Shown one piece after another: positions 1 to 64,000 of a DNA stretch of 64,000 nucleotides (the first letter of the stretch is position 1; each line of letters starts with the position of its first letter). The notes under the pieces were generated by a model. It had not been told where the DNA came from, ran no database searches, and was given only the letters and a program-made list of their open reading frames with translations. The position numbers and the translations under genes were made by a program. This DNA is from Acidimicrobiales bacterium (GTDB lineage Bacteria > Actinomycetota > Acidimicrobiia > Acidimicrobiales > Aldehydirespiratoraceae). Where the stretch lies: the NCBI GenBank assembly GCA_965117015.1, contig OZ220747.1, forward strand, positions 2,708,247 through 2,772,246, given 5' to 3'.

Positions 1-13
1 GCGGGACGAAAGC

Positions 14-670
14 TCAGACGCTGGCGGACAGTTCCTTGATGGCTATGGCCGGACCTTCGGTGTGGCCGAACACCGCGGATCCGGCCACCAGGACGTTGGC
101 TCCGGCCCCGACCGCGGCTCCAGCGGTCGCCGCGGTGATGCCGCCGTCGACCTCCAGGTCGATACTGCGGCCCGAGTCGTCGATCATCTGGCGCACCTCC
201 GCGATCTTCGACTCGACGGAGGCGATGTAGCGCTGCCCCCCGAAGCCGGGGTTGACCGTCATCACCAGCACCTCGTCGATCATCGGGATCACTTCGGAGA
301 TGCTCGACGCCGGGGTGTGGGGATTGAGCACAACACCGCAGCGGGCGCCGGCCTCGGTGATGGCCGAAAGGGAGCGGTGCAGGTGCGGGCAGGTCTCGGC
401 GTGGATCAGCACGGTGTCGCAGCCGGCCTCGATGTAGAGCGGGGCGAGCTCGTCGGGTTTCACCACCATGAGGTGAGCCTCGAAATGCAGGTCCACCAGC
501 GGCCGGCAGGCCGCCACCACGTCGGGTCCGAACGTGAGGTTGGGCACGAACACGCCGTCCATCACGTCCCAGTGGACCCGATGAGCCCCCGCCTCGGCGA
601 TGGCCTGGCACTCCTCGCCCAGGCGTGAGGCGTCGGCCGCCAGCACCGAAGGTGCTATCTCCACAGCCAC
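14..670 (-). CDS. rpe: ribulose-phosphate 3-epimerase
   Basis: 218-aa ORF. Motifs IAPSVLAAD, HWDVMDGVFVPN and EVDGGI are typical of the Rpe TIM barrel. Confidence 0.9.
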   Translation of the reverse strand: MAVEIAPSVLAADASRLGEECQAIAEAGAHRVHWDVMDGVFVPNLTFGPDVVAACRPLVDLHFEAHLMVVKPDELAPLYIEAGCDTVLIHAETCPHLHRSLSAITEAGARCGVVLNPHTPASSISEVIPMIDEVLVMTVNPGFGGQRYIASVESKIAEVRQMIDDSGRSIDLEVDGGITAATAGAAVGAGANVLVAGSAVFGHTEGPAIAIKELSASV

Positions 671-755
671 GTCCGCACCCTAACCGAGCCGCACCGCTGG
701 GTGGCCCACCATTCAGCAAGTCGCTATCGCTGATCGCGCCGATACCGTCGCTCTC

Positions 756-1928
756 GTGGAGTTGCGGGTGACGGCCACGGCGCGCGACGGCGTCGGGGTG
801 GCTAGGGGCTGCGACGGGCGAGTCGTGTTCGTTGAGGGCGCCCTTCCCGGGGAGCTTGTGACCGCCGAGATCCACACCGTCGACCGGCGCTGGGCCAGAG
901 CCAGGGTCATCGAGGTGCTCGAGGAATCACCTCACCGGGTTCCGGTGGCGTGCGAGCATCATCTTCAGGGCTGCGGCGGCTGCGACATGCTCCATGTCGA
1001 CTCGCGGGCCCAGATGCAGATGAAGGCGTCGATCGTGGTGGACCAGCTCACCCGCCACGGCGTGGACGCTCCGGCGCCGGCCCTGCGCATGCTCGACGCC
1101 GACCGGGGTCGCACCACGGTGCGGGCCAGGGTGGTGGACGGGCGGGCCGGGTTCATGGCCCGCTCCAGCCACGAGGTCGTCATCCCCGACGACTGTGGAG
1201 CGGTGGACGACGGCGCCGAGGAGCTGCTGGTCGAGGGCCGTTACGGCCCCGCCGACGGTGTGTTCATCCGGGTCGGATCCCGCACCGGGGAGCGGATGGT
1301 GGTGGTGAACCCCACCGTCGACGACGTCTCGGTTCCCGACGACGTGATGGTGGTGGGCACCGACGAGCTCGACCGCGACCGGCGGGCCTGGATACACGAG
1401 GAGCTGTCGGGCCGGCGTTGGAGGATCTCGGCCCGGTCCTTCTTCCAGAACCGGCCCGCGGGGGCAGAGGCCCTCATCGACGAGGTGGCCGAGATGGTGG
1501 AGGAGCTGGCCACCGACGGCCCCCTGGTGGACGCCTACGCCGGTGTCGGGCTGTTCGCGGGCACGGCGGGCTCGGGCCGCAAGGTCACCGCCATCGAGCG
1601 CAGCGTCGACGCCGCGGCCGACGCCCGGATCAACCTGGGCGAGGGCGCCAAGGTGCTGCGGATCCCGGTGGAGAAGTGGCGGGCCTCGCCGGCGAGCGTC
1701 CTCGTGGCCGACCCGGCCCGCTCCGGGATCGGCGAGGCGGCCGTGCGCCCTCTGCTGTCATGCAAACCCCGTCTGGTGGTGCTGGTGAGCTGCGACCCGT
1801 CGTCGTTCGCCAAGGACGCCGGCCGCCTCATCGAATGCGGCTACACGCTGGACCGCTGGACCGTGGTCGACCTGTTCCCCCTCACTTCCCACATAGAGAC
1901 GGTGGCGGCCTTCATCGCGACGGCATAG
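756..1928 (+). CDS. TRAM-domain SAM-dependent RNA (uracil-5)-methyltransferase (RumA/RlmD-like)
   Basis: GTG start. N-terminal TRAM-like segment, Cys cluster CEHHLQGCGGCD (4Fe-4S type), and C-terminal VADPARSGI matching the DPPRxG-type methyltransferase motif. Confidence 0.8.
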   Translation: MELRVTATARDGVGVARGCDGRVVFVEGALPGELVTAEIHTVDRRWARARVIEVLEESPHRVPVACEHHLQGCGGCDMLHVDSRAQMQMKASIVVDQLTRHGVDAPAPALRMLDADRGRTTVRARVVDGRAGFMARSSHEVVIPDDCGAVDDGAEELLVEGRYGPADGVFIRVGSRTGERMVVVNPTVDDVSVPDDVMVVGTDELDRDRRAWIHEELSGRRWRISARSFFQNRPAGAEALIDEVAEMVEELATDGPLVDAYAGVGLFAGTAGSGRKVTAIERSVDAAADARINLGEGAKVLRIPVEKWRASPASVLVADPARSGIGEAAVRPLLSCKPRLVVLVSCDPSSFAKDAGRLIECGYTLDRWTVVDLFPLTSHIETVAAFIATA

Positions 1929-1958
1929 CCCGACCCGGTGCGGCCAGTGGGCCGGCGC

Positions 1959-2861
<903 letters not shown>

Positions 2862-2954
2862 GACCGCACACTACAGTCACCGCCGGTCGCAGTGACCGCC
2901 GGTAGGGACTGCACCGGAGCGGAGCGGGCTCTAGGGTCTCCGGATCAGAGGGCG

Positions 2955-3821
2955 ATGCTGCTGACGATCGGGGACTTGGTCGAGGAGCTCGTGGTCGAGC
3001 TCCCCGACGGGATGCGTCGGGGCCACGTCGCGGAGGTGCGCACGCTGAGGGTCAGAGGCGGCTCCGCCGCCAACGTCGCGGCCATCACCTGCGAGCGGGG
3101 CGGCGCGGCCCGCTTCGTGGGCCAGGTCGGCGCCGACGCTCTGGGCGACTCGCTGGTCGCCGACCTCCAGAGGCGAGGGGTGGACACCCGGGTGGTCGCC
3201 CACGGCGTGACCGGGGTGACGGTCAACCTGCTTCAGCAGGGGTACCGCACCACGCTGGTGGAACGGGGAGCCTCGGCGACGCTGGCCGCGGTGGACGCGG
3301 AGGTTCTCGTGGGCGCGGTGCAGCTGTTCGTGCCGGGACGCTCTCTCATGTCCGACCCCCTCGCCACCGTGGTGGAGGGCATCGTCACCGGGGCCATGGA
3401 GCGCCGGGTGCCGATCACCCTCACCGGGTTGTCGGCCGACGAGGCCGCGGACTACGGCCCGGCCGCGTTCGCGGAGATGGTGACGGCGGTGCGGCCCGAC
3501 ACGGTGATCTTCACCCGGCGCGACCACGCCCGCCTGGGTCTCGAGCCGGACCAGCCCGTCGAGGGAAGCGGCAACACGATCGTGATCGGACCGGAGCGCA
3601 CCACGGTCGTAAACGCCGAGGGCTCGCACCACCGCGAGCTGTCGCTTCCGGCCACGGTGGTGGACCGCACCGGCGCCACCGACGGGTTCGTGGCCGGCTA
3701 CCTGATGTCGCGGCGGGCCGGAGCCGCCCCGGTCGCGGCCGTCGACGCCGCCCACCGGGTGATGGCGCTGGTGATGGCCAGGGTGGGCCCCACCACCCGC
3801 GGTGGCCCTGTCGAGGCCTGA
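2955..3821 (+). CDS. PfkB-family carbohydrate/ribokinase-like kinase
   Basis: I take the internal ATG at 2955 (MLLTIGDLVEEL...). The 5' part of the tracked ORF 2679..3821 is antisense to menB. The sequence carries GGSAANVA, and a C-terminal DRTGATDGF motif is typical of PfkB kinases. Confidence 0.7.
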   Translation: MLLTIGDLVEELVVELPDGMRRGHVAEVRTLRVRGGSAANVAAITCERGGAARFVGQVGADALGDSLVADLQRRGVDTRVVAHGVTGVTVNLLQQGYRTTLVERGASATLAAVDAEVLVGAVQLFVPGRSLMSDPLATVVEGIVTGAMERRVPITLTGLSADEAADYGPAAFAEMVTAVRPDTVIFTRRDHARLGLEPDQPVEGSGNTIVIGPERTTVVNAEGSHHRELSLPATVVDRTGATDGFVAGYLMSRRAGAAPVAAVDAAHRVMALVMARVGPTTRGGPVEA

Positions 3822-3827
3822 CCGCTC

Positions 3828-3875
3828 GAATTGGCAGCGGTGAGTGCCCGTTTGGGAGCTCGTGGCTGCCAATTC
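3828..3875. repeat. perfect 11-bp inverted repeat GAATTGGCAGC-N26-GCTGCCAATTC between the PfkB kinase and ADH genes
   Basis: Arms at 3828-3838 and 3865-3875 are exact reverse complements. No U-tract follows. Confidence 0.9.
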
Positions 3876-3907
3876 CTACGAGCAGACCGAAGTAGGGTTT
3901 GCGGCCT

Positions 3908-5014
3908 ATGAGGGCCGCCTTGCTGACCGATCCGAGTTCCCCGCTGGAGATGGTGGACGATCTCGACCTGGCTGATCCCCGGCCGGGCGAGGTGTGCGTG
4001 GCCGTGAGCCACAGCGGCATCTGCCACAGTGACCTCACCATCATCGAGGGGGGCTACCTGTTCCCGGCGGTGCTCGGCCACGAAGCGGCCGGGGTGGTGG
4101 CTGCGGTCGGTGACGGGGTCGGCCACGTGTCCGAGGGCGACAAGGTGATGATTACGCCGCTGGCGCCGTGCGGGCACTGCGAGGGCTGCGCCCGCCAGCA
4201 GGCCAGCCGCTGCCCGCAGGCCATGAGCTTCGTGGCCGGCACCCGGCCCGACAGCACGTCACCGTTCTCAAGGGCCGGCCGGCTCGTGCATCGGGGCCTG
4301 GGCGTCGGCGCGTTCGCCCAGCACACGGTGGTCCCCGCCTCGGGCGTGGTCCGGCTCGACGACGACGTGCCCCTCGAGGTGGCCTGCCTGATCGGCTGCG
4401 CGGTGCAGACCGGGGTCGGTGCGGTGCTCAACACCGCCAAGGTGGAGAGGGGCTCCACCGTCGTGGTCACCGGGCTCGGCGGGGTCGGCATCTCCGCGGT
4501 CCAGGGAGCCCGCATCGCCGGCGCGTCCCGCATCATCGCCTCCGACCCGGTGGAGTCCCGCCAGCAGGCCGCCCTGCGCCTAGGAGCCACCGACGCCGTA
4601 GGAGGCGACGCCGCCGAACTACGGGCCGCGGTGGCCGACGCCACCGGCGGCCAAGGCGCCGACTACGCCTTCGAGACCGCCGGCGTAGCCGACCTGGTGA
4701 GACGGGGCCTGGAAGTCACCGGACCAGGAGGCACAACCGTCGTGGTAGGAGCGCCGCCCCCCGAGCACACCATCGACATCGGCTCCGTCACAGTCTTCAT
4801 GATCCAGCAGAAACGCCTGGTCGGCAGCCTGCTAGGCGACTGCTGGCCCAACCGCGACATCCCCCGCCTAGTAGGCCTCTGGCAACGAGGCGACCTAGAC
4901 CTAGAAGCCATGATCACCCACCGCGTGCCCCTAGACGGAGTGAACGAAGGCTTCAACCGCCTCCGCTCAGCCACCGGAGTCCGAACGGTAGTAGAAGTAA
5001 CCCCCGCGCCGTAA
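3908..5014 (+). CDS. zinc-dependent alcohol dehydrogenase (class III / mycothiol-dependent formaldehyde dehydrogenase-like)
   Basis: GHEAAGVV catalytic-zinc motif and structural-zinc cluster CGHCEGCARQQASRC. ATG at 3908; the tracked ORF begins at an in-frame TTG at 3899. Confidence 0.85.
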   Translation: MRAALLTDPSSPLEMVDDLDLADPRPGEVCVAVSHSGICHSDLTIIEGGYLFPAVLGHEAAGVVAAVGDGVGHVSEGDKVMITPLAPCGHCEGCARQQASRCPQAMSFVAGTRPDSTSPFSRAGRLVHRGLGVGAFAQHTVVPASGVVRLDDDVPLEVACLIGCAVQTGVGAVLNTAKVERGSTVVVTGLGGVGISAVQGARIAGASRIIASDPVESRQQAALRLGATDAVGGDAAELRAAVADATGGQGADYAFETAGVADLVRRGLEVTGPGGTTVVVGAPPPEHTIDIGSVTVFMIQQKRLVGSLLGDCWPNRDIPRLVGLWQRGDLDLEAMITHRVPLDGVNEGFNRLRSATGVRTVVEVTPAP

Positions 5015-5073
5015 CGAAAACCGAAAGCGGCGACCGGACCCGCCGGCCGGAAGTGCCTTGCCCGACGAGCCTG

Positions 5074-7182
<2,109 letters not shown>

Positions 7183-7234
7183 GACACTGCTCCCTTGGAA
7201 GGGTCCTAGAACCCGGCGAGCCTACTCTTGGGGG

Positions 7235-7825
7235 ATGGATTCGGTGTCGGATGCCAAGGCCCGCCTCCGGGCCGAGATGAGGTCCCGGCGGGCCGGTTTG
7301 AGCCCGGCGGCGGTGGCCGAGGCCGGAGCAGCCGTGGCACGGCGGTTGGAAGCGTTTCCGGCCATGGCCGGGGCCCGCCGGGTTGCCGCCTACCGGGCGG
7401 TTCGGGGGGAGATCCCGCTCGACGGGCTGCTGGAGGGTGAGCGCCGGGAGGTGTTCACCGTTCCCCGCGTGGTGGGCGACGACCTGGAGTTCGTGGCCTG
7501 GCGCGAGGGTCAGTCGTTCGCGCCGGGGGCCTTCGGCATTCCCGAGCCGGCGGACGGCGAGGTGGTGGCCTTCGCCGCTCACGACGCGGTGCTGGTCCCC
7601 CTGACCGCCTTCGACGGGCGCTGCCGCCGGCTGGGACAGGGCGGGGGGTTCTATGACCGGGCCCTGGCGTCGCTGCCGTCCGGTGGGCCCCGGCCCGCGG
7701 CCATCGGCGTGGCCTACTCGTTCCAGCAGGTCGCCGACGTCCCGCAGGACCAGTGGGACGTGCCTCTCGACGCGGTCGTCACCGACGCCGGCATTGTGAT
7801 CGCCGACGGCGGGCTGCTCGCCTGA
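7235..7825 (+). CDS. 5-formyltetrahydrofolate cyclo-ligase
   Basis: 196 aa. Typical N-terminal KARLRAEMRSRR and C-terminal RLGQGGGFYDR motif. Confidence 0.8.
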   Translation: MDSVSDAKARLRAEMRSRRAGLSPAAVAEAGAAVARRLEAFPAMAGARRVAAYRAVRGEIPLDGLLEGERREVFTVPRVVGDDLEFVAWREGQSFAPGAFGIPEPADGEVVAFAAHDAVLVPLTAFDGRCRRLGQGGGFYDRALASLPSGGPRPAAIGVAYSFQQVADVPQDQWDVPLDAVVTDAGIVIADGGLLA

Positions 7826-7880
7826 TCGGGCCGCCGGCCTGATCGCGCTAGCGGCCGGCCCGAGGCGCTAGAACATAGTC

Positions 7881-9233
7881 GTGCATGTCATCGTTGTGGG
7901 GGCCGGAGAGGTCGGCTCCTACGTGGCCGCCCGGCTCAGCCGTGAGCGCCACAACGTCGCGGTGGTGGACATCGACGCCGACCGCCTCCGCAAGATCGGC
8001 GCCGACCTCGACGTGCTGACGGTGGAGGGCAGCGGCACCCATCCCAGCGTGCTCTCCGACGCCGGCCTCGACAACTGCGAGTTGGTCGTGGCGGTCACCA
8101 GCAAGGACGAGGTGAACCTGGTCGTGTCGCTGATCGCCAAGCAGGGGGGCGTGGACAAGACCATCGTTCGCATCGAGGCCGAGGAGTTGCGCGGCAAGGC
8201 CTCGGCGGAGCTGAGGAAGACATTCGGCGCCGACCTGGTGATCGATCCCGACTACGCGACCGCGGAGCGGATCCTTGACCTGCTCGACTACCCCGGGGCG
8301 TCGGAGATTGCGGTCATGGCCCACGGTGAGGCCATCGTCATGGGCGCCCGCCTCGAGGCCGATGCCCCGATCGTGGGCCGGAGGCTGTCGGAGATCGCGG
8401 CCGAGTACGAGCCCGACTGGGAGTTCATGGTCGGCTCGATCTCCCGGGGCGAATACACCTACATACCCCGAACCGACTACACGCTGCTCGAGGACGACCT
8501 GGTGCGGGTGGTGTGCAAGCGGCGGGCCCGCCACCGGGTGGCCAAACTCCTGGGCCTGGGTACCGGAGCGGTCCGCCACGTGCTGCTGCTCGGCGGGGGC
8601 CGCACCGCCGAGATCCTCGCGGCCCGGCTGGTGTCAAGGGGGGTCGAGGTGGTCATCGTCGAGCGCGACGCCCGGCGGGCCCTGGAGTTGGCCGAGCACC
8701 TGGACGGTGTGCAGGTGTTCGAGGGCGACATAACCGACGCCGACCTCCTCGAGGAGACCAACCTCGGCCGGTTCGACGCGGTGGCTGCGTTGACCGGCGA
8801 GGACGAATCGAACATCCTGGCCTGCCTCTACGCCAAGTCCGTGGGCGCGTCGGAGACGATCGCGGTGGTGCACAAGCTGGCCCTGCTGTCGCTGCTGGAC
8901 TCCGCGGGTGTCGATGTGTCCCTGTCGCCCCGCACCGCCACTGCCGACGGGGTGATGCGTTTCGTGCGCGGCGATGTGGCCGCGGTGACGACCTTCCTGG
9001 AGTCCGACGCCGAGGTCCTGGAGCTCGAGGTGGAGAAGGGCAGCCCGGCCGACGAGGCTCTCGTGAAGGACCTCAAGCTGCCCAAGGGCGTGCTCATCGG
9101 GGCCATTGTGCGCGACGGCAAGCCGCAGATCGCCCGCGGCCGGAGCCGGCTGCGCGGACGCGACCATGTGGTCGCCTTCGCCACCCCGGGCTCGGCTCGG
9201 GAGGTCCATCGGCTGTTGACGTGCGACGACTAG
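7881..9233 (+). CDS. trkA: Trk potassium uptake system NAD-binding subunit TrkA
   Basis: 450 aa with two RCK/Rossmann halves (VVGAGEVG and LLGGGRTA). GTG start. Confidence 0.9.
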   Translation: MHVIVVGAGEVGSYVAARLSRERHNVAVVDIDADRLRKIGADLDVLTVEGSGTHPSVLSDAGLDNCELVVAVTSKDEVNLVVSLIAKQGGVDKTIVRIEAEELRGKASAELRKTFGADLVIDPDYATAERILDLLDYPGASEIAVMAHGEAIVMGARLEADAPIVGRRLSEIAAEYEPDWEFMVGSISRGEYTYIPRTDYTLLEDDLVRVVCKRRARHRVAKLLGLGTGAVRHVLLLGGGRTAEILAARLVSRGVEVVIVERDARRALELAEHLDGVQVFEGDITDADLLEETNLGRFDAVAALTGEDESNILACLYAKSVGASETIAVVHKLALLSLLDSAGVDVSLSPRTATADGVMRFVRGDVAAVTTFLESDAEVLELEVEKGSPADEALVKDLKLPKGVLIGAIVRDGKPQIARGRSRLRGRDHVVAFATPGSAREVHRLLTCDD

Positions 9234-10825
9234 GCATTGCGGGGGGTCGACCGGCTGCCGGCTTGAGACGCTTGGGCGGGCTGCGCCGTACCCGGCCTCT
9301 GCTCCCCGGCTCGACGAAGCGGCCGCCGGCCCGGATCGTGTCCTGGGCGTTCGCCTCGATCGTCGATGCGGGCCTCGTGCTCGGCGTGGCCACCATGCTG
9401 TGCGGCCTCGCCGGGATCGGCGATGACAACGCCGACGCCGTCGCGTTCGGCTGCGTGGGGGCTGTGTGCGCGGTCCTCGCCGCCGTGGCCAGACGGCGGG
9501 TGGCGCCGCCCGACCGGCCCGGAACAGGCCGGGTGTTCGCCGGGATCGGCCTCCTCTGGACGGTGCTGGTGCTGTTCGGCACCGTCCTCTACGCGGCCAC
9601 CGGCAGCCTGGCCCGCCTCGACGACGCCCTAGTCGAGTCCGCAGCTGGCTTCACCACCACCTCGCTCACCCTCCTGGACGCCGCCGAGGCGTCGCGGTCG
9701 GTCCTGCTGTTCAGGGCGGCCACCAGCTGGGTGGGGGGTCTGATAGCGGTGTGGATCGGGGTGGTGACCCTCCCGATGGTGCTGCGGTCCACGGCCCTGA
9801 TCGGCTACACCACCGGGCGCAGGGGGCTGGACCTCGTGCCCAGCGCCACCACCGGCAGGCGCCGGGTGCTCGCCCTGTACTCGGGCTTCACCGCGGCCTG
9901 CGTGATCGCCTACCTGCTCACCGGTCTTGGTGTCACCGAGGCGCTGGTCGTGGGGCTGGGCACCGTCTCAACCGGGGGCTTCACCGGTCGGGCCGACTCG
10001 CTGGCCGGCTACGGAGGTGCCACCCAGGCGGTTGCCGGCGCCGGGATGTTCCTGGCCGGCGCGGGAATCTTCGTTGTCTGGTGGATCGCCCGGGGCCGGC
10101 TCCGTCCCCTCTGGCGCTCCCAGGAGCTCAGGACGTTCGTCGTGCTGCTGGTGGCGGCCACGGCGGCCATGGCCCTGCACCGGGGCATCGGATGGGGCGA
10201 GGCCGGCTTCATGGCGGTGTCGGCGATGAGCACCACCGGGTTCGCGATCGTCGACTGGACGGCGTGGGGGACGGCGACCACGGTGATCTTGCTGGTCGCA
10301 GCCGGGATCGGCTCCATGATGGGCTCGGCCGGTGGGGGCATGCGGGTCATGCGAGTCCAGCTGCTCATGGGCTCGGCCGGGGGAGAGCTCCGCCGCCAAC
10401 TCGACCCGTACGCGGTCGTCCTGGTGCGGCGCGATGACGAGACCCTCTCCCAGCGCACCCTGGACCGCCTGGGCGGCCACCAAGTCGCCTATGTCGTCCT
10501 GGTGGGGGTCGGGGCCCTGCTGCTGGGCGTCTCGGGCGTCTCGCTGCTGGGCAGCGTGTGGGGGTCGGTGAGCGCGGTGACCACCTTCGGTCCGGCGTTC
10601 GGGGAGATCGGCGCCTTCGGCTTGCTCGAAGGCGTGGACCGGGCGGAGCAGTTGGCCCTGGTGCCGCTGATGATGGGCGGCCGGATGTCGGTGCCTCCGG
10701 TGCTGGCCGGCGTCGGCCTGGCATTGAACTGGTACAAGGCCGCGGTGCGGCGGGGCCGCTTCTCGGTCAGGTTGGCGTCCCGCCGCCTGGAGGCTCTGGT
10801 CGAGTCGAGGTCCGGCGATGGCTAG
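9221..10825 (+). CDS. TrkH-family cation transporter, divergent paralogue 1
   Basis: Polytopic membrane protein with repeated pore-loop-like segments (STGGFTG, MSTTGFA, TTFGPAFGE). Start is uncertain. A GTG at 9221 overlaps the trkA stop. The 5' part of tracked ORF 8513..10825 lies inside trkA. Confidence 0.65.
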   Translation: MRRLGIAGGRPAAGLRRLGGLRRTRPLLPGSTKRPPARIVSWAFASIVDAGLVLGVATMLCGLAGIGDDNADAVAFGCVGAVCAVLAAVARRRVAPPDRPGTGRVFAGIGLLWTVLVLFGTVLYAATGSLARLDDALVESAAGFTTTSLTLLDAAEASRSVLLFRAATSWVGGLIAVWIGVVTLPMVLRSTALIGYTTGRRGLDLVPSATTGRRRVLALYSGFTAACVIAYLLTGLGVTEALVVGLGTVSTGGFTGRADSLAGYGGATQAVAGAGMFLAGAGIFVVWWIARGRLRPLWRSQELRTFVVLLVAATAAMALHRGIGWGEAGFMAVSAMSTTGFAIVDWTAWGTATTVILLVAAGIGSMMGSAGGGMRVMRVQLLMGSAGGELRRQLDPYAVVLVRRDDETLSQRTLDRLGGHQVAYVVLVGVGALLLGVSGVSLLGSVWGSVSAVTTFGPAFGEIGAFGLLEGVDRAEQLALVPLMMGGRMSVPPVLAGVGLALNWYKAAVRRGRFSVRLASRRLEALVESRSGDG

Positions 10826-12395
10826 CGGTGGAGTTCCTGAGGCCCCGCCGGCTGGTCCGAGCCAGCTTCGGGACCGGTTCGCCTCCACGACCCTTCACAT
10901 CCTCGGCATCGCCCTGGCGGCGGTGTCGCTGGGGATGCTGGCCTGCGCCCTGCTGGAGGCGGCCACCAGCCGGCGCGACACGATGGCACTGGGGGCCTCG
11001 GCGCTGGTGGTCGGCGCGGCGGGAGGCCTGCTGTGGTACCTCACCCGGCCCGGCGCGATCCGCAAGCGCGACATCTTCGCCACGGTGGCGTGGACCTGGA
11101 TCCTCACCACCGGCGTGGGCGCCCTTCCCTTCGTGCTGGCGGGCACGTTCGCGGGGTCGGGGGTAGGCGTCGTCGAGCAGGTGGTCAACAGCGTGTTCGA
11201 GTCGGCGTCTGGCTTCTCGGCCAGCGGCTCCACCGTGCTGACCGACTTCGAGTCCCCGGGCCGGGGCCTGATGATGTACCGCCAGCTCACCCACTGGTAC
11301 GGCGGTATGGGCGTAGTGGTCCTGGCGGTGGCGGTGCTCCCATTCCTCGGCGTCGGCGGGCTGGAGCTGATCACGGCCGAGGCGCCGGGAACAACGTCGG
11401 ACCGCCTCACACCGAGGGTGAGCGAGACAGCCCGGCGCCTGTGGATGGTGTACATCGGCTTCACGGCCTGCGCGGCGCTGGCGTTCTTCGTGGCTGACGG
11501 ATTCTCATCGCTCTACGACGCGGTGGCCCACGCCTTCACGCTCGCGGCCACCGGCGGCTTCTCGGTGCACTCCGACTCGATCGGGCACTACGACAGCGTG
11601 GCCGTCGAGACGGTGGTGATCGTGTTCATGGTCCTCGGCGGCACCAGCTTCTCGCTGCACTGGCGGGCGGTGACCACCGGCAGGGTGCCGTATCACCGCA
11701 ACAGCGAGTTCCGCTCGTACCTCGGCGTGCTGGCCGTTGCTTCGGCCGTCATCGTGATCCTGGTGTGGCTGGAGAACGGCCTGCCGCTGGGCTCCGCGAT
11801 CCGGGGCGCGGTCTTCACCGTGGTCTCGTTGGGCACCAGCACCGGCCTGTCCAACGCCACCGGGCCCGGTTCGCCCGGCGACTATGTGACCTGGGTCGCG
11901 GGGGCGCAACTCGTGCTGCTGTTCCTGATGGTGGTGGGCGGCTGCACGGGCTCGACGTCGGGCGGCATCAAGGTGATGCGCATGCAGGTGCTGGGACTGG
12001 TGATGCTGCGCTCCGTCCAGCACTCCCAGACGCCCCGGGCCGTGATCCCGATCCGCCTCGGCCGCGACACCGTCAGCGAGGGCGTCGTGTCCCGGGTGGC
12101 CGGGTTCTTCCTGCTTCACTTCCTGTTGGTGCTCGCCGGCCTGCTGGCGGTCACAGCACTGGGCGGGGAGCTGGAGACCTCGCTCGGATCGGTCGTCTCG
12201 GCGCTGGGGAACATGGGCCCGGCGCTGGGCGAGGCTGGCCCGACCTCCAACTACGCGGTGGCGTTCAGCCAGCCGGCCCGGCTCGTGCTGGCACTGCTGA
12301 TGATCATCGGCCGCTTGGAGATCCTGCCCATCCTGCTGGCGGTAGTGCCCTACGTCTACCGGGCCAAGGACCTGACCCGGGCAGCCCGCCGCTGA
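10818..12395 (+). CDS. trkH: TrkH potassium uptake protein, paralogue 2
   Basis: 525 aa with SASGSTV, ATGGFS, GTSTGLS and GNMGPALGE pore loops, plus LTHWYGGMG. The ATG overlaps the stop of the preceding trkH-like gene (ATGGCTAG). Confidence 0.85.
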   Translation: MASGGVPEAPPAGPSQLRDRFASTTLHILGIALAAVSLGMLACALLEAATSRRDTMALGASALVVGAAGGLLWYLTRPGAIRKRDIFATVAWTWILTTGVGALPFVLAGTFAGSGVGVVEQVVNSVFESASGFSASGSTVLTDFESPGRGLMMYRQLTHWYGGMGVVVLAVAVLPFLGVGGLELITAEAPGTTSDRLTPRVSETARRLWMVYIGFTACAALAFFVADGFSSLYDAVAHAFTLAATGGFSVHSDSIGHYDSVAVETVVIVFMVLGGTSFSLHWRAVTTGRVPYHRNSEFRSYLGVLAVASAVIVILVWLENGLPLGSAIRGAVFTVVSLGTSTGLSNATGPGSPGDYVTWVAGAQLVLLFLMVVGGCTGSTSGGIKVMRMQVLGLVMLRSVQHSQTPRAVIPIRLGRDTVSEGVVSRVAGFFLLHFLLVLAGLLAVTALGGELETSLGSVVSALGNMGPALGEAGPTSNYAVAFSQPARLVLALLMIIGRLEILPILLAVVPYVYRAKDLTRAARR

Positions 12396-12427
12396 TCCGG
12401 CGAGTCGGCCGCTGCGGGGCCATGGTG

Positions 12428-12460
12428 CCGGCTTGACGGACAGCCCGGCTTGACGGGCAG
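12428..12460 (+). promoter_or_regulatory. tandem direct repeat CCGGCTTGACGGRCAG x2 upstream of gltB; possible -35 elements or operator
   Basis: Copies at 12428-12443 and 12445-12460. Each carries TTGACG. A TAGGTT -10-like hexamer lies 19 nt after the second TTGACG. Confidence 0.3.
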
Positions 12461-12610
12461 AGGGAACTGTCCGGTAGGTTGTCTGGACGCGTTTCGAGCG
12501 GTGAGCGGCCAATGACGTCCCTCCCGCCGCCGTGCAAGCCGCGGTTCGGGCACATCAGTTCTGCCTGAGAGGCGCTGCCAACGACGATCCAGCCTCCCGC
12601 GAGGAGACCG

Positions 12611-15600
12611 ATGGCTGCCGACCCCGCACAGCCCCAGGGCCTCTACGACCCGCAGAACGAGCACGACGCCTGCGGCGTCAGCTTCGTGTGCAACATCAGC
12701 GGGAAGGCCTCCCACAGCGTGGTGGCTCTGGGCGTGCGTGCCCTGTGCAATCTCGAGCATCGGGGGGCGCTGGGAGCCGACCCGCTCACCGGCGACGGCG
12801 CCGGCATCCTGATCCAGATACCGGACCGGTTCCTGCGCGACGTGGTGGACTACGAACTCCCGCCCGCCGGCCAGTACGCCACCGGCATCGGGTTCCTGCC
12901 TCCCGCCCGGGATGACGCCGAGAAGGCGGCGGCCCAGGTGGAGCGCATCGTGCGGTCCGAGGGACTGTATGTGATCGGGTGGCGGGACGTCCCCGTCGAC
13001 ACCGCGGTGTTGGGCTCGGGCTCGCGGGCGGCGATGCCCAGCTTCCGCCAGGTGTTCATCGCCGGCGACGACCTCGCGGGCATCGACCTGGACCGGCGGG
13101 TCTACATCGTGCGCAAGCGCATCGAGCACGAGATCGGGCCGGAGGGCGCCGGCTACGAGGCGGCCGAGGACGACGACGCGGCCATAGGCAACGCCGCACC
13201 GCCCCACGCCGGCGTCTACTTCCCGAGCCTCAGCGCCAGGACGCTTGTCTACAAGGGGATGCTGATGTCCCGCCAGCTCACGTCGTTCTACGCCGATCTG
13301 CGCGACGAGCGGATCGAGAGCGCGCTGGCACTGGTCCACTCCCGCTTCTCCACCAACACCTTCCCGTCGTGGCCGCTGGCCCACCCCTACCGCATGATCG
13401 CCCACAACGGAGAGATCAACACCATCGCCGGCAACCGCAACTGGATGCGGGCCCGCGAGACGCTGCTGTCGTCGCCATCGCTGGAGGGCCTGGAGAGAGC
13501 TTTCCCCATCTGCACGCCCGGCGCCAGCGACACCGCCGGCTTCGACGAGGTGCTCGAACTACTGACACTGGGCGGCTACTCGGTGGCCGAGGCGGTCCTG
13601 ATGATGATCCCCGAGCCCTGGGAACATCACGCCGAGATGACTGCCGAGCGCAAGGCCTTCTACCAGTACCACGCCACCCGGATGGAGCCTTGGGACGGCC
13701 CGGCCTCTATCGCGTTCACCGACGGAACGGTGATCGGCGCGGTTCTCGACCGCAACGGGCTGCGTCCCTCGCGCTACATGGTCACCAGCGACGGTCTGGT
13801 GGTCATGGCGTCCGAGACCGGCGTGATCGACGTGCCGCAATCCTCGGTGGTGGAGAAGGGCCGCCTGCAGCCCGGGCGCATGTTCCTGATCGACACCGCC
13901 GAGGGCCGCATCGTGCGCGACGACGAGATCAAGGACCGCCTGGCCTCGGCCCGCCCCTACGGCCGGTGGCTGGACCAGAACCTGGTGCACGTCGACGACC
14001 TGCCTGCGCGTGACTTGTCCCGCCGTGACGAGGGGTCGCTGATGCAGCGCCAGCAGATGTTCGGCCACACCCACGAGGAGCACCGCCTGCTGCTGGCTCC
14101 CATGGCCATCGACGGCAAGGAAGCCTTGGGCTCGATGGGCACCGACACGCCGCCGGCGGTGCTGTCAGACCGGGCCCGGCCGATCTACGACTACTTCAAG
14201 CAGCTCTTCGCACAGGTCACGAACCCGCCGCTGGACGCCATCCGGGAGGAACTAGTCACCTCGCTGTACGCCCGGGTCGGCCCAGAAGGAAACCTCTTCG
14301 ACCCGCAGCCGGCGTCGTGCCGGACCGTTCACCTCGACAGCCCCGTCATCACCGACGAGGAGCTGGCCCGGCTGGTCGGCATTGACGGGCCCGGGGGCCT
14401 CGGGGACTTCCATGCCGAGGTGCTCAGCGCGCTGTACCCGGTCGCCGACGGCGGCGACGGCCTGCGGCGCGCCCTGGACGGGCTGTGCGAGGCAGCCTCG
14501 GACGCCATAGCCGCCGGAGCCAGCATGCTCGTGGTGTCCGACCGGGGCAGCGACGAGCGGATGGCGCCGATCCCGTCGCTACTGGCCGTCTCCGCCGTGC
14601 ACCAGCACCTTGTGCGGGAGCGCACCCGCACAAGGGTGGGGCTGGTGTCGGAGTCCGGCGACGCCCGCGAGGTCCACCACCTGTGCCTGCATCTCGGCTA
14701 CGGCGCCAACGCGGTCAACCCCTACCTTGCCTTCGAGACCATCTCCCAGATGGTGTCGGAGGGACTCCACGGCCTGGATCCCTCGGTCGGGGTCGAGGCC
14801 GCGCACCGCAGCTTCGTGAAGGCCGCCTGCTCGGGGATCCTCAAGGTGATGTCGAAGATGGGCATCTCCACAGTGGCCTCCTACACCGGCGCCCAGATAT
14901 TCGAGGCCATCGGGCTGGGGCCCGAGCTGGTGGACAAGCACTTCACCGGAACGGCCAGCCGCCTGGGAGGCATCGGGCTGGAGGAGATCGCGGCTGCGGT
15001 GGCGGTCCGCCACCGGCGGGCCTTCCCCGCGAACGCCACCCGGCGGGCCCACCGCACCATCGAGGCCGGCGGCGAGTACCAGTGGCGGCGCGAGGGCGAG
15101 TACCACCTGTTCAACCCCGAGACAGTGTTCAAGCTCCAGCACGCCACCCGCGAGCGCCGCTTCGACATCTTCCGGGAGTACACCCAGCGCGTCGACGACC
15201 AGTCCAGCCGCCTGGGCACCCTCAGAGGGCTGTTCCGGCTCCGCACCGGAGCCCGGCCACCGGTGCCTCTCGACGAGGTCGAGCCGGTCGCGGCGATCGT
15301 GAAGCGCTTCGCCACCGGCGCCATGAGCTACGGATCGATCTCCAAGGAGGCCCACGAGACCCTGGCCATCGCCATGAACCGCATCGGGGGCAAGTCCAAC
15401 ACCGGCGAGGGCGGCGAGGACGCCGACCGCTACATCAGAGATCCCAACGGCGACCTGAGGCGCAGCGCGGTCAAGCAGGCCGCGTCGGGGCGCTTCGGGG
15501 TGACCAGCGAGTACCTGGTCAACGCGGACGACATCCAGATCAAGATGGCCCAGGGGGCCAAGCCCGGCGAGGGCGGCCAGCTGCCGGGCCACAAGGTGTA

Positions 15601-17224
15601 CCCGTGGATCGCCAAGACCCGCCACTCCACGCCCGGGGTGGGGCTCATCTCCCCGCCGCCCCACCACGACATCTACTCCATCGAGGATCTGGCCCAGTTG
15701 ATCCACGACCTCAAGAACGCCAACCCCGCGGCCCGCATCCACGTGAAGCTGGTGGCCGAGGTGGGGGTGGGCACGGTGGCCGCCGGGGTGTCCAAGGCCC
15801 ACGCCGACGTGGTGCTCATCTCCGGCCACGACGGCGGCACGGGGGCCTCGCCGTTGACGTCCATCAAGCACGCCGGCGCGCCCTGGGAGCTGGGGCTGGC
15901 CGAGACCCAGCAGACGCTGCTCCTCAACGATCTGCGGGACCGCATCGTGGTGCAGGTCGACGGCCAGCTCAAGACCGGCCGCGACGTGGTGATCGCTGCG
16001 CTGCTGGGGGCCGAGGAGTTCGGGTTCGCCACCGCGCCGCTGGTGGTGATGGGCTGCGTGATGATGCGGGTGTGCCACCTCGACACCTGCCCGGTGGGGG
16101 TGGCCACCCAGAACCCCGAACTGCGCAAGAAGTTCTCGGGCCAGGCCACCTTCGTGGTCAACTTCTTCGAGTTCATCGCCGAAGAGGTGCGCGAGATGCT
16201 GTCGGAACTCGGCTTCCGCAGTATCGAGGAGGCTGTCGGCCAGGTCGAGATGCTCGACGTGACCGACGCGGTCGACCACTGGAAGGCCTCGGGCTTGGAC
16301 CTCACGCCCATCCTGCACCTGCCGACCATCCCGGAGGATGCCGTGCGCCACCAGCGAGCGGAGCAGGACCACGGCTTGGACCGGGCCCTCGACCAGATGC
16401 TGATCCAGTTGGCCGAGGGCGCTCTGTCCGACAGCCGTCCGGTGACCATCGACATTCCCATCCGCAACACCAACCGCACGGTCGGCACGCTGCTGGGCAG
16501 CGAGCTGACCCGGTGCTACGGCGCGGCCGGCCTGCCCGACGACACCATCGTCGTGAACTTCACGGGCTCGGCCGGAACATCCTTCGGGGCGTTCGTTCCC
16601 CGGGGCATAACCCTGCGCCTCGAGGGCGACGCCAACGACTACGTCGGCAAGGGCCTGTCGGGCGGCCGCATCGTCGTGCGCCCGCCGGCCGACGCCAACT
16701 TCGCGGCGGAGCGCAACGTCATCGCGGGCAACGTCATCGGCTATGGCGCCACGTCGGGCGAGATGTATCTGCGGGGCCTGGTGGGGGAGCGGTTCTGCGT
16801 GCGCAACTCGGGGGCCATCGCGGTGGTCGAAGGCGTCGGCGACCACGGGTGCGAGTACATGACCGGCGGGCGCACGGTGGTACTGGGCCCGGTGGGGCGC
16901 AACTTCGCGGCCGGAATGTCGGGCGGCATCGCCTTCGTCTACGACCCCGGCGGCAAGCTGCCGGTACGGGTGAATCCCGAGATGGTGGAGCTGGAGGAGC
17001 TCGACGGCGAGGACTTCGTGTGGCTGCGGCACCGGGTGGAGCGCCATCGCCACGAGACCGGCAGCGAGGTGGCTGCTCGGCTGTTGGGCGACTGGGCCTC
17101 AGCCTCCAAGAAGTTCGTGAAGGTGATGCCCGTCGACTACAAGCGGGTGCTGCTTGCGGCCGAGCAGGCCAAGGTCGAGGGCATCGACGAGGTGGCCGCG
17201 GTGATGGCCGCGGCCCACGGCTAA
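12611..17224 (+). CDS. gltB: glutamate synthase large subunit
   Basis: 1537 aa. N-terminal CGVSFV amidotransferase Cys, then FMN, Fe-S and GXGXG domains. Unambiguous family pattern. Confidence 0.97.
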
Positions 17225-17235
17225 GGGACCTCCGT

Positions 17236-18699
<1,464 letters not shown>

Positions 18700-18704
18700 A
18701 GCGC

Positions 18705-18812
18705 TTGTTCCGGCCGGCGGGTTTATTGCCTCCTGGTGGGGTTTCCCGGCCGGCGGGTTCTGTGTCGTTCGGTGGGGCGTCCCGGCCGGCGGGTCCTGTC
18801 GCCGGGCTCCGT
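18705..18812. repeat. 36-nt tandem direct repeat x3 containing the core (C)CCGGCCGGCGGGT
   Basis: The core recurs at 18709-18722, 18745-18758 and 18781-18794 (period 36). The frame continuous with the downstream ORF uses rare A/T-ending codons here (tta, ttg, cct, tct), which argues that the repeats are non-coding. Confidence 0.8.
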
Positions 18813-18833
18813 CCGGTCGACGGGCTTCGCCCA

Positions 18834-20465
18834 TTGTCGACCGCCCGGACTCGTCGCCACCCCCCGGCCTGGCGGGCCGCTGCCCGGCTTGCCGCAGCCG
18901 TTGTGCTCGTCTTCTCGATGGTTGCTTCCGGGTGTGGGTCTGATGGGTCTGGTGGGGGAGAGGAGCCGACGCCCGTAGTCGAAGCGGCGCCGCTGGAGCC
19001 TGGGCCTGAGGATGGTGCGGCTGTCGGGGCTGAGGTTGAAGATGAGCGTGTTGCTGAGTCTCCGACGACGACGACGACGACCGAGCCCGTTCCTGAGGAG
19101 CCGAGCGAGGAGATGGAGGCCGCAGTAGAGCCGGAGGTTGTTCCGGAGTCTGCTGAAGAAGAGTCTGTTGAGTTTGCGACGGTTCGGTTCGTTAGTCAGA
19201 ACATCTTGCATGGGGTTGGGTGTTCGCTGGAGAGTGACTCTTGTGCGGTGGGGGAGCGGGTGGCTTTGTTCATGGGGCAGTTGGGGGCGGCGGGGTGTCC
19301 TGAGCTGGTTTCGGTGCAGGAGGCCAATGAGCGGATTGTGGGTTTGATCGAGGCTGAGGCTGGTGGCTGTGGGTATGAGGTTGTGTGGGACGGCGATCCT
19401 GGACTTGATCGGGAGGTTGTGCTGACCATCCTGGAGGTGGTCGGTGCGCAGCGGCGGGTGCTGGCCGACCGGTTCCGCTCGGCCTATCTGGTGCGGGTGG
19501 CGTCGCCGATCGGGGTGGTCGACTTCCTGACCACGCACCTGGCCTCGGGGAGCGACGACCGGGCTTGCAGTGTCGAGCTGTGCCCACCGCCGTGCGACCC
19601 GGCCGGGAGCCTGCGAGCGTGCCAGGCCCGGCAGGTGCTCGAGTTCGCCCGCGAGGCGGCCGTGCCCGGAGGCGTGACTGTCGTGGGGGGCGACCTGAAC
19701 GACGTGGCCGGCAGTCCGACGTTGGCGGTGTTCGGCGAGGCCGGGTTCGTGGACTCTCATCTGGCCGCGGGGCACGCTGAGTGTGATGCGGCCACCGGTG
19801 CTGGTTGTACAGCTGGACGCGACGACGCGACTCTGGACGACATGGCTGATCCGGCCAGCCTCCAGCGTCGCCGCATCGACTACCTGCTGTACTCGGCTCC
19901 GGGCCGGGACTGCGCGGTGGCCGGCGGCACCGGGCTGTTCAACGCCGAGCCCGCTTCCGGCGGGCTGGCCTTCCCGTCCGACCACACCGGCGTGGCTCTG
20001 GCCTTGGCCTGTGATGCGGGCGGGGTTGATCCGGCCGTGGCGGACTTGGCCCTTCCGGACGAGCCCGAGCCGGCTGCCGAGCCGGAAGGTCAGCCGGTCG
20101 ACTCGGTCGCGGCCGAAGCGATCACCACCGCGTTCGAGGTCTTCTTCGACGGGTCGATCGCCGACATCGAGGCGCGCATCGACCAGGTCGAGGATTTCGC
20201 CGGCATGCGGGAGGCCGCCCGCCTCACGTTCGAGAGCTCGGGGGACACGGGCGCCGCCGTCCGGGGCCGGGTCGACTCGATCTCGCGGACCTCGAGCACA
20301 ACCGCCGAGGTCGCCTACTCGATCCTGTTGAACGACCAGGTCATCTTCGATGGTCGGATCGGCCAGGCAGTCCTGGCCGGCGGCCGCTGGCTCGTGTCGA
20401 GGGCCACCTTCTGCGATCTCGTGGCCCTGTCACCTGCCGCGGCGGAGATCACCGTCTGCCCATAG
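18834..20465 (+). CDS. secreted lipoprotein of the endonuclease/exonuclease/phosphatase (EEP) family
   Basis: My preferred start is the TTG at 18834. It gives a signal peptide with a lipobox-like VASGC. This is followed by an acidic T/E/P linker and an EEP core (VSQNILHG..., GGDLND, FPSDHTG) plus a C-terminal extra domain of about 130 aa. The tracked ORF starts at a TTG at 18705, inside the tandem repeats. Confidence 0.7.
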   Translation: MSTARTRRHPPAWRAAARLAAAVVLVFSMVASGCGSDGSGGGEEPTPVVEAAPLEPGPEDGAAVGAEVEDERVAESPTTTTTTEPVPEEPSEEMEAAVEPEVVPESAEEESVEFATVRFVSQNILHGVGCSLESDSCAVGERVALFMGQLGAAGCPELVSVQEANERIVGLIEAEAGGCGYEVVWDGDPGLDREVVLTILEVVGAQRRVLADRFRSAYLVRVASPIGVVDFLTTHLASGSDDRACSVELCPPPCDPAGSLRACQARQVLEFAREAAVPGGVTVVGGDLNDVAGSPTLAVFGEAGFVDSHLAAGHAECDAATGAGCTAGRDDATLDDMADPASLQRRRIDYLLYSAPGRDCAVAGGTGLFNAEPASGGLAFPSDHTGVALALACDAGGVDPAVADLALPDEPEPAAEPEGQPVDSVAAEAITTAFEVFFDGSIADIEARIDQVEDFAGMREAARLTFESSGDTGAAVRGRVDSISRTSSTTAEVAYSILLNDQVIFDGRIGQAVLAGGRWLVSRATFCDLVALSPAAAEITVCP

Positions 20466-20577
20466 GCCGAGCGCACGGCCGGGTTCAGTTCACCTAGCCT
20501 GCGTGCGAACTCGATACGGCATCTTGGCGTGCCTTCGGCCGTCTGCTAGACACTGAACCGACCATGGAGGTCCAACC

Positions 20578-20982
20578 ATGACCCAAGCCCCGCTCGACCA
20601 ATCGGCTGGCTCCGTGATCGACGCGCTCGACGCGCTCATCGCGGACGACACTGCATCGCTCGCGACCGGAGAATCGGTTGGCGCGGTGATCGAGGCGCTC
20701 GACGCCCTCCTCGCTGCCGGCATCGCGGCCCGGCAACGGCGGCAGGACGGCGGCGACGGCTTCGCCAGCCGCATCCAGCATGTCACTGCTCTGCGCGATG
20801 CGCTGGATGCAGCCGACGGCGATGCCGGCGGCCGGTTCCGGGATCTCATCGACGCTTTGGATGCCCGCATCGAGCGTCTAGGAATCCTGCGCGACGGCCT
20901 GCAACGCGCCGCGGACATCCAGGTCGAGGTGGGCAAGCGCCTCTACGGCCTGCGCGGCCGGCTCGCAGACTCCGAGTCCTAG
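20578..20982 (+). CDS. hypothetical small helical-repeat protein (four [VL]I[DE]ALDA repeats)
   Basis: ATG preceded by GGAGG. 134 aa, Ala/Asp-rich, with no recognisable family. The competing antisense ORF 20490..20936 has no RBS and an Arg/Ser/Ala-rich shadow-ORF composition. Confidence 0.55.
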   Translation: MTQAPLDQSAGSVIDALDALIADDTASLATGESVGAVIEALDALLAAGIAARQRRQDGGDGFASRIQHVTALRDALDAADGDAGGRFRDLIDALDARIERLGILRDGLQRAADIQVEVGKRLYGLRGRLADSES

Positions 20983-21085
20983 CCGGACTGGCTCCTCTAA
21001 GCCCTCTGCGGGGTCCATAGCGTCATCGACGGCTCTGGACGCGCCGGGGGTATACGCCTTGCACCGTTAGAGCACTGTTAGAGCT

Positions 21086-22726
21086 ATGCGTGCGCTCGGC
21101 ACTGCGGCCCAGGTCTCAATTCAATCCGCCGCCCGGGTAGTCCTGCTGCCGCTTCTGGTGGTGGAGCTTGCCGGCGACGCGGACGCATCGTGGGTCATCG
21201 TTGCCTCGCTGGTCGTGTGCGCCGCGGTCACCGCAGCGTCGATGATGCGTGTGGGCCCGCTGCGATCAACGAACCTCTACGTCGCGGTGGCCGACCCGAT
21301 GAGTATCCCGTTCTGCGTTCTTGCCCTTGAGTTCGGCGGGGCTGTGACGCTGGTTGTGCTGGTGGTGGTCACCGGGATGTCCCAGATCGCCGCCGGGTTG
21401 TGGCTGTCGAGCCTGCGAAGGTTCATCACCCCGGGCTTCTCCATCACCCTCGTGGTGCTGGCGTGCATATCGGTTCTACCGGTCTTCGCGCGTGCAATCG
21501 ATGCGCCGGCGGGCGCTCGATGGGCGGGCGCCGTGCCGGTGTGCATGGCGCTCACGGCCGCAGTGATCTACGCCATGAACAGACTCAAGTCCCCTGTGCT
21601 GAAACCATGGGCCCCACCGGCGGGGCTCGCGGTCGGCGCCGTCGCGGCTGCCGTCTACGGAATCTACGATGTCGATCTCGTCGCCGATGCGGCGTGGATC
21701 GGCCTGCCCGCATCGGGGTGGATCCCTAGCGGCAGCATCGACCTGTTGGCGGTGGCGATGCTGGTTCCGTCGTTTGTGATCCTGTCGCTGGTGCAAGTGG
21801 CCAGGGCCAACTCGTCGTCACTGATGACGCAGCTCGTCTCCGGGCGGTTGGTGCTGGACTTCAGGGAGGTGCAGAGGGCCAATGCCCGCATCGGCGCCGG
21901 CAATGTCCTGGCCGGTATCGGCGGCACCATTCCGTTGGGCTATTCGCCGGCCGGGCCCGCCGCGCTGCTGCAGACCGGCGGAGATTCCCGACGCATCCGC
22001 GCCCCGCTCCTCGCCCTCTTCGTCGCGGTGGCGGCTTCCCCGAAACTGCAGGCGGCCTTGATCGCGGTGCCGCGGGCCCTCATCGTCGTGTACTTCGTGT
22101 CCGTCCTGGTCATTTTGGTGGCGAAGCTGGTCCCGGTCAGCCCGTTCAAGGGGCGGGGCACCCCCGCAGTGATGTGGGTGCCGATCGGCGCAGGAGTCGT
22201 CTTCGAGGTCGCCGGGGCGGCGCTGGGGGACGCGGGGGGCCTCGATGCCGTCAACGGCCTCACGGCTGGCAGCATCGTGCTGATCGCGTTGACGGCGCGG
22301 CGGGCGCTGCGCACCGAACGGCACCGTGTCGACGTGCCGCTCGCCGCCTTCAGTGCCGAGGAGATCAAGGAGTTCGTCTCGAGCCTGCCTGTCGACAGTG
22401 AGGAGCTCAAGGACAGGCTCACCGCGGCCTCCGAGGAGGCGCTCATGGTGCTGATCCAGTCCGACGTCCACTCCTATGACCCCAACCGGCAGGTTCGGCT
22501 GACCGTGACCCTGCAGGGAGCCAATATCGAAGCTGAGTTCGTGGCCGCGCCGTCAGGTGCCCAGAACCTCCAGGAACGCATCATGTTGCTGTCGGAGCCC
22601 GAGGCACGCGATTTGGAGGCGGTCGTCGAGCGTGATGCCGCGCTGCGGTTGTTGAACCATTACGCGACGTCGGTGACTCACCGCCAGTATCGCGATGTGG
22701 AGGTAATCACCGCGGTCGTGGCCTAG
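21086..22726 (+). CDS. polytopic permease-like membrane protein (NCS2/SulP-like pattern) with a cytosolic C-terminal domain of about 140 aa
   Basis: About 400 aa of hydrophobic segments. One stretch, GNVLAGIGGTIPLGYSPAGPAALLQTGG, resembles the NCS2 signature region. A soluble C-terminal domain of unknown family follows. The family assignment is tentative. Confidence 0.55.
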   Translation: MRALGTAAQVSIQSAARVVLLPLLVVELAGDADASWVIVASLVVCAAVTAASMMRVGPLRSTNLYVAVADPMSIPFCVLALEFGGAVTLVVLVVVTGMSQIAAGLWLSSLRRFITPGFSITLVVLACISVLPVFARAIDAPAGARWAGAVPVCMALTAAVIYAMNRLKSPVLKPWAPPAGLAVGAVAAAVYGIYDVDLVADAAWIGLPASGWIPSGSIDLLAVAMLVPSFVILSLVQVARANSSSLMTQLVSGRLVLDFREVQRANARIGAGNVLAGIGGTIPLGYSPAGPAALLQTGGDSRRIRAPLLALFVAVAASPKLQAALIAVPRALIVVYFVSVLVILVAKLVPVSPFKGRGTPAVMWVPIGAGVVFEVAGAALGDAGGLDAVNGLTAGSIVLIALTARRALRTERHRVDVPLAAFSAEEIKEFVSSLPVDSEELKDRLTAASEEALMVLIQSDVHSYDPNRQVRLTVTLQGANIEAEFVAAPSGAQNLQERIMLLSEPEARDLEAVVERDAALRLLNHYATSVTHRQYRDVEVITAVVA

Positions 22727-22751
22727 AGCGGGCGCACGCAGGGGGTGTTGA

Positions 22752-23648
22752 TCAGGCCAGCGAGGCGAAGACGATCACGTTGTCCTCATAGGTCCTCACG
22801 CCGAAATCGAAGTCGCCGCCGCAGGTGACCAGCCGGAGCGTCGGCTGGTCGGTCGGCCCGTAGACCGCGTCGGTGGGGAACTCGTCCTTGTCGTGACGCT
22901 CGGTGGCCTCGACCACGTAGGTGATGGTCGATCCGTCCACCCGGTCGATGTGGATCTGGTCACCGGGGTCCAGGTACTGCAGGTAGAAGAACACGGCCGG
23001 CCCCTCCTCCTGGGAATCCACATGACCGAGGATCACGGCCGGTCCGGTCTCGCCCGGTTCGGGGCCGCCCAGCCACCAGCCCGCCTGGTCCGGATCCTCC
23101 GGCACCTCGATCGAACCGTCTTCCTGGAGGCCGAGGGGGATGATGGACGCTTCCACTTCGAGCCTCGGGATGCGGATGACGGCGGGGTTGGGCGCCTGCA
23201 TCCGGGCGTCGGTGACCGCGTCGAGGCTCAAGTGGTCCGCCATCGGCGAGTAGTCCCACGACGCCGCGGCTATACCGGCACCGGCGGCCGTTGTGACCGG
23301 GGCCAGATCGGGCTCAGCAACCGAGGCCGACGGCTCCACCGCGATGAGCGTCGTTGCCGCGGTGGTAGTCGGCGCTCCCGGGTCGGTCGTCGACATCTCC
23401 GTCGCAGCTGCCGGTGCTTCCGTCGCGATCGCGAGCGCTTCTGTCGCGGCCGTCGGTGACGATTCTTCCGCGGCCGTAGCCGGGGGGTCGGCGGCCGCGG
23501 TTTCGCTCGAGGTTGCCGGCGCTGAACTAGCGGGCGCCGGAACGATCACGCGCCCGGGGTCGGAGCTGCAGGACGCGACTGCGGCAGCGGCGATGAGAGC
23601 CGCTGCCGCAGTCCGGAGTCTTGCCGCCGAGGGCTTGGTGTTCGCCAT
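22752..23648 (-). CDS. class F sortase
   Basis: C-terminal domain shows the class F pattern: IRIPRLEVEASIIPLG, AGWW..GPEPGETGPAVILGHVD, GPAVFFYL, catalytic TLRLVTCGG and DNVIVFA. N-terminal signal/anchor ending in VASCSS, then an Ala/Thr/Pro-rich linker. Confidence 0.9.
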   Translation of the reverse strand: MANTKPSAARLRTAAAALIAAAAVASCSSDPGRVIVPAPASSAPATSSETAAADPPATAAEESSPTAATEALAIATEAPAAATEMSTTDPGAPTTTAATTLIAVEPSASVAEPDLAPVTTAAGAGIAAASWDYSPMADHLSLDAVTDARMQAPNPAVIRIPRLEVEASIIPLGLQEDGSIEVPEDPDQAGWWLGGPEPGETGPAVILGHVDSQEEGPAVFFYLQYLDPGDQIHIDRVDGSTITYVVEATERHDKDEFPTDAVYGPTDQPTLRLVTCGGDFDFGVRTYEDNVIVFASLA

Positions 23649-23679
23649 GAACTCCCGCCCTTAGCGGGTTGGTTGTCTG

Positions 23680-24279
23680 TTAGGCGTGGCGCCTGGTGAC
23701 GAGCGCAGCCCCGCCGAGCAGGACTACCGCCGCCAGGGTGGCGGCCAGCGGGACGGCCACGCTGTTGCCGTCGGATCCGGCCGTGCCGCCGAAGCCGGTC
23801 TCAGCTGCACCCTCCGGAGCCATGTCGTCGCCCATGTCGTCGCCCATGTCCTCCGCGATGAAGAGGATTGGAGCAGCGCTGTCCTCAGTGCTCGCGGCAT
23901 CTCCGGCGCCGAACGCGAAGTTGGCCGGTACGTCGTGGGTGATCTCGGCCGTGAAGGTGCCATCACCGCCCACAGGGATGGGCGCGCCCAGGGGTGCGAG
24001 GATGCAGTCTTCCTGACCCATGCCCTCCAAAGCGGCCACGATCATGTCGGTTGGCGTCGCGGTCGTGAACTGCTCGCCGGGGACGGTGCAGGGCACGATG
24101 AAGACGATCAGGCCGGGACTCCAGCCCGATCCGGTGAGCGTGAAGGTGTAGGTCCCCGGTCCTTCCACGGCCGGCGGGTCTGCTGTGAGCAACGGTCCGT
24201 CCTGAGCCGAGGCCTGGCTGGTCAGCACCAACAGGGCCAGCACGCTCACGATGGCCGTCAGCGCCATGATTCTCTTCAT
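23680..24279 (-). CDS. sortase-substrate-like cell-surface protein, paralogue 1
   Basis: Signal peptide MKRIMALTAIVSVLALLVLTSQASA, a two-Cys domain of about 100 aa, and a DMGDDMGDDM tract. The C-terminal sorting signal is PEGAAETG, then a spacer, a hydrophobic helix and TRRHA. Confidence 0.8.
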   Translation of the reverse strand: MKRIMALTAIVSVLALLVLTSQASAQDGPLLTADPPAVEGPGTYTFTLTGSGWSPGLIVFIVPCTVPGEQFTTATPTDMIVAALEGMGQEDCILAPLGAPIPVGGDGTFTAEITHDVPANFAFGAGDAASTEDSAAPILFIAEDMGDDMGDDMAPEGAAETGFGGTAGSDGNSVAVPLAATLAAVVLLGGAALVTRRHA

Positions 24280-24373
24280 CAGTTCTGTCCTTTCGTGGAG
24301 CTAGCAGCTCTACCTGTACCTATACAGCCCCCGCTGCACGCGCTGTAGGCACGCGCAACCGCAACTGCGGGCG

Positions 24374-24379
24374 ATTATA
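24374..24379 (-). promoter_or_regulatory. -10 hexamer TATAAT about 95 nt upstream of surface-protein paralogue 1
   Basis: Plus strand reads ATTATA at 24374-24379. The homologous positions upstream of paralogues 2 and 3 read TATACT (25181-25186) and TATCCT (26292-26297). Confidence 0.4.
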
Positions 24380-24410
24380 CACACGCGTGTCCTGCCGGGT
24401 GAGGTAACGC

Positions 24411-24488
24411 GACTGCGGCAGCGACCATGAAAGCCGCTGCCGCAGTCCGCAGTCTTGCCGCCCGGGCTCGGTGTCCGTTACAGACTCC
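24411..24488 (-). pseudogene. remnant of the sortase gene 5' end (start codon lost) downstream of surface-protein paralogue 2
   Basis: Aligns by eye with 23577-23654, the sortase start and signal-peptide coding region. The CAT start complement is replaced (gttacagact versus gccatgaact). The hairpin CTGCGGCAGCG/CGCTGCCGCAG is retained at 24413-24445. Confidence 0.7.
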
Positions 24489-24512
24489 AGCGCCCGGCGG
24501 GTTGGTTTGTCG

Positions 24513-25082
24513 TTAGCTGTGGCGTCGAGCGACCAGGGCTGTTCCGCCGAGCAGGGCCACGGCCGCGAGGGTGGCAGCCAGCGGGACGGCCACGCTGTTG
24601 CCGTCGGATCCGGCGGTGCCGCCGAAGCCGGTCTCGGCGGCACCTTCGGGCGCCATGTCGTCGCCCATGTCGTCCATCGGCTCGCCGATCTTCACGAGGG
24701 CGAGGGCAGCGGCCGAGGGTTCCGCGGTGAACACCAGTATCACGAGCCCTTCGGCCGGAACGCTGACGGTCCTCGATGTCGAGAATGACCCTCCTGGAGC
24801 TGAGACGGCTGCACCCATGTCACTAATGAGGTCGGGGCAGCTCGCGAGCGTCGTCGCTTGATCCAGGGCGGCAGGTATGACGCCTCCGAAGCCAGGGCAT
24901 GCTGTGATTGAGGGGTCGGCTTGCCAGCCGCTGCCGGAGATCGTCACCGTGTGGTCGCCCGCCGCGCTGACGTACTCCGGATCTACCGAAGCGGACGGCT
25001 CGCCCTGTGCAGATGCCTGGCTTGCCAGCACAAACAGGGCCAACACACTCACCACAGCCGTTAGCGCCATGATTCTCTTCAT
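24513..25082 (-). CDS. sortase-substrate-like cell-surface protein, paralogue 2
   Basis: Nearly identical signal peptide and C-terminal block (DDMGDDMAPEGAAETGFGGTAGSDGNSVAVPLAATLAAV...RRHS). The central domain has diverged. Confidence 0.8.
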   Translation of the reverse strand: MKRIMALTAVVSVLALFVLASQASAQGEPSASVDPEYVSAAGDHTVTISGSGWQADPSITACPGFGGVIPAALDQATTLASCPDLISDMGAAVSAPGGSFSTSRTVSVPAEGLVILVFTAEPSAAALALVKIGEPMDDMGDDMAPEGAAETGFGGTAGSDGNSVAVPLAATLAAVALLGGTALVARRHS

Positions 25083-25226
25083 CTGATCTGTTCCTTTCGA
25101 GGGTTGAAGCAGCCTTGTTAGTGCCGCTTGCGAGCCCGCGCCGCATGCGCAATCGGCGCACGCAACCGCAAGTCCGGGGGAGTATACCCATGCTCGGTCA
25201 GCGGGTGATTGAGTGTTCCTTGACGC

Positions 25227-25304
25227 GGCTGCGGCAGCGACACGAATGCCGCTGCCGCAGTCGTCAGTTGGTTGCTCGGGGATGGGCGCTCGTTATGAAC
25301 TCCC
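25227..25304 (-). pseudogene. second remnant of the sortase gene 5' end (ATG mutated to ATA) downstream of surface-protein paralogue 3
   Basis: cgttatgaactccc aligns with cgccatgaactccc at the sortase start. The hairpin CTGCGGCAGCG/CGCTGCCGCAG is retained at 25229-25260 with a different loop. Confidence 0.65.
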
Positions 25305-25325
25305 TACCAGAGAGCGGTTGATCTG

Positions 25326-26234
25326 TCAGGCGTTACGCCGGGTGATGATCACAGCCCCGCCCAGTAGGACTACCGCCGCCAGCGTTGCGGCTAGCGGGAC
25401 GGCGATGCTGTTGCCGTCGGAGCCGGCGCTGCCGCCGAAGCCCGTGGCTGCGGGGCCCTCGGGAACCATGTCGTCGCCCATGTCGTCGGCCATGTCGTCG
25501 GCCATGTCGTCGCCCATGTCATCAGCCATGTCATCAGCCATGTCATCAGCCATGTCGTCGCCCATGTCGTCGCCCATGTCGTCGTCGGCCATGTCGTCGT
25601 CGGCCATGTCATCAGCCATGTCGTCGTCGGCCATGTCCTCTTCCTCGGCAGGGGCCTCCTCTTCAGCCGGGGCTTCCTCCTCGGCAGGGGCCTCCTCTTC
25701 AGCCGGGGCTTCCTCCTCGGCAGGGGCCTCCTCTTCAGCCGGGGCTTCCTCCTCGGCCGGGGCCTCCTCTTCCGCGGGCTCTTCCTCGGCTGGGGCCTCC
25801 TCTTCCGCGGGCTCTTCCTCTTCGACCATCGGCTCTCCGACCTTGATGACGACAGTGGCGCCGGCCGGCGGGCTTGAAGTGAACACGAGGAGCACGAGGC
25901 CTTCAGCTGGAACGTCCACGGTCACGGATTGCGTGAAGGACCCGCCGCTAATCGTTGCAGTCACGGGAGGAGCGAACACGTCCGGTGCACAGTTCGCGAT
26001 GACAGCTCCCTGATCGGGGTCTTCAGGCGCTACGCCGCGCCAGCCAGGGCACTTCGCGATTCCGGGGTTCGCCCCCCAGCCTGAGCCTGACACGGTGACC
26101 GTATGACTGCCGGCCGAGCTGACGTACTCCGGGTCGACTGTTGCCGTCGGCTCGCCCTGGGCGCCTGCCTGGGTCGTCAGCGCGAATAGGGCCAACAGAC
26201 TCACTGCGGCTGTCAGTGCCATGATCTTCTTCAT
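25326..26234 (-). CDS. sortase-substrate-like cell-surface protein, paralogue 3, with expanded acidic repeats
   Basis: Start taken at MKKIMALTAAV (26234), preceded by AAAGGA. Same domain and C-terminal signal (PEGPAATGFGGSAGSDGNS...TRRNA), plus long (EEAPAEE)n and (DDM[AG])n tracts. Confidence 0.8.
   Translation of the reverse strand: MKKIMALTAAVSLLALFALTTQAGAQGEPTATVDPEYVSSAGSHTVTVSGSGWGANPGIAKCPGWRGVAPEDPDQGAVIANCAPDVFAPPVTATISGGSFTQSVTVDVPAEGLVLLVFTSSPPAGATVVIKVGEPMVEEEEPAEEEAPAEEEPAEEEAPAEEEAPAEEEAPAEEEAPAEEEAPAEEEAPAEEEAPAEEEDMADDDMADDMADDDMADDDMGDDMGDDMADDMADDMADDMGDDMADDMADDMGDDMVPEGPAATGFGGSAGSDGNSIAVPLAATLAAVVLLGGAVIITRRNA
25467..25634 (-). repeat. 12/15-nt coding microsatellite-like repeat (CATGTCRTCRSC)n encoding (DDM[AG])n
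   Basis: Reading the plus strand directly shows about 13 consecutive catgtc-initiated units. Confidence 0.9.
25635..25826 (-). repeat. 36-nt (three perfect copies) plus 33-nt (x2) coding tandem repeats encoding (EEAPAEE)n
   Basis: The unit cctcggcaggggcctcctcttcagccggggcttcct is repeated exactly from about 25643. Variant units follow. Confidence 0.9.
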
Positions 26235-26347
26235 CTGGTCTGTCCTTTCATGGAGCCAGCAGTGTTGTGCTAGCACGCGTCACTCGCGGGGAGGATACAC
26301 ATCGGATTGGGGCCGGGTCCACCAGAACGACCGGGGCCGGGACGCGA

Positions 26348-26907
26348 CGGAGCCCCGAGTAGCCTCCCGGCTTGCGCCGCTTAACTTCTCGGGGCTCCGA
26401 TTGCGCCTATCCACCGACCGCCCAATCCCGTCGGATTCTGCGGTACTCCGGGACACTTCCCCGTATCCGGTTCAGTGCCCTGACCCCCGCCTCGGACGAC
26501 TCCGTGGCGTTGGCCTGAATCACCCGGCGGTACCCGTCGGCACCTCCGAAGACTCCGGTTCTCCCCGTTCCCCGTCGGGATCGGACTCGACCCGGTGCCT
26601 CGGCGACACCCTCACCTTGAGGCGGATTCCGGTGACTCCCTCGCTCACCCGGCGGTGTGCTCGGTTGTCGCCGGGCCTCCCGGCGAGGTGACCCTCCTCC
26701 GACCTTGCTGTCACCCTCCCCCGTCGGGGATTCCTACCGCTAGCTCGGAGGAGAACCTCCGTGTCCCCGGCTGACCCACCGGCTCCTGCGAACCGGTCTG
26801 GCTGGCTGGGTGTCCTCTGCGGACCGCTCCATCGACTCCGCTCCGCTGCTTCGGGCCGAGGCCCTTGGCTGCTGATCCGGTGTCTCCGTCGCTGCTCACT
26901 TCGGACG
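26348..26907 (-). ncRNA. candidate structured non-coding RNA or long leader (family unknown)
   Basis: No protein-like frame and no codon-position GC bias in this region. A promoter lies at 26914-26942. Four hairpins share a C(GACG)G loop on the minus strand: 26424-26437, 26529-26544, 26569-26580 and 26717-26730. There is also a CGGAGG-UUCU-CCUCCG hairpin (26746-26761). A terminal 12-bp stem (26348-26359 / 26388-26399) has a loop that can form GNRA-capped (GCAA or GGGA) mini-helices only on the minus strand. The ends are estimates. Confidence 0.45.
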
Positions 26908-26913
26908 CTGGGC

Positions 26914-26942
26914 ATCTTGGGGGGTCCGCTCCGGGTTGTCAA
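26914..26942 (-). promoter_or_regulatory. putative sigma-70-type promoter TTGACA-N17-CAAGAT
   Basis: Minus-strand TTGACA at 26942-26937, a 17-nt spacer, then CAAGAT at 26919-26914. It sits at the edge of a locally AT-richer patch. Confidence 0.45.
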
Positions 26943-26952
26943 CCCTAAAACG

Positions 26953-26994
26953 CGAAATCCCCATCGAAATCCCGAGCATTTTCGAGAAATCCCC
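26953..26994 (-). promoter_or_regulatory. three direct repeats of GGGATTTC (plus strand GAAATCCC) just upstream of the -35; candidate transcription-factor boxes
   Basis: GAAATCCC starts at 26954, 26966 and 26986 (spacing 12 and 20 nt), immediately upstream of the TTGACA in the direction of transcription. Confidence 0.5.
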
Positions 26995-27062
26995 AAGCGG
27001 CGCCCAGTTATGCACAGAGCGGTCACAGTCTGGTGTCGATTCGGGGGCTCCGAACGGCCCGA

Positions 27063-27824
27063 TCAGGCCTCCCAGTGGCCCCGCTCGACCATCACCCGGC
27101 GCAATACCGAGGGCCGGTCGGTCATGATGCCGTCCACCCCCATGTCGAGGAGGCGGTTCATCTCAGCCGGCTCGTCGATGGTCCAGACATGGACCGCGAC
27201 GCCGTGGCGATGGGCCGCGGCCAGCATCGCGGGCCGCACCAGCGTCAGGCCCTTGGCCCGCACCGGCACCTGGGCGGCGTGGAAGTCGAAGGACGCCGGC
27301 ACCCCTAGCCGGGCCGAGGCGGCCAGCAGGCGGGTGATGCCGCGGGGTCCGGCGCCGACGCACAGTGTTGCCCCGATCCGGTCGCGCACCTGCCGGGTGC
27401 GCCGGTCCGAGAAGGAGCACACGCACACCCGCTCGACTGCGCCGGTTCGCCGGAGCACCTCCACCAGGGGCCCGACCGCGGCGTCGCTCTTGGGATCGAT
27501 GTTGATCCTGGTGTCCGGCAGCTCCTCCAGGAGTTCGTCGAGCAGCATGATCGGGTCGGTGCCGGCCACCCGGGCTTCCCGGACCCGGCTCCAGGGGAGG
27601 TCGCCCACGACGCCGCTGCCGTCGGTGACCCGGTCCAGGGAGTCGTCGTGGAAGGCCACCGCGACGCCGTCGGCGGTGGCGTGGACGTCGGTCTCCACAT
27701 GGGTGTAGCCCAGGTCCACGGCATGGCGGAAGGCCCGCAGCGTGTTCTCGGGGAACTCTTCGGCCCCGCCCCGGTGAGCGAAGGCGATGGGCCCGTCCAC
27801 GTCCAGGTACGGGTGGCGCGCCAT
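27063..27824 (-). CDS. glycerophosphodiester phosphodiesterase family protein
   Basis: FAHRGG, EFPENTLRAF and VETDVHATADG motifs. Start taken at MARHPYLD (27824); the tracked ORF extends to 27863. Confidence 0.85.
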   Translation of the reverse strand: MARHPYLDVDGPIAFAHRGGAEEFPENTLRAFRHAVDLGYTHVETDVHATADGVAVAFHDDSLDRVTDGSGVVGDLPWSRVREARVAGTDPIMLLDELLEELPDTRINIDPKSDAAVGPLVEVLRRTGAVERVCVCSFSDRRTRQVRDRIGATLCVGAGPRGITRLLAASARLGVPASFDFHAAQVPVRAKGLTLVRPAMLAAAHRHGVAVHVWTIDEPAEMNRLLDMGVDGIMTDRPSVLRRVMVERGHWEA

Positions 27825-27903
27825 GGCTGCACCGTAGTGGGTGCAATAGGTGCAGGTGGCCACTTATCCACAGGTGTCCACCGCCGGCGATAGCGTTGTG
27901 GAC

Positions 27904-29337
27904 ATGCAGCGCCGCACGAAGATCGTCGCCACCATCGGTCCGGCCAGCGAGGACGAGTCCACGCTGCGGGACCTGATGGCCGCCGGAATGGACGTGGCCC
28001 GCATCGGGCTGGCCCACGGAACCCTCGACGAGGCCATCGAGCGCTACCAGCGCATCCGCCGGGTCGCCGAGCAGGAGAGCCGGCCGGTGGGGATCCTGGT
28101 GGACCTTCCCGGACCCAAGGTACGGGCCGCCAGCTTCGGCGAGGATCCCGTGCGGTTCCACTCCGACAGCACCGTCGAGTTGGTGGTCGGCAATGACCGC
28201 TCGACCGACAGCGTGGTGGAGGTGGACTACGAGGGCCTGATGGACGACGTGCTGGTCGGGGACACGCTCGACGTCGGCGACGGGCGGGTCGTGCTCGACG
28301 TCATCGACAAGGGCGGCGACCGTCTCAAGGTCCGCGTCATCCACGGCGGCGTCCTGTCGGGCTGCCCCGGCGTGCACATCCCCGCCGACCGGCTGCGAAT
28401 GTCCACCCCGACCCCCAGCGACTTCGTGGCCCTCGACGCCTTCATCGAGCTCGGCGTGGACATGGTGGCCATATCGTTCGTGCGCTCCGCCCACGACATC
28501 CGGCGGGTCGGCACCGAGCCCCATCCCCGGGGCCCGCTGGTGATCGCCAAGATCGAGACCCGGGCGGCGGTGCAGAACCTGGCCGGCATCATCGACACCG
28601 CCGGGGCGATCATGGTGGCCCGCGGCGACCTCGGCAGCGAGTGCAGCATCGAAGAGCTGCCGCACCTCCAGAAGCAGATCATCCAGCAGTGCATCGCCGG
28701 CGGCCGCCCGGTCATCACCGCCACCCAGATGCTCGAGTCGATGGTGTCGCGCCCGTCGCCCACCCGGGCCGAGGCCAGCGACGTGGCCAACGCCGTGTTC
28801 GACGGATCCTCGGCGCTGATGCTCTCGGGCGAGACCGCCGTCGGGACCGACCCTGCGAACGTGGTCCGCACCATGGGCCGCATCGCCCAGCGGGCCGACG
28901 AGGAGTTCGACTACGAGCTGTGGGCCGAGCGCCTCGCCGAGCTGCGCATGACCGACGACTCCACCCACGACGCCGCATCGATCACCGACGCCATGACCAT
29001 GGCGGCCTGGCGGGCCGCCGACGGGCTGGGGATCTCCACCATCCTGGCCATCTCCGGCACCGGCTTCACCGTGCGGTCCATGGCCCGGTTCCGGCCCCAT
29101 GCGCGGATCATCGGCCTGTCCCACAACGCCAGGACCGTGCAGCAGCTCACCCTGAGCTGGGGCACTACGCCGGTGCTGGTGAAGGACCTGGGCTCCAACG
29201 AGGAGATGGTCCGCCAGGCGGTGGCGTTGGCCCGCGACCGGGACTTCGCCCGCTCCGGCGAGATCGTCGGGATCCTGGCCGGAGCGGACAACCGGTCGCG
29301 CAGCGCCAACGTGCTCCGCCTGGAGCGCGTCCCCTAG
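27904..29337 (+). CDS. pyk: pyruvate kinase
   Basis: MQRRTKIVATIGPAS start, IAKIETRAAV, MVARGDLG and TQMLESM motifs. Confidence 0.95.
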   Translation: MQRRTKIVATIGPASEDESTLRDLMAAGMDVARIGLAHGTLDEAIERYQRIRRVAEQESRPVGILVDLPGPKVRAASFGEDPVRFHSDSTVELVVGNDRSTDSVVEVDYEGLMDDVLVGDTLDVGDGRVVLDVIDKGGDRLKVRVIHGGVLSGCPGVHIPADRLRMSTPTPSDFVALDAFIELGVDMVAISFVRSAHDIRRVGTEPHPRGPLVIAKIETRAAVQNLAGIIDTAGAIMVARGDLGSECSIEELPHLQKQIIQQCIAGGRPVITATQMLESMVSRPSPTRAEASDVANAVFDGSSALMLSGETAVGTDPANVVRTMGRIAQRADEEFDYELWAERLAELRMTDDSTHDAASITDAMTMAAWRAADGLGISTILAISGTGFTVRSMARFRPHARIIGLSHNARTVQQLTLSWGTTPVLVKDLGSNEEMVRQAVALARDRDFARSGEIVGILAGADNRSRSANVLRLERVP

Positions 29338-29364
29338 CGGATCCGCGGCTCAGCAGTTCGAGCC

Positions 29365-30603
29365 ATGGCCATCGATTTCACGCTGTCGCCCGAGGTGGAG
29401 GAGCTGCGGCGGAGGGTCCGCGCCTTCGTGGAGGAGGTCATCGCTCCGGTAGCCGACCGGATCGAGGGAAGCGACGGCGGCGAGGGTCTAGCCGGCGCCG
29501 AGCGCGTCTCGGCCCTGATCGGCCTGCGCAAACAGGCCCGAGCGGCCGGGATCTGGCTGCCCCACATGCCCCCGGAGTGGGGCGGGATGGGCCTGGGGCA
29601 TGTCGAGTTGGCCATGGTTCAGGCCGAGGCGGCCAAGTCCTACTACGGGCCGTGGGTGTTCAACTGCCAGGCGCCCGACGAGGGCAACATGCACACCCTG
29701 CTGCACTGGGCCACCCCCGAGCAGGCCGAGCGATACCTCAGGCCGCTGTGCGACGGGACGGCGCGGTCGTGCTTCGCCATGACCGAGCCCGAGGTCGCCG
29801 GCTCCGATCCCACGTTGATACAGACCCGTGCGTACACCGACGGCGACGAGTGGGTGATCAACGGCCGCAAGTGGTTCATCTCGCAGGCCCACCGGGCCGA
29901 CTTCGCCATCCTCATCTGCCGCACCGAGGACAACCCCGACATCCCGCAGGCGGCCAACACCGCGTTCATAGTCGACCTTCCCCATGACGGCTGGAACGAG
30001 GTCCGCGAGATCGAGACCATGCACGGCAGCACCGGCCATTCCGAGATCCTCATCGAGGACCTCCGGGTCCACGACGACCAGCGGCTCGGCGGCCGGGGAC
30101 AGGGCCACCTGCTCGGCCAGTACCGGCTCGGACCGGCACGCCTAGCCCACTGTATGCGGTGGATCGCCCAGGCAGAGACCGCTCTCGACATGATGGTGGA
30201 CCGCGCCCTGAACCGCTTCTCGCACGGTTCGCTCCTGGCTGAGAAGCAGGGAATCCAGTGGATGATCGCCGACTCCGCGATGGAGGTCTACCAGTCCAAG
30301 CTCATGGTCCTCCACGCGGCCTACAAGATCGACCGCGGCGAGGACTTCAAGTCCGAGGTGTCAATGGCGAAGCACTTCGTGGCCAACACCCTCAACCGTG
30401 TGATCGACCGTTCGATCCAGGTGCACGGCGCGCTCGGCTACTCGACGGACACCCCGCTCGCCCACATGTACCAGCACGCCCGCTGGGCCCGCTTCGCTGA
30501 CGGTGCCGACGAGATACACCAGATGCGGATCGCGCAGCGCACGATCGCGGCGTTCAGCGACACCGGATCCACCTGTCGTGCCACGGGTGACCTTCCCATC
30601 TGA
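29365..30603 (+). CDS. acyl-CoA dehydrogenase family protein
   Basis: 412 aa. FAMTEPEVAGSD motif and the C-terminal helical domain pattern. Confidence 0.85.
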   Translation: MAIDFTLSPEVEELRRRVRAFVEEVIAPVADRIEGSDGGEGLAGAERVSALIGLRKQARAAGIWLPHMPPEWGGMGLGHVELAMVQAEAAKSYYGPWVFNCQAPDEGNMHTLLHWATPEQAERYLRPLCDGTARSCFAMTEPEVAGSDPTLIQTRAYTDGDEWVINGRKWFISQAHRADFAILICRTEDNPDIPQAANTAFIVDLPHDGWNEVREIETMHGSTGHSEILIEDLRVHDDQRLGGRGQGHLLGQYRLGPARLAHCMRWIAQAETALDMMVDRALNRFSHGSLLAEKQGIQWMIADSAMEVYQSKLMVLHAAYKIDRGEDFKSEVSMAKHFVANTLNRVIDRSIQVHGALGYSTDTPLAHMYQHARWARFADGADEIHQMRIAQRTIAAFSDTGSTCRATGDLPI

Positions 30604-30636
30604 GGCACCGGGAGGGGCCGCTACGTCGGGCCCAGG

Positions 30637-30897
30637 TCAGGCGCAGTTGGGGTTGGCGTCGGCAGGGACGGCGACCTCCTGGCCGTACAGCTTGCACGAG
30701 CAGGTCTCCACGCAGTCCTGCAGATCAGCGCGTTGCAGCCACAGGCTTGCAGCCAGCGCGCCGATGAGCACCACCAGCACGAGTCGCAGCAGCAGCCTGC
30801 GCACGACTCGCACCACCAGCGCGGCAAGAACCCCCAGGGCGACGATCGCGCCGAGAAGGATTGCTTGCAGAGACTCGGCGTCGACCCACTCACCCAT
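30637..30897 (-). CDS. small membrane protein with a Cys-rich C-terminal tail (hypothetical)
   Basis: Internal ATG gives 86 aa: two hydrophobic helices, then DCVETCSCKLYG...NPNCA. The longer tracked ORF would overlap the divergent DUF3151-like gene. Confidence 0.4.
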   Translation of the reverse strand: MGEWVDAESLQAILLGAIVALGVLAALVVRVVRRLLLRLVLVVLIGALAASLWLQRADLQDCVETCSCKLYGQEVAVPADANPNCA

Positions 30898-30932
30898 CAC
30901 TGTCGCGCAGGGTAGTTGTAGCCTCGGCGGCG

Positions 30933-31424
30933 ATGAGTGACGCCGGTGTTCCCCTCCTGCGGCACGGTCCGCCCGAGACCGTTCTGCCCCCCGAGCCCGA
31001 CGAGGTTCGGGCCGCGCTGGCTGCGGCCGCCGCGAGTGACGATCCGGTGGCCGCAATAGGCGCGGTCTGCGAGCGCCGGCCGGTCAGCCTGGAGGCCTGG
31101 GCCTCGCTCGGCGAGACCATGGAGTCGACGGACGCGCCACTGGCCCTGGCCTACGCCGCGTTCCGCACTGGGTACCACCGCGGCCTGGACCGGCTGAGAG
31201 CCAGCGGCTGGCGCGGCTCCGGCTACGTGCGCTGGAAGTATCCGTCGAACCGCGGGTTCCTGCGCGCCCTCAGCGGGCTGCAGCGCGTCGCCGGGCGGAT
31301 CGGAGAGACCGACGAGGCCGAGCGGTGCGCTCTGTTCCTGGTGCAGCTCGACCCTGACTGGCCGCCCCCAGAGGCCGAGCGGGTGGGCGGGAATGACCCA
31401 GACAGCCCGGGGCCGCGTGGATAG
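30933..31424 (+). CDS. conserved actinobacterial protein (DUF3151-like)
   Basis: Start at MSDAGVPLL. Pattern HRGLDRLRASGWRGSGYVRW...NRGFLRAL...CALFLVQLDPDWP, recalled from DUF3151-family proteins. Confidence 0.6.
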   Translation: MSDAGVPLLRHGPPETVLPPEPDEVRAALAAAAASDDPVAAIGAVCERRPVSLEAWASLGETMESTDAPLALAYAAFRTGYHRGLDRLRASGWRGSGYVRWKYPSNRGFLRALSGLQRVAGRIGETDEAERCALFLVQLDPDWPPPEAERVGGNDPDSPGPRG

Positions 31425-31446
31425 GTCGGCGCCGTCCCTGCGCTGC

Positions 31447-32412
31447 ATGGGAGCGGTGCTGGCGGGCGGGGCCAGCGCCAGGATGGGCACCGACAAGGCG
31501 TTCATCGAGATCGAGGGAGAGCCGATGGTGGCCCGTGCCGCCGGCGCGCTGCGGTCCGCGGGGGCCGCGCCCGTGCTGGTGGTGGGCGGAGACCGTTCTC
31601 GCATCAGCGCGCTGGGCCTGGATCACGTGCCCGACCGCCATCCCGGTCAGGGCCCGCTGGGAGGGGTGATCACCGCCCTCGGCGCACTCGACCCGCCAGG
31701 CGGCTCCGGCCCGGACGCGGTGGTGACCCTGCCCTGCGATGTGAAGGCACCCGACCCGACCGCAGTGCGGTTGGTGATCGATCGCCTCGCCATTGCCACC
31801 GACCGCTCTGAAGCAGGCCCGTCACCCGCCGACCTGGTTGTACCGCTCGGCGGCGGGGTTCCCCAGTGGACGCATGCCGGGTGGCACCGGAACTGCCTGC
31901 CGCGCCTGTCGCAGGCCTTCGCCACCGGAGTGAGGGCACTGAACGAGGCCGCCCAGCAGTTGCGGACGGTCGCGGTCGAGGTGCCCGGAACGGACTGGTA
32001 CGCCGACGCGGACCGTCCCGGGGACCTTCCCCCAACTACGCTTGGTGACGGCCACACAGAAGAGGCGGGCATGCAGGACGCCGACATCCCCGAGATAGAC
32101 ATCGACGAACTCGAGCGTCGGCGAGCGGCCGGCGCGGCCGTGTTCGATGTGCGCGAGCCCGACGAGTACGCCGAGGTACGCATACCGGGCGCGGTGCTGG
32201 TACCGCTGGCAACGGTCCCGGAGGCCGTCGAGGAGTTCCGGACGGCGGCGGCGGGCCAGGCAGTGTGCGTGGTGTGCGCGGTCGGGGGCCGGAGCGGGCA
32301 GGCCGTCGGCTTCCTCCGGTCCTTGGGCGTGGACGCGGTCAATGTGGCCGGCGGAACCAAAGCCTGGCACCAGTCGGGCCGACCGGTGGAGGCGGGCCCC
32401 GCTCCCGCCTGA
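31447..32412 (+). CDS. mobA: MobA-like molybdenum cofactor guanylyltransferase fused to a C-terminal rhodanese domain
   Basis: LAGGASARMGTDKAF NTP-transferase motif. The C-terminal rhodanese has the active-site loop CAVGGRS. An alternative ATG at 31393 would overlap the upstream gene by 32 nt. Confidence 0.7.
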   Translation: MGAVLAGGASARMGTDKAFIEIEGEPMVARAAGALRSAGAAPVLVVGGDRSRISALGLDHVPDRHPGQGPLGGVITALGALDPPGGSGPDAVVTLPCDVKAPDPTAVRLVIDRLAIATDRSEAGPSPADLVVPLGGGVPQWTHAGWHRNCLPRLSQAFATGVRALNEAAQQLRTVAVEVPGTDWYADADRPGDLPPTTLGDGHTEEAGMQDADIPEIDIDELERRRAAGAAVFDVREPDEYAEVRIPGAVLVPLATVPEAVEEFRTAAAGQAVCVVCAVGGRSGQAVGFLRSLGVDAVNVAGGTKAWHQSGRPVEAGPAPA

Positions 32413-32420
32413 CCGACCCC

Positions 32421-33623
32421 ATGCCCCGCGATCGCCACGCCCGCTCACGCGGCCGCGGCGCGGTGTCCTACCGCTACATCGACTCCGACCAGGGCCTGCG
32501 AGCTGTCGTGGGCGCGGTCTCCTCAGAGCCTCGCTTCGCGCTCGACACCGAGTTCCACCGTGAGCGCACCTACCGCCCCCAGGCTGCGTTGATCCAGATC
32601 GCTTGGCCCACCGATCTGGTCCTCATCGATCCGCTGGCCGTGGACATGGCGCCGCTGGCCGAGGTATTCGCCGCGGGCGGTCTGATGGTCGCCCACGCCG
32701 CGGGCCAGGACTTGGAGGTGCTCGACCACTGCTGTGGGGCGGTCCCCAGTCGCATCTTTGACACACAGATCGCGGCCGGTTTCCTGGGCCTCGGCACGCC
32801 CGCGCTGTCCTCGCTCTATGAGAGCGAGATCGGCTGGAGGCCCCCGAAGGCGGACCGGCTCACCGACTGGCTGGCACGGCCACTGAAGGCTTCGCAACTC
32901 GACTACGCCGCCAGCGATGTGATGCACCTGCTGGAGATCCACGAACGTCTCGCGGGTCGGCTCGAGGAGTTGGGCCGGCAGGACTGGGCCCAAGCGGAGT
33001 TCGAGCTGCTGCTCGAACGCAACCGGCAGGGCCAGCGACCTGAGGAAGCCTGGTCCCGGCTCAAGGAAGTGCGACATCTGAGGCGCCGCGACCTGCCTGT
33101 GGTCCGATCGGTGGCGATGTGGCGCGAGCTTCGGGCAGCCAAGGTCAATCAACCGGTCCGCCACGTCCTGTCAGACGTCGCGGTGGTGTCAATCTCACAG
33201 GCCGCGCCCCGGACGACCGAGGAGTTGGCCGCGGTGCGGGGTGTGGGGGAGGGCGTGGCCCGCGGCCGTCTGGGGACGGCCATCCTCAAGGCGGTCGCCG
33301 ACGGGCTCGCGTCCGATTGGCGCCCGCCCCCGAAGCGCACGGCCCGCACCGAGGCGGCCAACCGCCTTCGCCCGGCCGTGGGGTTGGTGACCTCCTGGGT
33401 GAGCCAGCTCGCCCGCAACCGCATGATCGAGCCGTCGCTGCTGGCCACGAGGGCCGACATCGAAGCCCTGATCCGCGGCGACGCAGACGCTCGGCTGGCC
33501 CGGGGATGGCGTTCGGAGATGGTGGGCGAGCCGCTGCGACGGCTGGTCGCGGGCGAGGCCGCCCTGGCATTCGACAACGGCCAACTCGTCCTCGAGGAGC
33601 GCAGCCACCGGCCGGTGGCCTGA
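32421..33623 (+). CDS. rnd: ribonuclease D
   Basis: ATG at 32421 within tracked ORF 32265..33623. DEDD exonuclease motifs (ALDTEFHRE, HAAGQDLEVL, YAASDV) followed by an HRDC-like region. Confidence 0.85.
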   Translation: MPRDRHARSRGRGAVSYRYIDSDQGLRAVVGAVSSEPRFALDTEFHRERTYRPQAALIQIAWPTDLVLIDPLAVDMAPLAEVFAAGGLMVAHAAGQDLEVLDHCCGAVPSRIFDTQIAAGFLGLGTPALSSLYESEIGWRPPKADRLTDWLARPLKASQLDYAASDVMHLLEIHERLAGRLEELGRQDWAQAEFELLLERNRQGQRPEEAWSRLKEVRHLRRRDLPVVRSVAMWRELRAAKVNQPVRHVLSDVAVVSISQAAPRTTEELAAVRGVGEGVARGRLGTAILKAVADGLASDWRPPPKRTARTEAANRLRPAVGLVTSWVSQLARNRMIEPSLLATRADIEALIRGDADARLARGWRSEMVGEPLRRLVAGEAALAFDNGQLVLEERSHRPVA

Positions 33624-33680
33624 CCACATTCCGATCAGCCCCGCGGCTGCGGTTCGGGTGGGCCGGCGGCGCCGGTCCGG

Positions 33681-33686
33681 TACAAT
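33681..33686 (+). promoter_or_regulatory. -10-like hexamer TACAAT upstream of the small acidic ORF
   Basis: TACAAT at 33681-33686, about 40 nt upstream of the GTG at 33725. Confidence 0.35.
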
Positions 33687-33724
33687 AGGAGCCCTGCGAA
33701 ATCCGTCAAACCGGGAGTTGGGCC

Positions 33725-33916
33725 GTGAAGAAGGGGCGACACCGAAGGTATGAGGAAGCCCGCAAGTTCAAGCGCTCGCAGGTAGACGATCTCCAAGGGT
33801 TGATCGAATCCTTCAACGAGCCGGACGACTACGTGAAGCCCGAGCACGCGTCCTGGGCGGAGGAATTCGCCGACGAGGAGCTGGCCGAGGCGGAGCTGTC
33901 CGCCGACGACGACTGA
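33725..33916 (+). CDS. small conserved-looking protein, basic N-terminus and acidic C-terminus (hypothetical)
   Basis: GTG start preceded by GGGAG. 63 aa with protein-like composition and high third-position GC. Confidence 0.5.
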   Translation: MKKGRHRRYEEARKFKRSQVDDLQGLIESFNEPDDYVKPEHASWAEEFADEELAEAELSADDD

Positions 33917-33921
33917 CAGTC

Positions 33922-35619
33922 TCAGCCCTCGGTGCCCTCGGTCTCCTCGAGGATCTCGCCGAGCCGCACAACGTCGTCCTCGGTGACTACGCCGATGAAG
34001 TTGCCGCTGCTGTCGGTCACGGCCAGCACCTCGACGTCAGCCGCCTCCATGGCCACCACCGCATCGCGAACGGTCCACGACGGCGACCCGGCAGGGAGGT
34101 CCGTCGCCATCACGGACTCCACTGAGGTGTTCTCCCACTCGTCGCGGCTCACTGAGGACAGCTGCGAGAGCTGGGCCATTCCCAGGTAAGCGCTGCCCGA
34201 CACGACCGGCACCACCCGCTCGCGCCGGCCCAGGACGTGCATGTACACGAACTCCGACACGGTCGCGTCGGGCGGGACGGTCAGCACGTCCGTGGTGAGG
34301 ATCGAGCTGAGCGGCAGGGTGAAGCGCTGCTCGATATGGCCCAGCCGCCTGGATCGCTGGTACTCGGTGACCGAGGCCGGGCCGCCCACCACCTGGCTAA
34401 CCGCGGCGGCAACCAGCGCAGGCACTACGAACGCGGCCGCACCGGTGGATTCGGCCACGAACATCACCGCGGCGATAGGGGCCCGGTAGCCGGCGCCGAG
34501 GAACGCGGCCAGGCCGAGCGTGGCGTACAGGCCGGTGGACTCTGCGTCCAGGGCCACGCCGACGAATTGGCCCCCGATCACGCCGAGAGTGGCCAGCGGG
34601 ATGAACAGGCCCCCTACGCCGTCGCCCAGCACCGTGGCCAGTGTGGCCGCCACCCTGACCCCGAAGAGCAGGGCGATCAGCTCGAGCGCGTCCTGCTGCA
34701 CGACCCATTCCATCGCCCTGGTTCCGGGGCCCAGGCTGAGAACCTCGCCGAAGGCGGCGTCGGCCAGCACCGTGAGGCCCGCCATGACCGCGGCGGCCGC
34801 CGCTGCCCGCCTGGGCCAGGAGACCGTGTGGGTGGCGTGCTTGGCTTGGCGCACCAGCCAGGCGAAGCCGCGGCCGCCCAGCCCGGCGGCGATGCCCAGG
34901 ATGAGGGCTCCCAGCAGGTCCCCGATCTGCACCTCGAGAAGGGCGGCGGCCCCGTCGACGTCGACGGGGCCCTCGCCCAGGAACGGGACGACGGGAGTGC
35001 TGCCCACCAGGAACACGAACGTGACATAGCTCGCGGCCGACGCGATCAGCGAGGGGAGCAGCGCCTGGGGGGTCACGTCATCGCGGTAGGGGGCCTCGAG
35101 GGCGAAGATGACTCCGGTGGCCGGGGTCTTGAACACTGCCGCCACCCCGGCCGCCGCTCCGGCCGTGAGCAGCAGCCGGGCCTCGTCGCGCCGGAAGAAG
35201 CGGCCCAGGCGCTCGTGGACGAACAGACCCACCGACGACCCGGCGTACAGCGAGGGGCCTTCGAGCCCGACTGCTCCGCCCGAGCCGATGGTGGCCACCC
35301 CCGCCAGCAGCTTGGCGGGGAGGAACCGGAAGGGCAGGCTGGGGTGGCGCTCATGGAACGCCCTGACGTACTCGTCGGAGGTGGAGCCCGACGTGCCGCC
35401 GCCCACCGTGCGCAGCACCAGCTTGGAGACTGCGATGCCCAGCACGGGGGCCAGCGCGAGCACAGCCAGGTTCTGGTGCAGGAGCCGCTCGAGCACGACG
35501 TGCAGCGCCAGCGTCTCGAACGCGGCCACCACCAGCGCGACGATCACGCCGGTGGCCGCCGACGCGGCCAGCAGGCGCGGGTTGCGGGCCTGGCGGAGGG
35601 TCTTAGTGAGCGGCCGCAT
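33922..35619 (-). CDS. ClC-family voltage-gated chloride channel / H+-Cl- antiporter with C-terminal CBS pair
   Basis: GSGGAVGLEGPS and GLFIP selectivity-type motifs. Two CBS-like repeats at the C-terminus. Confidence 0.85.
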   Translation of the reverse strand: MRPLTKTLRQARNPRLLAASAATGVIVALVVAAFETLALHVVLERLLHQNLAVLALAPVLGIAVSKLVLRTVGGGTSGSTSDEYVRAFHERHPSLPFRFLPAKLLAGVATIGSGGAVGLEGPSLYAGSSVGLFVHERLGRFFRRDEARLLLTAGAAAGVAAVFKTPATGVIFALEAPYRDDVTPQALLPSLIASAASYVTFVFLVGSTPVVPFLGEGPVDVDGAAALLEVQIGDLLGALILGIAAGLGGRGFAWLVRQAKHATHTVSWPRRAAAAAAVMAGLTVLADAAFGEVLSLGPGTRAMEWVVQQDALELIALLFGVRVAATLATVLGDGVGGLFIPLATLGVIGGQFVGVALDAESTGLYATLGLAAFLGAGYRAPIAAVMFVAESTGAAAFVVPALVAAAVSQVVGGPASVTEYQRSRRLGHIEQRFTLPLSSILTTDVLTVPPDATVSEFVYMHVLGRRERVVPVVSGSAYLGMAQLSQLSSVSRDEWENTSVESVMATDLPAGSPSWTVRDAVVAMEAADVEVLAVTDSSGNFIGVVTEDDVVRLGEILEETEGTEG

Positions 35620-35636
35620 CCGTCCGGGCTGCCCTT

Positions 35637-35840
35637 ATGGTGTCAGGCATGGTTGATAAGCGTCATGATATTTCAGAGCGGCTCTCGGTCATCGCCGAGG
35701 AGATCGCGGATCTGGCACTTGAGAGCTTGCGGGGTTCCATCGAGGCGGGCGAGACGAAGTCGTCGGACGAAGAGAAGCGCCTCACTCGGGCCCGGCGAGC
35801 CGTCGAGAAGGCCGCGCACCTCCTTCGGTCCGATCTGTAG
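35637..35840 (+). CDS. small helical hypothetical protein
   Basis: 67 aa with protein-like composition, located between the ClC start and the cysNC end. No family recognised. Confidence 0.4.
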   Translation: MVSGMVDKRHDISERLSVIAEEIADLALESLRGSIEAGETKSSDEEKRLTRARRAVEKAAHLLRSDL

Positions 35841-35910
35841 GCGCCGCGTGAGCCCGAGGCTAGCGGGCCGCCCGGTGGTCGCAGCGGTTCAGCGCCATGG
35901 CTGCCCCACG

Positions 35911-37833
35911 CTATTGGAGCCTGCTCGAGCCGCCACCGGGTTCGCGCACCCGCCGTAGCACCTCGGCCACTATCTCGGCCGACGCCTCCGAGACATCGGT
36001 CTCGGCCGTGCGGACGTGCATTTCGGCCTCGGCCGGTGCCTCGTAGGGGGCCGACACGCCGGTCAGGTCGGAGATGGCGCCGGCTCTCGCCTTGGCGTAG
36101 AGACCCTTGGGGTCGCGCGCCTCGCAGACGTCGAGCGGCGCGTCCACGAACACCTCCATGAAGGCGCCCGCGGGATGCAGGTTCCTCACCCGGTCGCGGT
36201 CCTGGCGGTAGGGCGAGATGAACGCGGCCAGCACGACTGCGCCGTACCGGTGCAGCAGGGCGGCCACCTCGCCGGCCCGGCGGATGTTCTCGGCCCGGTC
36301 CTCGGGCGAGAACCCCAGATCGGCGTTGAGCCCGAATCGCAGGTTGTCGCCGTCGAGCACGCAGGCGAGGACCCCGGCCGCGGCCAGCTCGGCCTCGGCC
36401 GCTCTGGCCAGGGTCGACTTCCCCGAGCCGGGCAGCCCGGTGAACCAGACGGTCAGGGCGCGATGGCCCAGCAGCTGCGCTCTCGTCTGGGGCGACACCC
36501 GGCCGGCGCTGGGAACGATGTGGGCGGCCCGGGTCGCCGCCTTGATCATCCCCGCGGCCACCGTGGCGTTGTCGCCCGGGTCGATGAGGATGAACGACCC
36601 GCAGGTCCGGTTCTGCTCGTACGGGTCGAACATGAGCTCGCGGTCGGTTCGCAGCGTCACCGAGGCGATGTCGTTGAGTCTCATGGCCGGCGCGGGCGCC
36701 GAGGTGAGCGTGTCGACGTCGAGGAGGCGGACGGGCTCGGTCACCCGGCAGCGCAGTCTCTGTCCGGCCTGCTGGAGCTGGTAGTCCCGGCCGAGGACGA
36801 GATCGGACTGCGACATCCAGACCAGCGTCGCGGTGAACTCTCGGGCCCGCTCGGGCGGCCGGTCGGGGCTGCACAGGATGTCGCCGCGGCCGATGTCGAC
36901 CGGGTCGGCCGTGGTCACGGTCACGGCCCGGCCCGGCCCGGCCTCGTCGAGGTCGCCGTCGAAGGTGACGATCCGCTCGACGGTGGTGATGAGGCCCGAG
37001 GGCTCGACCCGCACATCGTCTCCCGGCCGCAGCGTTCCCGAGCAGACGGTCCCCGCGTATCCCCGGAAGCTCTGGTCGGGCCGGATGACCAACTGCACCG
37101 GCAGTCGCAGCGCGTCGAGGTGCTCAGGTGCGCCGGCTGGGCCGGCGGTGGGGCCGACGTCCACCTGCTCGAGGTGTTCCATGAGGCAGGGTCCGTCGTA
37201 CCAGGGCATGCTCGCGCCCCGTTCGACGATGCAGTCGCCGTGCAGCGCCGACATGGGAATGCACACGGGGGCGGGCAGCCCGAGCGCGCCGGCGAGATCG
37301 GAGGCCTCGGCCGCGATCGCGTCGAACCGGTCCTCGGCGTAGCCGGCGAGGTCCATCTTGTTGATCGCCATGACGACCGCCTTGATGCCCAGCAGGCTCA
37401 CGATGGTGCTGTGACGCCGGGTCTGGGTGGTCACACCCTTGGCTGCGTCGACGAGGATCACGGCCAGGTCCGCGGTGGAGGCGCCCGTGGCCATATTGCG
37501 GGTGTACTGCTCGTGGCCGGGAGCGTCGGCGATGATGAAGCTCCGCTTCCGGGTCGAGAAGTACAGGTGGGCGACGTCGATGGTGATGCCCTGCTCACGC
37601 TCGGCCTTGAGGCCGTCGGCCAGCAGGGCCAGGTCGACCTGCCCCCCGGCGTGGCCCGAGACGGCCGAGTCCTTGCGCACCGCGGCCAGGTGGTCGTCGT
37701 AGAGGAGGTCCGAGTCGTGCAGGAGCCGCCCGATCAGCGTCGACTTGCCGTCGTCCACCGAGCCGCAGGTGAGCAGGCGAAGCAGGTCGTGCCGCGGGCC
37801 CGGGCCGCCGCCTGCGGCTTCCGCCGGGGCCAT
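35911..37833 (-). CDS. cysN: bifunctional sulfate adenylyltransferase subunit 1 / adenylylsulfate kinase (CysN-CysC fusion)
   Basis: The ATG at 37833 shares one base with the cysD stop (TGATG). GTPase motif CGSVDDGKST, and a C-terminal APS kinase P-loop FTGLPGSGKST. The remaining 5' part of tracked ORF 35911..38271 is out of frame within cysD. Confidence 0.9.
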   Translation of the reverse strand: MAPAEAAGGGPGPRHDLLRLLTCGSVDDGKSTLIGRLLHDSDLLYDDHLAAVRKDSAVSGHAGGQVDLALLADGLKAEREQGITIDVAHLYFSTRKRSFIIADAPGHEQYTRNMATGASTADLAVILVDAAKGVTTQTRRHSTIVSLLGIKAVVMAINKMDLAGYAEDRFDAIAAEASDLAGALGLPAPVCIPMSALHGDCIVERGASMPWYDGPCLMEHLEQVDVGPTAGPAGAPEHLDALRLPVQLVIRPDQSFRGYAGTVCSGTLRPGDDVRVEPSGLITTVERIVTFDGDLDEAGPGRAVTVTTADPVDIGRGDILCSPDRPPERAREFTATLVWMSQSDLVLGRDYQLQQAGQRLRCRVTEPVRLLDVDTLTSAPAPAMRLNDIASVTLRTDRELMFDPYEQNRTCGSFILIDPGDNATVAAGMIKAATRAAHIVPSAGRVSPQTRAQLLGHRALTVWFTGLPGSGKSTLARAAEAELAAAGVLACVLDGDNLRFGLNADLGFSPEDRAENIRRAGEVAALLHRYGAVVLAAFISPYRQDRDRVRNLHPAGAFMEVFVDAPLDVCEARDPKGLYAKARAGAISDLTGVSAPYEAPAEAEMHVRTAETDVSEASAEIVAEVLRRVREPGGGSSRLQ

Positions 37834-38792
37834 CAGAAGTAGCCCTCCCGCTTCTTCTCCTCCATGGAGCCGGCCTGGTCGTGGTCGATCACCCGGCCCT
37901 CCCGTTCGGAGCGGGTGGCGCCGGCCATCTCGGCCACGATCTCCGCCACGGTCGCCGCGGTCGACTCGACCGCGCCGGTGAGCGGGTAGCACCCCAGAGT
38001 GCGGAAGCGCACCGACCGCGCCTCGGGCCGCTCGCCGGCCTCGAACCTGAACCGGTCGTCGTCCACCATTATCAGGGTCCCGTCCCGTTCGACCACCGGT
38101 CTCACCGCGGCGAAATACAGCGGCACGACCTCTATGCCGCCGGCCTCGATGTAGTGCCACACGTCCAGCTCGGTCCAGTTGCTCAACGGGAAGACTCGGA
38201 TGCTCTCGCCGGCGGAGATCCTGCCGTTGTAGTGGTTCCACAGCTCGGGCCGCTGGTTCCTCGGGTCCCACCGGTGGAGCCGGTCCCGGAAGCTGAAGAC
38301 CCGCTCCTTGGCCCGCGAGCGCTCCTCGTCGCGCCGTGCCCCGCCGAAGGCAGCGTCGTAGCGGCCGGCGTCGAGGGCCTGCCTGAGGGCCCGGGTCTTC
38401 ATCACGTCGGTGTAGTGCTGCGACGAGTGGTCGAACGGGTTGATCTGTGCCGCGACCGGATCGGGGTTGGTGTGCACCACCAGCTCGAAGCCGATCTCTG
38501 AGGCCATCCGGTCCCGGAAGGCGATCATCTCGGAGAACTTCCAGGTCGTGTCGATGTGCAGCAGCGGGAAGGGGATCGGGCCGGGATGGAACGCCTTGCG
38601 GGCCAGGTGCAGCATCACCGAGCTGTCCTTGCCGATCGAGTAGAGCATCACCGGGTTGCTGAACTGCGCCTTGACCTCGCGGATGATGTGGATGCTCTCG
38701 TCCTCGAGCCGCTGCAGCCGGTCCGGGAGCTCCCCGGCCGCGGGGCGCCTAGGAGCGGCGGGACGCGGCGTGGAGGTCGTCGGCCTTGTCAC
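37833..38792 (-). CDS. cysD: sulfate adenylyltransferase subunit 2
   Basis: PAPS-reductase-fold motifs MLYSIGKDS and [10 protein letters not shown]. The 5' end overlaps the tal 3' end by 44 nt if the annotated ATG is used. Confidence 0.9.
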
Positions 38793-39867
38793 CTAGCACC
38801 CCTATGAGCTCGTCGAAGCTCTTGGCGAAGGCGGCGACGCCCTCGTCCTCGAGTTGGGCGGTGACGGCTTCGAGGTCGACGCCCACGGCTGCGATCCGGT
38901 CGAGCACCTCGACGGCCTCGTCGATTCCCGACCCGAGGGTGGGCTCGACGGTGCCATGGTGCTCGAAGGCTTCCAGCGTGGCGTCGGGAAGGGTGTTCAC
39001 CGTGCCGGGTCCGATCAGCTCGTCGACGTAGAGCGTGTCCCGGTAGGCCGGGTTCTTGGTCGATGTGCTCGCCCACAGCAGGCGCTGGGGCCGGGCCCCG
39101 CGGGCGGCCAGCGCCTTCCAGCGCGGCTCCGAGCAGAGCCTCTGGAAATGGGAGTACGCGACCTTGGCGTTGGCGATGGCCGCCTTGCCCCGAAGCTGGA
39201 GCGCCTCGTCGGATCCGATGGCCTCGAGGCGCCGGTCCACCTCGGTGTCGATCCTCGACACGAAGAACGACGCCACGCTGGACACTCTCGAAAGGTCCCC
39301 GGACCTTCGCTCGAGCCCGGACATGTAGGCGTCGGCCACCTCGAGGTAGCGTTCAACGCTGAAGATCAACGTGACATTGATGCTGTTGCCCTCCGCGATC
39401 ATCTGGGAGATGGGCGCGAGACCCTCGGCCGTTCCTGGAATCTTCACGTAGAGGTTGGGCAGCGCGAGCTGGTCGTGCAGGTTCCGGGCGGCTTCGGCGG
39501 TGGCCTCGCCGTCCCGGGCGAGATCGGGCGCGACCTCCACCGACACGTAGCCGTCGAGTCCGCCGGACTCGTCGTAGACGGAGCGCAGGACCGCGGCCGC
39601 GGCCGATATGTCGGAGGTGACCAGCCGCCAGTAGGACGACTCGACATCGAGTCCGGCATCGATGGAGGACCGGAACTCGTCGTCGTAGTCGGCGGTGGCG
39701 GTGATGGCCTTCTGGAAGATCGACGGGTTCGAGGTCAAGCCCCGGACACCGTGCTGTACCCATTTCTGGAGGTCCCCGCCGGTGATCCAGCCCCTGCGGA
39801 TGTTGTCCAGCCAGGGACTCTGGCCGCAACGGTCATAGAGCTCGTGCAGTCTGGTGGTGGCAGTCAT
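38749..39867 (-). CDS. tal: transaldolase (long actinobacterial type)
   Basis: [10 protein letters not shown] and [13 protein letters not shown] motifs. 372 aa. Confidence 0.92.
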
Positions 39868-39890
39868 CTCGGAGTGGTCCTCCTCTCAAG

Positions 39891-41894
39891 TCACAGGGCG
39901 GCCCGCGTCTGCGTGCCGGCCAGCAGGGACCGGGCCCTGCCGGCCACGTTGGAGGCGGAGATCCCGAGTTGCTCCATCACCACCGCGCCGGGCGCCGAGG
40001 CGCCGAAGCGGTCGATGCCTACCGCCTCGTCGGTCCAGCGGCTCCAACCCATGGTGCTGCCCGCCTCCACCGCCAATGACGGGAGGTCGGGCCGGAGCAC
40101 CCGGGCCTGCTCGGGGTAGGGCTGCTCCGCGAACAGCTCCCACGACGGCAGCGACACCACGCGGGCGGCGACTCCTTCGGCGGCCAGGAGCGCGGCCGCG
40201 TCGCAGCACACCGCCACCTCGCTGCCCGTCCCCACCAGCGTCAGGCTGGGTTCTGCGGGCTCCAGCAGCGCGTAGCCGCCCGATGCGACCGCGTCGGCCC
40301 GAGTGCCCTCGAGCACGGGCACGCCCTGGCGGGTGAGGATCAGAGCGGTCGGACCCTCGGACCCCACCGCAACCCGCCAGGCCCCCACCGTCTCGGTGGC
40401 GTCCGCGGGCCTGATGACCCGCAGGTTCGGGATGGCCCGCAGCGAGGCGAGATGCTCGATGGGCTGGTGGGTGGGGCCGTCCTCTCCCACGCCCACCGAG
40501 TCATGGCTCCACACGAAGATGACCTTGGCTTCCGACAGCGCGGCGAGCCGCACCGCGGGCCGCATGTAGTCGGCGAACACCAGGAACGTCCCCACCACCG
40601 GTATGGCGCCGCCGTGCAGGGCCATGCCGTTGGCGATGGCCCCCATGGCGTGCTCGCGCACGCCGAAGTAGATCTGGCGGCCTCCCGGCCCGCGGGCCGA
40701 GAACACCCCGGCGTCGGCGATGGCCGTGCCGGTGTTGCCGGTCAGGTCGGCGCCGCCGCCGGTGAGTCCTGGAACCACCGGCAGGAGGGCCTTCAGGGTG
40801 GCGCTGGAGGCCTTGCGGGTGGCGACCGACTCGCCCGGCTGGAATGACGGCAGCGAGTCCTCCCAGCCGGCGCGGCCGGTCGCGGCCAGGCACGCCTCGA
40901 GGCCGTCGCGGTCGCCGTCGAAGGCGGCTGTGCGGGCCTCCCAGCCGAAGCGCGCGTCCTGGCCGGCGGTCCCGGCGCGGCGGTAGTAGTCGAGCACCTC
41001 GGAAGGCACGTGGAACGTCTCCGCGGCGGGCAGTCCCATCAAGTCCTTGGTGGCCGCGATCTCCTCGTCGAAGATGGCGTAGCCGTGCGCGGCCGGCGTG
41101 CCCGACGCCTGGGGCGCGGGATGGGCGATCACAGAACGCAGGATCACCAACGACGGGCGGTCCTCGACGGCGGCCGCGTCGCGCAGCCCGGCTTCCAGCC
41201 CGTCGAGGTCCTCGGCCGCCTCGCCGAGTTCGATGACATGCCAGCCGTAGGCCCGGAAGCGGGCCGCGGCGTCGTCGGAGAGGGCCAGGTCGGTGCCGCC
41301 GTCGATGGTGACCTCGTTGTCGTCGTAGACCACCACCAGCCGGCCCAGGCCCAGGTGTCCCGCCAGCGAAGCGGCCTCGTGGCTGACACCCTCGGACAGG
41401 TCGCCGTCGCCGGCGATCACGAAGATGCGGTGGTCGCAGACATCGGTGCCGTAGCGGGTTCGCACCTGGCTCTCCGCGACGGCCATGCCCACCGCGTTGG
41501 CGATGCCCTGACCGAGCGGGCCGGTGGTCACCTCCACCCCCGGGGTGCAGCCGACCTCGGGATGGCCGGGCGTTGGCGACCCCCACTGCCGGAAGTTCCT
41601 CAGATCCTCGAGAGTCAAGCCGTGGCCGGTCAGGTAGAGCATGGCGTACTGCAGGATCGAGGCGTGACCGGCTGAGAGCACGAACCGGTCCCGGTCGGGC
41701 CAGTCCGGCCCTTGGGCGTCGTAGCGCATGATCCGGGTCCACAGAACGTGGGCGAGCGGGGCCAAGGCCATGGCGGTGCCCTGATGGCCGGAGCGCGCCG
41801 TATGGGGCGCGTCCATGGCCAGTGCCTTGATGACGTTGATTCCAAGCCTCTCGATGGAAGTCACCGGCCCTCCAACCGCGGGCACTCCGCGCAC
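39891..41894 (-). CDS. tkt: transketolase
   Basis: 667 aa. SGHQGTAMALAP, ThDP motif GDGDLSEG and WSHDSVGVGEDGPTHQP. The exact start is uncertain. Confidence 0.95.
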   Translation of the reverse strand: MRGVPAVGGPVTSIERLGINVIKALAMDAPHTARSGHQGTAMALAPLAHVLWTRIMRYDAQGPDWPDRDRFVLSAGHASILQYAMLYLTGHGLTLEDLRNFRQWGSPTPGHPEVGCTPGVEVTTGPLGQGIANAVGMAVAESQVRTRYGTDVCDHRIFVIAGDGDLSEGVSHEAASLAGHLGLGRLVVVYDDNEVTIDGGTDLALSDDAAARFRAYGWHVIELGEAAEDLDGLEAGLRDAAAVEDRPSLVILRSVIAHPAPQASGTPAAHGYAIFDEEIAATKDLMGLPAAETFHVPSEVLDYYRRAGTAGQDARFGWEARTAAFDGDRDGLEACLAATGRAGWEDSLPSFQPGESVATRKASSATLKALLPVVPGLTGGGADLTGNTGTAIADAGVFSARGPGGRQIYFGVREHAMGAIANGMALHGGAIPVVGTFLVFADYMRPAVRLAALSEAKVIFVWSHDSVGVGEDGPTHQPIEHLASLRAIPNLRVIRPADATETVGAWRVAVGSEGPTALILTRQGVPVLEGTRADAVASGGYALLEPAEPSLTLVGTGSEVAVCCDAAALLAAEGVAARVVSLPSWELFAEQPYPEQARVLRPDLPSLAVEAGSTMGWSRWTDEAVGIDRFGASAPGAVVMEQLGISASNVAGRARSLLAGTQTRAAL

Positions 41895-41964
41895 GCTCGG
41901 CCCACCATAGCTATTGCCACGGACTCGAAGGGGGAGGAGCCTGTGACCCGGTCGCGGCTGCCTG

Positions 41965-42351
41965 CTAGCCCGGGGGCGGCAGCAGGGCGTAGGGGACCAC
42001 GGTCACCGGTCCGGCGTCGATGCGGGCTCGGGCCTCGACCGTGCCGTAGTCGGCGAACTCGAGCTCGGCCCGGACCAGCCGGTAGTTGAACTTCCCCGGC
42101 TCCACCTGCAGCGGCTGCACGTTGCGGGCTATCCGCTCCTCGCCCCGGTAATAGGCCACCTCGAGGGCCCCGACGCCGGGCTCGTCGGGCGCGCAGCGAA
42201 CGATCACCACCAAGTGGGGGGCCCACACCAGTGGCAGCTCGGTGGGGGCGACCGCCGAGAACTGCACGCCGGTCAGGTCGATGCGGGTGGAGGGTCCCGG
42301 CACCTGGCGGAGCTGGATGTCGTCGATGAACAAGGCGGCCACGATGTCCAT
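41965..42351 (-). CDS. hypothetical protein
   Basis: 128 aa with beta-rich protein-like composition. No family recognised. Confidence 0.5.
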   Translation of the reverse strand: MDIVAALFIDDIQLRQVPGPSTRIDLTGVQFSAVAPTELPLVWAPHLVVIVRCAPDEPGVGALEVAYYRGEERIARNVQPLQVEPGKFNYRLVRAELEFADYGTVEARARIDAGPVTVVPYALLPPPG

Positions 42352-42416
42352 GCGCCGACCCTACCGAGTGCCTGCCGCGGTCGGGCAGCCCGGCCCGGAG
42401 CGGCGGGCGGCGTACG

Positions 42417-44060
42417 ATGGCGAGGATGCGCCGGATCCTTGTCTCGATCCTGCTGGCCGCGCTGGCGACCACCGCGGTCGGGTCGTATGTCCAGGCGCGG
42501 CGCATCAACGCCGACTCCGATCCGGGTTGGGTCGCCGACGCCGGCCCGCCGGAGATGGTCGTGTCCACACCGCTGCTGAACGTTCGCCGGACGCCGTCGT
42601 GGCTGTCGGGTCCGGTCACCGAGGCTCGCCTGTTCGAGCGACTCTCCGGCGTGGCTGAGCTGCCCAGCGCTCCGCCGCAGACGTGCCGGGCCGTCTACCG
42701 CAACGGTGAGCTCGTCATGAGCGAGCAGGCCGAGGTGCCGCTGGTGCCGTCCTCGCTGATGAAGATCGTCACCGCGGCCGTGATCCTCGAGACCGCTGGA
42801 CCCGAGGCCACCTTCACCACCGAGGCCTTCGTGCGCACCGCGGACCTCAGCGCGGCCGCCAGCGGCGTGCTCACCGGCGACGTCTATCTGGTTGGACGGG
42901 GCGACCCCGTACTGTCGACGCTCTCCTACATAAGGCGCTTCCCCGAGCCCATGGTCCACACCGACTTCACGGACCTGGCCGTGCAGGCCGCGGCCAGCCT
43001 GCGCGATCGGGGTATCTCTGTGGTGGAGGGCAGCGTCCTCGCCGACGAGTCGCGCTTCCCCGAAGCGGAGCGGGACTACTCCGGCCAGATCGTCCAACCC
43101 GGCAACCAGCCCATCTGGAAGCAGTCCTACGTCAACAGCAACCAAGTCGGTCCCCTGTCCGCGCTGCTGCTCAACGACGGGTACGTGTCCTTCCCTGCGT
43201 CGGCCGACTACGCCAGCCGGCGAGAGAACGTGCGGGCTGCCGACCCCGCGCTCCACGCTGCGGAGGTCCTGGACGGATTGATCGAGGCCCGCGGCATCCG
43301 CATCGCGGCGCAGGCCAGCAAGGGCACCGCCCCGCCGCTCTCTGAGCTTCACTCGCTCGGCAGCGTCGAGTCGCCGCCCATGTCCGAGATAGTGGCCCGG
43401 ATGCTGCGCTACTCGGACAACACCACCGCCGAGATGCTCCTGAAGGACATTGGAAGACGCTTCTCGGGCTCGGCGCGCGCCGAGGCGGTGACCGACGTCC
43501 ACGACGTGCTGGAGCGACTGCTGGGCGTCTCGACCGCCGGGATCGTCATCGCCGACGGCTCGGGACTCTCGCAGCAGAATCGGCTGACCTGCGACCTGAT
43601 CGCCGAGCTGCTGCTGCGCGCCGGCCCCGACTCGCCCCTGGTGAGAGGTCTGGCCGTGGTGGGGGAGAGCGGCACCCTGCGGGACTGCGAGGCAGAGCAG
43701 CCCTCCGATGAGGCCGTCGCCGACTCATCCGGCCTGACCGGCGGTGCTGTGGACCAACCGGTGTGGGCTAAGACCGGGACCCTCAACGACGTCTCGGCGC
43801 TGGCGGGGGTGACCGTGGCCCGCAACGGCGACGTGCTCACGTTCGCGCTGATCTCCAACCGCGACGGCCTCATCTTCGATCCCGCTTGGCAGCGTCAAGC
43901 CCTCTCCTGCAACGCCTTTCAGGAAGACCTCATCGCGGCTGCGGCCGGCCACCCGTACGGACCGTCCTCGGCCGACGCGCTGCTCCATCCGCAACCGGCG
44001 AGGGCGCCGGTAGTCGACACGGGCACCGACACCGACACCGGCACCGACACCGGCCAATAG
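42417..44060 (+). CDS. dacB: D-alanyl-D-alanine carboxypeptidase/endopeptidase (PBP4, peptidase S13)
   Basis: SxxK (SSLMK), SxN (YSDNT) and KTG (AKTGTL) motifs, an N-terminal signal anchor and a C-terminal (TD/TG) repeat tail. Confidence 0.85.
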   Translation: MARMRRILVSILLAALATTAVGSYVQARRINADSDPGWVADAGPPEMVVSTPLLNVRRTPSWLSGPVTEARLFERLSGVAELPSAPPQTCRAVYRNGELVMSEQAEVPLVPSSLMKIVTAAVILETAGPEATFTTEAFVRTADLSAAASGVLTGDVYLVGRGDPVLSTLSYIRRFPEPMVHTDFTDLAVQAAASLRDRGISVVEGSVLADESRFPEAERDYSGQIVQPGNQPIWKQSYVNSNQVGPLSALLLNDGYVSFPASADYASRRENVRAADPALHAAEVLDGLIEARGIRIAAQASKGTAPPLSELHSLGSVESPPMSEIVARMLRYSDNTTAEMLLKDIGRRFSGSARAEAVTDVHDVLERLLGVSTAGIVIADGSGLSQQNRLTCDLIAELLLRAGPDSPLVRGLAVVGESGTLRDCEAEQPSDEAVADSSGLTGGAVDQPVWAKTGTLNDVSALAGVTVARNGDVLTFALISNRDGLIFDPAWQRQALSCNAFQEDLIAAAAGHPYGPSSADALLHPQPARAPVVDTGTDTDTGTDTGQ

Positions 44061-44074
44061 GAGCGAGGGCCACC

Positions 44075-44722
44075 GTGGCTACGCCGATGTTCGCGCTCCA
44101 GTCGGTGCTGCTCCCCGGATCGCCGCTGCCGCTGCACGTCTTCGAGCCTCGCTACGTGGCCATGCTCGACACCGTCATCTCGACGGATGCCGAAATGGGG
44201 GTCGTGCTGATCGAGCGGGGCCGTGAGGTCGGGGGCGGAGATGTGCGGTGCCATGTGGCCACCATGGCCCGCGTCGTGGAGGCCCGGGAGTTGGCCGACG
44301 GCCGGCTGCTGGTGATGGCGCTCGGAGTCCGCCGCATCCGGGTGCGGCGGTGGCTGCCCGACGATCCGTACCCCTGCGCCGAGACCGAGGACTGGCCCGA
44401 TGAGCCCGAAGGTGAGTCGCCGCCGTCCGGTGAGCAGCTGCGGCAGTTGGGCGCACTCGTCTCGGAGGCGCGCAGCCTGGCCCGGCGTCTCGAGATCGCA
44501 CCCGGGCCGCAGCATCCGGCCGCCGAAGCAGTTCCCGTAGATGTGGGCCGCGACGTTTCCCAGGCCTCCTACCGGGCCGCCGCTCTCGCTCCACTCGGTC
44601 CATTCGACCGCTACGAGGTGCTCGGCACGCCGGGCGCCGGCCAGCGGCTCGCCGTCGCGCACCGTGTCGTGGCCGACGCCGTCGAGCTGTTGAGAGCTCG
44701 GATCGAGCTGGGCACCGGGTAG
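44075..44722 (+). CDS. LON N-terminal (substrate-binding) domain protein
   Basis: FALQSVLLPGSPLPLHVFEPRY pattern. Start is the GTG at 44075 or the ATG at 44087. The upstream part of tracked ORF 43886..44722 overlaps dacB. Confidence 0.75.
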   Translation: MATPMFALQSVLLPGSPLPLHVFEPRYVAMLDTVISTDAEMGVVLIERGREVGGGDVRCHVATMARVVEARELADGRLLVMALGVRRIRVRRWLPDDPYPCAETEDWPDEPEGESPPSGEQLRQLGALVSEARSLARRLEIAPGPQHPAAEAVPVDVGRDVSQASYRAAALAPLGPFDRYEVLGTPGAGQRLAVAHRVVADAVELLRARIELGTG

Positions 44723-44727
44723 CGTGA

Positions 44728-44820
44728 GGGTCTGAGTGGCCCGTGAGCGAAGCGAACAAGAGCGGGCAACCAACAGGGTCTGAGTGGCCCGTGAGCGAAG
44801 CGAACAGGAGCGGGCAACCA
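44728..44820. repeat. 48-nt tandem repeat (about 1.9 copies) of a dispersed intergenic element
   Basis: GGGTCTGAGTGGCCCGTGAGCGAAGCGAACAAGAGCGGGCAACCAACA at 44728-44775, repeated from 44776 with one mismatch. A 30-nt core recurs inverted at 57851-57880. Confidence 0.9.
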
Positions 44821-44848
44821 GCTCGCTGAAGGGCCGGAGGGACCAGGT

Positions 44849-45148
44849 TTGGCACGCAGGCAGGGCGTCGCAGAAGTCGTGGACCTGATCAAGGCCTACG
44901 TGCGCCAAGAGTTGCTCGGCCCGCTGCGGGGAGCCGGGCGATGGGTGTCGATGGGTCTCGCCGGGAGCGTCGCGCTGGTCGTGGGTGTGATCCTGCTGCT
45001 GCTCTCGCTGCTGCGGGCCCTTCAGACCGAGACGCGAGGCGCCTTCGACGGGAACTGGTCGTGGATTCCCTACCTGATCGCGATCGGAGCGCTCGCCGCG
45101 GTCATCGCCCTGCTGCTGCGCCAGGTCGGCAAGCGAGGCCTCCGGTGA
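44849..45148 (+). CDS. small two-TM membrane protein (resembles proteins annotated as actinobacterial holin-X / phage holin family)
   Basis: 99 aa with a TTG start and two hydrophobic helices. The family assignment is from memory of the general pattern only. Confidence 0.5.
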
Positions 45149-45357
45149 CCGCGGAATCGGACCGGATCACCCGCGATTCGCTGGAGGAAGCCCTGCGCGA
45201 CCTTCAAGCCGACATCGACCAGGACACCCAGCCGGTTCTCGTCAAGGTCGCGTACGGAGCGGCCGCGGCCGCCAGCGTGTTGATCGGCCTCGCCTACCTG
45301 CTCGGGAGAAGGGCCGGCCGGCTTCGCAGGACTGTCGTAGAGGTGAGGCGGGTCTGA
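45145..45357 (+). CDS. small membrane-anchored hypothetical protein
   Basis: The GTG at 45145 overlaps the upstream stop (GTGA). 70 aa: an acidic helix followed by one TM. Confidence 0.45.
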
Positions 45358-45360
45358 GCG

Positions 45361-45588
45361 ATGGGCCTGGTCGGCGGCAAGGCAGCCGGAGCCTGGATCA
45401 CACGCCAGGCCGTGCGACGCGGCCTGCTCGGCAGCTCCCGGCTGTGGTTCGCGGCATTCGTCGCCCAGGGCGCGTTCAAGCTGGCGCGCCGGGCGATCGG
45501 ACCCCGCGAGCCCACGACAGTCTTGGAGGAACGGCTCGAGCCGGGTGCCGGCATCGAGATCCGGCACCTGAACAGAGACCGCGGCTGA
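45361..45588 (+). CDS. small hypothetical protein
   Basis: ATG lies 3 nt after the previous stop. 75 aa. Confidence 0.4.
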
Positions 45589-45617
45589 GCCGCGATAGGC
45601 CGAGCCAGGCTGCTCCG

Positions 45618-45818
45618 ATGCGAGTCGTGCTGCGCAACCCGACCAGGGAGATCGACGTCGAGGGTCCGATGACAGTGCACGCCCTGCTGCAACGCCTGGA
45701 GCTGAACCGGGAGTCTCATCTGGTGATATGCGACGGCGAGCTGGTCGCGGGCGACCGCACGCTCCCGGCAGGGGCCGAGGTGGAGATCCGCAGCGTCATT
45801 TCGGGCGGGTCGCGGTGA
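45618..45818 (+). CDS. ttuB: ThiS/MoaD-family ubiquitin-like sulfur carrier (TtuB-like) with GG followed by Ser-Arg
   Basis: 66 aa, MRVVLRN...[28 protein letters not shown]. The ThiS pattern ends in xVxGG and here carries a 2-residue extension. ATG at 45618 within tracked ORF 45444..45818. Confidence 0.7.
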
Positions 45819-45853
45819 AGCGCCGGGTGGCGACGAGGGCGGCGTCGCGGTGA
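45815..45853 (+). other. 12-codon mini-ORF whose GTG overlaps the ttuB stop and whose TGA overlaps the ttuA GTG
   Basis: GTGA at 45815-45818 and again at 45850-45853. It arises from a 21-nt duplication (20/21 identical), 45809-45829 versus 45844-45864. Confidence 0.4.
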
Positions 45854-46788
45854 AGTGCCGGGTGTGCCGCGGCCCGGCGGTGATCGACATCCGGCGTCAC
45901 AACGCCAACTTCTGCCGGGAGCACTTCCTGCGGCTGTGCCGCGACCAGGTGGAGAAGGCCATCCGGCGCTTCGGGATGCTGCGGCCCGGCGAGCGGGTGC
46001 TGGTGGCCGTGTCGGGGGGCAAGGACAGCCTGGCGCTATGGGACATCCTCGTGGATTTGGGCTACGCCGCGGACGGCTTCTACCTGGGCCTGGGCATCGG
46101 CGACTACAGCGACGAGTCCGCCGGATACGCCCACCGCTACGCGGAGAGCCGTAACCTCACCCTCCACACCGTCGACCTGCCGGCAGCCCACGGTTTCGAC
46201 ATTCCCGGCGGCGCCCGGGCGGCCAAGCGGGCACCCTGTTCAGCCTGCGGTCTGTCCAAGCGGCATCTCTTCGACGAGGCAACCCGTCGCGGCGGCTACG
46301 ACGCCCTCGCCACGGGCCACAACCTCGACGACGAGGCGGCGGTGCTGATGGGCAACACGCTCAGGTGGCAGACCGAATACCTGGGCCGGCAACTGCCCGT
46401 GCTGGAGGCCCGAGACGGCTTTCCCCGCAAGATCAAGCCCCTAGTGAGACTCACCGAGCGCGAGACCGCGGCCTACTGCATCCTGAGGGGCATCGACTAC
46501 ATCGTCGAGGAGTGCCCCATGGCGGTCGGCAACAAGCACCTCGCCTACAAGGCCGCCCTCAACGACATCGAGGTGCAGTCGCCCGGAGCCAAGCACGACT
46601 TCTATTTCGGCTTCCTTGAGAGGGCCTCCGAGCGCTTCCGGGTTGAGGTGGAACAGGATCGGGCCTCCCTGGCCGCGTGCGAGCGGTGCGGGTCGCCCAC
46701 CGATGCCGGCGTGTGCGCCTTCTGCCGCCTGACCGAGCGGGCGACCACAAGAGCCCCGGTTCACTTCTCCGACCGCGGCCTCCCATGA
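45850..46788 (+). CDS. ttuA: TtuA/TtcA-family tRNA 2-thiolation PP-loop ATPase
   Basis: N-terminal CxxC...CxxH finger (CRVCRG...CREH), PP-loop SGGKDS, Fe-S Cys pair CSACG and C-terminal CERCG...CAFC finger. Confidence 0.8.
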   Translation: MKCRVCRGPAVIDIRRHNANFCREHFLRLCRDQVEKAIRRFGMLRPGERVLVAVSGGKDSLALWDILVDLGYAADGFYLGLGIGDYSDESAGYAHRYAESRNLTLHTVDLPAAHGFDIPGGARAAKRAPCSACGLSKRHLFDEATRRGGYDALATGHNLDDEAAVLMGNTLRWQTEYLGRQLPVLEARDGFPRKIKPLVRLTERETAAYCILRGIDYIVEECPMAVGNKHLAYKAALNDIEVQSPGAKHDFYFGFLERASERFRVEVEQDRASLAACERCGSPTDAGVCAFCRLTERATTRAPVHFSDRGLP

Positions 46789-47564
46789 CCGCCGGGGCGT
46801 TCGAGGCGGGCGAGCCGGTGCTGCTGATCGACCGCAAGAGCCGCCGCTACCTGGTCGACCTGGCCGCCGGTCGGGAGTTCCACACCCACACCGGCGTGAT
46901 CGCCCATGACGACATCATCGGCGCGCCCGAGGGCGCCAGGTTGAAGTCCTCACGCGGTTCTGCCTTCCTGGCCGTGCGGCCCACGCTGGCCGACGCGGTG
47001 CTCAAGATGCCCCGGGGGGCGCAGGTGGTGTATCCGAAGGACACGGGGGCGATCCTCGTGCTGGCCGACATCTTTCCGGGCGCCAGGGTGCTGGAGGCCG
47101 GGGTCGGCTCAGGAGCGTTGTCGATGTCGCTGCTGCGGGCAGGCGCGGTCGTACACGGGTACGAGCGGCGAGAGGATTTCTTGGCCCGGGCCCAGGCCAA
47201 CGTCGAGCGCTTCTGCGGCCCGGGGGCGCTGGAGCGCTACCGCACGGAGATTCGAGACGTCTACGAGGGCATCGACGAGACCGGCCTCGACCGGATGGTG
47301 CTGGACTTGCCGGAGCCGTGGCAGGTCGTGCCCCACGCGGAGGGGGCGCTGCGCACAGGCGGCATCCTGTTGGCCTACACGCCGAGCATCGTGCAGGTCC
47401 AGAGGCTGCGCCGGGCACTGGACGACTCGCCGTTCGATCTGCACGACACCGTCGAAGTCCTGCATCGGGGCTGGCATGTCGAGGGCGACGCGGTGCGTCC
47501 CGACCATCGCATGGTGGCCCACACCGGCTTCCTGACGGTGAGCCGGCTTACAGCTCCCCAGTGA
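46785..47564 (+). CDS. trmI: tRNA (adenine58-N1)-methyltransferase TrmI
   Basis: The ATG overlaps the ttuA stop (ATGA). VYPKD, and the LEAGVGSGALS SAM motif. Homologous in pattern and position to mycobacterial TrmI, which lies near mpa. Confidence 0.85.
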   Translation: MTAGAFEAGEPVLLIDRKSRRYLVDLAAGREFHTHTGVIAHDDIIGAPEGARLKSSRGSAFLAVRPTLADAVLKMPRGAQVVYPKDTGAILVLADIFPGARVLEAGVGSGALSMSLLRAGAVVHGYERREDFLARAQANVERFCGPGALERYRTEIRDVYEGIDETGLDRMVLDLPEPWQVVPHAEGALRTGGILLAYTPSIVQVQRLRRALDDSPFDLHDTVEVLHRGWHVEGDAVRPDHRMVAHTGFLTVSRLTAPQ

Positions 47565-48421
47565 GACGGCTGGCACGGTGGCGCACCGTGGCGGCGGCCA
47601 TCGCGGTGATCTTGGCGGGAGCGGGTGTGGCGGTGGCCACCGATGCGATCCGGGATGCCTGGACGGACTCCGGGCCGGACGGGCTCGTGTCGACTCCGGC
47701 CGTATCCGACTCCGTTCCCGATCCCGTTCCCACCTCCACCCGTCCACCGCTGGACGACCCGCCCGATCCGGGTCCGGTGCCCGACGATCACGGCTTCTCG
47801 GAGGCGGACCTGGCCGCGGCGGTGGCTTCGTCGGTCCGGGTGGCGGCGCCGGCATGCCGGGGGATCGTGCGCGAGGGCAGCGGCTTCGGGGTGGGGGACG
47901 GTGATCTCGTCGTGACCATCGCGCACCTGGTGGTCGGGATGGAGGAGCCCGAGGTGGAGCTGGCGGACGGCCGCAAGCTGGCCGCGGTGACGGTGGCCTT
48001 CGATCCCGACAACGACCTGGCCGTGCTGCGGGTGCCGGGCGCGGGCCTGCGCCCCCTACCCCTCAGCGAGGCCGCGCCCGACGGGACGCTGGGAGCGCTG
48101 CTGGCCTGGGAAGCGGAGGGCGAGCCCGACCCGACGCCGTTCCGCATCGATCGGCCGGTGACGGTGAGAACCGAGCCGGTGGGCGGGGGCGACCGCATCG
48201 AGCGGCCCTCGTGGCTCCTGGCCGCCGACACCGAGGTGGGCGACTCCGGTGCCGCTCTGGTGGCCTCGCTGGACGGCCGGATCACTGCGGTGGGCGTCGC
48301 CTGGGGCGCCTCCCGCCGCGGGGGAGGCGGGGTGGCCTACGCCACCAGGGCCGGCGCGGTGGAGACGCTTCTTGACTCGTCCGATCTGTTCCAGCCGGCG
48401 GTGCTCCCCGAATGCGGCTGA
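47561..48421 (+). CDS. membrane-anchored trypsin-like serine protease (S1 family)
   Basis: The GTG overlaps the trmI stop (GTGA). N-terminal TM, a Pro/Asp-rich linker, and a His (TIAHLV), Asp (DNDLAVL), Ser (GDSGAAL) triad. Confidence 0.75.
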   Translation: MRRLARWRTVAAAIAVILAGAGVAVATDAIRDAWTDSGPDGLVSTPAVSDSVPDPVPTSTRPPLDDPPDPGPVPDDHGFSEADLAAAVASSVRVAAPACRGIVREGSGFGVGDGDLVVTIAHLVVGMEEPEVELADGRKLAAVTVAFDPDNDLAVLRVPGAGLRPLPLSEAAPDGTLGALLAWEAEGEPDPTPFRIDRPVTVRTEPVGGGDRIERPSWLLAADTEVGDSGAALVASLDGRITAVGVAWGASRRGGGGVAYATRAGAVETLLDSSDLFQPAVLPECG

Positions 48422-48434
48422 GCCGCTGGGCCGC

Positions 48435-48668
48435 TCACACCTCGATGAAGATGCACTCCCCGGGGCATTCCTCGGCCGACTCGATCACGGCCTCTTCCTG
48501 GCCGTCGGGCACTGCGGCCAGACCGTCCGGCCCGCCCGGATCGGCGAAGACATTGCCGTCTTCCACTACATACGCGAGCCCGTCGTCGAGGAGGGTGAAG
48601 ACATCGGGGGCGATCTCCTCGCACAACCCGTCGCCCGTGCACAAGTCCTGATCAATCCAGACCTTCAT
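48435..48668 (-). CDS. ferredoxin (single-cluster, actinobacterial type)
   Basis: 77 aa. CTGDGLC...CPGEC cluster ligands. Confidence 0.85.
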   Translation of the reverse strand: MKVWIDQDLCTGDGLCEEIAPDVFTLLDDGLAYVVEDGNVFADPGGPDGLAAVPDGQEEAVIESAEECPGECIFIEV

Positions 48669-48932
48669 GTCGGTAGCGGTACCTCTCTTCAGTGGGGCTC
48701 TCTACGTAGGGGCAGGCCCGACTCGGTCGGAGCAGCCCGCCTCGGACCGCTCTTCATCGCAGCATAGCGGCTGCTGGGTCTAAACGTTGCCAAGAGGCCT
48801 CGGCCATTGCCAACATCGCGGCGACGGGTACCCCATATGGCGCCGAGACAGCGATGATTTCACGATCCGGCGCCCGTGCGGTCTAGGGTGTCGTCCTACC
48901 CGCAATCCACCAAGCCGCGTAGGAGGTGAGCC

Positions 48933-50687
48933 GTGAGCGAGGCCGGCACCGGCGATTCAGCTAGAGACCTGGACCGTCTGCGCCAGCTTGTGTCCGAGCT
49001 CGAGGGCGAGGTTGCCTCGCTGCGGCGGCGCCTGCACGACGCCCCCAAGCGGGTGCGGATGCTCGAGGAGCGCCTGGCCGACACCAAGGGCCGTCTCACC
49101 CAGGCCGTCTCCCAGAACGAGCGGCTCACGACCATGCTCCGAGACGCACGCGAGCACATCGGCTCGCTGCGCGAGGAGGTCGAGAAGCTCACCCAGCCGC
49201 CCAGCGGCTACGGCACCGTGCTCGGGTGCAACGACGACGGCACCGTGGACGTGCGGGCCGGGGGCCGCAAGATGCGGGTCGCGGTCCATCCCGAGCTCGC
49301 CGACGACCTCAAGGCCGGCGAGGAGGTCGCTCTCAACGAGTCGTTCAGCGTGGTGCTGGCCCGACGGCCGGATCGCACCGGGGAGGTCGCCACCGTCAAG
49401 GAGCTGCTGCCGGGGGGCGACCGGGCCGTGGTGTTGGGCCGCGCCGACGAGGAGCGGGTCGTCGAGCTCAGCGCCGTGGTCTCGACCGGGCCGGTCCGCA
49501 GCGGCGACAACGTGCTCATCGACTCCTCGGGCGACCTGGTCATCGAGCGGCTGCCCCGCCCCGAGGTGGAGGATCTCATCCTGGAGGAGGTGCCCGACAC
49601 CTGCTACGAAGATGTCGGCGGCCTCGACGCCCAGATCGAGCAGATCACCGACGCGGTGGAGCTGCCGTTCGTGCACCACACCCTGTTCGCCGAGTACGAC
49701 CTGCCCGCGCCCAAAGGCGTGCTGCTCTACGGCCCGCCCGGCTGCGGCAAGACCCTCATCGCCAAGGCGGTGGCCAACAGCCTGGCCAGCAAGGTGTCGG
49801 AGCTGTCGGGCGATGCCCGGGCTCGCAGTTTCTTCCTGAACATCAAGGGTCCCGAGCTGCTCAACAAGTACGTGGGCGAGACCGAGCGGCAGATCCGCCT
49901 GGTGTTCCAGCGAGCTCGGGAGAAGAGCGAGCAGGGCTGGCCCGTCATCGTCTTCTTCGACGAGATGGAGTCGCTGTTCCGCACACGGGGCTCGGGGATC
50001 AGCTCCGACATCGAGTCGACCATCGTCCCCCAGCTCCTGGCCGAGATCGACGGCGTGGAAGCTCTGCGCAACGTCATCGTGATCGGAGCGTCCAACCGCG
50101 AGGACCTGATCGACCCGGCCATCCTTCGTCCTGGTCGCCTCGACGTGAAGATCAAGATCGAGCGGCCCGACGCCGAGGCGGCCGCGTCCATCTTCGCCCG
50201 CTACCTGATCCCGAGCCTGCCCATCGCGGCCGAGATGGTCGACACCGTCGGCGGTGGCGACGCCGACAAGGCGGTGCGGGGCATGATCGAGCAGACCGTC
50301 GAGGACATGTACCGGCCCGCCGACCCCAACCGGTTCCTGGAGGTCACCTACCAGAACGGCGACAAGGAAGTCATGTACTACCGGGACTTCGCCTCGGGGG
50401 CGATGATCGAGAACGTGGTCAGGCGGGCCAAGAAGCTGGCCATCAAGAGGGAGATCGCCGGCGGGACCCGCGGCATCATGACCGGCGACCTGCTCGCCTC
50501 GGTGCGCCAGGAGTTCAAGGAGCACGAGGACCTGCCCAACACCACCAACCCCGACGACTGGGCCCGGATATCGGGAAAGAAGGGCGAGCGCATCGTGTTC
50601 GTGCGCACCCTCGTGTCCAGCGACGAAGAGGACATCGCCTCCGGCGGCCGTTCCATCGAGAGGGTGCAGACCGGCCAGTACCTCTAG
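48933..50687 (+). CDS. arc: proteasome-associated AAA ATPase ARC/Mpa
   Basis: GTG after AGGAGG. N-terminal coiled coil, Walker A GPPGCGKT and the C-terminal ...QTGQYL proteasome-docking tail. Confidence 0.95.
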
Positions 50688-50705
50688 GAGCGGGACGGGG
50701 CCTGC

Positions 50706-51848
50706 ATGCCCAGCGCACGACTTCGGGCGGCGCTGGTCGCGGCCGCCATTGCACTCGGGTCATGCGGCGAATCCGACAGTGCCGACGATCCGGTGCCGCA
50801 GGAGGCGACCACCTCCGAAGCCGCTGAGGCGACCACGACGGCGGTGACGTCGCTAGACATCCATGTGGACCGCTTCCCAACTGACATGCTCGACGAGGTC
50901 CTCGGCCGCGGCGAGCTGGTGTGCGGCGTGTCGGGCACGAGGGTGATCTTCTCGGAGACCCAGCCCGACGGCAGCGTGGTCGGGGTCGACGCCGACTACT
51001 GCCGGGTGGTGGCGGCCGCTCTGTTCGGCGACGCCGACGCGGTGAAGTACGTGTCGCTCACCACCGGGGAGCGCTTCACGGCGCTGCACACCGGCGTCAT
51101 CGACGTGCTCATTCGCAGCACCACGTGGACGCAGAGCCGCGACACCGAGCTGGGCCTGGACTTCGGGCCGGTGATCTACTACGACGGCCAGCAGCTGATG
51201 GCGCGGGCCTTCGACGGCTTCTCGCCGTCCTCGGGTGTGGCCGACATCGCCGGGGCGGTGGTGTGCGCCCTGGCCGGGACGACGACCGAGCAGAACGTCT
51301 CCGATGCGGCCGACGCCGCCGGGGTCGACATCACCGTCACGACCTTCGAGGACTTCGACCAGATTACGGAGAACTTCATTCAGGGAGCGTGCGACGTGGT
51401 CACCGCCGACGGCTCTGCGCTGGCCGGGCGCAAGGCGAAGCAGCAGCCCGACGACCAGGAGTGGGTGATTTTCCCGGCTACCCCGATCTCCAAGGAGCCG
51501 CTGGCCCCGGTGTACACCCAGAACCAGTCGCGCTTCGCCGACGTCGTGAACTGGGCGGTGTACGCCACCATCATCGCCGACGAGAAGGGCATCACCTCTG
51601 CCAACGTCGACGGCATGGCGGCCGACCCGCCCGACGCTGAGGCGGCCCGCCTGCTGGGCGTCTCCGACGACGAGCAGCAGTCGAACATGGGTCTGGCCCC
51701 CGACGCCTTCCGTCAGGCCATCTCCCAGGTGGGCAACTATGGCGAGATCCTCGGCCGGCACCTGGAGCCGGCCGGCCTCACCCGGGCGGGCTCGATCAAC
51801 GCGAGCTGGCGTGACGGCGGCCTCATATACGCTCCGCCGGCCCGCTGA
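50706..51848 (+). CDS. amino-acid ABC transporter substrate-binding lipoprotein (AapJ-like), copy 1
   Basis: Lipobox ALGSCG. Family-3 SBP pattern (LVCGVSG..., DVLIRSTTWTQSRD). Starts 18 nt after the arc stop. Confidence 0.8.
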   Translation: MPSARLRAALVAAAIALGSCGESDSADDPVPQEATTSEAAEATTTAVTSLDIHVDRFPTDMLDEVLGRGELVCGVSGTRVIFSETQPDGSVVGVDADYCRVVAAALFGDADAVKYVSLTTGERFTALHTGVIDVLIRSTTWTQSRDTELGLDFGPVIYYDGQQLMARAFDGFSPSSGVADIAGAVVCALAGTTTEQNVSDAADAAGVDITVTTFEDFDQITENFIQGACDVVTADGSALAGRKAKQQPDDQEWVIFPATPISKEPLAPVYTQNQSRFADVVNWAVYATIIADEKGITSANVDGMAADPPDAEAARLLGVSDDEQQSNMGLAPDAFRQAISQVGNYGEILGRHLEPAGLTRAGSINASWRDGGLIYAPPAR

Positions 51849-51970
51849 GGCCGAGAGGGTCGACGATTGCGATATAGGTGTGCCAACTATCTCCCGGTAG
51901 TGGCTTGAGACATGCGTCTCCGGCCGATACCGTGGCAGAGTCATTGACAACCAGCCCACGGAGGGAACCA

Positions 51971-53134
51971 GTGACCAAGAACAAAGCACTGCTATGGCGC
52001 GCGCTTGCCGTGCTGTTTGCCGTGACGTTGATCGCCGCGTCATGCGGTGACGACGACGGCGACGCAGAGGTAACAGCGCCTACTGAGACAGCGGCCCCGG
52101 CTACCGATGCCGAGCCTGCCGACACCACCACCACGGTGGGCGATGTCGTCGACGACACCCAGGACGGGGACCTTCTCGACACGGTCCTCGCCCGCGGCGA
52201 GCTGAACTGCGGCGTTTCCGGATCGGCGGTGGCTTTCTCTGAGACCCAGCCTGACGGCTCCCAGACCGGCTTCGACGCCGACTATTGCCGGGCGGTGGCC
52301 GCGGCGCTGTTCGGCGACGCCGGCGCGGTCGTGTTCACGCCTCTGACCGCGGCTGAGCGGTTCACCGCGGTGCAGACCGGCGAGGTCGACGTGCTGATGC
52401 GCAACACCACCTGGACCCAGAGCCGTGACACCGAGGTCGGCATGGACTTCGGTCCCACCACCTACTACGACGGCCAGCAGCTCATGGCCCGCGAGGGCGA
52501 CGGCTTCTCCGGAGCGTCCCAGGTGGTCGACATCGCCGGAGCGGTCGTGTGCACCAACGCCGGCACCACCACCGAGCAGAACATCGCCGACGCCGCTGAC
52601 GCCGCCGGGATCGACATCAACCTCACGACCTTCGAGGACTTCGACCAGGTCACCGAGAACTTCATCAACGGCGCCTGCGACGTCATCACGACAGACGGCT
52701 CGGCCCTGGTCGGGCGCAAGGCCAACCAGCAGCCCGCGGATGAGAACTGGGTGATCTTCCCGGCCACGCCAATCTCCAAGGAGCCCCTCGGCCCGACCTA
52801 CGGCCAGAACCAGTCCCGCTTCGCGGACGTGGTGAACTGGACCGTGTTCGCCACGATCATCGCCGATGAGAAGGGCATCACCTCCAGCAACGTGGCCGAC
52901 ATGGCGGCCAGCCCGCCCGACGCCGAGGCCGCCCGCCTGCTGGGCGCAGCCGACGACGAGCAGCAGTCGAACATGGGCCTGGCCCCCGACGCCTTCTACC
53001 AGGTGATCGCCCAGGTCGGGAACTACGACGAGATCTACTCCCGCCACCTCAACCCGGTCGGGCTGACCCGCGAGGGCTCGGCCAACGCCGGCTGGCTCGA
53101 CGGAGGCCTGATCTACGCGCCACCGGCACGGTAG
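51971..53134 (+). CDS. amino-acid ABC transporter substrate-binding lipoprotein (AapJ-like), copy 2
   Basis: GTG at 51971 after GGAGGGA. Lipobox IAASCG. Clearly paralogous to copy 1 along its full length. Confidence 0.8.
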   Translation: MTKNKALLWRALAVLFAVTLIAASCGDDDGDAEVTAPTETAAPATDAEPADTTTTVGDVVDDTQDGDLLDTVLARGELNCGVSGSAVAFSETQPDGSQTGFDADYCRAVAAALFGDAGAVVFTPLTAAERFTAVQTGEVDVLMRNTTWTQSRDTEVGMDFGPTTYYDGQQLMAREGDGFSGASQVVDIAGAVVCTNAGTTTEQNIADAADAAGIDINLTTFEDFDQVTENFINGACDVITTDGSALVGRKANQQPADENWVIFPATPISKEPLGPTYGQNQSRFADVVNWTVFATIIADEKGITSSNVADMAASPPDAEAARLLGAADDEQQSNMGLAPDAFYQVIAQVGNYDEIYSRHLNPVGLTREGSANAGWLDGGLIYAPPAR

Positions 53135-53182
53135 AGAACATCTCAAAAGCATGACCTAGTGAGCACGCTCGTCTAGGTTGAC

Positions 53183-53212
53183 GGGGGTCCGGGACAGCAG
53201 TCCCGGGCCCCC
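53183..53212 (+). terminator. strong hairpin (13-bp stem, AGCA loop) between the SBP genes and the permease genes; candidate attenuator or partial terminator
   Basis: GGGGGUCCGGGAC-AGCA-GUCCCGGGCCCCC (one G-U pair), followed by GUUGCCGUUUCCGU. Confidence 0.55.
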
Positions 53213-53266
53213 GTTGCCGTTTCCGTACTCGAAGACGGCGGTCCACCGCCCCGGAGGCGCCCCGGC

Positions 53267-54802
53267 GTGTCCAACACCGACCAAGCCACGCTGGCCGCGA
53301 CCCAGTCGCAGCGCCCGCCCTTCTACCGCGACGTCACCGTCGTCAAATGGCTGGCCCAGGTGTTCACGCTCCTGCTGGTCGTCTTCGCCCTGTTCTTCCT
53401 GACCACGCAGGCTCTCGAGAACCTCGACCGCCAGGGAATCGAGATCAAGTACGACTTCCTGAGCATCGGGCTCGGGAGCGATCTCCGTGAGGGCATCGAC
53501 ACCGATCCCGACACCGCCGGCCGGGCGTTGTGGGCCGGTGCGGTCAACACCATCCGCATCGCCGCGGGCGGGATCGTGGCGGCCACCATCCTCGGGGTGG
53601 TGATCGGCGTCGGGCGGCTGTCGAGCAATTGGATCGTCAGCCGCATGTGCAGCGTCTACATCGAGACGATGCGCAACATCCCGCTGCTCGTCCAGATCGT
53701 CTTCATCTGGGCTCTGGTCGCCACCCTCCCCAACGTGGAGCTGAACCAGGGGCCCATCAACGGTCTCCTGCACCTCTCCAACAAGGGGTTGTCAGTGCCG
53801 CGCGTGCACATCGACGACGGCTTCTACCAGTGGCTCATCTTCATTGGTGCCGGCTGGCTGGTCGGCACGCTCGTCAGGCGCCGCCAGGAGCGCCGCCACG
53901 ACGCCACCGGCCAAGACACCTACCCGGTGCTGAGCTTCCTGGCCGTGCTGGCCGCCTTCGGCGCGGTGGGCTGGTTCGCACACCCGATCTTCGGCTGGGT
54001 GGGCGCCATCTTCGACTTCATCGGCGACGGGTTCTCCTCGTTGACGCCGGTGGTCGTGCAGATCGTGCTGTCGCTGGCCGCGCTGGCCGCGGCGGCATGG
54101 TGGATCCGCCGCTTCCTGGCCCGGCTCCGCACGCCGGCGGGACTCATGAAGCTCACCGACGACGACAAGTTCCGCATCATCTTCGCCGGGGTGGGCGCCC
54201 TGGCGGTGATCGCATTCGTGCTGGTGGGCTGGCCCGGCCTGTCGAGCTGGATCATCAACTCCGGCACCGACCTGCTCGGGGTGATCGCCGACAAGTTCGG
54301 GGACGGCCGCACCGGGCGGCCCATCGACATCAAGGCGCCCGATGTCGAGCAGGTCGGCAACTTCCCCAACCCCGGCCCGGCCGGGCTGAACCTCACCCAG
54401 GGCGGCGCCGCGGTGTTCTTCGGTGTCGTGCTGTACACCGCGTCGTTCATCGCCGAGATCGTGCGGGGCGGCATCCTGGCCGTCCCGAAGGGCCAGACCG
54501 AGGCCGCTCAGGCGGTCGGGCTGCGCCGGATGACGATGCTGCGCCGGGTCATCCTGCCCCAGGCCTTCCGGGTGATACTCCCCCCGCTGGGCAACCAGTA
54601 CCTGAACCTCACCAAGAACACCTCGCTGGCCATCGCCGTGGGCTACAGCGACTTCGTGCAGGTGGGCCAGATCGTCTACAACCAGACGGGCAAGACGCTC
54701 GAAGTGATCTCCTTGTGGATGCTGTTCTACCTGGCCTGCTCATTGACGATCTCGGTGATCGTGAACTTCTTCAACATCCGCATGAAGATCGTGGAGCGCT
54801 GA
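53267..54802 (+). CDS. amino-acid ABC transporter permease (AapQ-like)
   Basis: 511 aa. EAA-type loop QTEAAQAVGLRRMTMLRRVILPQA. GTG start. Confidence 0.85.
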   Translation: MSNTDQATLAATQSQRPPFYRDVTVVKWLAQVFTLLLVVFALFFLTTQALENLDRQGIEIKYDFLSIGLGSDLREGIDTDPDTAGRALWAGAVNTIRIAAGGIVAATILGVVIGVGRLSSNWIVSRMCSVYIETMRNIPLLVQIVFIWALVATLPNVELNQGPINGLLHLSNKGLSVPRVHIDDGFYQWLIFIGAGWLVGTLVRRRQERRHDATGQDTYPVLSFLAVLAAFGAVGWFAHPIFGWVGAIFDFIGDGFSSLTPVVVQIVLSLAALAAAAWWIRRFLARLRTPAGLMKLTDDDKFRIIFAGVGALAVIAFVLVGWPGLSSWIINSGTDLLGVIADKFGDGRTGRPIDIKAPDVEQVGNFPNPGPAGLNLTQGGAAVFFGVVLYTASFIAEIVRGGILAVPKGQTEAAQAVGLRRMTMLRRVILPQAFRVILPPLGNQYLNLTKNTSLAIAVGYSDFVQVGQIVYNQTGKTLEVISLWMLFYLACSLTISVIVNFFNIRMKIVER

Positions 54803-54820
54803 CATGGGTGGAGTGCTGCG

Positions 54821-56962
54821 ATGACTGCGACGATGGGTGATCCGGCGGGCGCAGGTCCGGTGGAGCCATGGGACGGCGAGCGCGAGCCCGCCCAGAAGCC
54901 CGAGGAGCCGAGCCTGTCCGCGGGCGAGTGGCTCGGAAGGAACCTGTTCTCCTCCCCAGTCAACTCGCTGCTCACCGTCGTCTTCTCGCTGCTGGTGCTG
55001 CTGGCGGTGCGAGGCCTGCTCAACTTCACGTTCAGCGAGGAGCGAACCTGGCGGGCCGTCAAGACCAACATGCGGTTCCTGTTCACCCACGCCTACCCCC
55101 AGGATCAGTACGCCCGCATCTGGGTCTGCGTGGGCGCCATCGCGGTGCTCTCCGGGCTGTCGGTGGGGCTGCTGGCCCGGGCGGGCCGCGGCATCTCGAT
55201 GAAGAGGCTGTCGATGAACCTGATGGCCACCGGCAGTGTGATCGCGCTGGGGATCGTGCTGCGCGAGCCCTCGGCGATCGTCGACGACGAGGGCGTGGCC
55301 CTGCACCGCGACGCCTCAGCGGCCGGCGGCGACTCGTTCGCCGGCTGGCTGGACGCCAACGCCTTCACGGTGCTGGCCGTGCTGGTGCTGGCCAACGTCG
55401 CACTGGCGGTGTGGTTCCACCTCCAGGGCACCTACCTGCGAGGCGGGCCGGAGCCGAGGGTCGCTCACGGGGCGCTCGTACTGGTGAGCGTCGGGGTGCT
55501 CATCGTGCAGCAGTACGCCACCGGCGAGGTCGTCCGGGAGTCGTTCGCCGACGCCATGTCGGACCGGGCCTGGTGGTGGCTGGCCGCGGCCGTGCTCGCC
55601 GGCGGGGGAGCATCCTTGTGGCTCGGGCTGGGCGACGCCCGCCGGCGCAACACCTTCGTGCCGGCCATGTACGTGTTCTTCGCCGGCGCCGGGGTGATGG
55701 TGCTGTCGGCGTGGGTGTACCCGTGGGGGCACTACGGCTTCCTAGAGGGCGAGTTCATCAACGAGCCCGGCCGCACCGTGGCGATGACCACCAAGCTGCC
55801 GTGGACGGTCATGCTGGTCCTGCTGGTGGCCACCTACGAGCTGGGGCGGGTGCTCAGGGCGGCCGGGGCGGGCCCGAAGCTGCGGGTCCCGCTGAACCTG
55901 CTGTGGGTGCTGACCCCCTTCGTCCTGTACTGGGCCGTGTTGCGCGACCCCGACCTCGACTGGGACCACGTGCTGTCCACCGACCTCCCGATGGCAGTGT
56001 TCTTCGCCGCCTTCGGGGGCCTGGTGGTGTGGTTCCTGACCCACCCCCACATCGGCGAGGCCGGAAGAGTGGTCGCCGTCGTGCTGGTGGTGGTGGCCGC
56101 GCTCAACTGGGTGGCCGCGTACTTCGGGTGGTACCCGATGCTGCAGAAGGCGCGAATCAGTTTCCTGCTGCTGGCGGTGGTCGCCCTGCTGGCCCACAAC
56201 TTCGCCGGGGACCGCGGCCAGCGGATGAAGCTGGTGGCCGTGTGGGTGGCGACTATGGCCGTGTTCCACTGGCTGGTCACGCTGGTCAACTCGCCCTCGA
56301 CCGTCGACACGCCCACCGACGCCCTGATCGGCGGCTTCGGCATCACCCTCATCGTGGCCGTGTTCACGCTGCTGCTGGCCTTCCCGATGGGGGTGCTGCT
56401 GGCGCTGGCCCGCACGTCCAAGCTGCCCATCTTCAGGGTGCTGGCCACCGCCTACATCGAGGTGTTCCGGGGCGTGCCGCTGATCACGGTGCTGTTCTTC
56501 TTCACCCTGATCTTCAACCTGTTCCTTCCCGACAACATGACGCTGGTGGACATCGCCGGGGCCACCATCGGCTTCGCGCTGTTCTCGGCCGCCTACCTGG
56601 CCGAGAACGTCCGCGGCGGGTTGCAGGCCGTCCGCCGGGGCCAGTACGAGGCCTCCGACGCGGTCGGGTTCACCACCGTCCAGCGCACCCTGTTCATCGT
56701 GCTGCCCCAGGCGCTGCGGGTGTCGATACCGCCGCTCGTCGGCCAGGTGATCGCCACGTTCAAGGAGACCTCGCTGCTGGCCATCGTCGGGATATTCGAC
56801 TTCCTGCGGATCGCCGACAAGGTCATCTCCGCCCAGTCCGAGTTCCTCGGCGTCAAGCGCGAGGGCCTGCTGTTCGTGTCGTTCATCTACTGGATCTTCG
56901 CCTACAACATGTCCAAGCACAGCCAGCGCCTCGAGAAGCGGCTGGGAGTGGGGGAGCGCTAG
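54821..56962 (+). CDS. amino-acid ABC transporter permease (AapM-like) with a long extra N-terminal membrane region
   Basis: 713 aa. The canonical permease core lies in the last third or so ([24 protein letters not shown]). It is preceded by many additional hydrophobic segments. Confidence 0.8.
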
Positions 56963-57002
56963 CCGTGCCGACCGTCTATACAGACCGCAGGGGGAGGAAG
57001 CC

Positions 57003-57782
57003 ATGAGCGTCAGCGACGCCACCACTGCCTTGACCGAGGAGCTCGCCGCCCGCGACGACATGATCGTCTGCGAGGGGGTCAACAAGTGGTTCGGGGACTT
57101 CCAGGCCCTCGACGGGATCACCGCCGTCATCAAGGAGCGCGAGGTCGTGGTAGTGCTCGGCCCGTCGGGCTCGGGAAAGTCCACTTGGATCCGCTGCATC
57201 AACCGCCTCGAGGCCCATCAGGAGGGCCGCATCCTCGTCGACGGCGTGGAGTTGACCAACGACCTGCGCAACATCGAGAAGATCCGCTCCGAAGTCGGCA
57301 TGGTGTTCCAGCAGTTCAACCTGTTCCCGCATCTCACCGTGCTCGACAACGTCATGCTGGCGCCCATCTGGGTGCGCAAGAAGCCGAAGGACGAGGCCGA
57401 GGAGCTGGCCCGCTCGCTGCTGGAGCGGGTCGGCATACCCGAGCAGGCCGAGAAGTACCCGGGTCAGCTCTCCGGTGGCCAGCAGCAGCGGGTGGCCATC
57501 GCCCGGGCGCTGGCCATGGAGCCGAGGATCATGCTCTTCGACGAGCCCACCTCCGCCCTCGATCCCGAGATGATCAAGGAGGTGCTCGACGTGATGAAGG
57601 AGCTGGCCCTGTCGGGCATGACCATGATGGTGGTCACCCACGAGATGGGCTTCGCCCGGGAGGTCGCCGACCGGGTGATCTTCATGGAGGACGGCCAGAT
57701 AGTCGAGACCGGCACTCCCGAGCACTTCTTCACCAATCCCCAGGAGGAGCGGACCAAGCTGTTCCTCTCCCAGATCCTCTAG
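57003..57782 (+). CDS. amino-acid ABC transporter ATP-binding protein
   Basis: Walker [10 protein letters not shown], signature [15 protein letters not shown] and Walker [13 protein letters not shown]. Confidence 0.92.
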
Positions 57783-57804
57783 CCCCGACAACCCGTCGCT
57801 CTTC

Positions 57805-57952
57805 TCGCTAGCGTCGGCCCGTGGCTGTCCCTAAGACGCTCGGCTGTGGTGCCCGCTCTCGTTCGCTTCGCTCACGGGCCGCTCGGGCCCTGCCTCGCTC
57901 GGCGTTCTGAGTCGCTAGCGTCGGCCCGTGGCTGTCCCTAAGACGCTCGGCT
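57805..57952 (+). repeat. 41-nt direct duplication of the dop start region, flanking a 66-nt insert
   Basis: TCGCTAGCGTCGGCCCGTGGCTGTCCCTAAGACGCTCGGCT at 57805-57845 and at 57912-57952. The insert contains the dispersed repeat core (57851-57880). The upstream copy opens a decoy ORF of 29 sense codons plus a stop (57821-57910). Confidence 0.9.
57851..57880 (-). repeat. inverted copy of the 44728-type dispersed repeat core
   Basis: The reverse complement GGCCCGTGAGCGAAGCGAACGAGAGCGGGC matches the 44738-44767 core with one mismatch. Confidence 0.9.
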
Positions 57953-59445
57953 TGGAGACCGAGTACGGCATCGTTCACCGGGGCGCTCCGGAGCCCAACC
58001 CGATCTCGGCCTCCTCGCTGCTGATCAACGCCTACCTGATCGCCACCCATCAGGCACCCGAGCCGGGCCGGGCCGCGGTGGGCTGGGACTTCACCGACGA
58101 GACACCCGGCAACGACGCCCGGGGCGGCGCTCCCGCGGGCTCGCTCGCGCCCGAGATCGAGACCCACCTGGTGAACGCGGTGCTCACCAACGGCGCCCGC
58201 TACTACGTCGACCATGCCCACCCCGAACTGTCCACGCCTGAGTGCGCCGATGCCCGCTCGGTGGTCGTCTACGACCGGGCTGCCGAGCTGATCGCGGCCC
58301 GCTCCATGGAGGCGGCCCGGATGCTGCTGCCACCGGACGAGGAGATCGTGGTCTACAAGAACAACTCCGACGGCAAGGGCAACAGCTACGGCTGCCACGA
58401 GAACTACCTGGTGAGCCGGTCGGTGCCGTTCTCGCGCATCGTCACCCACGCCACCGCGCACTTCGTGACCCGCCAGATCTTCTGCGGTGCGGGCAAGATG
58501 GGCAGCGAGACCTCCGGGATGCGCCTGGACGAGGCCGGCTACCAGATATCCCAGCGGGCCGACTTCATCGAGGAGGAGGTCGGCCTGGAGACCACCCTCA
58601 AGCGTCCCATCGTCAACACCCGCGACGAGCCTCACGCCGATGCGGCCAAGTACCGGCGCCTGCATGTGATCGTGGGCGACGCCAACATGTCGCAGGTGGC
58701 CACGTTCCTCAAGGCAGGCACGACTGCGCTGGTCATGGCCCTCACCGAGGACGACGCCGTGCCCCGCGAGCTGCGCTTCGCCACGCCGGTGGCGGCGCTT
58801 CGCCAGGTCAGCCGCGACCTGTCGCTGCGTGAGCCGCTGGAACTCGTCGACGGCTCCACGATCACCGCTATGGGCGTGCAGTGGGAGCTGCTGGCCGCGG
58901 CCCGCGCCTATGTGGAGACAAGCGGCGCGGACGCGGTGGGCGGCGATGTCGCCCACCAGGTTCTGGATCGCTGGGAGGCAGTGCTCGGCGGTCTGGAGCG
59001 CGACCCGATGAAGCTGGCCACCCAGGTCGACTGGGTGGCCAAGCTCCGGTTGCTGGAGGGCTTCCGGTCCCGCCATGGCCTCGACTGGGAGGACGCCCGG
59101 CTCAGGGCTCTCGACATCCAGTACCACGACCTGCGCCCCGCCAAGTCGCTGGCGGCCAGGGCAGGGCTGGAGACTCTGGTGGACGAGGCGGAGGCCGAGC
59201 TGGCCATGACCGAGCCGCCGCCCGATACCCGCGCCTTCTTCAGGGGGCGCTGCCTGCAACGCTTCGCGTCGGAGGTGGTGGCGGCCAACTGGGATTCGAT
59301 CGTCTTCGACGTGGGTGAGGGCTCGCTGCGGCGGGTCTCCATGACCGAGCCGACGCGGGGAACCGTCGCCCACGTGGGCGCGATGTTCGACGAATGCGGC
59401 TCCGCGATCGACCTGCTTCGCCGCTTGGGCGCTGCGGGCGCGTAA
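57928..59445 (+). CDS. dop: Pup deamidase/depupylase Dop
   Basis: GTG start. LGLETEYGIV... of the PafA/Dop carboxylate-amine ligase family. Positioned immediately upstream of pup. Confidence 0.9.
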   Translation: MAVPKTLGLETEYGIVHRGAPEPNPISASSLLINAYLIATHQAPEPGRAAVGWDFTDETPGNDARGGAPAGSLAPEIETHLVNAVLTNGARYYVDHAHPELSTPECADARSVVVYDRAAELIAARSMEAARMLLPPDEEIVVYKNNSDGKGNSYGCHENYLVSRSVPFSRIVTHATAHFVTRQIFCGAGKMGSETSGMRLDEAGYQISQRADFIEEEVGLETTLKRPIVNTRDEPHADAAKYRRLHVIVGDANMSQVATFLKAGTTALVMALTEDDAVPRELRFATPVAALRQVSRDLSLREPLELVDGSTITAMGVQWELLAAARAYVETSGADAVGGDVAHQVLDRWEAVLGGLERDPMKLATQVDWVAKLRLLEGFRSRHGLDWEDARLRALDIQYHDLRPAKSLAARAGLETLVDEAEAELAMTEPPPDTRAFFRGRCLQRFASEVVAANWDSIVFDVGEGSLRRVSMTEPTRGTVAHVGAMFDECGSAIDLLRRLGAAGA

Positions 59446-59489
59446 CCTCTCCTACAAGTTGAGCCAGGTATCGAGCCGGGAGGAATCCA

Positions 59490-59684
59490 GTGGCCGAACG
59501 AGAGCAGATCCGCAAGCCGGCGCCGGCGAGCCGCGAGCAGTCCGTAGAGGAGGCGCCGCCCGCGTCCGAGCGGGGCTCGGACATCAAGGCCCAGCTCGAC
59601 GATCTGCTCGACGAGATCGACGAGGTGCTCGAGACCAACGCTGAGGACTTCGTCAAGAGCTACATCCAAAAGGGCGGCGAGTGA
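59490..59684 (+). CDS. pup: prokaryotic ubiquitin-like protein Pup, ending in Gly-Gly-Glu
   Basis: 64 aa with a GTG start after GGGAGG. ...[28 protein letters not shown]. Confidence 0.95.
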
Positions 59685-60511
59685 GCCTGCCCCGTTTCGG
59701 GCCGCACGACGATCCCGGCCCCGACTTTGCCGCGCTGCTGCGCCTCACCGGCGCTGGCGGGGAGGCCGGTTCGCTCGGCACGGTCGCCCAGCACCCGCAG
59801 GCCCCGCCGGAGATCCCCCACGGCACCACCTGCGTGGCCGTGCGCTACGACTCGGGCGTGGTCATGGCCGGAGACCGGCGAGCGACCGCGGGGCATCTGA
59901 TCAGCAACCACCGCATCGAGAAGGTGTTCCCCGCCGACCGGCATTCCGGCGTGGCCATCGCGGGCGCGGCCGGGCCGTCGACCGAGATGGTGAGGCTGTT
60001 CCAGCTCCAGCTCGAGCACTACGAGAAGGTGGAGGGCATCCCGATCAGCCTGGAGGGCAAGGCCAACCAGCTTGGCCAGATGGTGAGGGCCAACCTGCCC
60101 GCGGCCATGCAGGGGCTGGTGGTGGTGCCGATCTTCGCGGGCTTCGACACGGCCGCCTCCAGGGGCCGCATCTTCGAGTACGACGTCACCGGCGGGCGCT
60201 ACGAGGAGCGGGATCACGCGGCCACCGGCTCGGGCTCGCTGCACGCCAACACGGTGGTGAAGCTGGGGTTCCGCCCGTCGATGGCGAGGGCTGCGGCTGT
60301 GGACCTGGTGCTGGACGCGCTGTACGTGGCCGCCGACGCGGATTCCGCCACCGGCGGACCCGACCCGGTGCGCGACGTGTTCCCTGTGGTGGCCATGATC
60401 GACGCCGACGGCTACGTGCGCCTCGACGACGCCGAGTTGCGCCGCCGCACGGAGCGGCTGCTGCGCCGCCACCGCAGCCGGCGAGAGGGCGACCAGCGGA
60501 GCAAGTCATGA
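59681..60511 (+). CDS. prcB: 20S proteasome beta subunit
   Basis: The GTG overlaps the pup stop (GTGA). A propeptide of about 48 aa precedes the catalytic Thr (HG|TTCVAVRYD). Confidence 0.95.
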
Positions 60512-60558
60512 CGATGCCCTTCTGTGTGGCGCCAGCCAGGGGCGGTGATCCGCGATGA
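60508..60558 (+). other. 16-codon mini-ORF whose ATG overlaps the prcB stop and whose TGA overlaps the prcA ATG
   Basis: ATGA at 60508-60511 and at 60555-60558. The first 16 nt, ATGACGATGCCCTTCT, are identical to the prcA start (60555-60570). Confidence 0.4.
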
Positions 60559-61244
60559 CGATGCCCTTCTACGCCCCGCCCGAGCAGATGATGAAGGACA
60601 AGGCCGATTATGCCCAGAAGGGCATCGCCCGTGGCCGCAGCCTGGTCGCTCTCCGCTACGACGGCGGCATCGCCATCGTGGCCGAGAACACCTCCAGCTC
60701 GCTGCGCAAGGTGAGCGAGATCTACGACCGCATCGCCTTCGCGGGGGTGGGCCGCTACAACGAGTTCGACCAGCTCCGCATCGCCGGGGTGCGCCACGCC
60801 GACCTGAAGGGCTTCGCATTCAGCCGCGAGGATGTGGACGCCCGCAGCCTGGCCAACGCCTACGCCCAGAGCCTCGGGCATGTCTTCACTAACGAGTTCA
60901 AGCCGATGGAGGTGGAAATCCTGGTGGCCGAGATCGGCCTCGAGGACGACGGCGGGGGCGACCAGCTGTTCCACATCCTCTATGACGGCACCGTGGTCGA
61001 CGAGGACGACTGGGTAGTGCTCGGCGGCGAGACCGAGGAGATATCCGAGCGCTTCGAGGCGGCCCTGCCGGACGCGCCCCGGTCGCTGGCTGACGGCGTG
61101 CGGGCCGCGGTGGCTGCCCTGGCCGGCCCCGAACGAACCCTCAGCGCCGAGAGCCTCGAAGCCGCCGTGCTCGACCGCGGCAACGACCGCCGAGCCTTCC
61201 GCCGCCTAACCGACGAAGAGGTAGCCGCCATCCTCACCGGCTAG
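60555..61244 (+). CDS. prcA: 20S proteasome alpha subunit
   Basis: 229 aa. [29 protein letters not shown]... pattern typical of actinobacterial PrcA. Confidence 0.95.
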
Positions 61245-61297
61245 GGGACCGGCGGGCCGATCCTTCGCCGCGGGGTCGCGGGGGGTACGGTGGCGGG

Positions 61298-62656
61298 GTG
61301 CAGCGGCGCATCTTCGGCATCGAGAACGAGTACGGCGTCACCTGCACGCTGCGGGGCCAGCGCCGCCTGAGCCCCGACGAGGTGGCCCGCTACCTGTTCC
61401 GCAAAGTGGTGTCGTGGGGGCGCAGCAGCAACGTGTTCCTGGGCAACGGCTCCCGGCTGTACCTCGACGTCGGCAGCCATCCCGAGTACGCCACCCCGGA
61501 GTGCGACTCGGCCCACGACCTGGTCGTGCACGACAAGGCGGGCGAGCGGATCGTCGAGCGGCTGCTGGGCGACGCCGAGGAGCGCCTGGCCGAGGAGGGC
61601 ATCCGCGGCGACGTGTTCCTGTTCAAGAACAACACCGACTCGGCCGGCAATAGCTACGGCTGCCACGAGAACTACCTCACCAGCCGCCGCGACGACCTCA
61701 GCGACTACGCCGAGGTGCTCATCCCGTTCCTGGTCAGCCGCCAGATATACGCCGGGGCGGGCAAGGTGCTGCAGACCGCCCGGGGCGCCATGTACTGCAT
61801 CAGCCAGCGGGCCGAGCACATCTGGGAGGGGGTGTCGTCGGCCACCACACGGTCGCGCCCGATCATCAACACCCGCGACGAGCCCCACGCCGACGCCGAG
61901 CGCTTCCGGCGCCTGCACGTGATCGTGGGCGACTCCAACATGAGCGAGTACACCACCTTCCTCAAGGTCGGGACGTGCGCGCTGATGCTGCGGATGCTGG
62001 AGGATCCCCGGGTGGTGCTGCGGGACATGACGCTGGAGAACCCGATCCGCGCCATCCGCGAGATCAGCCACGACATCACCTGCCGCCGGCGGGTGCGGCT
62101 CGCCACCGGCCGCGAGGTCAGCGCACTCGAGATCCAGTCGGAGTACCTGAACCGGGCCCTGCGCTACGCCGAGCACCACGACCTCTCCGACGAGGAGAAG
62201 AAGGCTCTCACCATGTGGGAGTACTGCCTCACGTCTATCGAGCAGGATCCGCTCCAGCTCGACCGCGAGATCGACTGGGTCGTCAAGCACCACCTGGTGG
62301 AGGCGTACCGGGAGCGGCACGGGCTGGACCTGGCCGACCCCCGGGTCGCCCTGGTGGACCTGCAGTACCACGACGTCAGCCAGAGCCGCGGCCTCTACTA
62401 CACCATGCAGCACCGGGGGATGGTGGAGACGCTGGTCACCGAGGCCGAGATCCACCACGCCGTGGAGAACCCGCCGTCCACCACCCGGGCCCGCCTGCGG
62501 GGCGAGTTCATCCGCCGCGCCAAGGAGCGCAGGCGGGACTACACCGTCGACTGGGTCCACCTGAAGCTGAACGACCAGTCCCAGCGGACGGTGCTGTGCA
62601 AGGACCCGTTCAAGTCCCACGACGAGCGGGTGGAGAAGCTGATCGCGTCCCTGTAG
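61298..62656 (+). CDS. pafA: Pup-protein ligase PafA
   Basis: GTG start. [10 protein letters not shown]..., 452 aa. Paralogous to Dop and located downstream of prcBA. Confidence 0.92.
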
Positions 62657-62670
62657 CGGGCTGCCGCACT

Positions 62671-62717
62671 TTCTGTGTGCAACGAGGCCGCTCCAGTCGG
62701 AATGTCTGCGCACAGAA
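62671..62717 (+). other. 11-bp inverted repeat / RNA hairpin in the pafA-pafB spacer
   Basis: TTCTGTGTGCA (62671-62681) and TGCGCACAGAA (62707-62717). All 11 positions pair as RNA, with one G-U. 25-nt loop, no U-tract. Confidence 0.6.
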
Positions 62718-62735
62718 CCTGGTTAGGTTGACGTC

Positions 62736-63647
62736 ATGGACAAGTTCGAGCGGCTCCTGAACCTGACCGCGGCGCTGCTGCACACGGCGCACCCGCTCAG
62801 CGCCAGCGAGCTGCGTGAGCGCATGGCCGGTGCCTACTCGGAGGACAAGGCGGCCTTCAGGCGGATGTTCGAACGTGACAAGGCCGATCTGAGGGCGATC
62901 GGCGTGCCCATCGAGGTCTCGACCCTCTACCGGCTCGACCCGCCGGTGGAGGGCTACCGCATACCGGCCCGGGCTTACGTGGGCCGTGACGTGCGCTTCG
63001 ACCCCGACGAGCTCGCGGCGTTGCACCTGGCCACCAACCTGGTGCGACTCGAGGGGGGCTCCGGCGCGGGCCTGGCCCGCCTGGGCGGCGCGGCATCGGC
63101 CGGTGCCGCCGGGTCGGTCGAGGAGGTGGGCGAGCTGCCCTTCCATGACGCGCTGGGGAGGCTGGTGGCGGCCGCGGTCGGACGCCGGGAGGTCTCGTTC
63201 GTCTATCGCGAGGCCGAGCGGCGGGTCGAGCCGTGGCGCCTGTCGTTCCACCGGGGCCACTGGTACCTGGTGGGATGGGACGTCGGCCAAGGCACCGAGC
63301 GCATGTTCCGGGTGGACCGCATCGACGGCGAGGTCACCGAACGGGGCGATGCGTCCCACCCGGTGGGGGAGGGGCCCGATCCCAGCACGCTCAGGCCCTG
63401 GGAGTTCGGCCCGGGCCGGCCGGTCGAGGTCCGGGTGCTGGTGGACGCCGACCAGGCGAGCTGGGCCTGCCACCGGGCCGGCGTCGACGGCGAGCGCCGG
63501 CCCGACGGCTCGGTCGTGCTCACGCTCCAGGTGCGCGATGCCGCCGCGGTGAGGTCGTTCGTGGTGGAGTTCCTCGAGCACGCCGAGGTGCTGGAACCTC
63601 AGTGGCTGCGGGACGAGATCGCGGCCTGGCTGGAGGCCCTGGTCTGA
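62736..63647 (+). CDS. pafB: HTH + WYL domain transcriptional regulator PafB
   Basis: N-terminal wHTH (ERLLNLTAALLHT..PLSASEL), a central WYL-like segment (HRGHWYLVGWD), and its position after pafA. Confidence 0.75.
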   Translation: MDKFERLLNLTAALLHTAHPLSASELRERMAGAYSEDKAAFRRMFERDKADLRAIGVPIEVSTLYRLDPPVEGYRIPARAYVGRDVRFDPDELAALHLATNLVRLEGGSGAGLARLGGAASAGAAGSVEEVGELPFHDALGRLVAAAVGRREVSFVYREAERRVEPWRLSFHRGHWYLVGWDVGQGTERMFRVDRIDGEVTERGDASHPVGEGPDPSTLRPWEFGPGRPVEVRVLVDADQASWACHRAGVDGERRPDGSVVLTLQVRDAAAVRSFVVEFLEHAEVLEPQWLRDEIAAWLEALV

Positions 63648-63684
63648 ACTCCGTTCATCGGGTGCGCCTAGTTAGGGTGGTGAG

Positions 63685-64000
63685 GTGACCTCGGCGCCGG
63701 CTGCGAACCCGACCAGTCTGTCGGTGGCCGAGCGCATGGCCCGCCTGCTGGGGGTCGTGCCCTGGGTGGTCGAGCAGGACGGCGCCCACCTCGACGACAT
63801 CTCGGCCCGCTTCGACTATCCCCGGGAGCAGCTGCTGGAGGACCTCGAGCAGCGCCTGTTCTTCGTGGGGGTGCACCCGTTCACCCCGGACACGCTGATC
63901 GAGGTGCGCATCTCCGACGGGATCGTCGACATCCAGTACGCGGACTGGTTCTCGCAGCCCATGCGGCTGTCGGTGGAGGAGGCGACCCGGCTGCTGGCCG
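63685..64000 (+). CDS. pafC: HTH + WYL domain regulator PafC (5' partial; runs off the window)
   Basis: An open frame from the GTG at 63685 to the window end encodes ...SVAERMARLLGVVPWVVEQDGAHLDDISARFDYPREQLLEDL... It is not in the ORF track because it has no stop inside the window. Confidence 0.7.
   Translation, partial: MTSAPAANPTSLSVAERMARLLGVVPWVVEQDGAHLDDISARFDYPREQLLEDLEQRLFFVGVHPFTPDTLIEVRISDGIVDIQYADWFSQPMRLSVEEATRLLA

Follow-up and report, generated by a model that had tools for sequence, protein, structure and literature searches.

A class F sortase beside three tandem paralogous candidate substrates with GVDTG-type C-terminal tails in an Acidimicrobiales bacterium

Introduction

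Reviews still call the role of class F sortases unclear, and Actinoplanes deleted for all four of its class F genes showed no phenotype. The only characterised member, SrtF of Propionibacterium (Cutibacterium) acnes, is reported to use LPXTG; it is the sole sortase of its genome, and its substrates are dispersed. The closest described relatives of the locus reported here are enzyme-signal pairs of Actinomycetota modelled in NCBIfam, in which a cargo protein ending in a "GVDTG sorting domain" (NF058571) is encoded directly upstream of its own class F sortase (NF033748). A literature search found no paper and no experiment on GVDTG tails or on this locus. Further points of comparison are SrtA of Staphylococcus aureus, a housekeeping enzyme acting on LPXTG; the class E enzymes SrtE1 and SrtE2 of Streptomyces, which serve many dispersed LAXTG proteins such as the chaplins; and the class C pilus operons, in which two or three paralogous substrates are clustered with a dedicated sortase.

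In this study, we analysed a window of 64,000 nucleotides (contig OZ220747.1, positions 2,708,247 to 2,772,246) from an Acidimicrobiales bacterium, in which a class F sortase gene stands beside three related genes, S1, S2 and S3. The source organism is a sponge-associated actinobacterium and is uncultured. Positions given below are those of the window.

Results

According to the open reading frame (ORF) listing, the locus is one minus-strand row of four genes in the order S3, S2, S1 and class F sortase (Table 1). The initial annotation had described three adjacent minus-strand genes upstream of the sortase, and all of these elements were recovered in place. S3 is listed as an ORF at 25326-26276; its true start was set at the ATG at 26234, because a GAAAGGA ribosome-binding site and the start MK[KR]IMALTA are found there, as in S1 and S2.

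Table 1. Features of the sortase locus, in window positions.
Feature	Position	Strand	Basis
Class F sortase gene, 298 aa	22752-23648	-	ORF listing; NF033748 and PF04203 matches; sole PF04203 match genome-wide
Sortase catalytic domain, residues 148-297: His209, Cys276 (LVTCGG), Asp281, Asn290	22758..23207	-	HMM match
Sortase Ala/Thr/Ser/Pro-rich linker, 118 residues (28-145)	23214..23567	-	Composition
Sortase N-terminal signal with lipobox AAVAS-C27, predicted lipoprotein anchor	23568..23648	-	Sequence MANTKPSAARLRTAAAALIAAAAVASC
Candidate substrate S1, 199 aa: signal peptide 1-25, Ig-like two-Cys domain, DDMG linker, sorting tail	23680-24279	-	ORF listing, alignment
S1 sorting domain, residues 155-199: PEGAAETGFGG, spacer, membrane helix, RRHA	23683..23817	-	HMM match 155-197, alignment
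Relic of S1-sortase junction and sortase 5' end after S2; Ala-codon hairpin kept, start codon lost	24406..24512	-	Three-way DNA alignment
Candidate substrate S2, 189 aa, parts as in S1	24513-25082	-	ORF listing, alignment
S2 sorting domain, residues 145-189: PEGAAETGFGG, spacer, membrane helix, RRHS	24516..24650	-	HMM match 145-187, alignment
Relic of S1-sortase junction and sortase 5' end after S3	25221..25325	-	Three-way DNA alignment
Candidate substrate S3, 302 aa, parts as in S1 plus long acidic linker	25326-26234	-	ORF listing, alignment
S3 sorting domain, residues 258-302: PEGPAATGFGG, spacer, membrane helix, RRNA	25329..25463	-	HMM match in last 45 residues, alignment
S3 acidic linker, tandem repeats (DDM[AG])n and (EEAPAEE)n	25466..25824	-	Tandem Repeats Finder, translation

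We analysed the sortase with profile models. It scored 185.3 bits against NF033748 (cut-off 166), with residues 148-297 covering model positions 4-154 of 155, and 84.9 bits against the Pfam sortase model PF04203, which bears out its initial assignment to class F. Its N-terminus is a hydrophobic signal ending in a lipobox, from which Cys27 is predicted to be lipidated, and the string AAVASC[SG] is kept across the sortases of the genus. The linker that follows contains 34 Ala, 16 Thr, 14 Ser and 14 Pro among its 118 residues. In an alignment of 23 sequences, His209 (ILGHVDS), the TLxTC-type Cys276 (RLVTCGG) and the Asp are invariant. A canonical Arg would be expected about 8-13 residues past the Cys, but no Arg-conserved column follows the Cys in this alignment: Arg285 (Cys +9) is found in only 10 of the 23 sequences, while Asn290 (Cys +14) is found in 22. 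In the sequence alignment, Asn290 sits roughly at the position of the canonical catalytic Arg; profile alignments to PDB sortases end at the Cys. Because the Arg is not conserved and an Asn lies near its place, the chemistry may differ from that of classes A-E.

S2 and S3 align to S1 over their full length, with identities of 53% and 48%. As had been noted initially, the three proteins share a signal peptide and a two-Cys domain: the signal peptides, judged by eye, are nearly identical (MKRIMALTA...SQASA, followed by Q), and each mature part contains exactly two Cys. All three are very acidic, with an Asp/Met-rich DDM stalk between the Ig-like domain and the tail, and in the S3 linker Tandem Repeats Finder reported a 12-nt repeat in 12.9 copies and a 36-nt repeat in 5.2 copies. 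In an AlphaFold model of S2, residues 30-132 form a beta sandwich (block-mean pLDDT 86-93), for which Foldseek returned weak Ig V-type matches alone. Members of the family match Ig-like families weakly (TIG, Big_6 and neocarzinostatin); the last of these, PF00960, was matched by 24 of 76 homologues at E <= 0.05, with a best value of 5.7e-5. S1-S3 themselves had no Pfam match and reached E-values of just 0.04-0.57 against the NCBIfam chromoprotein model. Profile searches detected no pilin-type (CnaA/CnaB) domain in S1-S3 or their homologues.

The C-terminal blocks of the three paralogues are near-identical, as first described, and alignment gives the consensus DDM-x-P-E-G-x-A-x-T-G-F-G-G-x-A-G-S-D-G-N-S-x-A-V-P-L-A-A-T-L-A-A-V-x-L-L-G-G...R-R, in which almost all positions are invariant. 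Each protein begins with a signal peptide and ends in a succession of motif, spacer, helix and basic tail. The latter layout had been read as a sorting signal, and this reading agrees with matches to NF058571, in which AAETG or PAATG occupies the GVDTG position. In the protein scan (cut-off 29), S1 scored 29.8 bits, and S2 and S3 were borderline, just below the cut-off, at 28.9 and 27.5 bits; in a six-frame genome search, all three exceeded it (33.3, 32.3 and 32.1 bits), and we assign them to the family. The genome-level match of the S3 tail lies at G000:2733578-2733712, which is 25332-25466 of the window. The adjoining sortase, which we treated as an operational criterion of our own and not as the curators' definition of NF058571, is also present.

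The initial annotation had taken the motif as a pentapeptide; the conserved signal is longer, P-x-G-[GAP]-[AV]-x-[T/A/S]-G-x-G-G. The Thr-Gly and the subsequent G-G are nearly invariant among the 76 homologues; the Thr position is Ala or Ser in some relatives (GVAAG, AVNAG, PVDSG), which leaves the scissile bond uncertain. The 12-15 residues of spacer that follow the motif show a conservation unusual for a stretch that would be lost on cleavage. The putative target stretch of the sortase is DDMAPEGAAETGFGGTAGS. None of the LPXTG-anchor models (PF00746/TIGR01167) matched the tails at E <= 1 in Pfam or NCBIfam, and the tails contain no Leu-Pro.

We further searched the 3.64-Mb genome for other sortases and substrates. 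The sortase at this locus is the single PF04203 match; the same search yielded no class E sortase, and no exosortase or archaeosortase homologue was found in the genome. A six-frame profile search identified three NF058571 tails, all at this locus. Because a curated HMM is matched and these are the only occurrences genome-wide, the tail is more than a chance resemblance. When the whole genome was scanned for x-x-x-[TSA]-G ahead of a helix and basic tail, no credible LPXTG or LAXTG protein emerged; a single LPGTG match was rejected as a substrate because it lies in a non-coding-looking Arg/Pro/His-rich frame without a signal peptide. The genome thus holds a closed system of one sortase and three tails, with no LPXTG/LAXTG protein.

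Among 37 sampled genomes of the genus, 23 contained both the class F sortase and the tail and 14 contained neither (Fisher's exact test, p = 1.6e-10, uncorrected for shared ancestry). The tail adjoins the sortase in all 22 genomes with an intact sortase gene; in the fragmented assembly G004, a sortase fragment and the tail lie on separate contigs. Cassettes in the genus carry 1 to 3 copies, and genomes 1 to 4 tail matches. In the wider survey, one genome (G294) has four tails, each of them followed by its own sortase. A survey of class F sortase neighbourhoods in a class-level sample (301 genomes) gave a tail-bearing neighbour at 27 of the best 30 loci, upstream in 26 (one cut by a contig end) and downstream in 1; at one further locus of these 30 the motif is present and the tail is not intact. 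In a phylum-level sample (401 genomes), pairing was found among the best 14 tail loci in 11 of 11 with a sortase recognisable in the stretch examined, including genomes of 7.5-9.9 Mb. Perfect co-occurrence in the genus, and adjacency at almost every class- and phylum-level locus examined, support the earlier proposal of dedicated substrates beside the enzyme. Across Acidimicrobiia and other Actinomycetota, the cargos are unrelated and range from 96 to 1745 aa, suggesting that the tail behaves as a portable signal; the majority of distant cassettes carry one cargo each.

The intergenic stretches after S2 and S3 align with the S1-sortase junction at a mean column identity of 80%, the sortase ATG having become GTA after S2 and ATA after S3. 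In congeners without the cassette, the same chromosomal slot holds envelope-glycan genes (an AftD-like GT-C enzyme and a GT4 enzyme), which ties the slot to envelope polymers.

Discussion

The initial annotation had implied that this signal is new. The observation itself holds; its kind is less new than was assumed, because a curated database already models the enzyme-signal pair. The pairing recurs across Actinomycetota, and this locus adds a further member. As in the described NF058571 and NF033748 pairs, the cargo directly precedes a class F sortase of its own, the tail layout is the same and the motif stands in the same register (P-x-G-G-V-D-T-G-x-G-G there, P-E-G-A-A-E-T-G-F-G-G here). 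The locus differs from them in having AAETG/PAATG in place of GVDTG, three tandem paralogous cargos in place of one, a genus-specific DDM-repeat linker and the highly conserved spacer FGG[TS]AGSDGNS. With S. aureus SrtA and LPXTG it shares a motif-helix-basic tail signal, the T-G dipeptide and the His/Cys transpeptidase fold; however, the signal here has a conserved Pro six residues before the Thr instead of Leu-Pro, and an obligatory G-x-G-G behind the motif, and the enzyme serves dedicated neighbours and does not conserve the triad Arg. Like P. acnes SrtF, the sortase is of class F and alone in its genome, whereas its candidate substrates are adjacent and without LPXTG. The class E systems are likewise actinobacterial with a non-LPXTG signal ending in TG, but in their motif P5 is still Leu and P4 still Ala. 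The clustering of paralogues with one sortase recalls class C pilus operons, from which the locus differs in sortase class and in having neither a Lys-bearing pilin motif nor a pilin-type domain.

Based on these results, the locus is probably a dedicated cassette in which a class F sortase is encoded together with wall-anchored substrates of its own, S1-S3. Gene order, family membership, motif conservation, phyletic co-occurrence and adjacency are observed directly; for export, sortase lipidation, scissile bond and acceptor, the most likely course is as follows. The precursors would be exported by Sec and cut by signal peptidase after A-x-A at residue 25, and the C-terminal helix and RR tail would keep them in the membrane so that the motif lies just outside it. 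The sortase, tethered through its predicted lipid-modified Cys27 and the flexible linker of 118 residues, would cleave the motif internally by means of His209 and Cys276, probably at Thr-Gly (T161 in S1, T151 in S2, T264 in S3) by analogy with LPXTG. The acyl-enzyme would then be resolved by an amine of the peptidoglycan precursor, anchoring S1-S3 covalently to the cell wall.

An alternative that we regard as unlikely is that the tail is processed with an acceptor other than peptidoglycan (water, a lipid or another envelope polymer), or is cut elsewhere than at Thr-Gly. Such a course would fit the Asn in place of a conserved catalytic Arg, the extended Gly-rich motif, in which Ala or Ser may replace the Thr, and the envelope-glycan genes in the same slot of cassette-less congeners. 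However, the data indicate no specific alternative acceptor, and to our knowledge every characterised sortase that acts on signals built in this way joins them to lipid II or to a pilin Lys.

That the tail simply anchors the protein in the membrane by its C-terminus and is never cleaved, with the sortase acting elsewhere or otherwise, seems to us highly improbable. A hydrophobic helix with RR suffices for membrane retention, cleavage is deduced from the signal, and the spacer is more conserved than expected of a discarded segment. Yet the motif before the helix is the best-conserved part across unrelated cargos, sortase and tail are present or absent together in the genus and nearly always adjacent, and no further candidate substrate for this sortase was found in the genome. 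We give least weight to polymerisation of S1-S3 into a covalent fibre, in the way that pilus-specific class C sortases link major and minor pilins. Three paralogous substrates encoded in tandem with a single sortase of their own recall a pilus operon, but Lys is scarce in the mature proteins (none in S1, one and two in S2 and S3), the only domain matches are weak Ig-like ones, the enzyme is of class F, copy number varies within the genus and the distant cassettes mostly carry one cargo.

We raise, as a tentative and somewhat doubtful suggestion, that such class F sortases stand apart in mechanism as a branch of the superfamily in their own right, rather than being a variant of the LPXTG type. 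This would rest on the His-Cys-Asn site without the canonical Arg, the extended glycine-rich address with its conserved spacer, the arrangement of one enzyme per cargo locus and possibly another scissile bond or acceptor. In that event, the locus would serve as a clean test case supplied by nature: a single sortase, three cargos and nothing else in the genome that looks like its substrate.

Three circumstances reduce what this locus in itself can contribute: the signal has already been modelled in NCBIfam, the pairing occurs widely, and the organism is uncultured, so that a Streptomyces locus would be the easier experimental handle. The pairing names candidate natural substrates and a candidate signal for class F. 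If confirmed, it would provide a new ligation specificity usable in protein engineering, and wall-anchored surface proteins would become predictable in many uncultured Actinomycetota, including sponge symbionts.

Gene organization of the sortase cassette

The class F sortase and the three paralogous substrate genes upstream of it, S1, S2 and S3, are consecutive open reading frames (ORFs) on the minus strand. With S1 as the reference, the other two paralogues were 53% and 48% identical in end-to-end alignments. All three share an almost identical signal peptide, with a predicted cut after SQASA or TQAGA at residue 25, and exactly two cysteines in each mature part. Their final 45 residues, hereafter the tail, are near-invariant: P-E-G-[AP]-A-[EA]-T-G-F-G-G-[TS]-A-G-S-D-G-N-S-[VI]-A-V-P-L-A-A-T-L-A-A-V-x-L-L-G-G-x5-R-R-[HN]-[AS]. 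The ORFs, the alignment, the cysteine count and the tail block thus confirm the four-gene layout and shared parts described in the initial annotation.

The longest S3 frame begins with GTG at 26276, and an alternative ATG lies at 26234. Because this ATG has a GAAAGGA ribosome-binding site and opens a protein starting with MK[KR]IMALTA, both as in S1 and S2, it is the true start of S3. The ribosome-binding context GAAAGGA-N-AGA is identical in all three paralogues, each of which has kept an upstream region with a -10-like box. A consensus promoter scan yielded 0 sites, the same regulatory scan found no minus-strand terminators, and no Rfam matches were obtained in 22400-27200.

Features of the sortase locus in window coordinates
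Feature	Coordinates	Strand	Length	Basis or remark
Variable segment	18703-26335		about 7.6 kb	cassette, EEP-family lipoprotein, IDALDA mini-protein, permease
Class F sortase	22752-23648	minus	298 aa	ORF listing
Sortase lipobox-type signal	23568-23648		residues 1-27	
S1	23680-24279	minus	199 aa	ORF listing
Region upstream of S1	24280-24330			-10-like box TATAAT
Relic after S2 stop codon	24406-24512			ATG changed to GTA or ATA
S2	24513-25082	minus	189 aa	ORF listing
Region upstream of S2	25083-25130			-10-like box TATACT
Relic after S3 stop codon	25221-25325			ATG changed to GTA or ATA
S3	25326-26234	minus	302 aa	ORF listing, start reassigned to ATG
Region upstream of S3	26235-26290			-10-like box TATCCT
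Conserved region between S3 and GDPD gene	26343-26990		about 650 nt	no convincing ORF
GDPD gene	27063-27863			

The tails match a GVDTG-type sorting domain

We compared the tails with models of known sorting signals. Against NCBIfam NF058571 (“GVDTG sorting domain-containing protein”), they scored 29.8, 28.9 and 27.5 bits at the protein level (cut-off 29) and 33.3, 32.3 and 32.1 bits in a six-frame genome search, and none matched the LPXTG-anchor models of Pfam and NCBIfam. The proposal of a non-canonical AAETG or PAATG motif in place of LPXTG or LAXTG is supported. In relatives, the tail reads P-V-G-G-V-D-T-G-A-G-G, and hence AAETG/PAATG sit at the GVDTG position; the peptide across the sorting motif is DDMAPEGAAETGFGGTAGSDG.

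Over all loci compared, the consensus was [hydrophobic]-P-x-G-[GAP]-[AVI]-x-[T>A,S]-G-x-G-G-[TM]-[AS], followed by 8-15 residues, the helix and RR(R). Because the cargo proteins are unrelated to one another and range widely in size, from 96 to 1745 aa, the tail behaves as a portable address, the hallmark of a sorting signal. The spacer after the motif, FGG[TS]AGSDGNS, is much more conserved than expected of a discarded segment.

A second flavour of the signal, P-x-G-V-P-T-G-[DNT]-[AG]-G-L (GVPTG), was observed upstream of lower-scoring class F-like sortases in other Acidimicrobiia families (loci L083-L094). The sortases beside GVPTG tails score about 140-155 bits and have the active-site string LTLITCGG, which suggests that enzyme subgroup and signal variant co-vary.

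One enzyme and three cargos in the host genome

The host genome, a single contig of 3.64 Mb, contains exactly one sortase-domain gene and exactly three GVDTG-type tails. All stop-to-stop frames were scanned permissively for x-x-x-[TSA]-G followed by a hydrophobic stretch and a basic end. Among the 39 tails retrieved, only those of S1-S3 were credible, and this genome-wide scan gave no credible LPXTG or LAXTG protein. One LPGTG frame (genome positions 3342103-3342783) was rejected as Arg/Pro/His-rich, devoid of a signal peptide and apparently non-coding. Exosortase or archaeosortase homologues were likewise absent from the genome. Sponge-associated Acidimicrobiia known as “Candidatus Aldehydirespirator” are the closest relatives to which a name has been given; the family Aldehydirespiratoraceae has been proposed for the placeholder UBA11606, and a sponge-symbiotic lineage has been described in it (PMC11706023).

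Tail and sortase are paired across the phylum

To follow the cassette, that is, a class F sortase with its neighbouring tail-bearing cargo gene or genes, we sampled relatives at three taxonomic levels. Among 37 genomes of the genus, 23 encoded a class F sortase, and a tail match was present in all 23 of these. The tail directly adjoined the sortase wherever the sortase gene was intact; in one fragmented assembly (G004), a sortase fragment and the tail lay on separate contigs, and in another genome (G023), a degenerate tail (LIESG, E = 0.004) still adjoined the sortase. The other 14 genomes had neither sortase nor tail, three of them showing weak helix-only matches. Ignoring shared ancestry, Fisher's exact test for co-occurrence gave p = 1.6e-10, or 4e-7 when the three weak matches were counted.

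In a 301-genome sample of the class Acidimicrobiia, nearly every good tail match had a sortase domain on the same strand 300-700 nt away. One genome (G294, loci L050-L053) carried four distinct cassettes in which a tail was paired with a sortase of its own; the cargo frames spanned 183-1745 aa, the 1745-aa frame ending in one of the tails, and two of the cassettes were near-identical duplicates. The survey of class F sortase neighbourhoods for the tail block, as the initial annotation had suggested, was run enzyme-first on the best 30 class F loci of this sample. A tail-bearing gene adjoined the sortase at 27 of the 30, upstream at 26 (one cut by a contig end) and downstream at one. The remaining three comprised a motif with a disrupted tail, a sortase at a contig edge that was not assessable, and a fusion protein. 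At locus L082 (G164:C2:134773-135216), a 490-aa secreted protein carries a class F-like sortase domain as a C-terminal fusion; this domain is not encoded next to its cargo.

In a 401-genome sample of the phylum, a tail exceeded the cut-off in 31 genomes, eleven of which are 7.5-9.9 Mb in size. At 11 of the best 14 phylum tail loci, a class F-like sortase was recognised in the stretch examined, directly after the tail in each case. The tail-sortase pairing is phylum-wide, and the genus co-occurrence together with adjacency in the class and phylum samples supports the view that the substrate next to the enzyme is a dedicated one.

Features of the sortase

The class F assignment, made initially from sequence reading, held in HMM searches: the enzyme scored 185.3 bits against the NCBIfam class F model NF033748 (cut-off 166) and 84.9 bits against Pfam Sortase. 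Its N-terminus carries a lipobox-type signal, AAALIAAAAVAS-C27 (AAVAS-C27), that is conserved in the genus and is followed by a 118-residue Ala/Thr/Ser/Pro linker. The sortase is probably a lipoprotein rather than helix-anchored, which would be an unusual tether for a sortase. Among distant class F sortases beside GVDTG tails, several likewise possess a lipobox with a Cys, and others have a plain membrane helix.

In an alignment of 23 relatives beside GVDTG tails, His209, Cys276 and Asp281 were invariant and Asn290 was found in 22. No conserved Arg followed the catalytic Cys in these 23 sortases (sortase residues 276-297, within 22758-23207), Arg285 being present in 10. The invariant or near-invariant residues after the Cys were Asp (+5), Tyr (+11) and Asn (+14), and a conserved Arg was located at -4 (LRLxTC). 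A phmmer search of solved structures with the sortase returned nothing even at E = 10. Class D, C and A sortases of the PDB were matched by the 23-sequence profile up to the Cys, where the alignments end, short of the Arg/Asn position. The canonical triad Arg seems to be missing.

By analogy with characterised sortases (PMC8225981, PMC11231552), the precursor would be exported by Sec and retained in the membrane through its C-terminal helix and RR tail. Cys276 would then attack within the motif, most likely at Thr-Gly, and the thioacyl intermediate would be resolved by the amine of a peptidoglycan precursor. Because the triad Arg seems to be missing and the spacer is unexpectedly conserved, the mechanism may differ in detail from that of characterised sortases.

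The mature cargo domain

An AlphaFold model of S2, built with 76 homologues, had a mean pLDDT of 76, with block means of 86-93 over residues 30-132, and forms a beta sandwich. Foldseek against the PDB returned generic weak matches to Ig V-domains (E about 3e-3, TM about 0.4). In Pfam searches with the 76 cargo homologues, 24 weakly matched the neocarzinostatin family (best E = 5.7e-5) and 14 matched Big_6; the Big_6 and TIG matches were likewise weak. A PDB profile search was discarded as a guide to cargo function, as its matches covered signal peptides only. More than 180 cargo homologues were found; wherever the source gives a name it is “hypothetical protein”, and no Pfam domain is recorded for any of them.

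The mature cargos are strongly acidic (computed pI about 4), counting 17-75 acidic residues (Asp plus Glu) and 0-3 basic ones (Lys plus Arg). Pilus-type polymerisation, in which S1-S3 would be linked to one another through Lys, is argued against by this scarcity of Lys, which is absent altogether from the mature part of S1. Directly before the sorting signal lie DDM[AG] repeats that are conserved in the genus; in S3 they have expanded, along with EEAPAEE repeats, via DNA tandem repeats. We interpret the repeats as an acidic stalk that spans the wall and varies in length. As a guess, the Ig-like head might mediate adhesion or bind a ligand on the cell surface.

History and surroundings of the locus

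A relic combining the S1-sortase junction with the opening ~80 nt of the sortase gene lies behind the stop codon of S2 and another behind that of S3, indicating that the duplicated unit comprised a cargo gene and the sortase 5' end. Both relics have lost the start codon, which now reads GTA after S2 and ATA after S3, and both have kept a palindromic run of Ala codons, GACTGCGGCAGCG...CGCTGCCGCAG, as a strong hairpin, which may now be a terminator. Genes resembling S1, S2 and S3 also occur in other species, whose cassettes hold between one and three cargo genes; the paralogues are therefore older than the divergence of these species.

The cassette belongs to a larger variable segment. In the two cassette-less congeners for which both flanks could be recovered (G001 and G006), about 7 kb of unrelated DNA stands in place of this segment; in a further two (G003 and G017), homology is likewise lost at 26333. 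Genes in the replacement DNA of G001 code for an AftD-like GT-C arabinofuranosyltransferase, a GT4 glycosyltransferase and an amine-oxidase-family flavoprotein. The slot resembles a variable cell-envelope island.

Between S3 and the GDPD gene, a further region is retained along its entire length at 82-97% identity in 27 further genomes of the genus and at 76% in one more; 11 of these genomes lack the sortase cassette. It is conserved to the same degree as the pyruvate kinase and GDPD genes next to it. Its variable sites are distributed without 3-nt periodicity (116/115/125), and no Rfam family matched it. It is probably a large non-coding RNA, independent of the cassette.

Relation to known class F sortases

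The literature describes class F sortases as having no known physiological role, and Actinoplanes missouriensis reportedly showed no phenotype after deletion of all four of its class F genes. The class F sortase of P. acnes is described as using LPXTG, a motif that the candidate substrates here lack. A curated NCBIfam model of the signal already exists; in the literature searched, including that on class F sortases and SrtF, we found no description of GVDTG as a sorting signal. Against the phylum-wide background of tail-sortase pairing, this locus stands out by its triplication, its borderline AAETG/PAATG variant, the probable lipoprotein-type tether of its sortase, and its closed set of one enzyme and three cargos.

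Follow-up and report, generated by a model that had tools for sequence, protein, structure and literature searches.

A candidate structured non-coding RNA gene of Acidimicrobiia preceded by a phased array of DnaA-box-like sites

Introduction

Large structured bacterial RNAs other than rRNA, RNase P, tmRNA, SRP RNA and 6S RNA are rare, and each of them has opened new biology. The mycobacterial F6 RNA is about 100 nt long and is transcribed from a SigF promoter. The established DnaA-box consensus is the 9-mer TTATNCACA or TTGTCCACA, and its relaxed form TTRTNCACA reads TGTGNAYAA as the reverse complement. In E. coli oriC, DnaA oligomers extend from a strong box along low-affinity sites, and phased arrays are also found in B. 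subtilis. To our knowledge, there is almost no experimental RNA biology in the class Acidimicrobiia, and we know of no CsrA-like partner protein in it. The loci of Ms1 are typically flanked by an 'oxidoreductase', and their synteny hallmark is a HAD-IB hydrolase (the 'inhibition of morphological differentiation' protein) on one side (PMC9130861).

Here we analyze a window of Acidimicrobiia DNA (the whole stretch under study, 64,000 nt), in which a G-rich region of the minus strand is predicted to encode a structured RNA. Its 3' hairpin (AGCCCCG.G..G, about 21 nt, C..C.CGGGGCU) is like that of F6, but only the hairpin aligns, and the RNA here has a promoter of the form TTGAC-N17-CANNNT and a length of 130-590 nt. 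As with CsrB/RsmZ, the gene stands alone with its own predicted promoter and terminator, carries many copies of a short motif on hairpins, varies in copy number and length between lineages, and would act in trans. It differs from them in having no sequence or Rfam kinship and in its motif, an invariant 8-nt hairpin tip (CCGNCGGG) in place of an A(N)GGA loop; stems hold several of the GGAG motifs here, leaving CCGNCGGG as the exposed repeated element, and the hairpins are missing in short forms. The RNA resembles OLE, GOLLD, ROOL and raiA in size class, in numerous conserved helices that carry GNRA and UUCG loops, and in its lineage restriction and modular variable regions, but it has no Rfam match, its host clade is Acidimicrobiia, no phage or mobile context was found, and its promoter carries a DnaA-box-like array. 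That array is similar to oriC and DnaA-controlled promoters in running from a consensus 9-mer (TGTGCATAA) through weaker 9-mers of the same orientation, about 11 bp apart, to the promoter. Unlike those promoters, the target, if any, is a non-coding RNA gene and not dnaA, nrd, sda or an unwinding element; unlike oriC, the locus is not at an origin, its proximal boxes match the consensus poorly, and the DnaA-type sites are putative.

Results

From its sequence and conservation, the region is very probably an independent structured non-coding RNA gene (Table 1). We place its start at A26909 or G26908, within a conserved CAGC, and its 3' end probably lies where conservation stops, after UCGCGUCC (26340-26347). 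The initial annotation had proposed a candidate novel structured RNA, or a long leader, with its own promoter on the minus strand at 26282-27062. The promoter pattern, the fold, the selection on the region and the lack of a family match all agree with a novel structured RNA; as to its extent, the conserved unit does reach past the promoter to about 27027, whereas 26235-26339 belongs to the downstream gene. The sequence after the promoter was also correctly described as G-rich: the RNA strand contains 40% G, 29% C, 20% A and 11% U, with a purine share of about 61%, and the plus-strand GC skew in the region is -0.15 to -0.18.

Table 1. Predicted features of the RNA locus, in window coordinates.
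Feature	Position	Strand	Remarks
Upstream 9-mer boxes (two, 11 nt apart)	27008-27027	-	TGTGACCGC 27019-27027, weak; TGTGCATAA 27008-27016, perfect
Weaker boxes	26955-27006	-	TGGGCGCCG 26998-27006; TGGGGATTT 26987-26995; TCGGGATTT 26967-26975; TGGGGATTT 26955-26963; phased array
Sigma-70-type promoter	26914-26942	-	-35 TTGACA 26937-26942; 17-nt spacer; -10 CAAGAT 26914-26919; from sequence and conservation
RNA body	26340-26909	-	about 570 nt; alignments A1, A2, A5
5' domain, long irregular hairpin closed by GUCC/GGAC	26812-26906	-	kept in the short forms of about 260 nt (L024, L029)
Hairpin GCCAGACCGGUUCG / GGAGCCGGUGGGU, then invariant GGUCAGCCGGGGACACGG	26774-26802	-	helix 7
Central expansion domain	26411-26770	-	long-range closing helices; helices 8-10; not in short forms
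H1, UCCCC-GACG-GGGGA, CCGACGGG motif at tip	26717-26730	-	helix 12
H2, CACACC-GCCG-GGUGAG, variant copy CCGCCGGG	26644-26659	-	helix 16, 100% paired; new relative to the initial annotation
H3, UCCC-GACG-GGGA	26569-26580	-	helix 19
H4, GGUGCC-GACG-GGUACC	26529-26544	-	helix 20; one G-U pair
H5, AAUCC-GACG-GGAUU	26424-26437	-	helix 26
3' hairpin CGGAGCCCCGAG-A-AGUU...GGCU-A-CUCGGGGCUCCG	26348-26399	-	apical CGGC-GCAA-GCCG; GNRA loop 26372-26375
Upstream region of the surface-protein gene, outside the RNA	26232-26301	-	TGTGTATCC 26293-26301; AAAGGA 26243-26248; ATG 26232-26234

Searches with the 4227 models of Rfam 15 gave zero matches at the gathering score in the 64-kb window, nothing meaningful at E<10 over 26100-27200, and nothing overlapping the RNA in 20 related loci. 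In L024, L029, L089, L098 and L104, nothing was returned at the E-value threshold but a match below the gathering score, to F6 (RF01791), which scored 18.4, 25.3 and 22.7 bits on the 3' hairpin only, where 46 bits are required. ARAGORN reported no tRNA or tmRNA, so that the reading of the region as free of known RNA signatures held. Comparison with mobile elements, phages and plasmids gave no match, and nothing relevant to the RNA turned up in the literature, whether searched by topic or by signature sequence. The family appears to be undescribed and, as sampled, is known so far from the class Acidimicrobiia.

The RNA was 80-97% identical to its relatives, against 69-90% at third codon positions of the neighbouring GDPD gene, and exceeded them in 26 of the 28 comparisons; identity in the 3' flank was 22-84%, mostly 22-59%, with the highest values in a few close relatives. 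The RNA was equally conserved with or without each neighbour gene. GC content was 0.60-0.73 in all three phases over 26200-27060, compared with 0.92/0.5/0.75 in the flanking GDPD gene, in agreement with the initial annotation, which had seen no protein-like frame. Indels that are not multiples of three made up 172 of 191 (90%), and the variable columns were distributed over the phases as 112/103/101. These data support purifying selection on the region with no coding signature. Long stop-free stretches do occur in all six frames, such as a 168-codon ORF at 26520-27026 (-), and would fit a protein-coding gene in decay or a small-protein mRNA. However, open frames are no surprise at a GC content of about 69%, this frame is not conserved and begins upstream of the promoter, and the ORF products are rich in Arg/Pro/Ser/Gly. 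No decayed gene was found, and a coding gene, a decayed gene and a small ORF were all rejected on the lack of GC3 bias, the frame-breaking indels and the substitutions without three-base periodicity, leaving such a reading extremely improbable.

The promoter had been read as TTGACA-N17-CAAGAT, and its coordinates (26942-26914) were confirmed. In 29 close loci (alignment A1), TTGAC and A.GAT were invariant while the 17-nt spacer was free to vary, and the layout TTGAC-N17-19-CANNNT recurred in more than 45 loci, distant ones included. Conserved hexamers 16-19 nt apart around a variable spacer are the pattern of a predicted sigma-70-type promoter, and this conservation implies that transcription itself is under selection. 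A scan with TATAAT-based promoter and terminator consensus called no promoter or terminator here, because the -10 hexamer CAAGAT matches TATAAT at 3 of 6 positions and there is no U-tract; in our judgement the comparative data should overrule this blank result.

Upstream of the promoter, the TGTGCATAA box matched the relaxed DnaA-box consensus TGTGNAYAA at 9 of 9 positions, and in the 29 loci of A1 it reads TGTG[C/A/G]A[T/C]AA, so that its variation is confined to positions where DnaA boxes are degenerate. Distances among the six boxes and the -35 hexamer are multiples of about 10.5 nt (box indices 35, 46, 56, 67, 87 and 99; -35 at index 120), and GGGGATTTC is invariant in A1. The cluster is the sole one of its kind in the 64-kb window, and the three perfect DnaA-type boxes of the window all lie within 3.5 kb, with none elsewhere. 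Equivalent arrays were found in distant relatives (TGGGGACA, TGTGGACAA, TGCGGACAA). Across 24 loci, sense 9-mers with at least 8 of 9 matches to TGTGNAYAA occurred at 7.4 per kb upstream versus 0.15 per kb elsewhere in these loci, an enrichment of about 48-fold; box positions recur at -32, -74, -85 and -96 relative to the -35, the one at -74 in nine lineages. The promoter-proximal TGGGGATTT boxes are weaker, with just 6 of 9 positions in agreement with the DnaA consensus, and L104 and L186 are without boxes. At least 20 relatives conserve the canonical box CCTGTGGATAAC at the nearby pyk/GDPD promoter, and this suggests that this box type is in regulatory use in the clade.

The consensus fold is multi-branched, with about 29 helices and 115 pairs (97.6% paired), and in it the 5' domain and the 3' hairpin fold independently, each closed on itself. 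Homologous regions were found in relatives, and covariation support with them: 31 pairs changed on both sides compared with 12.0 +/- 2.6 in shuffles (none of 500 as high) and 3-14 in slid-alignment controls, a contrast that is inflated since the tested structure was derived from the same alignment, and to which a single divergent clade counted as three sequences (L041, L150, L163) contributes much of the covariation. G-U alternation was strand-specific, and the MFE z-score was -5.9 on the minus strand versus -2.65 on the plus strand. Distant soil members still show a recognisable RNA start, CAGC-G..CG.AA..GAGC. Helix 7 has 11 pairs (97.5% paired) with G-U/A-U/G-C alternation. In the central domain, 26760-26770 pairs with 26411-26420 and 26746-26749 with 26523-26526, and the L041 clade carries two-sided changes at the pairs 180/544 and 181/543. 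A local hairpin noticed earlier, CGGAGG-UUCU-CCUCCG (26746-26761), is present, though it competes with helix 10. Between the helices, unpaired stretches such as GGUCAGCCGGGGACACGG and CCGGAUACGG are invariant in A1.

The initial annotation had drawn attention to an 8-mer, CCCGTCGG, occurring four times within about 300 nt at hairpin tips. The four copies (26427, 26533, 26571 and 26720) are indeed all at tips, and no further copy lies within 2 kb, but the cluster by itself is weak evidence: over the whole window the 8-mer is at expectation (12 versus 13.8), and some 8-mer reached four copies in 300 nt in 6 of 60 dinucleotide shuffles, so the cluster means less than was first thought once the look-elsewhere effect is counted. 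The degenerate motif CCGNCGGG gave a different result. Six copies are present on the RNA strand against 0.4 expected, a count of five was reached in none of 2000 shuffles, and five of the six copies sit at hairpin tips. All four of the hairpins described earlier with GACG tetraloops are present, and the count rises to five with H2, whose loop is GCCG. In 34 relatives the CCGNCGGG tips are invariant and the stems covary, and the same holds in the distant L041, L150 and L203. The stem of H1 reads CCU-GACG-AGG in the L041 clade, a compensatory change, and the H4-equivalent stem in L041 reads GAUACC..GGUAUC. The G-U pair noted in the H4 stem is real and alternates with G-C and A-U in relatives (columns 413/422); the pair types in helix 20 were GC 22, GU 8 and AU 2 at one pair and GC 26, AU 3 and GU 3 at another, and those at the closing pair of helix 26 were CG 16, AU 7, GU 3 and GC 1. 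Short forms (L024, L029 and most soil members) do without the CCGNCGGG hairpins, which hence cannot carry the core function. Apart from the tips, CGGAG is enriched 2.7-fold across 15 lineages (52 copies versus 19.3 expected); the RNA of the window contains 10 copies versus 3.3 expected, together with 28 GGA and six GGAGG, and several GGAG motifs are inside predicted stems.

The most widely conserved part of the RNA is the 3' hairpin, probably a terminator. It had been described as a 12-bp stem (26348-26359/26388-26399); the hairpin is there, with 16 pairs and one purine-purine mismatch. A covariance model of it (R1) scored 79.9 bits on the minus strand of the window versus 35.5 on the plus strand, and across loci it gave one match per locus, at 58-82 bits sense versus 17-38 antisense. 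In at least eight lower-GC relatives (L041, L150, L163, L136, L147, L086, L178 and L203) the hairpin leads into a U-tract, in whose place the window and the other high-GC members have YCGCGUC.

Relatives were found in marine, sponge, soil and freshwater Acidimicrobiia, and their RNAs range from about 130 to 590 nt. They have in common the promoter, the 5' end, the 3' hairpin and often the chromosomal position, and their middle is variable, which strongly supports a modular build in which a constant 5' domain and 3' hairpin would enclose a central domain of a few dozen to about 400 nt. When distant short forms were aligned pairwise to the long form, their bodies gave no significant match, so that membership beyond the long-form clades rests on the promoter, the 5' start, the 3' hairpin and the position. 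For the metagenome search, the pattern imposed part of the 3' hairpin sequence, and about three quarters of its 120 matches were chance matches in coding sequence (IscA-type GGGCSG and others), which were removed by eye and with model R1. The conserved neighbourhood consists of pyk, GDPD, an SLT-like gene and the RNA; surface proteins, an FAD oxidoreductase, an SRPBCC protein and UvrD2 also adjoin it among the inspected loci. Among closely related genomes, L014, L020, L022 and L023 have the RNA element at another place or in the opposite orientation relative to GDPD.

Discussion

We favour, as a reasonably probable explanation of the whole, a non-coding RNA gene that is controlled through its box array and acts in trans by multivalent binding. 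For the parts of this explanation beyond the RNA itself, our confidence is lower. That transcription is controlled through the putative array comes close to an even chance, and that DnaA specifically is the controlling protein is a more tentative assignment. DnaA, or another protein polymerising along one face of the DNA, would govern transcription from the phased TGTGNAYAA/TGGGGAYNN boxes, the array ending about 10 nt upstream of the -35. The RNA would then act in trans, and the iterated CCGNCGGG-tipped hairpins and the family-wide CGGAG excess would form repeated docking sites, so that the RNA would bind a protein or another RNA at many points, as a multivalent sponge or scaffold, and not through a single short antisense seed; the quasi-palindromic CCGNCGG tips may capture a protein or pair with one another. 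Such a sponge or scaffold mechanism, as read from the motifs, is still doubtful. The RNA is conserved among envelope and surface genes (SLT-like transglycosylase, glycosyltransferases, AftD and sortase-type surface proteins), and a new class of large RNA that reads out the DnaA state through an oriC-like array and, as a multivalent scaffold, couples replication to envelope and surface biogenesis is conceivable, if rather unlikely; no DnaA-controlled regulatory RNA of such a kind was found in the searchable literature.

Two other readings concern the gene downstream and the DNA itself. The initial annotation had left room for a long leader, in which the RNA would be a 5' leader or attenuator of the downstream gene (the surface-protein gene at 26234) and the 3' hairpin a regulated terminator. 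In the window clade a same-strand gene, encoding a surface protein or an FAD oxidoreductase, always lies 40-290 nt downstream, a UvrD2-like helicase begins 30-70 nt after the hairpin in L104, L131 and L186, and the window hairpin, being without a U-tract, could allow read-through into the surface-protein gene. Against this, the downstream genes vary over at least four unrelated families (surface proteins, FAD oxidoreductase, UvrD2-like helicase, pyk) and are convergent in at least seven lineages (L024, L098, L122, L149, L156, L165, L190), and in L041, L202 and L203 a convergent 60-aa Zn-ribbon ORF follows the terminator. Such variation argues that the RNA is not a leader. The equal conservation of the RNA with or without each neighbour, the U-tract terminators in lower-GC members, the conserved -10-like motifs in front of downstream genes (putative promoters) and a hairpin sequence conserved far beyond the needs of a terminator or attenuator speak against it as well, and the leader is decidedly improbable. 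Still less probable is a functional unit of DNA, either a DnaA-box cluster (datA, DARS or an origin) or an R-loop site, with an incidental transcript. The phased arrays, the confinement of the perfect boxes to 3.5 kb of the 64 kb, and a G-rich non-template strand that would favour R-loops are consistent with such a unit, but the boxes cover only about 75 bp, and the other 570 bp or so carry strand-specific G-U pairs and compensatory changes, which indicate selection at the RNA level. Moreover, the conserved -35 and -10 imply selected transcription, and the element moves and inverts between closely related genomes. A replication origin was rejected, as there is no GC-skew switch in the window and no dnaA gene in about 200 related loci.

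Among readings in which the RNA acts in trans, an Acidimicrobiia counterpart of 6S RNA or Ms1, that is, an abundant stable RNA sequestering RNA polymerase, would share with these RNAs a structured form, a highly conserved and presumably strong promoter and a probable trans action, and neither of them is reported for the class in the searchable literature. An FAD oxidoreductase adjoins the RNA in many relatives, a likeness to Ms1 loci in name only. However, no match to RF00013 and its relatives appeared even at E<10, the fold is multi-branched and not a rod with paired ends around a central bubble, and the length ranges from about 130 to 590 nt, up to twice that of 6S/Ms1 or more. The HAD-IB hydrolase is absent from all inspected loci, so the Ms1 synteny does not hold. 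The RNA is G-rich where the S. coelicolor Ms1 is C-rich, and the latter (PMC9130861 supplement) showed no similarity to members (z -1.0 to 1.2), although the bodies of distant members likewise do not align with one another. We regard this counterpart as quite unlikely. Somewhat better placed, though unlikely too, is a trans base-pairing regulator, or a sponge for C-rich sRNAs or the anti-Shine-Dalgarno end of 16S rRNA, with merely structural hairpins. The 40% G and high purine share, the CGGAG enrichment over 15 lineages, the six GGAGG copies in the window RNA and the invariant unpaired stretches would suit base pairing, but several GGAG motifs are buried in predicted stems, and some 570 nt with about 29 helices go far beyond the needs of seed-pairing sRNAs. 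Moreover, the hairpin tips stay invariant on covarying stems, an argument for recognition of the tips.

The RNA appears to be conserved across the whole class Acidimicrobiia, whose members abound in oceans, sponges, soils and wastewater, and provides a natural dissection, as an expansion domain that comes and goes is set between a constant 5' domain and a constant 3' hairpin. As far as the literature is searchable, its putative array would be the first phased, oriC-like DnaA-type array found before a non-coding RNA gene, and the array-bearing promoter opens a link between replication control and riboregulation to direct tests. The family is a candidate Rfam entry and would close an unexplained gap of about 0.6-1 kb in Acidimicrobiia annotations.

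The genes downstream of the RNA may have promoters of their own. In the window, AAAGGA is Shine-Dalgarno-like, and TGTGTATCC is possibly the extended -10 of the surface-protein gene. About a dozen loci with this gene have TGTGTATAC/CC just upstream of it (columns 801-810), and a short conserved -10-like motif, TACACT, precedes the oxidoreductase gene (columns 785-810); both motifs could serve as promoters of these genes. The last 28 nt or so before the start codon of the surface-protein gene recur upstream of a paralogue in L006.

A noncoding stretch with a predicted promoter on the minus strand

The candidate RNA (minus strand, window 26340-26909, about 570 nt, ends inferred) lies in a region flanked on both sides by minus-strand genes, one for a glycerophosphodiester phosphodiesterase (GDPD) and one for a secreted protein. 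Codon-position GC periodicity was absent from 26200-27060, while the neighbouring genes showed the usual 0.9/0.5/0.75, which agrees with the initial annotation that the stretch holds no protein-like frame. The proposed promoter coordinates proved exact, the long 3' hairpin was present where it had been placed, and CCCGTCGG was found at 26427, 26533, 26571 and 26720, each time as a hairpin tip. The excess claimed for this 8-mer stood only in a modified form. Window-wide it occurs 12 times against 13.8 expected, and 6 of 60 dinucleotide shuffles contained some 8-mer with four copies inside 300 nt, so the cluster statistic alone is weak; the degenerate tip motif CCGNCGGG, however, is enriched on the RNA strand (six copies, 0.4 expected; none of 2000 shuffles reached five). 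The folding z-score was -5.9 for the minus strand and -2.65 for the plus strand.

Features of the RNA locus and its neighbours
Feature	Window position	Strand	Remark
GDPD gene	27063-27863	minus	Pfam GDPD
Promoter, TTGACA	26942-26937	minus	
Promoter, CAAGAT	26919-26914	minus	
5' domain of the RNA	26812-26906	minus	
Hairpin of the RNA	26774-26802	minus	
Large central domain	26760-26770/26411-26420 and 26746-26749/26523-26526	minus	positions are the closing long-range helices
Five hairpins	26717-30, 26644-59, 26569-80, 26529-44, 26424-37	minus	tips CC-GNCG-GG
3' hairpin	26348-26399	minus	fifth part of the fold
First of three tandem paralogous secreted-protein genes	25326-26234	minus	span of all three 23680-26234
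Other two tandem paralogues	24513-25082, 23680-24279	minus	

Conservation and fold of the RNA

Relatives were collected by a GDPD-protein scan with one genome per species, which returned 80 loci. The close loci come from MAGs of Acidimicrobiia; many of these bear the label 'Candidatus Aldehydirespirator', and sponges are the source of several. In about 33 of the close loci a stretch of about 700 nt, window ~27029 to ~26329, is 76-96% identical. In the alignment of these loci, the upstream boxes, TTGAC(A) and A.GAT are invariant and the 17-nt spacer between the two promoter elements is free to vary; the conserved block starts at CAGCGUCCGAAGUGAGCAG and conservation ends a few bases past the 3' hairpin (UCGCGUCC). 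Such conservation is typical of a gene preceded by its promoter. The RNA is 80-97% identical to the window copy, compared with 69-90% for third codon positions of GDPD, and was the higher in 26 of 28 comparisons; identity of the 3' flank is mostly 22-59%, reaching 84% in a few close relatives, and stays below that of the RNA. A coding or decayed coding sequence, the latter named by the initial annotation as a refuting outcome, was ruled out by frame-breaking indels (172 of 191 pairwise indels are not multiples of three) and by the flat phase distribution of variable columns (112/103/101).

To the structural alignment of 34 long-form sequences, including the distant clade L041, L150 and L163 (about 60% identical), RNAalifold assigned 115 pairs in 29 helices, and 97.6% of cells were paired on this consensus structure. 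Covariation, which the initial annotation had asked for, was found: 31 pairs changed on both sides. Column shuffles gave 12.0 +/- 2.6 such pairs, none of the 500 reaching 31, and sliding the partners by 1-3 columns gave 3-14; the structure was derived from the same alignment, and many of the double changes trace to a single event in the distant clade. Stems of the hairpins covary around invariant tips, for example GGUGCC..GGUACC to GAUACC..GGUAUC and CCC-GACG-GGG to CCU-GACG-AGG. G-U/G-C/A-U alternation is frequent, indicating that the minus strand is the folded one. The comparative evidence was decisive and supports the proposal of a novel structured RNA.

Downstream genes and termination

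The initial annotation had also considered a long leader. The gene downstream of the RNA encodes surface-protein paralogues in about 17 loci and an FAD/NAD(P) oxidoreductase in 11 same-clade loci, as also in the distant L136; three soil loci have a UvrD2-like helicase there and L029 has pyruvate kinase (pyk), and the gene is convergent in seven or more lineages. Among lower-GC members the 3' hairpin is followed by a U-tract and there probably acts as a terminator. Owing to these varied or convergent genes and the U-tract, the RNA as leader of the downstream gene was rejected. The window hairpin has no U-tract, so read-through is conceivable there and some may occur.

The order in L202, L203 and L041, distant Acidimicrobiia, is pyk, GDPD, an SLT-like gene, the RNA, a convergent Zn-ribbon ORF of about 60 aa (CxxC...CxxC) and the FAD oxidoreductase, beyond which come GGDEF/EAL and cell-wall glycosyltransferase genes; it looks ancestral. 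The conserved order spans L202 1-9458, L203 1-9452 and L041 600-6000, with a transglutaminase-like gene after pyk, an SLT_2-like protein, and GT2, GT4 and AftD at the end. The oxidoreductase (Amino_oxidase fold) is 65-89% identical across the class. In the window clade the SLT-like gene and the oxidoreductase were lost from this position and surface-protein genes gained, and in L014, L020, L022 and L023 the RNA is moved or inverted relative to GDPD.

Directly upstream of the surface-protein genes lies a TGTGTATAC/CC motif, possibly an extended -10, and the ~28 nt immediately preceding the start codon are found again ahead of a paralogue in L006. At window 26293-26301 and 24375-24383 (minus) these genes are preceded by TGTGTATCC and TGTGTATAA; TGTGTATAC is seen in relatives (alignment columns 801-810). 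TGTGTATAA matches TGTGNAYAA at 9/9 positions; the two may represent extended -10 elements (TGnTATAcT) or additional boxes of the DnaA type.

A phased box array upstream of the promoter

We counted 9-mers matching the relaxed DnaA-box consensus TGTGNAYAA at >=8/9 positions. The results showed 23 boxes in 3.1 kb upstream of the -35 (24 loci), all in the same orientation, a density of 7.4 per kb versus 0.15 per kb elsewhere in the same loci, with recurrent positions at -32, -74, -85 and -96. The window has a perfect box, TGTGCATAA, at 27008-27016, which in relatives varies only at positions degenerate in DnaA boxes; weaker TGGGGATTT-type boxes come after it, and in the window the distances among all boxes, and to the -35, are multiples of ~10.5 nt. 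E. coli oriC has low-affinity DnaA sites in one orientation with ~11-bp spacing, and the layout of the array resembles this. DnaA binding to the array is predicted from sequence; the proximal boxes are poor matches to the consensus, and L104 and L186 have no boxes.

Only three perfect boxes occur in the 64 kb, all within 3.5 kb of the RNA locus (27008, 27864 and 24375). The canonical box CCTGTGGATAAC (27864-27872, minus) lies in the divergent pyk/GDPD intergenic region, close to 27896-27905, and is kept in at least 20 relatives. In B. subtilis, pyk has been linked genetically to replication control, which makes its adjoining a DnaA box curious. The longest ORF calls overlap head to head at 27850-27863 (GDPD start 27863, minus; pyruvate kinase start 27850, plus); translation probably begins further inside the ORFs, leaving a short divergent promoter region with the box. 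A replication origin was ruled out: there is no GC-skew switch in the window, no dnaA gene in any of the loci examined, and the element is mobile between related genomes.

Long and short members of the family

Conservation reaches deepest in the 3' hairpin. Metagenome contigs scanned with a pattern gave 120 loci: about 26 hold true homologues of the hairpin, the others being chance matches in coding sequence. Part of the hairpin's sequence was fixed by the pattern itself. With a covariance model built on the hairpin, exactly one copy was found per locus, at 58-82 bits sense and 17-38 bits antisense (window copy, 79.9 versus 35.5). Soil and freshwater members share the upstream boxes, a TTGAC-N17-19-CANNNT promoter layout and the same 3' hairpin; they begin near CAGCCGGACG.AAACGAGCGG, carry GNRA and UUCG hairpins in a body rich in purines, and are only ~130-310 nt long. 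The soil forms also belong to Acidimicrobiia, judging by their named neighbours. The 'Aldehydirespirator' genomes L024 and L029 carry versions of ~260 nt in which the 5' domain and 3' hairpin are retained and the central ~400 nt are missing, so the CCGNCGGG hairpins are a lineage-specific expansion, itself old because it is present in the distant L041, L150, L163 and L203. Distant RNA bodies could not be aligned to one another, and the unity of these members is argued from the promoter, the two ends and position.

In three soil lineages (L104 2514-2817, L131 1215-1577, L186 reverse strand ~8119-8446) a member of ~200-310 nt lies downstream of an SRPBCC gene and 30-70 nt upstream of the UvrD2-like helicase gene (UvrD and HRDC domains), where a cis role is possible; L104 and L186 lack the box array and have TATCTT as -10. 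L032 (6757-6874) retains only a hairpin remnant directly after the GDPD stop codon, without promoter or body (34 bits with the hairpin model), which looks like a relic kept as GDPD terminator. L021 (VXMI01000102.1, 4.4 kb) is assigned to a 'Gemmatimonadetes bacterium' bin but is probably a mis-binned Acidimicrobiia contig; on it are pyk, GDPD and the first part of the RNA, at 82-83% identity to the window.

Comparison with known RNAs and proposed function

No known RNA was recognized: with Rfam (4227 models) there was no match at gathering score anywhere in the window, and at E<10 the region gave no meaningful hit; ARAGORN gave no match. Likeness to F6 is confined to the 3' hairpin, at half the gathering score, and 6S was excluded by search and by fold. 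Identity with Ms1 is not supported: the HAD-IB neighbour is absent, and the RNA, which is G-rich, has no similarity to the C-rich S. coelicolor Ms1 (supplement of PMC9130861), a sequence test limited by the RNA family's own divergence. No plasmid or phage matches were found, and a literature search by topic and signature sequence returned nothing relevant. We therefore class the RNA as a new family within an established type, that of stand-alone structured regulatory RNAs; among these it stands out by its size, its modular build and its promoter.

Within the limits of sequence evidence, the locus is a structured RNA gene that is independent and under selection, with a promoter that looks strong and regulated and with a probable terminator, and we consider it very likely that the RNA is an independent structured noncoding gene. 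It probably acts in trans; its transcription would be set by a protein assembling on the phased array, most plausibly DnaA, and it may work by multivalent binding. The last point is supported by the repeated invariant hairpin tips, the family-wide CGGAG excess (52 versus 19.3 expected, 2.7-fold) and accordion-like length variation, the kind of features known from CsrB and other sequestering RNAs. A simple sponge, however, fits poorly with tip hairpins that are dispensable in short forms and with several GGAG motifs lying inside stems. Tip-to-tip pairing is conceivable because the tip CCGNCGG is quasi-palindromic. We lean at most moderately towards the full mechanistic statement, and less towards its inferred parts.

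Neighbouring secreted-protein paralogues

The three tandem paralogues each have a signal peptide and a conserved ~135-aa N-terminal domain with no Pfam match. They carry acidic low-complexity repeats (EEAPAEE, DDMADD), which at the DNA level give tandem repeats of 12 and 36 nt at 25.46-25.77 kb. Their C-terminal end consists of PEG(P/A)A(A/E)TGFGG, a hydrophobic helix and RR(H/N)(A/S), which we take to be a sorting signal of the sortase type (LAxTG-like). Related genomes have between 0 and 3 copies.
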